A stretch of 36,614 nt of DNA from Candidatus Woesearchaeota archaeon (GTDB taxonomy: Archaea; Nanobdellota; Nanobdellia; Woesearchaeales; SKGA01). Location: positions 30,914-67,527 of the forward strand of contig JBFXLI010000003.1 of NCBI GenBank assembly GCA_050187915.1, in the 5' to 3' direction. Positions 1-36,614 of the stretch are shown piece by piece (position 1 is the first letter of the stretch; every line of letters begins with the position of its first letter). The notes under the pieces were generated by a model. The model was not told the origin of the DNA. It saw nothing but the letters and a program-made list of their open reading frames with translations, and made no database searches. The translations under genes and the position numbers were made by a program.

Positions 1-22
1 AAAAAAAATTGGGATTACTCCC
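1..22 (-). terminator. Putative terminator of the S-layer gene
   Basis: Minus strand reads GGGA-GTAA-TCCC-AA-T8, 15 nt after the stop: a short GNRA-capped hairpin followed by an oligo-T tract. Confidence 0.6.
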
Positions 23-37
23 TTCAGTTTAACTCAC

Positions 38-2182
38 TTAGTTTACTGGTGTAACTTCAACGTTGTTAACGTCAGTTACGATAACTTCCATTTCGTCGCC
101 AGTTAAGTCATAAGTTTTGTAATCTGCAAGAACATTACATGCTCCTTGAGTTTCCATTGCTTCATAACCTGCAACTAATACAGCGTTGTGGTCTCCATAG
201 AATTTAATCATAGCTTTTCCTGCTTCGAAGGATGCTGCGATTTCTTCTGATGTTGGATTATTCATCAAAGCTGCTGCAACAGTGTTTATTGCTGGACCTC
301 CAACTACGATCATTGGTTTTGATCCTAAAGTTGGTGCGTTGATATCTTCAACTGCTAATCCTAAACTTGCTGGGTTGATAACTTGACTTACTCCACCAGC
401 TGCTGCGGAAGTTACTGTTCCTTGTGACTTGATAACGATTTGAGCTAATTGTCTTGCATGTGGTACATTTAAAACAATTTCATCGTCTTCATACATGTTA
501 TCCATATCTTCGAAGTATACACCATAAGTTGTTCTATGGTTGTCGTCGTCGTCATAGGATAAAGCAGTATTGTCTGCATCAGTGAAATCAAATGCAGCAT
601 TAGCATCATCTGCCAAAAATCCTGTGTATGTTGCATCAGTTTCGAAAGTTAATGTATCTACAACTGTAACTCCATCCATGAAGTTTATTGTATAAACATC
701 TCCAGTTACTCCTGCTACTGGTGTAACTTCAACTTCATCATCATCTAACATGAAAATAAATGAATCTGCTGCACCTATAGTTTCTCCTGAATTAATATAA
801 TCACCATCATCAAGATAATATATAGCACCAGTAGTACCATATACTAGCATTTCATCATAGTCTGAAGTATCTCCACTATCTACATAGAAAGCACCATCTG
901 CTGAAGATGTAAATTTAATTACTTCACCATCTGTTGCATCTGGAACTGCACAAGCAGCATCAGGACATAATTTTTCTTTGTCAAATGATATTTCTAATGT
1001 ATCATATTTAGCCATAGCGTTGTCATCCCATCCTGCGAATTGAATTGCTGCATACTCATTAGGTAACATTAATTCTTCACCCATTTTAAATGCAACTCTT
1101 TCATCATCGTCTTCTGCAACTGTTCTTTCATAATCGAAGTCTGGATTATTTATAATACCTATTGATTCTAACATGTCTGTTGCATCATTAGTTACAATAC
1201 TCCATACCCAATCAGCAACGTCTTCATCGTCTTCACCATCGAAGATTTGTAAAGCATCTCCATCTGCATATGTTTTAGTGATAACATCTCCTAAGATTAA
1301 GTTTGCTCCATTGTCGTCAGCACCTGAGTCATAGAAAATTGAATCTACTTCAACTTCGAAATCATCAGCTTGATCGAATTCAGCATCGTCTCCATCTGCA
1401 ATAACTTTAGTTTGTCCATCAACTGAAACAATAACTGAAGTTTCACCAACTCTTACTAAAGTAACTTCTTTACCTTCAACTTCAACCATATCTCCTTCAA
1501 TTAAGAAGTGTTCTGCTGAAGCTTCAACAGTAATTGTACCAACAGTATCAACAGCTGCACCATCTCCTGCGCCTATAATTTTTATACTTTTTCCTAAGAA
1601 ATCTATTTCAAACTCATCAGCAACATCTGTATATGCAACTCCTGCACCATCTTCAAATTCAATATAGTAACCTATGTCTCCTGCACCGATTTCCATGTAT
1701 GGTTCTGTTCCATAATTTTCTTCTGTTTTATAACCTGTATCTAATGAAGTCTCAATTCTTACTCCAGTATCTGCAATAGTTAAATATTCTTTATAATCAA
1801 TGTCACTATCATTTATACTTACAGTATCATCTGCGAAACCTTCTAAGTCTCCTTCATCATACTCTACAGCTGAGCCATAATCTTCGTTCATGTCAATAGC
1901 GAAGTCTTCTCCACCTTCTAAACTAACTGATCCACTTGCTGCAACAGAAGTTGTAGTAACTGCACTAGCTTGTATTGAAGCTGCGATGTCGATTGCACCA
2001 ACCATATCAGACATAGCTGCGCTGTGTCCAACAACAATTACACCATCAACTTGACCATCCATAACGAATGGTTGTGGGTAATCTGCTAAAGTATATGCCA
2101 TAGCACCAGCTAAAGTTGTACCAACTAAAGCTACACTTGCTCCAAGAGCAATAATTTTTTTTACATTGTTTTTTACGTTCAT
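38..2182 (-). CDS. S-layer protein (archaeal S_layer_N/S_layer_C type), very acidic
   Basis: Signal peptide KKIIALGASVALVGTTLAGAMA, N-terminal LADYPQPFV...IVVG...D..GAIDIA motif, C-terminal IVVGGPAIN...VLVAGY.A motif, GAGGTG SD upstream. Confidence 0.9.
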   Translation of the reverse strand: MNVKNNVKKIIALGASVALVGTTLAGAMAYTLADYPQPFVMDGQVDGVIVVGHSAAMSDMVGAIDIAASIQASAVTTTSVAASGSVSLEGGEDFAIDMNEDYGSAVEYDEGDLEGFADDTVSINDSDIDYKEYLTIADTGVRIETSLDTGYKTEENYGTEPYMEIGAGDIGYYIEFEDGAGVAYTDVADEFEIDFLGKSIKIIGAGDGAAVDTVGTITVEASAEHFLIEGDMVEVEGKEVTLVRVGETSVIVSVDGQTKVIADGDDAEFDQADDFEVEVDSIFYDSGADDNGANLILGDVITKTYADGDALQIFDGEDDEDVADWVWSIVTNDATDMLESIGIINNPDFDYERTVAEDDDERVAFKMGEELMLPNEYAAIQFAGWDDNAMAKYDTLEISFDKEKLCPDAACAVPDATDGEVIKFTSSADGAFYVDSGDTSDYDEMLVYGTTGAIYYLDDGDYINSGETIGAADSFIFMLDDDEVEVTPVAGVTGDVYTINFMDGVTVVDTLTFETDATYTGFLADDANAAFDFTDADNTALSYDDDDNHRTTYGVYFEDMDNMYEDDEIVLNVPHARQLAQIVIKSQGTVTSAAAGGVSQVINPASLGLAVEDINAPTLGSKPMIVVGGPAINTVAAALMNNPTSEEIAASFEAGKAMIKFYGDHNAVLVAGYEAMETQGACNVLADYKTYDLTGDEMEVIVTDVNNVEVTPVN

Positions 2183-2352
2183 AAAAACACCTCGTGTTTT
2201 AACTCAAATTTCTTTACTCGCCGTTTGTTAAAACGACATTCACTCTGCTAACCAAGATTTGTCACAACATATTAAGATTGCATCAGTCACTTGAATTAAC
2301 AAGCAACTTTTAAGCCTTAACATGCTATCTCTTATCTCAAGCCAGCACACCT
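2183..2352 (-). promoter_or_regulatory. Long structured 5' leader of the S-layer mRNA (putative)
   Basis: The nearest TATA is ~190 nt upstream of the ATG. Hand-paired helix 2334-2347/2246-2258, further local hairpins, and an SD-containing hairpin at 2184-2200. Confidence 0.5.
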
Positions 2353-2373
2353 TTAAACAAAAGTATCAAATTC

Positions 2374-2389
2374 TATTTATAAAGATTTC
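2374..2389 (-). promoter_or_regulatory. BRE/TATA promoter of the S-layer gene
   Basis: Minus strand GAAATC-TTTATAAATA, the same form as promoters before other genes in the window. Confidence 0.6.
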
Positions 2390-2696
2390 TATCGAAAAAT
2401 CAAATCAAAACACATACAACTAAAGATAAGCCGTAAAACCATTGAATTATACAAAATTAGGCAGTTGCTCTTCGTCAGTGACAATAAAAAACATAACTAA
2501 AAATTTAAGAAACAAAAAAACCTCAAAAACAACTTAAAAAATAAAATTAAAACCAATTATACCCTTAAAATATGACTTTAATTAATTTTTAACCCCTAAA
2601 AAACAAAATAAAACCAAATTAATCTCAAAAAACAAAACTAAGACAATTGTTTATATTCAATTAACTTTAAAAATACTTCCCACTTCCAATTAAAAC

Positions 2697-3002
2697 ATGG
2701 ACAAACCAAACATAAATCTTACAATTGCTGAGAAAGGCGAATGGACACAAGATCCACAAGGTTATTTTCTTATAGAACCCCGCCCACAAGAACATTTAAT
2801 TTACGCCCATCACTACAACAACAATCAAGAATACACAAATTCCATTGCAGGAAAAACTGCTGAAGAAATTTATTATACTATAATAAGACTTAATTTAGTA
2901 TCCACACTACAACATTCTGCATATTTAGGAAGCGAACTTAAGAAAGCAGAAATTGCTATGAAAACAAATCAAGTTTATATTCAAGACGAAGAATTAAAGT
3001 AA
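2697..3002 (+). CDS. Stand-alone DUF4346-domain protein
   Basis: DPxGYFLI...HxAYLGxELxKAEIA...YIQD motif, characteristic of DUF4346. Confidence 0.8.
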   Translation: MDKPNINLTIAEKGEWTQDPQGYFLIEPRPQEHLIYAHHYNNNQEYTNSIAGKTAEEIYYTIIRLNLVSTLQHSAYLGSELKKAEIAMKTNQVYIQDEELK

Positions 3003-3004
3003 GT

Positions 3005-3535
3005 TTAATTTTTTACTTTTAACAACTTCAACATTTCAAAATAAAAATTTTGTGCTCTTTTTAATGATGTTAGAGCTTTTGAATGTTTAATTTCAGAAGT
3101 CATATTATATTGGAAACTTCCTCTTTTTCTTCTTTCTTTATCAAAAGAACCAATAATTTCATCAGTTTTAATATTTATTAAAGCTTCATCCATTAAATCT
3201 TGATAATCTGTAATTAATTGTTTAACATTATCTCTCAATAAAACTATTAATAAATCCGCAGTTACTTTGTGTACATTTTTATCTCCACAATCCCAACCTT
3301 TTTTATTAATAACTGCATTTGCAATATAGAACATGGAATAATAACTAATAACAACGACCCACAAATCAGATTTATCATCATCATAAGTGTCTTTTGCAAG
3401 AATTAAACTTTCATTAGCATTTTGTTTCAATATTTCAATAATTTGAGGATCAAAAGTTTTCTTTTTAATTAAACTTTCATCAAGATATGTTTTAAAATTA
3501 TTTTCTGCTTCTTTAATTCTTTCTTTAGTTAACAT
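3005..3535 (-). CDS. HEPN-domain protein (toxin partner, pair 1)
   Basis: ISYYSMFY..NA, H..T and R.KR...QY motifs; overlaps the upstream nucleotidyltransferase gene. Confidence 0.8.
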   Translation of the reverse strand: MLTKERIKEAENNFKTYLDESLIKKKTFDPQIIEILKQNANESLILAKDTYDDDKSDLWVVVISYYSMFYIANAVINKKGWDCGDKNVHKVTADLLIVLLRDNVKQLITDYQDLMDEALINIKTDEIIGSFDKERRKRGSFQYNMTSEIKHSKALTSLKRAQNFYFEMLKLLKVKN

Positions 3536-4088
3536 TTTTCAAAAACCTATAATATTCTTCTACTCCAAATAAAACCACATTATTTTTTACTGCTTCAGAT
3601 ACAACTGTAAATTTTTTTGAGTTTAACATTGAAATAAATTCTTTATTACTCACACAAGTTAAATGAATTGATAAAGGTAATATTTCTAATTGCTTTTTTA
3701 TTAAATCTGAATCGTTTGAAATTAATAATAAATCAATATCTGAATTTTTTGTTTGTGTATTTTTTGCATAAGAACCAAACAATAAAAGAATAAATTGTTC
3801 ATTTAATTTTTCTAATTCTTCATAAATTATTTTTAAATTTTTATTTTTTAAAATATTTTCTAATCTTTGTTTCTCTACCAAATAAATTTCATTTGTTAAA
3901 TTTGCTTTAAATGATACAAAATTGACTTTGCTTTGTTTTCTAATATTTAAAGAATTTTTTAAATTATCAATCAAAACATAAATTGTTTTGTAGTCTATTT
4001 TCAAAATTTTAGATAATGCATATATTGAAAATTCATCTTCTTTGTTTTCAATTAAGTAATTTATAAGTTTATATGTATTTTTAAACAT
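3525..4088 (-). CDS. HTH + minimal nucleotidyltransferase (MNT antitoxin, pair 1)
   Basis: LFGSYAK...SDIDLL motif and N-terminal HTH. Start moved from 4133 to ATG 4088, which lies ~25 nt after a TATA at 4113-4122. Confidence 0.85.
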   Translation of the reverse strand: MFKNTYKLINYLIENKEDEFSIYALSKILKIDYKTIYVLIDNLKNSLNIRKQSKVNFVSFKANLTNEIYLVEKQRLENILKNKNLKIIYEELEKLNEQFILLLFGSYAKNTQTKNSDIDLLLISNDSDLIKKQLEILPLSIHLTCVSNKEFISMLNSKKFTVVSEAVKNNVVLFGVEEYYRFLKNVN

Positions 4089-4160
4089 AATATTATGGTA
4101 TTTATTACATATATTTAAATCTTTTGCTTTCATAAATATTTATTGAAAACAACTAAGATT

Positions 4161-4196
4161 TATATTTTCTCAAACAAAAACCGAAATTTTTACGAA
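4161..4196 (-). repeat. Degenerate inverted copy of the 38-bp cassette-border motif
   Basis: Minus strand TTCGTAAAAATTTCGGTTTTTGTTTGAGAAAATATA matches 5553-5588 at 29 of 36 positions without gaps. Confidence 0.7.
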
Positions 4197-4230
4197 AACA
4201 TTTAATAACGAATCTTCATTCCAATAATCA

Positions 4231-5559
4231 ATGATACCAGAACTTTTAATGCCTGCGGGAGATTTAGAAAAAGCAAAGTACGCAATAGCTTTTGGAGCTG
4301 ATGCTGTTTATGCAGGTATTCCTCAATTCTCACTTAGAGTAAAAGAAAATACATTTAACCTAAACGAAACAAAAGAATTAATAGATTATGTTCACAAAAA
4401 AAATAAGAAGATTTACATTACTGCAAATATTTATCCTCACAATAATAAAATTGAATCTTTTCAAAAACATTTTGACGAATTAGTTAAATTAAAACCAGAT
4501 GCATTTATTATGTCTGATCCTGGACTCATAATGCTTGCATTAGAAAAATATCCTGAAATTGAAATTCATCTTTCTGTTCAACAAAATAATGTTAATTGGG
4601 CATCATCCAAGTTCTGGGGAAAAATTGGAATTAAAAGAATTATTTTAGCTAGAGAATTATCTATAAAAGAAATTGAAACAATAATAGAAAAAAACCCAAA
4701 TTTAGAATTTGAAGTTTTTATTCATGGCGCTATGTGTATCGCTTATTCTGGTAGATGTCTTCTCTCAAATTACTTCGCAAAGCGTGATGCAAATCAAGGT
4801 ATTTGTGCACAATCTTGTAGATGGCAATATAAAGTTCTTAAACAGGTAGGCAGTGAACAGGAAACAGATTTACAGTCTGACTTTACTATTAGAAGTAAAC
4901 CTGAAGATTATAAAAAAATAAATGGAGATTTTTTTCTTGAAGAAAAACTTCGTCCAAATCAACTTACTGAAATTCAAGAAGATGAAAATGGAACTTACAT
5001 TATGAATTCAAGAGATATTTGTGCTATAAGTTACATTGAAGATCTTATGAAAATCGGTGTTCATTCTTTTAAAGTTGAAGGAAGAAATAAAAGTGTTTAT
5101 TATGCTGCAATTGTCGCAAAAGTTTATAGAGAAATTATTGATAAATTAAAAGCTGGAGAAAAAATTGATGCAAAAAAATATTTAGAAGAATTACAAAGTG
5201 TTGCAAACCGAGGTTACATTCCTGGTTTTTTAGCTGAACCACTTACACATGAAGCTCAATGGTATGAAAAAAATTCTCATTTACAAACTCATATTTTTGC
5301 AGGTATTTTAATATCTTATAACAAAGAAACTGGTGAAGCAATTTTTCATGCAAAGAATCAATTAAATAGTGAAGATATTATTGAAATTATCACTCCAAAA
5401 AATAAATTCGAAGTTTCTTTAAAAGAAATGACTGATGAAAACAACAATAAAATTTCTGAAATTCATCCTGGTGCAGGAAACTTTAAAATTATAATTCCTA
5501 ACTTAAATTCTGATTTTGCAATTGCAAGATTAAAAGGAAACCAGAAAAGAAATTCGTAA
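4231..5559 (+). CDS. trhP: Peptidase U32 family Fe-S protein, TrhP/YegQ-like tRNA U34 hydroxylase
   Basis: PELLMPAG...GADAVYAG...SLR N-terminus, E.FIHGAMCIAYSGRCLLS...DANQGICAQSCRW Cys cluster, KVEGR motif and a U32 C-terminal domain. Confidence 0.75.
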   Translation: MIPELLMPAGDLEKAKYAIAFGADAVYAGIPQFSLRVKENTFNLNETKELIDYVHKKNKKIYITANIYPHNNKIESFQKHFDELVKLKPDAFIMSDPGLIMLALEKYPEIEIHLSVQQNNVNWASSKFWGKIGIKRIILARELSIKEIETIIEKNPNLEFEVFIHGAMCIAYSGRCLLSNYFAKRDANQGICAQSCRWQYKVLKQVGSEQETDLQSDFTIRSKPEDYKKINGDFFLEEKLRPNQLTEIQEDENGTYIMNSRDICAISYIEDLMKIGVHSFKVEGRNKSVYYAAIVAKVYREIIDKLKAGEKIDAKKYLEELQSVANRGYIPGFLAEPLTHEAQWYEKNSHLQTHIFAGILISYNKETGEAIFHAKNQLNSEDIIEIITPKNKFEVSLKEMTDENNNKISEIHPGAGNFKIIIPNLNSDFAIARLKGNQKRNS

Positions 5560-5590
5560 ATTTTCCGGTTTTTTCTTGAACAAATATATA
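5553..5590 (+). repeat. 38-bp direct repeat, copy 1
   Basis: TTCGTAAATTTTCCGGTTTTTTCTTGAACAAATATATA is identical to 6038-6075 and contains the U32 stop codon. Confidence 0.95.
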
Positions 5591-5613
5591 ATATTCTTAA
5601 TAAGAAATAAATT

Positions 5614-5742
5614 ATGAAATATTATTTACACATCGCAATAGCTGAAAGAATGAATTATATATTCATAACAAGAGATGAAGATTTATTCAATATTTCTAAA
5701 AACATAATAACTGTAAATAAACCTGAAGAATTACTTAATTAA
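5614..5742 (+). pseudogene. Internally deleted PIN/VapC-type toxin (42 aa, absent from the ORF track)
   Basis: Translates as MKYYLHIAIAERMNYIFITRDEDLFNISKNIITVNKPEELLN: a PIN N-terminal strand joined directly to the C-terminal LHIAIA...ITRD..L...KPEEL motifs. Confidence 0.7.
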
Positions 5743-5988
5743 TTTATTTATTTTCTCTATATCTTTAAATGATTTAATTTGAGAAGATAATTTTTTCCTT
5801 ATAATATTTACTTCTTTAACCGAATCTTTTCTATTGGGAATTATTCCTATTAAATTATCTAAAACTAATTTTCTTACTGCATCTCTAATGACATCAGATC
5901 TATTTGAATAAATACCTGTTTGAACCAAATCATCCATTTTCTCAATTAAACCAGAAGACATTCTTATTTGAATTGTATCCATTACCAT
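5731..5988 (-). CDS. Ribbon-helix-helix (CopG/Arc/MetJ) protein, probable antitoxin
   Basis: IQIRM...IEKMDDLVQTGIYSNRSDVIRDAVR is a typical RHH signature. Confidence 0.85.
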   Translation of the reverse strand: MVMDTIQIRMSSGLIEKMDDLVQTGIYSNRSDVIRDAVRKLVLDNLIGIIPNRKDSVKEVNIIRKKLSSQIKSFKDIEKINKLIK

Positions 5989-6037
5989 AGTAATTTATTT
6001 GTACTACATACATATATATAAATTTTTCTAAATTAAT

Positions 6038-6075
6038 TTCGTAAATTTTCCGGTTTTTTCTTGAACAAATATATA
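6038..6075 (+). repeat. 38-bp direct repeat, copy 2
   Basis: Identical to 5553-5590. Confidence 0.95.
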
Positions 6076-6114
6076 TTAAGGTTAAATTTACAATAAATAG
6101 AAAGTTTTAAATAA

Positions 6115-6135
6115 TACTTACCTTTAATGTAAGTA
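6115..6135. promoter_or_regulatory. Putative autoregulatory operator
   Basis: Perfect inverted repeat TACTTAC-N7-GTAAGTA between the TATA (~6104-6113) and ATG 6138. Confidence 0.5.
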
Positions 6136-6137
6136 AA

Positions 6138-6689
6138 ATGGGAAAACCAAGTAAAGAAGAAGATGTTTTAAAACTTTTCTTTGAAGAACCAACAAAACAC
6201 TGGCACTTTACAGAAATAAAATCAATAGTAAAAATTGCAGATAATAAAGTAAGTCGTTGGTTAAATGAATTTGTTAAAATGAAATTAATAAAAAAAATAA
6301 AACCTCAAAATAAGATGCCTTATTATATTAGTAATTACGAAAATTCAAACTATCAAAATTTAAAGAAATTTTATGCAATAAAAAAATTTCAAAATAGTGG
6401 TTTTTTTAATCATTTATTAGGCTTGGATGCAAAATCAATAGTTTTATTTGGAAGTTTTTCAAGATGGGATTGGTATAAAAACAGCGATATTGATTTATTT
6501 ATTTATGGAGATGACAAACATTTTGAAAAAAGTAAATATGAAAAAATTTTAAATCATGAAATACAAGTTTTTAATTTTAAAAATAAATCTCAATTAAAAA
6601 AAATTCCTAAAGAATTAATGCATAATATAATTCAAGGAAATTTAATAAAAGGAAATTTGGATTTTTTAGAGGTGAATGTTATTGGTTAA
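6138..6689 (+). CDS. wHTH + minimal nucleotidyltransferase (pair 2)
   Basis: LFFEEP...H N-terminal wHTH and VLFGSFSR...SDIDLFI motif. Confidence 0.85.
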   Translation: MGKPSKEEDVLKLFFEEPTKHWHFTEIKSIVKIADNKVSRWLNEFVKMKLIKKIKPQNKMPYYISNYENSNYQNLKKFYAIKKFQNSGFFNHLLGLDAKSIVLFGSFSRWDWYKNSDIDLFIYGDDKHFEKSKYEKILNHEIQVFNFKNKSQLKKIPKELMHNIIQGNLIKGNLDFLEVNVIG

Positions 6690-7131
6690 GGAATTAAGTT
6701 TAGAAGAGTCTTATGATTTATGCGTTGCTGAGGGAAATTTTATTCCTATTGCAGAAATAAACAAAGATAAAATTAAATCTATGTTAAATATTGTAGATGA
6801 AGATTTATTGACAATTGAAGAACTTAAAAAAACCAATCGTTTTAATACTTTGTGTAAATTAAATTATGATGTGCTACATACTCTAACAGAAGCTTTTTTA
6901 ATTTTTGATAAAATAAAAGTAAAAAATCATAAATGTTTATTCACAATTCTATGTTTAAAACATTCTGATTTAGATTTGGATTGGAATTTTTTTGAAAAAA
7001 TAAGAACTAAACGTAATGGAATACATTATTATGGAACAAATTTAAGTAGGGATGATTGGAAAGAATTAAACTTACAAACTTCTTTATATATAAATGTTTT
7101 AAAAACTAAAATAAAGCAAAAATTAAAATAA
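6676..7131 (+). CDS. HEPN-like protein (pair 2)
   Basis: Y..LH.L.EA, NHKC and R.KRNGIHYYG motifs; overlaps the MNT gene with a GAGGTG SD. Confidence 0.7.
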   Translation: MLLVKELSLEESYDLCVAEGNFIPIAEINKDKIKSMLNIVDEDLLTIEELKKTNRFNTLCKLNYDVLHTLTEAFLIFDKIKVKNHKCLFTILCLKHSDLDLDWNFFEKIRTKRNGIHYYGTNLSRDDWKELNLQTSLYINVLKTKIKQKLK

Positions 7132-7151
7132 ACAATTAAATTCATAAAATT

Positions 7152-8249
7152 GTGAAAGAAATTAAAGTTAGGGGAAAATCACCAAATATTTTTGTAGGAC
7201 ACACTAATTATCCTAAAGTTAAAGTTGGTTATCTTCTTACTCAAAAATATGATCATCATGATGAACCTAAATTTTTTGTTGAAAATAAATTTAATATTCC
7301 TACTATAATTTCAAAGCGAAGACAACTTTTAAATTCTACAATTACAGCAAATATTAAAGATTCAAATAATAAAATTCTAGACACTGCAAAACTTGTTGCA
7401 AAAAGTGATAATCCTGTTGATAGTGAAATTTCATTAACAAATATGTGTGGTACGTTTCAAACTGATAATATCGCTATGCCTTTCGGCCCTAGTGCTGAAT
7501 TAAAAAATATTAAAATTACTGAAAATGTTAAAATAAATAAATTTGTGGAAAGAATAACTAATGATTCTGATATTTTAGCGAAAAATGCAATTGAAGAATT
7601 AAATAAAAAATTTATTGATGAGTATCATTTAACAAAACTTTTATCTATTGGAACTTTAGGTAAAAGTCCTAAACTTGTTCCAACTAAATGGTCTATTACT
7701 GCTGTTGATGATATGATTTCATTAAATAAACATGAAGAAATTTTAAACTACAAAGAAATTGATTTTAAATTATTCGCAGGTGAATATCTTGGAAATAAAT
7801 ATATTATTTGTTTTTTTCCAGGAGCTTATTCTTATGAGTTTATAGAAATTATTTTTCCAAGAACAAAAGATAATAACACAGATAATTTTTATGTTCAAAG
7901 TGATTTTGAATATACTCAAGGTAGAAGTGAATATGCATTTACAACTGCTGGTGGATATTATGCATCAAGACTTCCTGTTATTGAATTTTTAAAAGAAAAT
8001 AAAAAACAAGGAAAAATTATTGTGTTTAGATGTATAACTGATGATTATACAACTCCATTAGGTGTATGGGTTGTGAGAGAAGGTGTAAGAGAAACATTAA
8101 AAACAAAAAACAAAGATGTTGAAGAATCTAATGCAATAAAAGTTATTGAAGCTTATCTTAGAAAATATGGTATGAATAATCCTACATTAGCAATAAATCA
8201 AAGTAAGTTACTTAAAGAAACCCAAAAAAGTTTAAAGAAATTTATTTAA
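7152..8249 (+). CDS. nreA: Nre-family archaeal DNA repair protein with C-terminal PIP box
   Basis: SP.IFVG..YPKV, LVPTKWSITAVDD, GGYYASRL and PLGVWVVRE motifs; C-terminal QKSLKKF PCNA-interacting motif. No N-terminal Cys finger. Confidence 0.85.
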   Translation: MKEIKVRGKSPNIFVGHTNYPKVKVGYLLTQKYDHHDEPKFFVENKFNIPTIISKRRQLLNSTITANIKDSNNKILDTAKLVAKSDNPVDSEISLTNMCGTFQTDNIAMPFGPSAELKNIKITENVKINKFVERITNDSDILAKNAIEELNKKFIDEYHLTKLLSIGTLGKSPKLVPTKWSITAVDDMISLNKHEEILNYKEIDFKLFAGEYLGNKYIICFFPGAYSYEFIEIIFPRTKDNNTDNFYVQSDFEYTQGRSEYAFTTAGGYYASRLPVIEFLKENKKQGKIIVFRCITDDYTTPLGVWVVREGVRETLKTKNKDVEESNAIKVIEAYLRKYGMNNPTLAINQSKLLKETQKSLKKFI

Positions 8250-9163
8250 TCTTTTGCCCAAACATTAAATACTAAATTATAGACTTGTCCATTATAAGTT
8301 ACAGGTATTGCAGTTGAACGGAAGTTTTTTATATCTAAATAATCAGCTTCAAAATTTCCAGAAATTATGCTTACTTGTTGTTTTTTAATTTTAACTATAT
8401 CTCCAACACAACATTCATAATTATATATAAAATCATCATCTTCAGTTATATAAATTTGATTGTCTTTTCTTACGTAATCACAGAGTGTTGCAATTTCTTC
8501 TGCTGTTGTTATTGGATAAGCTCCTCCTCTAAAAGCATCTTGAAAAACATCTTGATAAGTACAATTGTTTATTCCTTGACAACTTGCTTTACAATATCCT
8601 GCTGTTCCTGTACAATCTGAATTACATAATCCTTCATATAAAGGTATATTTATATCAGTATAACTTTTTTCTGAACGAATTAAAGTTTTGTTCACTAAAT
8701 CACTATCATAGTATGTGTCTTTAACTAAAAAATAAACTTTTCCTGATGGAATTATTCCTTTCCATTCTCCTTTTGAATTTGTTGTGTTTACTTTTATTCC
8801 TTCAACTGAATTTGCATAATAAGCATAAATTGTCAATGGTGTTGTTATGGTAACGGTTGGTCTATCTGGAAGATAAACTTTTCCTGAAACTTCAACAGTA
8901 CAATCTCCATCTGGGCACATTGCACAACTTCCTTGTTGTGTTCCATCAGTAAAATCTTCTGGGCAAACTCCATCTTTAACTTTATTACAAACAAAACAAG
9001 TATCACAAATTTGTACTGCTCCAAATCCATATTGACTTTGAGGTGGAGAAATTCCACAAGCTGACTTTGATGAACAAGTATCTATTTCAGCTATAACTAA
9101 TATTGAAGATATTAAAAATAAGAATGCAAAAATCGAAATTAATTTGATTTGTCTCATATACAT
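8246..9163 (-). CDS. Secreted Cys-rich hypothetical protein with a carboxypeptidase-regulatory-like beta domain
   Basis: Signal peptide, DGVCPEDF and C..CPD.DC motifs, V.GKVY...TTNSKGEW segment. Confidence 0.6.
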   Translation of the reverse strand: MYMRQIKLISIFAFLFLISSILVIAEIDTCSSKSACGISPPQSQYGFGAVQICDTCFVCNKVKDGVCPEDFTDGTQQGSCAMCPDGDCTVEVSGKVYLPDRPTVTITTPLTIYAYYANSVEGIKVNTTNSKGEWKGIIPSGKVYFLVKDTYYDSDLVNKTLIRSEKSYTDINIPLYEGLCNSDCTGTAGYCKASCQGINNCTYQDVFQDAFRGGAYPITTAEEIATLCDYVRKDNQIYITEDDDFIYNYECCVGDIVKIKKQQVSIISGNFEADYLDIKNFRSTAIPVTYNGQVYNLVFNVWAKD

Positions 9164-9188
9164 TTATTAATTATCATTATTTATAAAT

Positions 9189-10244
9189 TTATTTATTTAA
9201 ATGCATTAATCTACCATCCACTTTAAAAATTGGATCTCTAAATACTTGATCTAAATGTATTATTGATTTTATGTCTCCACCAAACCATGAATTTGAACCT
9301 ATTGCTACATGTGCTGTTTGTTTTGCTTTTTCATCTATTATTGTTGAACCTATTATTTTTGCTTTGTCGTTTAATCCTATTCCAAGTTCACTAATTTTTC
9401 TTGTTGTTTCTGGTTGTTTTGAATTTTTATTTGCCCAAATTAAACTTTGTTGAAGTTGTCTTGATTCTATTGAATTGTTCATTGAAGTTATTAGACTTTT
9501 TTTAATTTCCATTTTTACTATATCTTTACAAAGTATTGTTTTATTTAATGTTCTTATACTTCCATCTATAACTACTGTTCCATTTACTGAATTTGGTGCT
9601 GGTGGAATATATGTTTCTGCAGGAATTGAGTTTCCTCCTGTTCCTGGTTCTGTATATACTCCTGTTGCTATAAGTGCTTTCATATTTTGTATTCCTATTT
9701 CTAAATCTGTGCCTTTTTTAGTTAAGATATTTACTTTTGATGCGTTATCTAATATTTTTTTAACTTTTAGTGCTTCTTTGTGTATTTTTAATGCATTCAC
9801 ATCTAAACTTGAAACTATATTTGGAAAAAGAGTAGTTGGAATCATTCCTAAACTTGCTGCAGAAATAAATCTATGTTGTCTTAGTTTACAAAATGTTCTA
9901 AAACTTTTTCCTAAATACATTAATTGTCCTACACGATTTGATACATTTACTACAACTACACTTTTTGGGGGAAGATTTTTCAATTCTCTTAGCATTACAA
10001 TATCTGAATCTTCGTTTCTTGCTTTTGTGTTTTGATAAATTGTACTATTGCTTATTCCTAAATTATTTGCAGCTATTGAAAATGCATTTGTCATTATTGG
10101 TGCTATTAAATGTGTTGTTCCATATCCTTTGTCGCCAATAAATAGAACTTTTTCATCTTTTACAGCTAAGTTTTCCTTTAATATTCTTTCAAATAACTTT
10201 ATAGGTATTTTTTCCTGAAATTTAGATAAATTGAACTTAAACAT
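9189..10244 (-). CDS. M29-family (AmpS-like) aminopeptidase
   Basis: GTDL, N.IPAETYIPP, NGTVVIDGS, ELGIG, DEK...HVAIG and HLD motifs. Confidence 0.8.
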   Translation of the reverse strand: MFKFNLSKFQEKIPIKLFERILKENLAVKDEKVLFIGDKGYGTTHLIAPIMTNAFSIAANNLGISNSTIYQNTKARNEDSDIVMLRELKNLPPKSVVVVNVSNRVGQLMYLGKSFRTFCKLRQHRFISAASLGMIPTTLFPNIVSSLDVNALKIHKEALKVKKILDNASKVNILTKKGTDLEIGIQNMKALIATGVYTEPGTGGNSIPAETYIPPAPNSVNGTVVIDGSIRTLNKTILCKDIVKMEIKKSLITSMNNSIESRQLQQSLIWANKNSKQPETTRKISELGIGLNDKAKIIGSTIIDEKAKQTAHVAIGSNSWFGGDIKSIIHLDQVFRDPIFKVDGRLMHLNK

Positions 10245-10330
10245 AGCCTTAACCTTGTTGATATTGCAATTTCAACATAAGTAATATTTATAAATGTTGT
10301 TTTGTTCCGGACAAACTAGGTGAATATTAT

Positions 10331-10540
10331 ATGGTTGATTTTAATAAATTAGCGCCAAGAGCAAAAAAGTATGTTTCAAAGTTAAGAGGAAGAGTAAGAG
10401 CTAACAGAGCTAAGACTTTTAAAACTGAAGAAGCAGCTAAAAAATGGGCAGAAGAACAAGGTTTTAAAGATTATAAACTTGAAAATTTAAAAAGTACTGA
10501 ATCTACAACTAAAAAATTAAGAGTTATAGTGGAAGTTTAA
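10331..10540 (+). CDS. Small basic hypothetical protein
   Basis: AGGTGA SD, upstream TATA, Lys/Arg-rich with KTFKTEEAAKKWA; T-rich tract downstream. Confidence 0.7.
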   Translation: MVDFNKLAPRAKKYVSKLRGRVRANRAKTFKTEEAAKKWAEEQGFKDYKLENLKSTESTTKKLRVIVEV

Positions 10541-10681
10541 TTTTTAATACTATTTTTTTATTTTTTAAAAATTTATTTTTCAAATTCTTAAGACACATTT
10601 TAAATGAAACTAGTTATTTCAATAAATCTAACGAAATTTCTTTAGTTAAATATATAAAACAATTAAGTTTCAAAAAAGATT

Positions 10682-11734
10682 ATGGGATTGTTCGACGATG
10701 TACTTAGAGGTAATCAAACCTTAATAAAAAATGAAGAAGCTTTATCTTATGATTTTCTTCCAAAATTAATTCCTTATAGAGAAAATGAGCAAAAATATTT
10801 AGCTACTTGTATTAAGCCATTATTTAATAGTCGAAATGGAAGAAATTTATTAATCTATGGTGCTCCAGGTATTGGAAAATCTGCTGCTGTTCGTTCAGTT
10901 TTAAGGGAACTTGAAGAACAAGGTGATGAAGTTATTCCTATTTATGTAAATTGTTGGAGTTATAATACCAGTTTTAAAATAATGATGGAAATTTGTGAAG
11001 AAATTGGATATAAATTTACTCAAAATAAAAAAGGTCCTGAACTTCAAAAAATTATTCTTAATCATTTGAAAAATAAATCTGTTGTTTTTGTTTTTGATGA
11101 AATTGACAAAGCAGAAGATTTAGATTTTATGTATTTTATACTTGAAAATATTCAACAAAAATGTATTTTTTTAATTACAAATTATAAATCTTGGCTTCTT
11201 AATTTAGATGAAAGAATTAGAAGTAGATTAATGCCTGAGTTAGTTGAATTTAAACAATATAATTTAAGTGAAACAAGAGGTATTTTAAAGGAAAGATTAA
11301 ATTATGCTTTTGTTGATAATTGTTTAGAAGATAAAAGTTTTGAGATTGTTGTGAAAAAAACTTTTGACATTAAAGATATTAGAGCTGGTTTGTTTTTGTT
11401 TAAAGAAAGTGCTATGCTTGCCGAAGAAAAATCTCATAAAAAAATTTCTGAAGAAAATGTACTTGAAGCTATAAAAAAATTAAATAATTTTTCAATTAAA
11501 AATGAAGAAGAATTAAGTGAAGAAGAAAAATTTATTCTTGATGTTGTGAAAAAAAATAGTGGAGAAAAAATTGGAGATTTATTTAAAAAATATGAAGAAA
11601 ATGGTGGAAAACAATCATATAAAACTTTTCAAAGAAAAATTGCAAAACTTGATGAAGGTAAATATTTGAAAGCAACTTCTCAAAAAGGAGTTGGTGGAAA
11701 TACAACTATTGTTGAAAGAAGGTTAATTGAATAA
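10682..11734 (+). CDS. cdc6: Cdc6/Orc1-family AAA+ ATPase with C-terminal wHTH
   Basis: L.YDFLP..IPYRE, Walker A GAPGIGKS, YVNCW, Walker B VFDEID, RIRSRL. Confidence 0.85.
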   Translation: MGLFDDVLRGNQTLIKNEEALSYDFLPKLIPYRENEQKYLATCIKPLFNSRNGRNLLIYGAPGIGKSAAVRSVLRELEEQGDEVIPIYVNCWSYNTSFKIMMEICEEIGYKFTQNKKGPELQKIILNHLKNKSVVFVFDEIDKAEDLDFMYFILENIQQKCIFLITNYKSWLLNLDERIRSRLMPELVEFKQYNLSETRGILKERLNYAFVDNCLEDKSFEIVVKKTFDIKDIRAGLFLFKESAMLAEEKSHKKISEENVLEAIKKLNNFSIKNEEELSEEEKFILDVVKKNSGEKIGDLFKKYEENGGKQSYKTFQRKIAKLDEGKYLKATSQKGVGGNTTIVERRLIE

Positions 11735-11735
11735 A

Positions 11736-12320
11736 ATGGAACATGTTGTACTTGATATTGAAACTACTGGACTTTCTAGATATACAAATAGAATAACTGA
11801 AATTGCAGCAATTAAATTAAAAAACGATAAAATTGTTGATAAGTTTCATTCTTTAATTAATCCTGAACAACATATTCCTAGATTTATAACAAGACTTACT
11901 GGAATTGATGATAATATGGTAGAAGATGCGCCTAAAATTAAAGAAGTTTTACCTAATTTTAAACCATTTTTATCAGATTACCCTATTGTTGCTCACAATG
12001 CAGGATTTGATTTTGGTTTTTTAGAACACAATTTTCAAAGACATTTAAATCATCAATTAAATAATAAATTAATTTGTACTATGCGATTAGCAAATAGAAT
12101 TCCTATTGATTTCAAAAATAAAAAATTACAAACTTTGTGTGATTATTTTAGAATAAAAAATGAAAGTCAACACAGAGCTATGGGAGATGCTATGGCAACA
12201 GTTTTACTTTTACAAAATTTTAAAAATATTTTAGCTAAAAATAATATTTCTACGATTGAAGACATTCATAAATTTTCAATTAAATCTGCACAAAAATGTA
12301 GAAGTGAAATTAGATTATAA
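11736..12320 (+). CDS. DEDDh 3'-5' exonuclease (DnaQ/PolC exonuclease-like)
   Basis: LDIETTG, AHNAGFD and HRAMGDA motifs; ATG 1 nt after the cdc6 stop. Confidence 0.9.
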   Translation: MEHVVLDIETTGLSRYTNRITEIAAIKLKNDKIVDKFHSLINPEQHIPRFITRLTGIDDNMVEDAPKIKEVLPNFKPFLSDYPIVAHNAGFDFGFLEHNFQRHLNHQLNNKLICTMRLANRIPIDFKNKKLQTLCDYFRIKNESQHRAMGDAMATVLLLQNFKNILAKNNISTIEDIHKFSIKSAQKCRSEIRL

Positions 12321-12377
12321 AATAAAGTTTAAAAATAAACTTATTAGTTATTAATTATTAATCAATAATTTAAATTA

Positions 12378-13580
12378 TTATATTACTTTTTTCTTTTTTA
12401 AGAACATTATTAATGCTACATTAAAGATAATTATTATTATTAAGAATATTATTATTATTGAAAGTAATGATGAATTCATTAGTGAAGTTTTTTGTTTTGC
12501 ACCTATTACTTGTCCGCTTGCTTTTTGAACAAATAAATCATCTATTCCTAATGTTGCTACAAATGATTCTTGGAATGAACCTTTATTATCAAAATAAGTT
12601 ATAACTTTTAATAAATAATTTCCAACATCTAAGTCTTTTGTTTCCCAATAAGCTGTAACTTCTCTTATTTCTTCTGCAGGTATTTCTTGTGAAGCTGACT
12701 TAAAATTTTGAAGTGAATTATTCAACTCATCAAATACTTCTATTCTTACATAAACATCTTTAAAATCTCTGTTCCAATTATTCTTCAAAATTATTGCTAT
12801 TGGAGAAACTTTTCCTAAAACAAATTTATCTGCTTTTATTTCTAAAACACTAACTGTTGGATTTCCAACATAAAATTGTTTATATAAATTATTTATTTTA
12901 TCTCCACAATGAACTTGTGCATAAGCATCGAATAACCCTGCATTTGAATTTTTATCCCATGTTGCAGTTATTTTTGTAGCTTCTCCTTGTGCCACCATAA
13001 TTTTATTTGTTACAATTGTATCAAGAGTTTCATTTTTAGGATTTTTAATATCTATTGTTGCATGACAATATGCTGGAATATCTCCTCTTCCGTATAAACT
13101 AACTGTAAATTCCATTGGTTTAGAAACTTCACCATGTTTTATTTCTAATTCTGATTCAACATATATTCCTGTGTAAGGAGCATAAACAATTATCTGACTC
13201 ACAAGAACATTTGTTGCTGTTGCTGTTGCTGTTGAACCTATACTTTGTTCAATTAATTTTACTTGTAATATATTTTGTCCTGGTGGGAGAGTTTCTGGTA
13301 AATTTAATTCGACGTTAAAAGATTTTTTTCTTTCTCCAACTTGCATATTTATGAATTTCTGATTTAATTTAGCATATTGTGCTAAGTCTCCATCTAATTC
13401 AAGAGAAAAATAAATTGGTTTTTCTCCTGTACTCAAAGCAAAAAATTCAAAATTTTGTTTTAAGTTGGATTCAAAATTAAGAGTTGTTTTAGCGGGTGCA
13501 ATTCCATAAGCAGATGTTAACATAGGTAAAACTAAAAACATTAAAAGACAAATTGTTGTTATTAATATTTTTTTATTCAT
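12378..13580 (-). CDS. Secreted beta-sandwich protein with C-terminal membrane anchor
   Basis: Signal peptide, GIAPA start of the mature region, beta-rich repeats, C-terminal TM helix followed by KKKK. Confidence 0.7.
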   Translation of the reverse strand: MNKKILITTICLLMFLVLPMLTSAYGIAPAKTTLNFESNLKQNFEFFALSTGEKPIYFSLELDGDLAQYAKLNQKFINMQVGERKKSFNVELNLPETLPPGQNILQVKLIEQSIGSTATATATNVLVSQIIVYAPYTGIYVESELEIKHGEVSKPMEFTVSLYGRGDIPAYCHATIDIKNPKNETLDTIVTNKIMVAQGEATKITATWDKNSNAGLFDAYAQVHCGDKINNLYKQFYVGNPTVSVLEIKADKFVLGKVSPIAIILKNNWNRDFKDVYVRIEVFDELNNSLQNFKSASQEIPAEEIREVTAYWETKDLDVGNYLLKVITYFDNKGSFQESFVATLGIDDLFVQKASGQVIGAKQKTSLMNSSLLSIIIIFLIIIIIFNVALIMFLKKKKVI

Positions 13581-13590
13581 CGTTTTACCT

Positions 13591-15174
13591 TTATGATTTC
13601 ATCCAATAAAATGTAAGTGTTGTTGACTTTTGTCCTGGTGTTTCTATATCTGGAACTTTTATTCTCAAATCCATTAATGATTTATTTGAGTCTTCATGAT
13701 AATCAAATTCTCTAACTAAATCTTCTAAATAATATCCATTTGTTACATTAAACCAATTTGTTTTTGTTTCAAGAATGTTATATGGTTCTAATGATGTGTT
13801 ATAATTTGCTTTTGCTTGAACATAATCATTTTCTGTTGTTGCGTTGTTTCCTAATGGAACTGTTGCCCATAAATCATCTCCTGTTATGTTAAATAAATCT
13901 GCTTTTACATTTCCATAATTTTCAAATTCAAATGGATTAAATTCTTCACCAGTTGTATCATAAATTTGATTTGGTTCTACATTTCCAAAATCTATTTGGT
14001 CATTTGTAAGTTCTACCCATAATACACTTAAAATACTAAAATTCCAAAGTGTTGTCCAATCACTACATTCATTATATTCATCACATGCTTGAATCTTCCA
14101 ATAATAAGGTTTATTTCCACATTCATCTATTGTTAATAATTCTACTAAATCTATATAAGATGTATTTGTTGTGTTTTCATAAAATCCTGGTTTGTTTTCA
14201 TTTGTTAAATTTATGACATAAGTTATTACATCATTATCTATATCTGTTGATTCTATCCATGAAAAATTAACCATTCTATCTGTTAATGAATTGTCTCCAT
14301 CAGTAGGAGCAATTCTAACAGGAATTGATGGTGCTGTATTTGTGATTGTTGCGTTGTTTGAATAATTTATATTTCCATATTGGTATGAATCATAAGGAGT
14401 TACAGCACATGTCCAATTTTCAAAATGTGTTGTGTTTGTTGAACCTAAAGTCACATATGTTTGTGTTCCATTTGTTACGGCTTTTTGTCCTGATAAACTT
14501 GGTTGTATTATATTATTTTTGTACCAAGAATAATTTGCTTTTAATACATCTCCTACATCAACATCTTCAATTGTAAAATAACAATTTAAATCAGTTGTTG
14601 TGTTTGCGCTTGTTGGTGTTAATTCTATTTGAGTAACTTCTGGTAAATTATTCGAAAAAGTTATATTTGTACAAACTTGTGTTGTATAATATGAACATTC
14701 TGCTACGTGTGCGTTTGTATAATTCGATATTGAAACTAAACAAGTTTCTCCAGAAATGCAAGAATCTCTGTAATTTACTTCTAATTCGTATTTAGGAACA
14801 GCAATACAAGAATTGTAAGTATAATTTCCAATTGTATTGTTTTGAACATGAGAATTTGTTGGTGTAGAAAGACTAAGAAAAATTTCTGAATCAAGTGCAT
14901 CACAACTTGAATTAACTTGTTTTTGTTGTGCATCTGCATCGCAACATAAAACATAGGGATAGTCTGATGAATAATTTGCTAAAGCTACGTGTGCATTATT
15001 ATATCCTGCTGTATCGTTTTTTAAATATAATAAAATTTGATCTGTACAAGTTGTATTTGTTGTGATTGAACAAGATAATGAATTTATTTGCGGTGCTAAA
15101 ACTACTGTAAATGTAAATGTGATTAATAATATCAATACTAATTTAAGTAAATTCTTCTGCAATTTACACCACAA
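13591..15174 (-). CDS. Secreted cell-surface glycoprotein (N-x-H-V Cys repeats, Ig/FN3-like domains)
   Basis: Signal peptide, many N-x-S/T sequons, YSWYKN...WTC.VTP.D and YYWKI.A.D Ig/FN3-like motifs. The true start may be TTG 15162. Confidence 0.7.
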   Translation of the reverse strand: MWCKLQKNLLKLVLILLITFTFTVVLAPQINSLSCSITTNTTCTDQILLYLKNDTAGYNNAHVALANYSSDYPYVLCCDADAQQKQVNSSCDALDSEIFLSLSTPTNSHVQNNTIGNYTYNSCIAVPKYELEVNYRDSCISGETCLVSISNYTNAHVAECSYYTTQVCTNITFSNNLPEVTQIELTPTSANTTTDLNCYFTIEDVDVGDVLKANYSWYKNNIIQPSLSGQKAVTNGTQTYVTLGSTNTTHFENWTCAVTPYDSYQYGNINYSNNATITNTAPSIPVRIAPTDGDNSLTDRMVNFSWIESTDIDNDVITYVINLTNENKPGFYENTTNTSYIDLVELLTIDECGNKPYYWKIQACDEYNECSDWTTLWNFSILSVLWVELTNDQIDFGNVEPNQIYDTTGEEFNPFEFENYGNVKADLFNITGDDLWATVPLGNNATTENDYVQAKANYNTSLEPYNILETKTNWFNVTNGYYLEDLVREFDYHEDSNKSLMDLRIKVPDIETPGQKSTTLTFYWMKS

Positions 15175-15245
15175 CCCTATTCATTTTAGAAATTTGATTA
15201 TTTATATACTTAACGTATGTACAATGTAATATTTTGTAGAACAGT

Positions 15246-15322
15246 AAAAGAAAAGAGGACAACAATTGTTGTCCTCAACAACCCCCCATAGGTTTTCAAT
15301 GGAAAATTTCAATTGAACAATG
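15246..15322 (-). ncRNA. Candidate small non-coding RNA with G6 tract and terminal hairpin
   Basis: BRE/TATA at 15338-15353 on the minus strand with no ORF downstream; perfect 22-bp palindrome 15255-15276 followed by TTTTCTTTT. Confidence 0.5.
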
Positions 15323-15477
15323 AATTATTAAATATCTTATTTATAAATGTTTCTAAATTATAATTTTGATAAAGTAGCCATAAATAAAGGAAATTGTGGT
15401 TTTTTGTATCTTAGTTTAGAGTATAAATTTTAAGAAGAATTGAAAAATATATAAAGAAAATGAAAATCACTTAATTT

Positions 15478-16128
15478 ATGAAACATGAAAAAAAATTAAT
15501 ATTTACAAAAGATTTGAAAGTTGATTTTTTATTAGCTATATTTGTTATGTGTTTAATTTTAGCAAATATTTTAGGTACTAAAATTATTGATTTATTTGGA
15601 ATTCGTGTTTCTTTTGGAATCTTTTTTGTTCCTGTTATGTTTTTAGTTACAGATATTATTGCAGAAGTTTATGGAAAGAAAAAAGCAACAAGTTTTGTAT
15701 ATATTGGAATTTTTGTTATGGTTGTTTCTTTAATTATGATTTATTTTTCTATAATTGCACCTGCTAACATTACTTGGGGTAATCAAGAAGCTTATTCAAA
15801 TATATTTAGTGCTACTTTGAGAATGACTTTTGCATCCATTATTGCTTTTATGATTAGTCAATTACATGATGTTTGGAGTTTTGATTTTATTAAGAAAAAA
15901 ACAAAAGATAAATATTTGTGGTTAAGAAATAATGTTTCTACAATTGTTAGTCAATTTATTGATACAACAATATTTATGTTTATTGCGTTTTATAATATTA
16001 GTCCAAAGTTTAGTGTTGGTTTTATTTTTAGTTTAATAATTCCTTATTGGATATTCAAGATTATTTTTGCTATTTTAGATACTCCTTTGGTTTATCTTGG
16101 AGTTTGGTGGTTAAAAAAAGAAGATTAA
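15478..16128 (+). CDS. yhhQ: Queuosine-precursor (preQ0/preQ1) transporter, YhhQ/DUF165 family
   Basis: ANILG.K, FLVTDIIAEVYG, SQLHDV, LWLRNNVST.VSQFIDT and DTP motifs; multiple TM helices. Confidence 0.85.
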   Translation: MKHEKKLIFTKDLKVDFLLAIFVMCLILANILGTKIIDLFGIRVSFGIFFVPVMFLVTDIIAEVYGKKKATSFVYIGIFVMVVSLIMIYFSIIAPANITWGNQEAYSNIFSATLRMTFASIIAFMISQLHDVWSFDFIKKKTKDKYLWLRNNVSTIVSQFIDTTIFMFIAFYNISPKFSVGFIFSLIIPYWIFKIIFAILDTPLVYLGVWWLKKED

Positions 16129-16137
16129 TTTTAAAAT

Positions 16138-17490
16138 TTATTTTTCTTGTAATATTCCATAACCAATTAATCTGAATCTGTTTCCAAGTTTTCTAGAAAT
16201 AGTTACTTTGTCTTCAACTGCTGCACAAATTGGAATTCTTAAATTTAATGTTGCAATTCCTTTTCCTAAATGAGTTATCATACCAACAGTTTTTGCACTA
16301 TTTACATTTAACAAAAGAACTTCTCCTTTAATTAAAGGATTTATTTTAAAATCTTCACCAACACTTTGAATTCTTTCTAAAAGTTCAACTTTTAAATCTA
16401 TGTCGTTCCAAATTGGAGGTAAAGTATCTTTATGTCCTACAATACAACCTGTTAATTGATCTCCTTTTACAATTGATGGATCTAATGAAGTTAATAATGC
16501 AACACTACCACCTGGATGAAGCTCATCTACAAATTTTCCGCCGGTTTGCATACCTATTATTTTTGTAAATATTGGTTTTGCTACAAGTTTATTTGCTTCT
16601 TCAACAATCCTTCCTGGACGAATTTCAATTTCATCATTTATTTTAAAATTTCCAGAAATTATGCTTCCTCCTAAGATTCCACCAATTAATTTATTTGGTG
16701 GTGCTCCTGGTTTATTTACATCAAATGTTCTTGCAACAAACATCATAGGATTAGCATCAGGATTTCTTTTTGGAGTTGGAATATAAGTTTCTATAGCATC
16801 AATTAATAAATCTATATTAACGCCTTGTTTTGCACTTATTGGAATTATTGGAGCATCTTTGAATGAACTTTTTTCTAATAATGTTTTTATTTCATTATAA
16901 TTTCTTAATGCTCTTTCTTCGGATACAACATCAATTTTATTTTGTACGACAACTATGTTTTTTATTCCACTTAATTCAAGTGCCATTAAATGTTCTTGTG
17001 TTTGTGGTTGTGGACAAATTTCATTTGCTGCAACTAATAATAATGCTCCGTCCATAATTCTAGCTCCTGAAAGCATTGTTGCCATTAAACTTTCATGTCC
17101 AGGTGCATCAACAAAAGAAACTTTTCTTACAGGAATTGTTTCATTTCCAGAAACTGGATGTTTTTCTTTTGTAGTATAACAAAATGGAATTTCCATATTT
17201 GGATCTTTTCTAAAAGTAGTATCTGCATAACCTAATCTTATTGTAATTCCTCTTTTAATTTCTTCAGAATGAGTATCTGTCCATTTTCCAGATAATTGTT
17301 GTGTTAAAGTTGTTTTTCCATGATCTACATGTCCAACTAAACCTATATTTATTAATGGTTGAATTTCAATTTCTGTAGTTAAAGTATTTGTTTCTTTTTC
17401 TTTAGTTTTAGTAGTTGTAGACTTTTTTCTAGTAGCTTTAACTTTAGTTTCTTTTGGTTCTGCTGATTTTTTAGTTGTTTTAGCTGGCAT
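16138..17490 (-). CDS. eif2g: Translation initiation factor aIF2 subunit gamma
   Basis: QP.INIGLVGHVDHGKTTL, HSEEIKRGITIRLGY, DAPGHE, QPQTQEH, NKID motifs. Confidence 0.97.
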   Translation of the reverse strand: MPAKTTKKSAEPKETKVKATRKKSTTTKTKEKETNTLTTEIEIQPLINIGLVGHVDHGKTTLTQQLSGKWTDTHSEEIKRGITIRLGYADTTFRKDPNMEIPFCYTTKEKHPVSGNETIPVRKVSFVDAPGHESLMATMLSGARIMDGALLLVAANEICPQPQTQEHLMALELSGIKNIVVVQNKIDVVSEERALRNYNEIKTLLEKSSFKDAPIIPISAKQGVNIDLLIDAIETYIPTPKRNPDANPMMFVARTFDVNKPGAPPNKLIGGILGGSIISGNFKINDEIEIRPGRIVEEANKLVAKPIFTKIIGMQTGGKFVDELHPGGSVALLTSLDPSIVKGDQLTGCIVGHKDTLPPIWNDIDLKVELLERIQSVGEDFKINPLIKGEVLLLNVNSAKTVGMITHLGKGIATLNLRIPICAAVEDKVTISRKLGNRFRLIGYGILQEK

Positions 17491-17612
17491 TTTATAATTT
17501 CAAGAACAATCAAGTGATTTATAAACTTAACTTAACAAAATTATCTTAACAAATAAAATAAGTTAAAATTATAAGAAAGCTTTATAAAGAAAATATAACT
17601 TCTGAGCATTCT

Positions 17613-17786
17613 ATGACACAAACAAAAAAATGTACATCCTGTAATGTGCCTTTAACTAATGATCAAGGTTCTACTTCATTCAAATGCCCAGGTTGTGGCA
17701 AAGAAGAAATTGTTAGATGTAGAAAATGTAGAGAAATTGTAGTAAAATACACATGTCCACAATGCGGATTTGTTGGACCTAATTAA
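17613..17786 (+). CDS. DUF1610 double zinc-ribbon protein (57 aa, absent from the ORF track)
   Basis: Translates as MTQTKKCTSC...FKCPGCG...RCRKCR...YTCPQCGFVGPN; its usual archaeal position is directly before EF-1beta. Confidence 0.92.
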   Translation: MTQTKKCTSCNVPLTNDQGSTSFKCPGCGKEEIVRCRKCREIVVKYTCPQCGFVGPN

Positions 17787-17813
17787 TTTGATTTTAGTTC
17801 TGAGGTGAATAAT

Positions 17814-18095
17814 ATGGCTAACGCAATTATAACATTTGAAATTATGCCTGAATCTCCAGATGTAAATATAGAAAGTTTAAAAGATAAACTTTTAGATATT
17901 GCAAAAACTGCTGGTGCTAAAGGTGAAATGCAAAGTAAAGTAGAACCTATTGCTTTTGGTTTAAAAAAATTAATCATATATGCAATGTATGAAGTTTCTG
18001 ATAACAAAGATTTTGATGCTATTTGTGATGAAATGGCAAAAATTGAAGGTATAGGAAACGCAAAAATTGCTAATATGGATTTAGCAATGGGTTAA
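17814..18095 (+). CDS. ef1b: Elongation factor aEF-1 beta
   Basis: IMPESPDV and EPIAFGLKKL motifs; GAGGTG SD 6 nt before ATG 17814. Confidence 0.95.
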   Translation: MANAIITFEIMPESPDVNIESLKDKLLDIAKTAGAKGEMQSKVEPIAFGLKKLIIYAMYEVSDNKDFDAICDEMAKIEGIGNAKIANMDLAMG

Positions 18096-18129
18096 ATTTT
18101 TTATTTTAATTTTTTATAAAATAATCAAT

Positions 18130-18465
18130 TCAAAAGAAAGTTACTCTTTTTCTATCTATTTCAGCTAAAATTAATTTAATAGTTTGTTTATATTTTAATG
18201 CTGTTTCAGAATCAATTTTATTAATTTGTTCCATATGATAAGTCATATGTTCAACTTTTTTAACACTTCTGTATAAATCTTCTAATTTTTCTAATTTTTG
18301 TTTTTTAGTTCTTAATTTATTTATTTTTACTTTGTTTTTCAATGAAACTTTATCTAATTTATTAGGAGTTACTTTTCGTTTTTTTTCTTTTAAAGAAAAT
18401 TTATCTAACTTGTACGCAGAATTAACTAAATTTGCAAATAAATAATTTTTCAACGCAGGTATCAT
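18130..18465 (-). CDS. Basic hypothetical protein
   Basis: 111-aa ORF starting 1 nt after the stop of the upstream gene; no motif recognised. Confidence 0.6.
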   Translation of the reverse strand: MIPALKNYLFANLVNSAYKLDKFSLKEKKRKVTPNKLDKVSLKNKVKINKLRTKKQKLEKLEDLYRSVKKVEHMTYHMEQINKIDSETALKYKQTIKLILAEIDRKRVTFF

Positions 18466-18466
18466 T

Positions 18467-19051
18467 TTATTTAAATTTTGAAAAAAATCCTGTTTTTTTA
18501 GGAGGTTGATTTATTGGAGGCATATCTGAATCCATTGGAGGAAAATCTAAAGACATATTTGATAAATTTTCATCACTTGGTTCATTTGAAACATTTTCAT
18601 TTGGATTTTTCATATTTTGTAAATCTTTTGGAGATTTAGTATTTTGCTCTTGATTATTTTGTTGTGTAATTGGTTGTGTATGTGTAGGAGCAGAATTCAT
18701 TACAGGTTGATTTTGTACTTTTTCAATTAAATCATTTAATAATTCTGTTTGTTTTTGAACTAATTGAGCAACACTTAAAATTCCTTTAGCTATTTCTTCA
18801 TTTTGTGAAGATATATTATCAAAACTTCCTCTAATTGAATTTGATTTAAATTCTTCAGCCATTTCTTGATTTGTAGTTGTAAAAATGTTATTCATATGAT
18901 TTATAGTTTCAGTTAATTTATGTACTGCATCTACTAAATCTGTACCTTCATAATGCTTACCTAAAGGATTCTTTTTTATCTCAGAAACTTCTTGCCTTAA
19001 TCTTTCTAATTCCTCGTGAGGAAGTATTTCGTATTCAGAACCTTCATCCAT
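18467..19051 (-). CDS. Hypothetical coiled-coil protein with disordered Pro/Gln/Asn-rich tail
   Basis: GAGGT SD; YEILPHEELERLRQEV N-terminus; C-terminal KKTGFFSKFK. Confidence 0.75.
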   Translation of the reverse strand: MDEGSEYEILPHEELERLRQEVSEIKKNPLGKHYEGTDLVDAVHKLTETINHMNNIFTTTNQEMAEEFKSNSIRGSFDNISSQNEEIAKGILSVAQLVQKQTELLNDLIEKVQNQPVMNSAPTHTQPITQQNNQEQNTKSPKDLQNMKNPNENVSNEPSDENLSNMSLDFPPMDSDMPPINQPPKKTGFFSKFK

Positions 19052-19220
19052 TATGTCTACCTCTTTTAAATGTCTTGTAATTATTTTAATTAAAAGAGTA
19101 TTTAAATATTACGCTTTAAAAGCAATAAAATTAAAAAATATAAAAAAATTATTAATTATTTAAAAGTTATTTAAAAGTAATTCAAAAAGATATTTAAACA
19201 AGATAAGATTTTCAATTTTT

Positions 19221-20825
19221 ATGACAAGCAACAAGCAAAACAATCAAAATTTTCTTCTTTCTGAAGGTTCTTCTCGAGATGTAGGCAGAACTGCTCAAAG
19301 AATGAATATTTTAGCAGCAAAACTTGTTGGTGAAACAGTAAGAACAACTTTAGGACCTCAAGGAATGGATAAAATGATTGTTAATGCTCTTGGTGAAGTT
19401 ACTATAACTAATGATGGAGCTACAATTCTTCGTGAAATGAATATTGAACATCCAACTGCAAAAATGATTGTTGAAATTGCAATAACTCAAGAAGAAGAAG
19501 TTGGTGATGGAACTACTACTGCAGTTGTTTTAGCTGGAGAATTATTAAAACAAGCTGAAAATTTATTAGAACAAAATATTCATCCAACAATTATTATTAA
19601 AGGATTTAGATTAGCTGCAAGAGAATCTGAGAAAATTCTTAATGAAATTGCTGAACATATAACTGATAAAGATAAACTTATTTTACATAAACTTGCAATG
19701 ACTTCTATGACTGGAAAAGTAGCAGAAGATGCAAAAGAACATTTGGCAAAAATTGTTGTTGGTGCAATTTCTCATTTAGAAGATTCAAATAAAATTGAAA
19801 ATATAAAAGTTGAGAAAAAAATTGGAAGTTCTGTTCACAATACTGAATTAATTGAAGGCATCGTTATAGATAAGGAAAAAATTCATCCGTCAATGCCCGG
19901 TGAGATAAACAATGCGAAAATCGCACTTATCAGTGGAGCTCTAGAAATACCTACTACTGAAACCGAGAGTAAAATATCTATAACGGATCCTTCAAAATTG
20001 CAAGAGTTTTTAGACATGGAAGAAAACATGTTGAAAAAACAAGTTGAAAAAATTATTTCTGTTGGTGCAAATGTTGTATTTTGTCAAAAAGGTGTGGATG
20101 ACGTTATTCAATATTTACTTGCAAAACAGGGAATTTATGCAACAAGAAGAGTGAAAAAATCTGACTTAGAAAAATTAAGTTCTGCTACTGGTGCTGTTGT
20201 TGTAAATAGTGTTAATGATTTACAAAAAGAACACATTGGTAGAAGTGGTTTGGTTGAAGAAGTTAAAGTTGGCGATGAAATGATGACTTTTGTTAGAAAT
20301 TGTAAAAATGCAAGAGCAGTTACAATTTTAGTTAGAGCTACAACTGAACATCTAGCTGATGAAATTAAAAGAGCTATTGATGATTCTTTAGGAAATGTGA
20401 GTTCTGCTTTAAGCAATAAATTAATTGTTGGTGGAGCAGGCGCTTCCGAAATTGAATTATCAAAACAACTTAAAAAATTCGCAGAAAGTTTAGATGGAAA
20501 AGAAAGACTTGCAGTTCTTAGTTACGCTGATGCTATGGAAATTATTCCAAGAACTTTGGCTGAAAATGCTGGACTTGATCCTGTTGATGTTATTTCTGAT
20601 TTAAATGCTGCTCATGACAAAGGAAACAAATGGGCAGGACTTAATGTTTTTAGTGGAAAACATTTAAATTCTTTAAAAGAAGGCATTGTTGAACCTTTGA
20701 AAGTTAAAACTCAAGCATTAACTAGTGCGTCTGAAGTTGCTGTTTTAATTTTAAGAATTGATGATATAATTGTTGCTGGAGCAGATAATTCTCCTGTTAG
20801 ACAAAATCCAAGCGATGAATTTTAA
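19221..20825 (+). CDS. ths: Thermosome (group II chaperonin) subunit
   Basis: [41 protein letters not shown] and ILRIDD motifs. Confidence 0.97.
19852..19995 (+). other. Structured RNA/DNA element embedded in the thermosome CDS
   Basis: 19852-19872 is complementary to 19975-19995 (11 WC + 1 GU, a 2x2 loop, then 7 WC), enclosing internal hairpins; codon use is locally atypical. Confidence 0.65.
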
Positions 20826-20847
20826 ATAATTTCAAATAATTTATTTC

Positions 20848-21264
20848 TTACTTCTTCAAATTTAAATTTTTCATCAATTTTTTTTTGAATTTAAATATTT
20901 TTTGTATTATTTTCTTTCCTTGTTGAAAATCAATTTTAGTTCCATAATAATTTATTCCATTTCTTTTTTTTCTTATTTCATCAAAAAAAACATAATCAAA
21001 ATCAATAATAATTTCTTTCAATAATGCTCCAATGCAAATATGTGAAATAACTTTATAGCATTTAAATAGACATATTGCTTCCAACAATTCTCTTAAAGAA
21101 TCATATGCTAAAGAAACAAAAACAGATATATTTCTATCAGTTATGATGGATTGTTTAACAACTTCTTCTTTTAAATCAGAAATTTCAATTAAAGAATTTA
21201 CTTTATCTTCATTAAAATTAATTTTAATTATTTGTTGTTTTTTGAAACATTCAGTTAAATCCAT
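20848..21264 (-). CDS. HEPN-like protein (pair 3)
   Basis: AYDSLRELLEA, SH.C and RKKRNGINYYG motifs; clearly related to 6676-7131. Confidence 0.75.
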   Translation of the reverse strand: MDLTECFKKQQIIKINFNEDKVNSLIEISDLKEEVVKQSIITDRNISVFVSLAYDSLRELLEAICLFKCYKVISHICIGALLKEIIIDFDYVFFDEIRKKRNGINYYGTKIDFQQGKKIIQKIFKFKKKLMKNLNLKK

Positions 21265-21778
21265 TTATTCCACCTTGAATATTAATACCATTCAAGATGT
21301 TGTTAATTAAATGTTTGTTAGGAATTTCGGAAATTTTCCGAATATTAAATATTTGTAATTCTTTATTTAAAATTTTTTCAAATTCTTTCAATTTAGGAAA
21401 TTCTTTAGTTTTTTCTGAAATTATTACTAAATCAATATCGCTTGTTTCTATGTCTTCTCCTTTAGAACATGAACCGAATAAAATTATTGTTGGATGCAAA
21501 TAAAATTTATTTATTTCATTAATTAAATTTGATATTTTTAATTTTCGTATGTTGTAATATATTTTAATATCTTTATATTCTTCTGAATTGAAATTTGCTT
21601 GATATAAATGATAAATTCGTTCTTTTTTATAAGACAAAATATTTTTTTCAACAAGTTCTTTTAATTCCTTGCTTGCTGTTGCTGGAGAAATTTTTAAAAT
21701 TCTAGCTATTTCTCTTACATTAAATTCTCTTCTTGGTTCTTCGAAGAAAAGTTTTAAAATGTTTAATTCTTTGAACAT
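21251..21778 (-). CDS. wHTH + minimal nucleotidyltransferase (pair 3)
   Basis: FFEEP.REFNVREIAR.LKISPATASK.L HTH and ILFGSCSKGED...SDIDLV motif. Confidence 0.88.
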   Translation of the reverse strand: MFKELNILKLFFEEPRREFNVREIARILKISPATASKELKELVEKNILSYKKERIYHLYQANFNSEEYKDIKIYYNIRKLKISNLINEINKFYLHPTIILFGSCSKGEDIETSDIDLVIISEKTKEFPKLKEFEKILNKELQIFNIRKISEIPNKHLINNILNGINIQGGINGFN

Positions 21779-21865
21779 ATGTTTAATAAAATAAACACTT
21801 ATTTATATTTGTTTCGTTTGTTAGTTAATTAAATTATAATCTCTGAGAATATATTTAGAATAAAA

Positions 21866-21942
21866 TGGCGCCACGACCCGGATTGTTAATCATTTATGAT
21901 TAACCAACGAACGAAGTAAAGCGAAGTGACTATGTGAACCGG
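21866..21942 (-). pseudogene. Duplicated 3' end of tRNA-Ser, interrupted in the T-loop by a 50-nt insertion
   Basis: 21866-21884 equals 21989-22007; TGAACCGG resumes at 21935-21942 after insert 21885-21934. Confidence 0.8.
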
Positions 21943-21988
21943 AGGTTCAAATCCCCATCTAAACGAACACACTCAGTTAGAAAATAAA

Positions 21989-22073
21989 TGGCGCCACGAC
22001 CCGGATTTGAACCGGGAATTCCAAAGGAACCAGCTCTCAAGGCTAGCGCAATACCGGGTTATGCGATCGTGGC
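21989..22073 (-). tRNA. tRNA-Ser(TGA), CCA encoded
   Basis: Acceptor GCCACGA/TCGTGGC, anticodon arm CTAGC-CTTGAGA-GCTGG, long variable arm TTCC-TTT-GGAA, T-arm CCCGG-TTCAAAT-CCGGG, discriminator G then CCA. Confidence 0.95.
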
Positions 22074-22148
22074 ATGAATGTAATGAATGATACGAACGCG
22101 ACCGAAGGGATTTTCACTTCGAGTATGCGATCGTGGCATGAATGTAAT
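22060..22148. repeat. 25-bp direct repeat of the tRNA 5' end plus leader, around a 39-nt spacer
   Basis: TATGCGATCGTGGCATGAATGTAAT occurs at 22060-22084 and 22124-22148. Confidence 0.95.
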
Positions 22149-22212
22149 TAGAAGAAAGGATAAGAATATTCTTTTTAAACTTAACGGGAATTTGTTACAT
22201 TTAAGAAAAAAA

Positions 22213-22419
22213 TTAAGGAAAATATCTAAATTCCCTCATTCCGGAATAAGGTTTTAGCTTAGATTGTTCCAACACAAGTGTGTCACAACTAGTGCATTTA
22301 TATGTTTCTTCCTTTACGAAAGCATATTCTAAACTAGAAATTTTTTCAAACTTAGGTTTGACACATGAACAAACTTTTTCAGACTTTGAAGTAAAATATT
22401 TTTTTAGGAAATCAAACAT
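22213..22419 (-). CDS. Small putative zinc-ribbon protein
   Basis: CSC...YKCTSC motif; TATA ~20-28 nt upstream. Confidence 0.6.
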   Translation of the reverse strand: MFDFLKKYFTSKSEKVCSCVKPKFEKISSLEYAFVKEETYKCTSCDTLVLEQSKLKPYSGMREFRYFP

Positions 22420-22554
22420 AAAATTGCATTCTTAGACTCATTTATAAACTTTAGTAATAAGTGATTACAAGTAAGTTTTATAAATCAAATAAAAGTTTGC
22501 TTTTTATGAATAATTTGAAATATTTTGATTTGATAATATATAAATTAGAACATA

Positions 22555-22995
22555 GTGATTAATATGGAATTTGGAAAAAACGAAACAGAAAGTTCAATTA
22601 TTTTTGAAGGTAAACAAGGTAAAGAAGTTTTTCGTTCAGAAAGTCTACCTATCTTAGGAGAAAAAATATTTATAGAAACTGAACAACAAACAGGTATTGG
22701 TAAAGTTTATTTAGATGAAACTAAAACTCAACAAATTGGAGAATTAAAAAATCCTTTAAATCATAAGAAAGGTGTTTGCTATGAAGTTTATAAAACTATA
22801 ACTAAGAAAGTTGGGAAGGAAGAAATTTTAGAAAATAAACTTTTAGGATGGCATTGTCTTCATATGACTTGCGAATATCAAAGAACTTTAAAACCTGGAA
22901 TTTGTTATAATGATAGAACTGGAAATTTGAAAAAAAGTACTCCAACTGAATTTAATAATGCTTTTGAATTAATTGTTGATAATTATAAAAAATAA
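22555..22995 (+). CDS. Hypothetical protein
   Basis: 146-aa ORF (the start may be ATG 22564) with several Cys/His; no family recognised. Confidence 0.6.
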   Translation: MINMEFGKNETESSIIFEGKQGKEVFRSESLPILGEKIFIETEQQTGIGKVYLDETKTQQIGELKNPLNHKKGVCYEVYKTITKKVGKEEILENKLLGWHCLHMTCEYQRTLKPGICYNDRTGNLKKSTPTEFNNAFELIVDNYKK

Positions 22996-23008
22996 AAGGG
23001 TAATTTGA

Positions 23009-25279
23009 TTGAATAGAAATAATGATGCTAATGAAAAAATGTTTTTGAGTTTGGAAGAATTATCTGAAGAAGATGTTTTAACTGAAATGGATGAAATTTC
23101 AGATATAAATTTTGTTAAAAAATCTAAAATAAATAATAATAACGAAGTAAATTATGATAAGTATAAACAAGTAAATTTAATCAATAGCCGTAATGAAGAA
23201 AAAATTAATTCTGGTGATGTTGTAGATGTTTCTTTTGAAGGACAAATTTATTTATTTAAAAAATATAATAATGACACAATTTTAGGTATTAGAAGAACTG
23301 AATTTAGAACTACAATTATAGATAGAAATGCCAATTTAGTTGCTACTTTTGAAAATGAAGTAACTTCTTTAGATAATTGGAGCTATAATATTTGGGATGC
23401 TAAAGATAAAGAAATTGGTTGTTATTGTAGAAAACATCTTTGTAGTGAATTTCATTGTGGTGAATTTGATTTACAAGAGAGAAAATTTGTTCGTAAAACT
23501 AGAAATCCTATTGATTATGTTGTTGATTTATATGATGAATTAAAGAAAAATAATAGATTAGTTTTTTTAGAAGTACGAAAAGAAGAAGTTGAAGAAATTA
23601 AAGAACAAGTAAAAGAAAAGAAAGTTAAAATTCGTCCTCTTAAAAAAGGTCCTAGAGGATTAGAGTATTGTATTGAAAAAGTTCCAATGCCTGAGCAAGA
23701 TAGATTATCTTTAGAAAAAGAAAGAGAAATGCTAGCTCAAGAAGAAAAAATTAGAAAAGAAAAAGAACAATTAAAAAATGTTGAAGAAGATGTTGAAGAA
23801 GAAACTAAAAAACCTGTTTATATTATACATAAATCTCAAACTGAAATATATATTGAAAATTTAGCAAAACAAAGAGAAAATAGAAATATTAATTTTGTTT
23901 TTGAAGATATTGAAATTGAAGAAAATAATTTAGAAGATAATGTTGAAAAAAATTTTAAAAATAAAAAAATTTATGAGGAGATAAAAATGAACGAAAATCG
24001 AAGAAATAGAGAAACTATTTTAAATGAACTTGTTGGTTTATACCTTTCAATAGGTCCAATTACTACAGCTGAAGATTTGAAAAAATCTCAAGATAGCTTG
24101 AAAGATAAAAAAAGTTTAACGCATGCATTTGATGAGGCAATTCAAGATATTTATACACAAATGGGAAAAAGTCCTGACTCTAGAATATGGAGTGTTGGTA
24201 TAGATTTAGAAGTAATAAAAACTACTTTGGATTTAGAAATTCTTAAAGATTCAGTTAAATGTGTGAAAAATTATTTTAATGAAATTGGTTTTAAATCTGA
24301 AATAAGTGAAATAAAAACAAATGATAAAAAAATTAATGATACTTATAAAATAATTTCTGTTTTTCATCCTGACTTAAAATCTTTAGAAGATAAAGTTGTT
24401 GCTCCCGTAACAAGTCATACAAATGATTTTGAAGCAGAGGAAGTTCCTAAGCAAACTGAACGTCAGTATAAATCTGAAATAAATTATTCTGAAAGAAAGA
24501 AAGCTATCTTGAGTATGATACAAGAACAAGGAGAAGTAATGCAAAATGATGTTGTTGAAAAAATTCGAGAAAAATATAATGTTTCTGAATTTACTGCGGT
24601 AAAAGATTTAAAGAGAATGACGGAAGAAAAAGACATTATACGAACACCTATGCCTGGAAAGGGAAAACCTCTAAAAATAGGAATATATAATTCTAATAAT
24701 ATTTCTCTTGATGATGAAAAATATATGACTTATGTAAAAGAAATAAAACATATTATTGATTCAGGGATTAAAAGTCAAAAAAGAATCTTAGAAATAATTG
24801 AACAAAATAGAGATATAACAAGTAAAGAATTAGATTATGTTGTTAAAAGAGCTGATAAAGAAGGTTATTTATTTAGAATGAATGGTCAGGGATTCAATGA
24901 AATGGTTACTACAATTACTCATGGTCCAAAAAAGATTGAAAGTTTAGATGAAGATGATAAACAAATAGGAGATATAGGAAACCCAAATTCAAATTCAAAT
25001 ATTCATAAAAGAAGTTATCATGCAAGAAAAAAGACTGATGGATTAAATGATGTTGATAAATTAATTTTAGAAACTGTAAAAGAACATTCAGGTCAAAAAA
25101 ATATAAATCAAATTTATAAAATATTAACAGATACTATGACTAGTAACAATGAAAAACCTGTTGTTCAACAAACTTTAAGAAATAGATTAAATATATTTGA
25201 GAAAAATCAATATGTTGAACTTCAAAAAGTAGAAGGAAAAGAAAAAGAAAAAGTTGTTATATACAAAGGAGGATTATAA
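23009..25279 (+). CDS. Large hypothetical protein with C-terminal tandem wHTH-like domains
   Basis: 756-aa ORF; CYCRKHLC...HC cluster, charged linker and two or three helix-turn-helix-wing-like segments. Confidence 0.65.
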   Translation: MNRNNDANEKMFLSLEELSEEDVLTEMDEISDINFVKKSKINNNNEVNYDKYKQVNLINSRNEEKINSGDVVDVSFEGQIYLFKKYNNDTILGIRRTEFRTTIIDRNANLVATFENEVTSLDNWSYNIWDAKDKEIGCYCRKHLCSEFHCGEFDLQERKFVRKTRNPIDYVVDLYDELKKNNRLVFLEVRKEEVEEIKEQVKEKKVKIRPLKKGPRGLEYCIEKVPMPEQDRLSLEKEREMLAQEEKIRKEKEQLKNVEEDVEEETKKPVYIIHKSQTEIYIENLAKQRENRNINFVFEDIEIEENNLEDNVEKNFKNKKIYEEIKMNENRRNRETILNELVGLYLSIGPITTAEDLKKSQDSLKDKKSLTHAFDEAIQDIYTQMGKSPDSRIWSVGIDLEVIKTTLDLEILKDSVKCVKNYFNEIGFKSEISEIKTNDKKINDTYKIISVFHPDLKSLEDKVVAPVTSHTNDFEAEEVPKQTERQYKSEINYSERKKAILSMIQEQGEVMQNDVVEKIREKYNVSEFTAVKDLKRMTEEKDIIRTPMPGKGKPLKIGIYNSNNISLDDEKYMTYVKEIKHIIDSGIKSQKRILEIIEQNRDITSKELDYVVKRADKEGYLFRMNGQGFNEMVTTITHGPKKIESLDEDDKQIGDIGNPNSNSNIHKRSYHARKKTDGLNDVDKLILETVKEHSGQKNINQIYKILTDTMTSNNEKPVVQQTLRNRLNIFEKNQYVELQKVEGKEKEKVVIYKGGL

Positions 25280-25280
25280 A

Positions 25281-25478
25281 TTATTTTATTTTTTTTTCTG
25301 TTACTGTTATTGCATCTGTTGGACAAGAACCTTCACAAGCTCGACAACCAACACAGTTTTTTTCATTTACTGGTTCTGATTTTCCATCTTTCATTACAAA
25401 TACGCCTTGTGGACATACTTGTGTACATGTTTGACATCCTATACACTTATTTTTATCTACTTTTACACTAAATCCCAT
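25281..25478 (-). CDS. 2[4Fe-4S] ferredoxin
   Basis: Two CxxCxxCxxxCP motifs; directly downstream of PFOR. Confidence 0.93.
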   Translation of the reverse strand: MGFSVKVDKNKCIGCQTCTQVCPQGVFVMKDGKSEPVNEKNCVGCRACEGSCPTDAITVTEKKIK

Positions 25479-25488
25479 TTTTTAAACC

Positions 25489-28400
25489 TCATTTATTTTG
25501 AAAATTTTTTATCATCTTTTCTCTGAATTCATTATCTAATTTTGCTAACGAAATTAATTTTTCAGCTTGATTTGGATTTGTTCTTTTAAGAATATTATAT
25601 CTATTTTGTTCTGCAACATAATCTTTGAATTCTATAGAATTTTCTGGGCTATCCCAAGTTAGTGGGTTTTCTAATTTTGGATTGTATCTATATAATGGCC
25701 AATAGCCTGATGCAGTTGCATCTTTAGAAACTTTTTCTGCATCTTCCATATTTAATCCATGATTTATACAATTTGAATAAGCAATTATTATTGATGGTCC
25801 GTCATATTCTTCTGCTTCTTTTATTGCTTTTATTGCTTGAATTTTATTTGCATCTATATTTATTGAAGCTATGTAAACATTTCCGTAGGACATCATCATC
25901 AAACCTAGATTTTTCTTTGGTTGTTCTTTTCCTGAAATTGCAAATTTTGCTGTTGCTCCTCTTGGTGTTGATTTTGAACATTGTCCTCCTGTGTTTGCGT
26001 ATTGTTCGTTATCTAAAATTAAAATATTAACATTTTCCTTTTGTGATGCCACATGATCTAAGCCACCAAATCCTATATCATAAGCCCAACCATCTCCTCC
26101 TATTATCCAAACACTTTTTTCCATTAAATAATTTTGTTGTTGAATTATTTGTTTTAATATTGGTTCGCTTTCACCATAAACTTCTTTTGATGCTATTTGT
26201 AATTGTTTTTTTATTTCTTGAACTAATTTTTTTGTTTCATCGTTTGTTTTATTGTAATTTTGTAGTAATTTTTCTAATAATTCTTTTAATTCCTTTGTTG
26301 TTCCTATTTCAATTAATTTTTTTATTTTTTCTTTCAATGAATTTCTTATTTGATTTATTGCTATTCTCATTCCGAAACCATATTCTGCGTTATCTTCGAA
26401 CAATGAATTTGCCCAAGCAGGTCCTTCTCCATTTTTATTTACTGAAAATGGTATTGTTGGAAATGTTCCTCCATATATTGATGAACAACCTGTTGCATTT
26501 GCAATTATCATTCTATCTCCAAAGAATTGTGTTACTAATTTTATGTAAGGTGTTTCTCCACATCCTGAACAGGCTCCTGAAAATTCAAAAAATGGTTTTC
26601 TTAGTTGACTTTCTTTTATTGTGTTTGGAATTGCGCCATCTAAAATATTATCTGGTAAGTTATCAAAGAATTTTTCATTTTCTGATTCATTGTTTTTAAA
26701 AGCTTCTTCTATACTTATCATTCTTAATGCACCTGTTGGACATTGTTTTACACAATGAGTACAACCTGTACAATCTTCTGGATAAACTTGAACTTTAAAT
26801 TTTAAATCATTTTGATTTTTTACATCTAATGTTTCAAATGTTTTTGGTGAATTTTCTAAATCTTTTGAATGTATTTGTTTTGTTCTTATTGCTGCATGTG
26901 GGCAAACGAATGAACACATTCCGCATTGTATGCATTTTGATTTATCCCATACTGGAACCATATCCGTTGCACATCTTTTTTCAAGTCTTGTTGTATTTGT
27001 TGGTATTGTTCCATCAAAAGACATTTGAGAAACTGGAATTGAATTTCCTTCTAATTTCATTATTGGTAAAACTACATTTTTAGTGAATTCATCGCTATTT
27101 TCAGGAATTAGATTTTGTAACTCTAGATGTTTTGATGTTTGTTTTATTGGAACTTCATATGTTGAATTTATTGCCATATCTATTGCAGTTATGTTCATAT
27201 CTACAACTTTTTGTCCTTTTATTTCAAATGTTTTTTTAGTGTGTTCTTTTATTAATTTTAAACTTTCATCAAATGGAATTATGTTTGCTAATTTGAAAAA
27301 TGCTGTTTGCATTATAGTATTTATTCTGTTTCCAAGTCCTACTTCTTTTGCTATTTCTAATGCGTTAATTGTATAAACTTTAATATTATTTTCAATTATT
27401 TGTTTTTGCATTAATTCAGGTAAATTTTCAAATAATTCTTCAGGTTTGTAATGTGAATTAATTAAGAAAATTCCATTCTTTTTTATTCCTTTTAATATAT
27501 TATATTTTTTTATATAAGAACATTTATGAAGCGCAATTATATCTGAATTTTCTACATCATATTCTGAATTTATTTGTTTATCACTAAATCTTAAATGAGA
27601 AATTGTTACTCCTCCTGATTTTTTTGAATCATATTCAAAATGTGCTTGTATGAATTTATTTGTAGTTTCTCCAATTATTTTTATGGTGTTTTTGTTTGCA
27701 CTTACTGTTCCATCTGAACCATATCCCCAAAATTTACATTGTATTGTAGATTTATCTACTGTTGAAATTTCTTCTTTTATTGGAATTGAAAGATTTGTTA
27801 CATCATCAGTGATTCCAACTGTAAAATTGTGATGAGGTTTATCATCTAAGAAATCATAAATTGATTTTACCATTGAAGGTGTAAATTCTTTTGAAGATAA
27901 ACCATATCTTCCTCCATAAATTTCTGGTTTTAATTTTGTTGAGTTTAATGAAGTAACTACATCAAGATAAAGTGGTTCTCCTATTGAACCTGGTTCTTTT
28001 GTTCTGTCTAATACAGCAATTTTTTTAATTGTTTTTGGAATTTTATCTATAAAGTGTTTTATTGAAAATGGACGATATAAATGTATTATCAAACATCCTA
28101 ATTTTTTATCATTAAGGTAATCTAATGTTTCTTTTATTGTATCCGTACCTGAACCCATTGCAATAATTATTTTTTCTGCTGTTGGACTTCCATAATATTC
28201 AAATAATTCATATTTTCTTTTTGTTTTTTCTTCAAATAATTTCATATATTTTTCTACGATTTCTGGAGTTACATCATAGTATTTATTTACTGTTTCTCTG
28301 CCTTGAAAATAAACATCTGGATTTTGTGCTCCAACTTTTACAAATGGTTTTTCTGGATTTATTGCTCTTGATTTGAAATTTTTAATATATTCTTCATTTA

Positions 28401-28983
28401 TCATTGATTTTAAAGTTTCATCATTTATTTCTTCTATTTTTTTTATTTCATGCGATGTTCTAAATCCATCGAAGAAGTGAAGAAATGGAATTTTTGATTC
28501 TAGTGTTGCTAAATGAGCTATTACTGCTAAGTCTTGTGCTTGTTGTACGTTTGCTGAGGATAAAAGTGCAAAGCCTGTTGTTCTTGCAGCCATAACATCT
28601 GAATGATCTCCAAAAATTGAAAGAGATTGACATGCTAAAGAACGAGATGCTACATGAAATACTGTTGGAAGCATTTCTCCTGCTATTTTAAACATATTTG
28701 GAAGCATTAAAAGAAGTCCTTGGGAAGCTGTAAATGTAGTTGTTAGAGCTCCTGCTGTTAAAGAACCATGTATTGCTCCTGCTGCGCCACCTTCTGATTG
28801 CATTTCTTGTACTTTAGGCACTGTACTTAAAAGGTTTAATTTGCCTTGAGAAGCCCATAAATCTGCTAATTCACCCATTGGAGAAGATGGTGTTATTGGA
28901 TAAATTGCTGCTACTTCACTGAATTTGTAAGCTATATTAGTTGCTGCTTGATTTCCATCGCAAATTATGAATTTTTTTTCCAT
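25489..28983 (-). CDS. nifJ: Single-chain (homodimeric, bacterial-type) pyruvate:ferredoxin oxidoreductase
   Basis: YPITPSS, SEGGAAGA, FFDGFRTSHE, two CxxCxxCxxxCP, FEFSGACSGCGE, ANATGCSSIYG and GGDGWAYDIG motifs. Confidence 0.95.
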   Translation of the reverse strand: MEKKFIICDGNQAATNIAYKFSEVAAIYPITPSSPMGELADLWASQGKLNLLSTVPKVQEMQSEGGAAGAIHGSLTAGALTTTFTASQGLLLMLPNMFKIAGEMLPTVFHVASRSLACQSLSIFGDHSDVMAARTTGFALLSSANVQQAQDLAVIAHLATLESKIPFLHFFDGFRTSHEIKKIEEINDETLKSMINEEYIKNFKSRAINPEKPFVKVGAQNPDVYFQGRETVNKYYDVTPEIVEKYMKLFEEKTKRKYELFEYYGSPTAEKIIIAMGSGTDTIKETLDYLNDKKLGCLIIHLYRPFSIKHFIDKIPKTIKKIAVLDRTKEPGSIGEPLYLDVVTSLNSTKLKPEIYGGRYGLSSKEFTPSMVKSIYDFLDDKPHHNFTVGITDDVTNLSIPIKEEISTVDKSTIQCKFWGYGSDGTVSANKNTIKIIGETTNKFIQAHFEYDSKKSGGVTISHLRFSDKQINSEYDVENSDIIALHKCSYIKKYNILKGIKKNGIFLINSHYKPEELFENLPELMQKQIIENNIKVYTINALEIAKEVGLGNRINTIMQTAFFKLANIIPFDESLKLIKEHTKKTFEIKGQKVVDMNITAIDMAINSTYEVPIKQTSKHLELQNLIPENSDEFTKNVVLPIMKLEGNSIPVSQMSFDGTIPTNTTRLEKRCATDMVPVWDKSKCIQCGMCSFVCPHAAIRTKQIHSKDLENSPKTFETLDVKNQNDLKFKVQVYPEDCTGCTHCVKQCPTGALRMISIEEAFKNNESENEKFFDNLPDNILDGAIPNTIKESQLRKPFFEFSGACSGCGETPYIKLVTQFFGDRMIIANATGCSSIYGGTFPTIPFSVNKNGEGPAWANSLFEDNAEYGFGMRIAINQIRNSLKEKIKKLIEIGTTKELKELLEKLLQNYNKTNDETKKLVQEIKKQLQIASKEVYGESEPILKQIIQQQNYLMEKSVWIIGGDGWAYDIGFGGLDHVASQKENVNILILDNEQYANTGGQCSKSTPRGATAKFAISGKEQPKKNLGLMMMSYGNVYIASINIDANKIQAIKAIKEAEEYDGPSIIIAYSNCINHGLNMEDAEKVSKDATASGYWPLYRYNPKLENPLTWDSPENSIEFKDYVAEQNRYNILKRTNPNQAEKLISLAKLDNEFREKMIKNFQNK

Positions 28984-29087
28984 TCAAAACACCTTCTTTG
29001 ATAAGTTTTAGAATGGTTTTATTTATAAAGTTAATGGGGTAGTGTTCAAGTAAAAATTTATAAATCAAGTCTAATTTTGCTCATTTT

Positions 29088-29972
29088 ATGAATTTGGCTT
29101 ATTCAGTAGGTATACCTGTTAGAAACGAAGAAAATACAATAATTCAAACTATTGAAAGCGTTCTTAATCAAAGTGTTTCGCCCAAAGAAATACATATCTG
29201 TGTAAATGGATCTTCTGATAATACATATAATTTAGTTCAAGATATGGCTAAAGTTGAGAAAAGTATAAATTTAATAACTTCTGAACCTGGAAAACCAAAT
29301 GCCTGGAATAAGATTGTTTCTGAATCATCAGAAAATAAAATTATGTTTTGTGATGGTGATGTTTTAATTTGTAATAAAGCTGGAGAAAATTTAGCTGAAA
29401 GATTAGAAGATAAAAATTTAATTATAGTTGGAGGAAGCAAAAAATATTTTGAACCCAACACATTAAAAGGAAAATATTTAGGATTTAGAAAAAGTGAGAA
29501 GATAACTAAAATTAATTGGATTTCTGGAAGTCTTTACATGGTTAAAATAAAAGAACTTTTTGACTTAGCCCAAAATTTAAAAGTTGAAGTGATGCCTAAA
29601 GATATAATATGTGAAGATAGTTATTTGGATTTAATTACTCAAGGGTATAAAGAAATTATTGAATCTGCTTATAATATTTCAAGGCAAGTTGAAACTTTTA
29701 AAGATTGGAATTTAAGTCTGCAAAGATCTTTTGTTGGAAAAAAACAATTGAAAGAAAAACTTCCTGATTTACAATACGGAAATCTTTCGATGAAAAAATT
29801 ATCTCAATATTACTACAGATTAAATCAATTTGAAGGAATTTTTAATAAATTTTCAGCCTTATCTTTACATATATTAGGTAGATGCTTAAGAAAATATTAT
29901 GAAAAAATTGGAAAACCTGATATCGGAGTAGTTTGGCCAGAAACTAAATCAACAAAAAGATTCTATAATTAA
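29088..29972 (+). CDS. Glycosyltransferase family 2
   Basis: IPVRNEE..I..TIESV, NGSSDNT, GKPNAWN, DGD (DxD) and ED motifs. Confidence 0.88.
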   Translation: MNLAYSVGIPVRNEENTIIQTIESVLNQSVSPKEIHICVNGSSDNTYNLVQDMAKVEKSINLITSEPGKPNAWNKIVSESSENKIMFCDGDVLICNKAGENLAERLEDKNLIIVGGSKKYFEPNTLKGKYLGFRKSEKITKINWISGSLYMVKIKELFDLAQNLKVEVMPKDIICEDSYLDLITQGYKEIIESAYNISRQVETFKDWNLSLQRSFVGKKQLKEKLPDLQYGNLSMKKLSQYYYRLNQFEGIFNKFSALSLHILGRCLRKYYEKIGKPDIGVVWPETKSTKRFYN

Positions 29973-30691
29973 TATAATTTATTTTGCATTTCTGACGTTA
30001 TTATTAATTTATAATTCTCATCTATATAAAAATCAATTTCGCTTCTAATTCCAAATTTTTTATCAATATAAATTCCTGGTTCTATAGTATAACCTAAATT
30101 TAATTTTATAGGATTTTTATTTCTTCTTGAAATTGCACCATAAACTCCATGTGGAGAAACTGTTCCTATTGAATGTCCTGTACTATGTTTTATGTGTTTT
30201 TTATATCCTGCTTTTATTATTACTTGGTTTGTTACTTCATTTATTTCAAATCCAGTTGGAAGTATTTTTTTCTTTAGATTTTTTTGTATAAATTTTAGTG
30301 CTTCATCTCTTGCCTTAATTACAATTTTGAAAACATCATTTAATTTTTTAGATGGTTTTCCATTATGTGTTACCCATGTTAAATCTGCATATGGCGCTTT
30401 TGAAATATTTAATTTTGCCCATAAATCTATTAATATTAAATTATTTTTTTCTAATTTTTTTGATTTTGTTTTTGGACAAAAATGTGGTGAAGCAGCACTT
30501 TCGTTAAATGCCACAATTGGTTTATCTGTTGTAATCATTTTTCTTTTTTTGTATTCTTGTAAAATAAATTGTTGTATTTGATATTCTGTAATAGATTTTT
30601 CTGTGTTTATTAAATCAAAAACTTTATTTTTTATTTCTGTTAAATTTTTTACTGCAATTTTATGTTGAAGAATTTGTTTTTTTGTCCACAT
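29969..30691 (-). CDS. M24 metallopeptidase (Xaa-Pro aminopeptidase-like), catalytic domain only
   Basis: PH, IDLWA...YADLT, HSTGHSIG, TIEPGIY and GIRSE motifs. Confidence 0.88.
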   Translation of the reverse strand: MWTKKQILQHKIAVKNLTEIKNKVFDLINTEKSITEYQIQQFILQEYKKRKMITTDKPIVAFNESAASPHFCPKTKSKKLEKNNLILIDLWAKLNISKAPYADLTWVTHNGKPSKKLNDVFKIVIKARDEALKFIQKNLKKKILPTGFEINEVTNQVIIKAGYKKHIKHSTGHSIGTVSPHGVYGAISRRNKNPIKLNLGYTIEPGIYIDKKFGIRSEIDFYIDENYKLIITSEMQNKLY

Positions 30692-30779
30692 GATATTTGT
30701 TATATTTTAGATATATAAAAAGCTAAGCTTTATTAATTAAATCGCTATTTCTTTCGAGTTGGTAATAAAAAGGTAATAT

Positions 30780-31103
30780 ATGGATTGCCGTTTGAGCGAA
30801 TATTGTATAAACACATGCAAGGCAAAGTGTTGTAAACGAGGAAAATTGCCTTTGACTTCTGAAGAAGCAAAAATGTTTGATAAAAATAGAATTGATAAAA
30901 ATAATCATTATGATTTAACGGATGGTTGTGAATATCTTGATAAAAATTTAAAGTGTAAAATTTATGATAAACGTCCAAAAATTTGTAAAGATTATCCTTT
31001 TCATGAAATGGGGCCTGTTAAATTTGCAATAACTCATTGTGATGCTGTACAAAATGGTGTGTTGGATGAAGAAATAATCAAAAGAAAAATTAGAAAGTTC
31101 TAA
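30780..31103 (+). CDS. YkgJ-family Cys-cluster (Zn/Fe-chelating) protein
   Basis: C...CKAKCC, CEYLD...CKIY.KRP.IC..YPF motifs. Confidence 0.85.
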   Translation: MDCRLSEYCINTCKAKCCKRGKLPLTSEEAKMFDKNRIDKNNHYDLTDGCEYLDKNLKCKIYDKRPKICKDYPFHEMGPVKFAITHCDAVQNGVLDEEIIKRKIRKF

Positions 31104-31145
31104 ATAGAAAATATTATAAATCAATTAAAAAAAATAAACTCCTTA

Positions 31146-31838
31146 TTGGAAAATAAAACTGAAACTAGAATTTTACCAAAATATATGATTTTAATATATT
31201 TAAGCGTACCTGTATTTTCAATAATTTATTTAGGAACTCAATTCATGAATTCTAGTTTAAATTTCAAACAATATTTGATGTTTACTTCTTTAATGGCAGT
31301 TGTAATAACTGGTGGATATCAATTATTTTTTTGGGTACAAAGAAATAATTATTTTTTTAAAACAAGATGTTTAAAAATAAAACTTGATGATAAGATTCCA
31401 TTTTGGCCAAGTTGGATATGGATTTATAATTTTATTTATTATATTATGATGGGGTATGTTATTGTTTCAATAAGTTCAATTGAAGAAGGAGTTAATTTAA
31501 TTTTTGCAGGACTTGTTTTATTATCCTTTCAAGCAATAATTTTTATGTTTTATCCTTGTACCGTTCCACCAAGTTGGAGAAAATATAAGGTTAATTCTTT
31601 ATCTACTAGATATCTTAAATTTGTTCAAGGAATTGACAATGGGAGAAATTGTATGCCTAGTATGCATTGTTCTGTTGCAACATTAATTGGACTTATTTTA
31701 TTACCAACTTTATCTTATTTTGCTTATGGATTTATAGCTTTAATTGCTTTGAGTTGTTTGTTTGTTAAACAACATCAAATTTTAGATTTAGTTCCTGGAA
31801 TTTTATTGGGTTGGTTTGTGTTTGTTTTAATATTATAA
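31146..31838 (+). CDS. PAP2-superfamily membrane phosphotransferase/phosphatase (Aur1/IPC-synthase-like)
   Basis: LDDKIPF.P.W.WIY, NCMPSMH and KQH..LD motifs; about six TM helices. Confidence 0.8.
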   Translation: MENKTETRILPKYMILIYLSVPVFSIIYLGTQFMNSSLNFKQYLMFTSLMAVVITGGYQLFFWVQRNNYFFKTRCLKIKLDDKIPFWPSWIWIYNFIYYIMMGYVIVSISSIEEGVNLIFAGLVLLSFQAIIFMFYPCTVPPSWRKYKVNSLSTRYLKFVQGIDNGRNCMPSMHCSVATLIGLILLPTLSYFAYGFIALIALSCLFVKQHQILDLVPGILLGWFVFVLIL

Positions 31839-31898
31839 AGAAATTAAATTAAAAATATATAACTTATTAAATTTGTTTTAATTTTTTAATTTTGATTT

Positions 31899-32444
31899 TT
31901 AAATTAATTTTTTCTTTAACTTTTGAATTCCAAAAGCTAATCCTCCACCTAAAAGTGCGGTGTATAATTGGAAAATTCCAAATGAAGTTAATAATGCTAT
32001 TGGAACAACTTTGAATAAAACTAGCACTGATATTGAAGAAAATAAAAATATTGTTTTAGCAATTGAACTAATTAATAATGAAATTGCATAATTATTTTTG
32101 TGTTTTAAATTTAAATATTTTATTCCCCAAACAATTATTGTATTTCCTATCCAAATAAATGGAATTAAGTAAAGTAAAAATTTTGTGTATGTTCCAAATA
32201 AAATTCCTGCGGATAATACTCCGATTGAAGGTATTAATATTATAGGTAAAACTTTTTCAAACTTTAGATTTAATGCACCAAGTATTAAAGCGCAATTTAC
32301 TATGCTTCCAACTAACCATTGTGGATGTCCTAATACAAATGGTATAAAAAAACATACTGCTAAATATGCGAAGAATTCTATGTTTTCTTGTAAGAATGAA
32401 AGTTCTGTTTCTACTATGTTAAAATGTTTAGTAATGAAGTTCAT
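31899..32444 (-). CDS. Membrane protein, ECF S-component-like
   Basis: Q.LVGSIVN..L, LIPS, IPFIWIGN and Q..TA..GG motifs; about six TM helices in 181 aa. Confidence 0.6.
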   Translation of the reverse strand: MNFITKHFNIVETELSFLQENIEFFAYLAVCFFIPFVLGHPQWLVGSIVNCALILGALNLKFEKVLPIILIPSIGVLSAGILFGTYTKFLLYLIPFIWIGNTIIVWGIKYLNLKHKNNYAISLLISSIAKTIFLFSSISVLVLFKVVPIALLTSFGIFQLYTALLGGGLAFGIQKLKKKLI

Positions 32445-32615
32445 GCCATTAAATTAAATAATAAAATATATAAATGCTTTGAAAAATAATATATTTTAAA
32501 AGTTATAATTTTTAATTACGATTTGTTATTAATTTAATATATATTCATTATTAATAAAAATATTTGAAATTAATATTTAGAAAATATTAAATAGTTATAA
32601 TAAATTTTAAATAAC

Positions 32616-33386
32616 ATGATAACAGTTATTTTATTGGCATTAGGATTATCTGGCGCTGGAATTTATACACTTATTAGAGGTAGTAAAGAATTTATAAAAT
32701 ATAAATTAATTACAACTGTTCCTCTTAGAAAAATTTCTGAAATTAAAGAAAATTATACACATATTAAAGGTAAAGTTGTTGGAAAAAATTCAATAAAAGT
32801 TCCTTTTAGTAATGTAAATTGTGTTTATTTTAAATATGATATTGAAGTTATGGGAACCCTATCTTTCACTAGTCGTCATAGTTGGGATGTAATGTATAGT
32901 TATCAAAGTAAAAATGAATTTTATATAGATGATGGAAGTAAAAAAATTTTAATTGATCCATTAAATATTGATGCTAATTTAACGTTTAAAAAAATATATA
33001 AATTAACTAGTAGAATTAAAGAAGATGTTGATTTATTAAAAAATGAATTAACAAATATAATTAATAATCCCATTAAATCTTTAGATATTACCGAATATAA
33101 ACTTGAATTAAAGAATGAAAGAGAATCCGATTTATTAAGAAGAGTAAATGATAAACGTTTAAAAGAGTATTATATCCAAGAAGGAGATGAAATAGAAATT
33201 TATGGAAATTTTGAAAAAAATACTATTAAAAACAACAAATACATGTTTATGTTTGATGAATTATATGGTGAAATAACTGCAAAACTTTTAAAATATAAAT
33301 TTATCTTTGATTTTGTTATTGGTTTAGCTATGTTTATATCAAGTATGATTTTAATTTATATTGCCACTAATCCACCAATATTATAA
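32616..33386 (+). CDS. GIDE-domain-like membrane protein
   Basis: N- and C-terminal TM helices, IKGKV, PFS...CVY, FYIDDGS..I.IDP, E..I.EGD.I.IYG motifs. Confidence 0.65.
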   Translation: MITVILLALGLSGAGIYTLIRGSKEFIKYKLITTVPLRKISEIKENYTHIKGKVVGKNSIKVPFSNVNCVYFKYDIEVMGTLSFTSRHSWDVMYSYQSKNEFYIDDGSKKILIDPLNIDANLTFKKIYKLTSRIKEDVDLLKNELTNIINNPIKSLDITEYKLELKNERESDLLRRVNDKRLKEYYIQEGDEIEIYGNFEKNTIKNNKYMFMFDELYGEITAKLLKYKFIFDFVIGLAMFISSMILIYIATNPPIL

Positions 33387-33435
33387 TCATTATTTATAGG
33401 AAAAATATATAAATAAACAATTTCTAAAATAAACC

Positions 33436-34014
33436 ATGGAGCTGAGACATTTATCTATAGAAAATATTAGTTATTACTATTTATTTCATGGTGTTAAAAA
33501 AGATAATAAATTTTTAAAATATCAAAAATATGTTGGAATTGAAAAACCAACAAATGATGAACTTAAAAAATTAAAAGAAGATTTTTTAAATAATTTAGAA
33601 AAGCATGAAAAATTAAATACTATTGAATTATTGGAAGAAATACAAAATAAATTCGGCTATATTAGTAAAGAAAATTTCATAAAACTTTCAAAAGAACTTG
33701 ATATTCCTTTAATTGAACTTACTGGTATTGCTACGTTTTATAAAAATTTTAAATTTGAAAAGCAAGGTAAAAATATTATAAAAATTTGTAATGGAACTGC
33801 TTGTAATGTTAAAAAATCTCCAGAATTATTAAAGCATTTGGAAAATATTTTAAAAATTAAAGCTGGTGAAACGACAAATGATTTTAAATTTTCTTTAGAG
33901 ATTGTTAATTGTATTGGTGCTTGTGCTAGAGCACCTGCTATGATGGTAAATGATAATATTTATGGTGAACTTACAAAAGAAAAAATTGAAAAAATTATTG
34001 AGAATTTAAAATGA
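33436..34014 (+). CDS. hydC: HydC/NuoE-like [2Fe-2S] subunit with an extra N-terminal domain
   Basis: IQNKFGYI, ATFY..F, CNGTAC and CIGAC..AP motifs. Confidence 0.85.
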   Translation: MELRHLSIENISYYYLFHGVKKDNKFLKYQKYVGIEKPTNDELKKLKEDFLNNLEKHEKLNTIELLEEIQNKFGYISKENFIKLSKELDIPLIELTGIATFYKNFKFEKQGKNIIKICNGTACNVKKSPELLKHLENILKIKAGETTNDFKFSLEIVNCIGACARAPAMMVNDNIYGELTKEKIEKIIENLK

Positions 34015-34057
34015 AACAACGAATGAAAATGAGTGCTCAGCTCGCACGGAGTAAGAG

Positions 34058-35818
34058 ATGAAGTTAGCTCCTGAATTGGAAAGTGACAGAATTACGATTG
34101 GTGTTGCTACTTGTGGTATTTCTGCAGGTGCATTAGAAGTATTAGAAGAATTAAAAAAATTTAATCTTGATATTCCTATTATTGAAACTGGTTGCATTGG
34201 TATGTGTTATAATGAACCAATTGTTACTGTTGTTCAAAATAATAAAAAATTTATTTATGGTAATGTTAAAAAAGAGGATGTAAAAGAACTTGTTAAAAAT
34301 ATTAAAAATAAAACTATTTATGATGAAAAATTTATTTGTAATGATATTAATGATTTACCTTTTTATAAAAAACAAAAAAAATTAGTTATGAATAATTGTG
34401 GTATTATTAGTCCTTTAAATTTAGATCACTATATTTCTCGTGGTGGTTTTTCTGGTTTGAAGAAATGTATTGAAATGCATCCTGAAGATGTTATTGATGA
34501 AATTGATAAAGCTGGTTTAAGAGGTAGAGGTGGTGCTGGTTTTCCTACTGCTAAAAAATGGAGATTTATCAGTAATAAATCTGGCGAAAAATATATTGTT
34601 TGTAATGGTGATGAGGGAGATCCTGGTGCTTTTATGAATAGAACTTTAATGGAAAGTGATCCTTTTAAAATTATTGAAGGTTTAATTATTGGTGCTTATG
34701 CTACTGGTGCTGAGAAAGGTATTATTTATACTAGATCTGAATATCCTTTGGCGATAAAAACTTTAAAGCTTGCGATTGAAATTGCGAAAAAAAATAAACT
34801 TCTTGGTAAAAAAATTTTAAATATTGAAGATTTTAATTTTGATTTAGATATTATTACTGGTGCTGGTGCTTATGTTTGTGGTGAAGAAACTGCATTAATT
34901 CAAAGTATTGAAGGTAAAAGAGGAAATCCAAAACCTCGTCCTCCATTTCCTGCTGAAAAAGGAGTTAATGAAAAACCTACTGTTGTAAATAATGTTGGTA
35001 CTTGGGGACATGTTGCTACAATCATGCAAATTGGTGTGAAAGAATATTCTAAAGTTGGTTCTAAATTTACAAAGGGAACAAAAATTTTATGTTTAAGTGG
35101 AAAAATAAAAAGAACAGGAGTTATTGAAGTTCCTTTTGGAATTACTTTACATGAAATTTTGTATGATATTGGTGGTGGTTCAAATACTGAGAAAAAAATT
35201 AAAGCTTTATTTCCTGGTGGTCCTGCTGGTGGTTGTGTTGTTCCTAAAAATTTCAATGCAACTTTAGATTATGAATCTATGGCTGAACTTAAAACTATTA
35301 TGGGTTCTGGAAGTTTCATCGTTATGGATGAAAAAGATTGTATGGTTAATGCTGCTAAATATTTTATTTCGTTTACTCAAAGTGAAAGTTGTGGTAAATG
35401 TGTTCCATGTAGAGAAGGAACAAAAAGATTGCTTGAGATGTTAACTAAACTTTCTAAAGGTAATGGTACTATTCAAGATATAGATAAAATAAATGATTTA
35501 GCTAAATTTATTAGTGAAAATTCTTTATGTGGTTTAGGACAATTTGCACCTAATCCTGTTTTATCTACTATAAGAGAATTTAGAAATGAATATGAAGAAC
35601 ATATTGTAAATAAAACTTGTAGAGCAGGAGTTTGTGAAAATTTACTTAAATATTTTATTGAAGTTAATTGTATTGGTTGTGGTGCTTGTAAAAGAGTTTG
35701 TCCTGTTGGTGCTATAAGTGGTGAACCTAAAGAAAGGCATGTTATTGATCAAAATAAATGTATTAAATGTGGTAGATGTTATGAAGCATGTCATTTTAAT
35801 GCTATAACTAAAAATTAA
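34058..35818 (+). CDS. hydB: HydB/NuoF-like FMN/NADH-binding subunit
   Basis: GLRGRGGAGFPT, CNGDEGDPGAFM, GAGAYVCGEETAL, ESCGKCVPCREG and C-terminal 2[4Fe-4S] motifs. Confidence 0.92.
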   Translation: MKLAPELESDRITIGVATCGISAGALEVLEELKKFNLDIPIIETGCIGMCYNEPIVTVVQNNKKFIYGNVKKEDVKELVKNIKNKTIYDEKFICNDINDLPFYKKQKKLVMNNCGIISPLNLDHYISRGGFSGLKKCIEMHPEDVIDEIDKAGLRGRGGAGFPTAKKWRFISNKSGEKYIVCNGDEGDPGAFMNRTLMESDPFKIIEGLIIGAYATGAEKGIIYTRSEYPLAIKTLKLAIEIAKKNKLLGKKILNIEDFNFDLDIITGAGAYVCGEETALIQSIEGKRGNPKPRPPFPAEKGVNEKPTVVNNVGTWGHVATIMQIGVKEYSKVGSKFTKGTKILCLSGKIKRTGVIEVPFGITLHEILYDIGGGSNTEKKIKALFPGGPAGGCVVPKNFNATLDYESMAELKTIMGSGSFIVMDEKDCMVNAAKYFISFTQSESCGKCVPCREGTKRLLEMLTKLSKGNGTIQDIDKINDLAKFISENSLCGLGQFAPNPVLSTIREFRNEYEEHIVNKTCRAGVCENLLKYFIEVNCIGCGACKRVCPVGAISGEPKERHVIDQNKCIKCGRCYEACHFNAITKN

Positions 35819-35819
35819 A

Positions 35820-36614
35820 ATGAAAAATAAAAAAATAAAATTTAAAATAAACGACATTGATGTTGAAGGTAATGAAGGAGATAAAATTATTGATGTCGCT
35901 AAAAAATTTAATATAAGAATTCCTCATTTATGTTATCATCCGAGACTTGAAAGTGTTGGTGCTTGTAGGCTTTGTATTGTTGAAGTTGAAGGAATATCTA
36001 AACCTGTTACTTCATGCTCTACTCCTATAAGAGAAGGTATGGTTGTTAGAACTCACACTCCTAGAATTTTAAAAGATAGAAAAACTAATTTACAATTAAT
36101 TTTAGCGAATCATGATTATAGTTGTTTGACTTGTTCTCATAATTTAAAATGTAAATTACAAAAATATGCTGAAGAATATGGTATTGAAAAAATTCCATTT
36201 GAAGGTGAAAAAAGAATTAGTGTTCCTGATTTTTCAAGTACTTCTATTGTTAGAGATAATAGTAAATGTATTTTATGCGGTAGATGTGTAAGAATGTGTC
36301 AAGATGTTCAAACTGTAAATGCTATTGGTTTTGAAAACAGAGGATTTTATACAACTGTAACTACTCCATTTAATGTTCCTATGAATAATAGTTCTTGTGT
36401 TAATTGTGGACAATGTGTAATTGTTTGCCCTACTGGTGCATTAAGAGAAAAAACTAATTTAGATGAAGTTATTGAAATTTTAAATTCTGGAAAATATGTT
36501 ATTGCTCAAACTGCTCCATCTATTAGAGCGTCACTTGGTGAATGTTTTGGAATGGAAGCAGGTGTTGCTGTTACTGGTAAGATGGTTAGTGCTTTAAAAC
36601 AAATTGGATTTAAA
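35820..36614 (+). CDS. hydA: [FeFe]-hydrogenase catalytic subunit, 5' part (runs off the window, absent from the ORF track)
   Basis: Own translation: IPHLC...ACRLC...SC (2Fe-2S), H...CLTC.....C, two CxxCxxC motifs, then the H-domain start AQTAPSIRASLGECFG...GKMVSALKQIGF. Confidence 0.88.
   Translation, partial: MKNKKIKFKINDIDVEGNEGDKIIDVAKKFNIRIPHLCYHPRLESVGACRLCIVEVEGISKPVTSCSTPIREGMVVRTHTPRILKDRKTNLQLILANHDYSCLTCSHNLKCKLQKYAEEYGIEKIPFEGEKRISVPDFSSTSIVRDNSKCILCGRCVRMCQDVQTVNAIGFENRGFYTTVTTPFNVPMNNSSCVNCGQCVIVCPTGALREKTNLDEVIEILNSGKYVIAQTAPSIRASLGECFGMEAGVAVTGKMVSALKQIGFK

Follow-up and report, generated by a model that had tools for sequence, protein, structure and literature searches.

A fold-back in the thermosome gene of a Woesearchaeota archaeon: complementarity supplied largely by the protein sequence, and a possible helix under selection within one genus

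The thermosome gene of a Candidatus Woesearchaeota archaeon carries a fold-back that is a real sequence feature, and two thirds of the pairs in its closing stem are dictated by the protein sequence. We put about even chances on this fold-back being a by-product of protein motifs together with A/T-rich codon use, rather than a second code. This reading is carried by the complementarity built into the protein, by the genome-wide expectation for stems of this strength, by an interior that is not conserved, and by the restriction of the helix to three closely related species. The original prediction, which proposed selection for a second code at synonymous sites, survives in part: the stretch is more stable than shuffled controls, a patch of rare codons accompanies it, and its closing helix is kept in two relatives (G003 and G002), whereas the interior, the lack of covariation across 30 orthologues, and the synonymous divergence between the source genome (G000) and G003 speak against it.

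The window analyzed here is a stretch of 36,614 nucleotides from contig C3 of G000 (1.03 Mb, 26% GC, 40 contigs), and its features are collected in Table 1. The host gene is present in a single copy in this genome (one match). Its product qualifies as a predicted member of the thermosome, or group II chaperonin, family on the basis of profile matches to PF00118 (Cpn60_TCP1; 585.5 bits, cut-off 34.3, residues 38–519 of the 534-aa protein), NF041082 (724.4 bits, cut-off 450) and TIGR02339 (688.6 bits, cut-off 671.1). GC content is about 31% within the gene and drops to 10–18% in the intergenic flanks (19050–19250 and 20800–21000).

Table 1. Coordinates of the features in the window (position 1 is its first nucleotide)
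Feature	Coordinates	Strand	Remarks
Thermosome (group II chaperonin) gene	19221–20825	+	ORF, 534 aa
5' arm TTGAAGGCATCGTTATAGATA	19852–19872	+	encodes (I)EGIVID(K), start of apical-domain stretch
Enclosed 102-nt segment	19873–19974	+	MFE fold; G000-specific hairpins (GATAA..TGCGA-AAA-TCGCA..TTATC; CGGT/ACCG)
CGGT	19898–19901	+	pairs with ACCG
ACCG	19962–19965	+	pairs with CGGT
3' arm TATCTATAACGGATCCTTCAA	19975–19995	+	encodes (I)SITDPS(K)
Peak of the patch of GC-ending (rare) codons	19887–20033	+	codons 222–270; 18/49 codons vs about 10% elsewhere in the gene; permutation P 0.0005
96-aa ORF	17805–18095	+	EF-1 guanine-nucleotide-exchange domain
138-aa ORF	20848–21264	-	no Pfam match
175-aa ORF	21251–21778	-	helix-turn-helix and nucleotidyltransferase domain
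tRNA-Ser (anticodon TGA)	21989–22073	-	

A repeat search recovers the two arms as an inverted repeat of 21 nt each, 86% complementary and 102 nt apart, with the 5' arm beginning 631 nt after the start codon. Nineteen of the 21 positions pair, including one G-U (18/21 are Watson-Crick), and the stem is laid out as 7 bp, a 2x2 mismatch and 12 bp, with an arm energy of -21.8 (about -22 kcal/mol). Both arms were found in the sequence where the original prediction had placed them, as were the CGGT/ACCG closure and the two inner hairpins, all of which also appear in the MFE fold. The 144-nt stretch folds with an MFE of -37.4 kcal/mol, while 200 dinucleotide-shuffled versions average -22.4 ± 3.3 (z = -4.49, 0/200 as good), and in a 744-nt context the stem of G000 pairs with probabilities of 0.5–1.0, mostly 1.0. 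Folding energy was further compared with that of synonymous-codon shuffles, the check by which stability within the shuffled range was to count against the prediction. The stretch exceeds these controls, both when codons are shuffled gene-wide (z = -4.03, 0/1000 as stable) and when the shuffle is confined to the 49 codons of the region (z = -3.07, 5/1000 as stable).

The pairing register of the stem places codon position 3 opposite position 3 and position 1 opposite position 2, and the fixed codon positions are complementary between the arms for E/S, G/P, V/T, I/I and D/S. The first two codon positions of IEGIVIDK thus complement those of ISITDPSK, which supplies about 13.7 of the 21 pairs at no cost; with the protein held constant, synonymous shuffling leaves 13.7–14.5/21 arm pairs. 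All 19 pairs are reached in 2/1000 and 5/1000 synonymous shuffles, and at a frequency of 0.0028 when the arm codons are redrawn. In the alignment of 30 orthologues, which represent 25 genera, the stem columns pair in 62.6% of cells, compared to 29–43% when the partner is slid by 1–3 columns. Shuffling the partners among the sequences gives nearly the same value (61.2%; 43/500 as high), and the orthologue-wide pairing therefore derives from the make-up of the columns, not from covariation. No covariation was found across these 30 orthologues.

The expectation for stems of this kind was determined on 969 ORFs of at least 100 codons (884,490 nt, delimited by a simple longest-ORF heuristic), by scanning all pairs of 21-nt arms with a spacer of 3–150 nt and at least 19/21 pairs and clustering the results. 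The thermosome stem has the strongest arm energy in this set, ranking first among 216 clustered fold-backs in G000 ORFs. In ten genomes with synonymous codons permuted inside each ORF, which served as the null, the number of clusters was 194–235, compared to 216 in the real genome, and the number of stems as strong or stronger was 1, 5, 2, 0, 2, 2, 3, 2, 2 and 1 (mean 2.0). By chance alone, one or two stems of such strength would be expected in each genome, and over the 969 ORFs and ten shuffles the real genome was no richer in strong in-gene stems than the shuffled ones. The homologous stem of G003 (-21.7) is equalled or exceeded by 10 real G003 stems, and by 10–16 stems in five shuffles.

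The G003 ORF set (loci L111–L210) also contains one ORF with a perfect 21/21 inverted repeat (118-nt spacer, arm energy -34.6), as well as a GC-rich 18-mer that recurs in two strong fold-backs. The perfect repeat and the 18-mer may be ends of mobile elements or come from contaminating higher-GC contigs.

The reverse complementarity of the two conserved apical-domain motifs at their first and second codon positions is fortuitous on the by-product reading, and the seven facing third positions often pair in a genome where third positions are nearly all A or T. Chance predicts one 19/21 stem per genome. If the thermosome fold-back is a by-product, the helix would serve no purpose of its own, and its retention in G003 and G002 would be a 1–6% coincidence, aided by the AT-biased decay of C-G pairs.

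The main alternative, to which we give less than even chances while taking it seriously, is a clade-specific mRNA helix under selection that arose in the common ancestor of G000 and the G003/G002 lineage. Selection would have recruited the near-complementarity imposed by the protein into the stable, long-range 7 + 12 bp helix, and purifying selection on third positions would have kept it there. The closing helix alone would matter, not the interior, with 102 nt clamped where the coding stretch for the apical domain begins.

Conservation among relatives bears directly on this alternative. The thermosome gene was found in 41/41 related genomes, and 30 loci were used (4 from the genus and 26 from outside it); the family comprises 18 genomes and the genus four (G000–G003). 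Since the thermosome genes of G002 and G003 share 92% nucleotide identity, the genus offers three lineages. A metagenome scan covering the best 80 of 388 relatives yielded one contig (L031) at 82% identity, which is the same as G003 in the region. Contigs of three public runs compared at 80% left the region essentially uncovered, with matches only to conserved parts of other organisms' chaperonins. Among the public runs listed, a single DNA run, which may be the source sample, contains the stretch, and no RNA run does. The number of arm pairs is 19/21 in G000, 18/21 in both G003 and G002, and 17/21 in G001, with z values against each gene's own synonymous shuffles of -3.9, -3.2 (-3.19), -2.9 and -0.2 (-0.22), respectively. 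The 26 orthologues outside the genus form 7–14/21 pairs, and the six of them tested gave z values of +0.73 to -1.85. In the 744-nt context, the helix pair probability is about 1 in G003, as it mostly is in G000, and 0 in G001. The z values of G000, G003 and G002 and the pair probabilities of G000 and G003 favor a selected helix, while its loss in G001 and absence elsewhere weigh against one. The conservation in relatives anticipated by the original prediction accordingly extends to the closing helix in G003 and G002 and is missing in G001 and the 26 other orthologues. The multi-branched interior, put forward as part of the same element, proved specific to G000: the inner hairpins are not kept in G003, G002 or G001, as judged from the genus alignment and folds, and the TGCGA/TCGCA hairpin is lost in G003 and G001 because of amino-acid changes.

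What hints at selection is the retention of 18/21 pairs in G003 and G002, three of them compensated. Three third-position pairs differ between G000 and G003 in both arms while remaining paired (U-A>A-U, C-G>U-A and A-U>C-G), corresponding to the codon pairs ATT/TCA -> ATA/TCT, ATC/ACG -> ATT/ACA and ATA/TCT -> ATC/TCG. Among the seven third-position pairs of these two genomes, both sides changed in four, neither changed in three, and a change on one side only occurred in none (0). Synonymous sites are near saturation at this distance (codon identity 0.647, compared to 0.567 expected if saturated). In an ancestry-aware simulation based on the gene's codon-transition table, G003 keeps at least 18 pairs with a probability of 0.013, and by independent redraw with a probability of 0.005; the corresponding values for G001 are 0.26 and 0.19. 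Part of the compensation is to be expected from AT-biased mutation, because a C-G pair with two GC>AT transitions gives U-A. The genus covariation score was 0.193, compared to 0.056 (1/500 shuffles as high), and comprises only three lineages. A selected helix is further weakened by the fact that only two independent lineages carry it, one of them the discovery sequence, and by the lack of a genome-wide excess of stems over shuffles.

An empirical null was assembled from 969,842 nt of G003 in 100 stretches, and 924 G000 fold-backs with at least 18/21 pairs map ungapped onto G003 orthologues. At an arm identity of at most 0.82, 13/740 of the fold-backs in this class (at least 18/21 pairs) lose no more than one pair. 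With at least 19/21 pairs and the same limit on arm identity, 1/89 G000 stems keeps at least 18 pairs in G003, and this is the thermosome stem only. Like the two simulated probabilities, these counts support a selected helix. The closest-matched stratum, defined by the same register, an arm amino-acid identity of at least 0.85 and a nucleotide identity of at most 0.82, argues the other way, with 3/32 stems retained including that of the thermosome gene (2/31 others). Together, the chance of retention in G003 is about 0.01–0.06, with a single null down to 0.005.

The reduced synonymous divergence proposed in the original prediction is not seen between G000 and G003, where synonymous codons are identical at 21/41 sites in the region vs 258/390 outside. 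A weak reduction is present between G002 and G003, with 3/48 synonymous differences in the region vs 65/384 (0.169) gene-wide, and these differences are patchy; 28/368 windows are as low as or lower than the region, which tells against selection. The arms themselves show 0/16 synonymous differences between G002 and G003, as a selected helix would lead one to expect. The thermosome protein tree has the topology (G001,(G000,(G003,G002))), with a support of 85/80, a very short branch and a single gene as its source. Because G001 falls outside in this tree, a single origin of the stem and of the patch of GC-ending codons after the G001 split is possible, and one origin would suffice for a selected helix.

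The patch of GC-ending codons is a genuine feature that accompanies the stem. In line with the switch to rare codons reported in the original prediction, such codons make up 14/49 in the region vs 49/485 elsewhere in the gene (Fisher p 6e-4), and permutation gives P 0.001 for the excess in the region. The GC3 of the genome is 0.12, and the 18/49 of the peak is reached in 0.25% of 247,349 windows; only two ORFs in the genome have a patch so contrasted, by a criterion set at the thermosome gene's own peak. In G003, a peak of 18/49 lies 32 codons upstream (P 0.027), the peak of G002 (15/49) is not significant, and no such patch was found in the G001 thermosome gene. Raised GC3 near the stem in G000 and G003, with neither feature in G001, is consistent with a selected helix. 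The number of GC3 sites common to G000 and G003 in the patch is 7, compared to 5.9 expected, with no enrichment, and the location of the patch at different codons in the two genomes may point to a cause that is regional and not inherited. The GC3 sites are paired in the MFE fold at 10/14, compared to 20/34 A/T sites, with no clear excess.

For a selected helix, the most plausible action would be to slow the ribosome, together with the rare GC-ending codons, at the junction of the intermediate and apical domains, or to shield an abundant mRNA from nucleases. Under wobble decoding, rare NNC codons need not be slow, which tempers the idea of pausing at the NNC codons that are rare in G000. The fuller proposal, of a lineage-specific helix in the sole chaperonin mRNA that combines compensatory synonymous evolution with a rare-codon patch and may act on elongation or mRNA survival, is one that we hold tentatively and find slightly harder to accept than selection on the helix as such. 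Selection on secondary structure in coding sequences is the subject of surveys (e.g. PMC6544989, PMC4021280). The structures under selection and the thermosome stem have in common a helix at synonymous sites over conserved protein, a stability that beats synonymous shuffles, and compensated third-position changes in a relative. The thermosome stem differs from them in being confined to three species of one genus and in being no outlier genome-wide, and is in this respect a candidate only.

Coupled changes in the two arms might also be maintained at the level of DNA, an explanation that we consider improbable. The thermosome arms fit the imperfect inverted repeat of a quasipalindrome (18/21 Watson-Crick), in which template switching during replication would copy a change from one arm to the other, and the arms would stay complementary without any RNA function. 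Since third positions face third positions in the stem, corrections of this type would be mostly synonymous and hence tolerated. Such copying would account for the third-position changes, coupled in four pairs, absent from three and one-sided in none, and for the fact that two transversions, with no G-U stage in between, are required in two of the three compensated cases. Described quasipalindrome hotspots have short spacers, whereas 102 nt lie between the thermosome arms. Moreover, the central 2x2 mismatch is left uncorrected in both lineages, inverted repeats show no genome-wide excess vs shuffles, and the arms have decayed in G001. The mechanism itself is documented, as template-switch mutation at quasipalindromes has been described in E. 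coli (PMC7202029), which lends this explanation some weight. The hotspots resemble the thermosome stem in being imperfect inverted repeats with changes coupled in the arms; the stem differs in its long spacer and uncorrected mismatch, and its coupling is seen in differences between species.

The least probable explanations, each of them raised in the original prediction and in our view very unlikely, are a thermosensor, an embedded or antisense small RNA, a processing site, and a patch from a higher-GC donor that brought codons and stem together. A donor would fit with the GC3 patch being among the two most contrasted in the genome, and also with strain-level mosaic recombination in the thermosome gene. 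G003 and contig L031 differ at 22 synonymous sites in this gene, all of them confined to two blocks, and such a mosaic is typical of recombination between strains. The search for a donor came up empty among 29 orthologues, none of which is nearer to G000 in the patch than the genus members. The patch identity of the latter is 0.75–0.77, which is not raised vs the rest of the gene.

An embedded or antisense RNA gains some credit from the minus strand, which folds as well as the plus strand (MFE of the 144-nt stretch -42.5, z = -4.08). Against it, no known RNA family in Rfam overlaps the region: with Rfam 15 at the gathering score, the only match in the window is the tRNA (at 21992–22073) and 19852–19995 is without one, and at E <= 10 the nine weak matches in the window (E >= 2.8) all lie outside the region. 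A thermosensor is unlikely: the modelled helix persists at every temperature between 15 and 75 °C, with a probability of 0.76 or more, and is a long way from the start codon. Heat-shock RNA thermometers such as ROSE and fourU are located in the 5' UTR, where they cover the ribosome-binding site and open up over a few degrees. The thermosome stem likewise is an RNA helix in a heat-shock gene, but sits 631 nt into it and is predicted to be stable at all of these temperatures.

The ungapped protein alignment excludes an intron. For an archaeal bulge-helix-bulge intron, the enclosed 102 nt would be the excised segment; they encode conserved residues and are ungapped in 30 orthologues. The internal loop, moreover, is a 2x2 mismatch and not the motif of a 3-nt bulge, a 4-bp helix and a 3-nt bulge. 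A CIRCE-like operator was likewise rejected, given the position of the repeat inside the gene. CIRCE, to which HrcA binds, is a DNA operator with a short spacer that precedes the bacterial groE and dnaK operons; it has in common with the thermosome stem an inverted repeat tied to a chaperonin gene, whereas the latter is intragenic and archaeal and has a 102-nt spacer.

A literature search found no report of intragenic structure in thermosome mRNA. Should the helix be under selection, it would be a structural element inside the coding part of an archaeal chaperonin mRNA, the first of its kind, and an RNA helix built by selection from complementarity that the protein sequence supplies free. Should it be a by-product, it would call for caution in a more general sense: conserved peptide motifs that are mutually complementary in a shifted register can mimic selected stems, and A/T-rich genomes would then give impressive, partly 'covarying' stems that beat local shuffles.

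Several further features were observed in the window. The 138-aa and 175-aa ORFs overlap by 14 nt, the domain of the latter corresponding to PF01909/PF18765, and by analogy their layout resembles an MNT/HEPN-type pair. The tRNA-Ser gene is the sole match in the window by Rfam (gathering) or ARAGORN, and the product of the 96-aa ORF is aEF-1beta-like.
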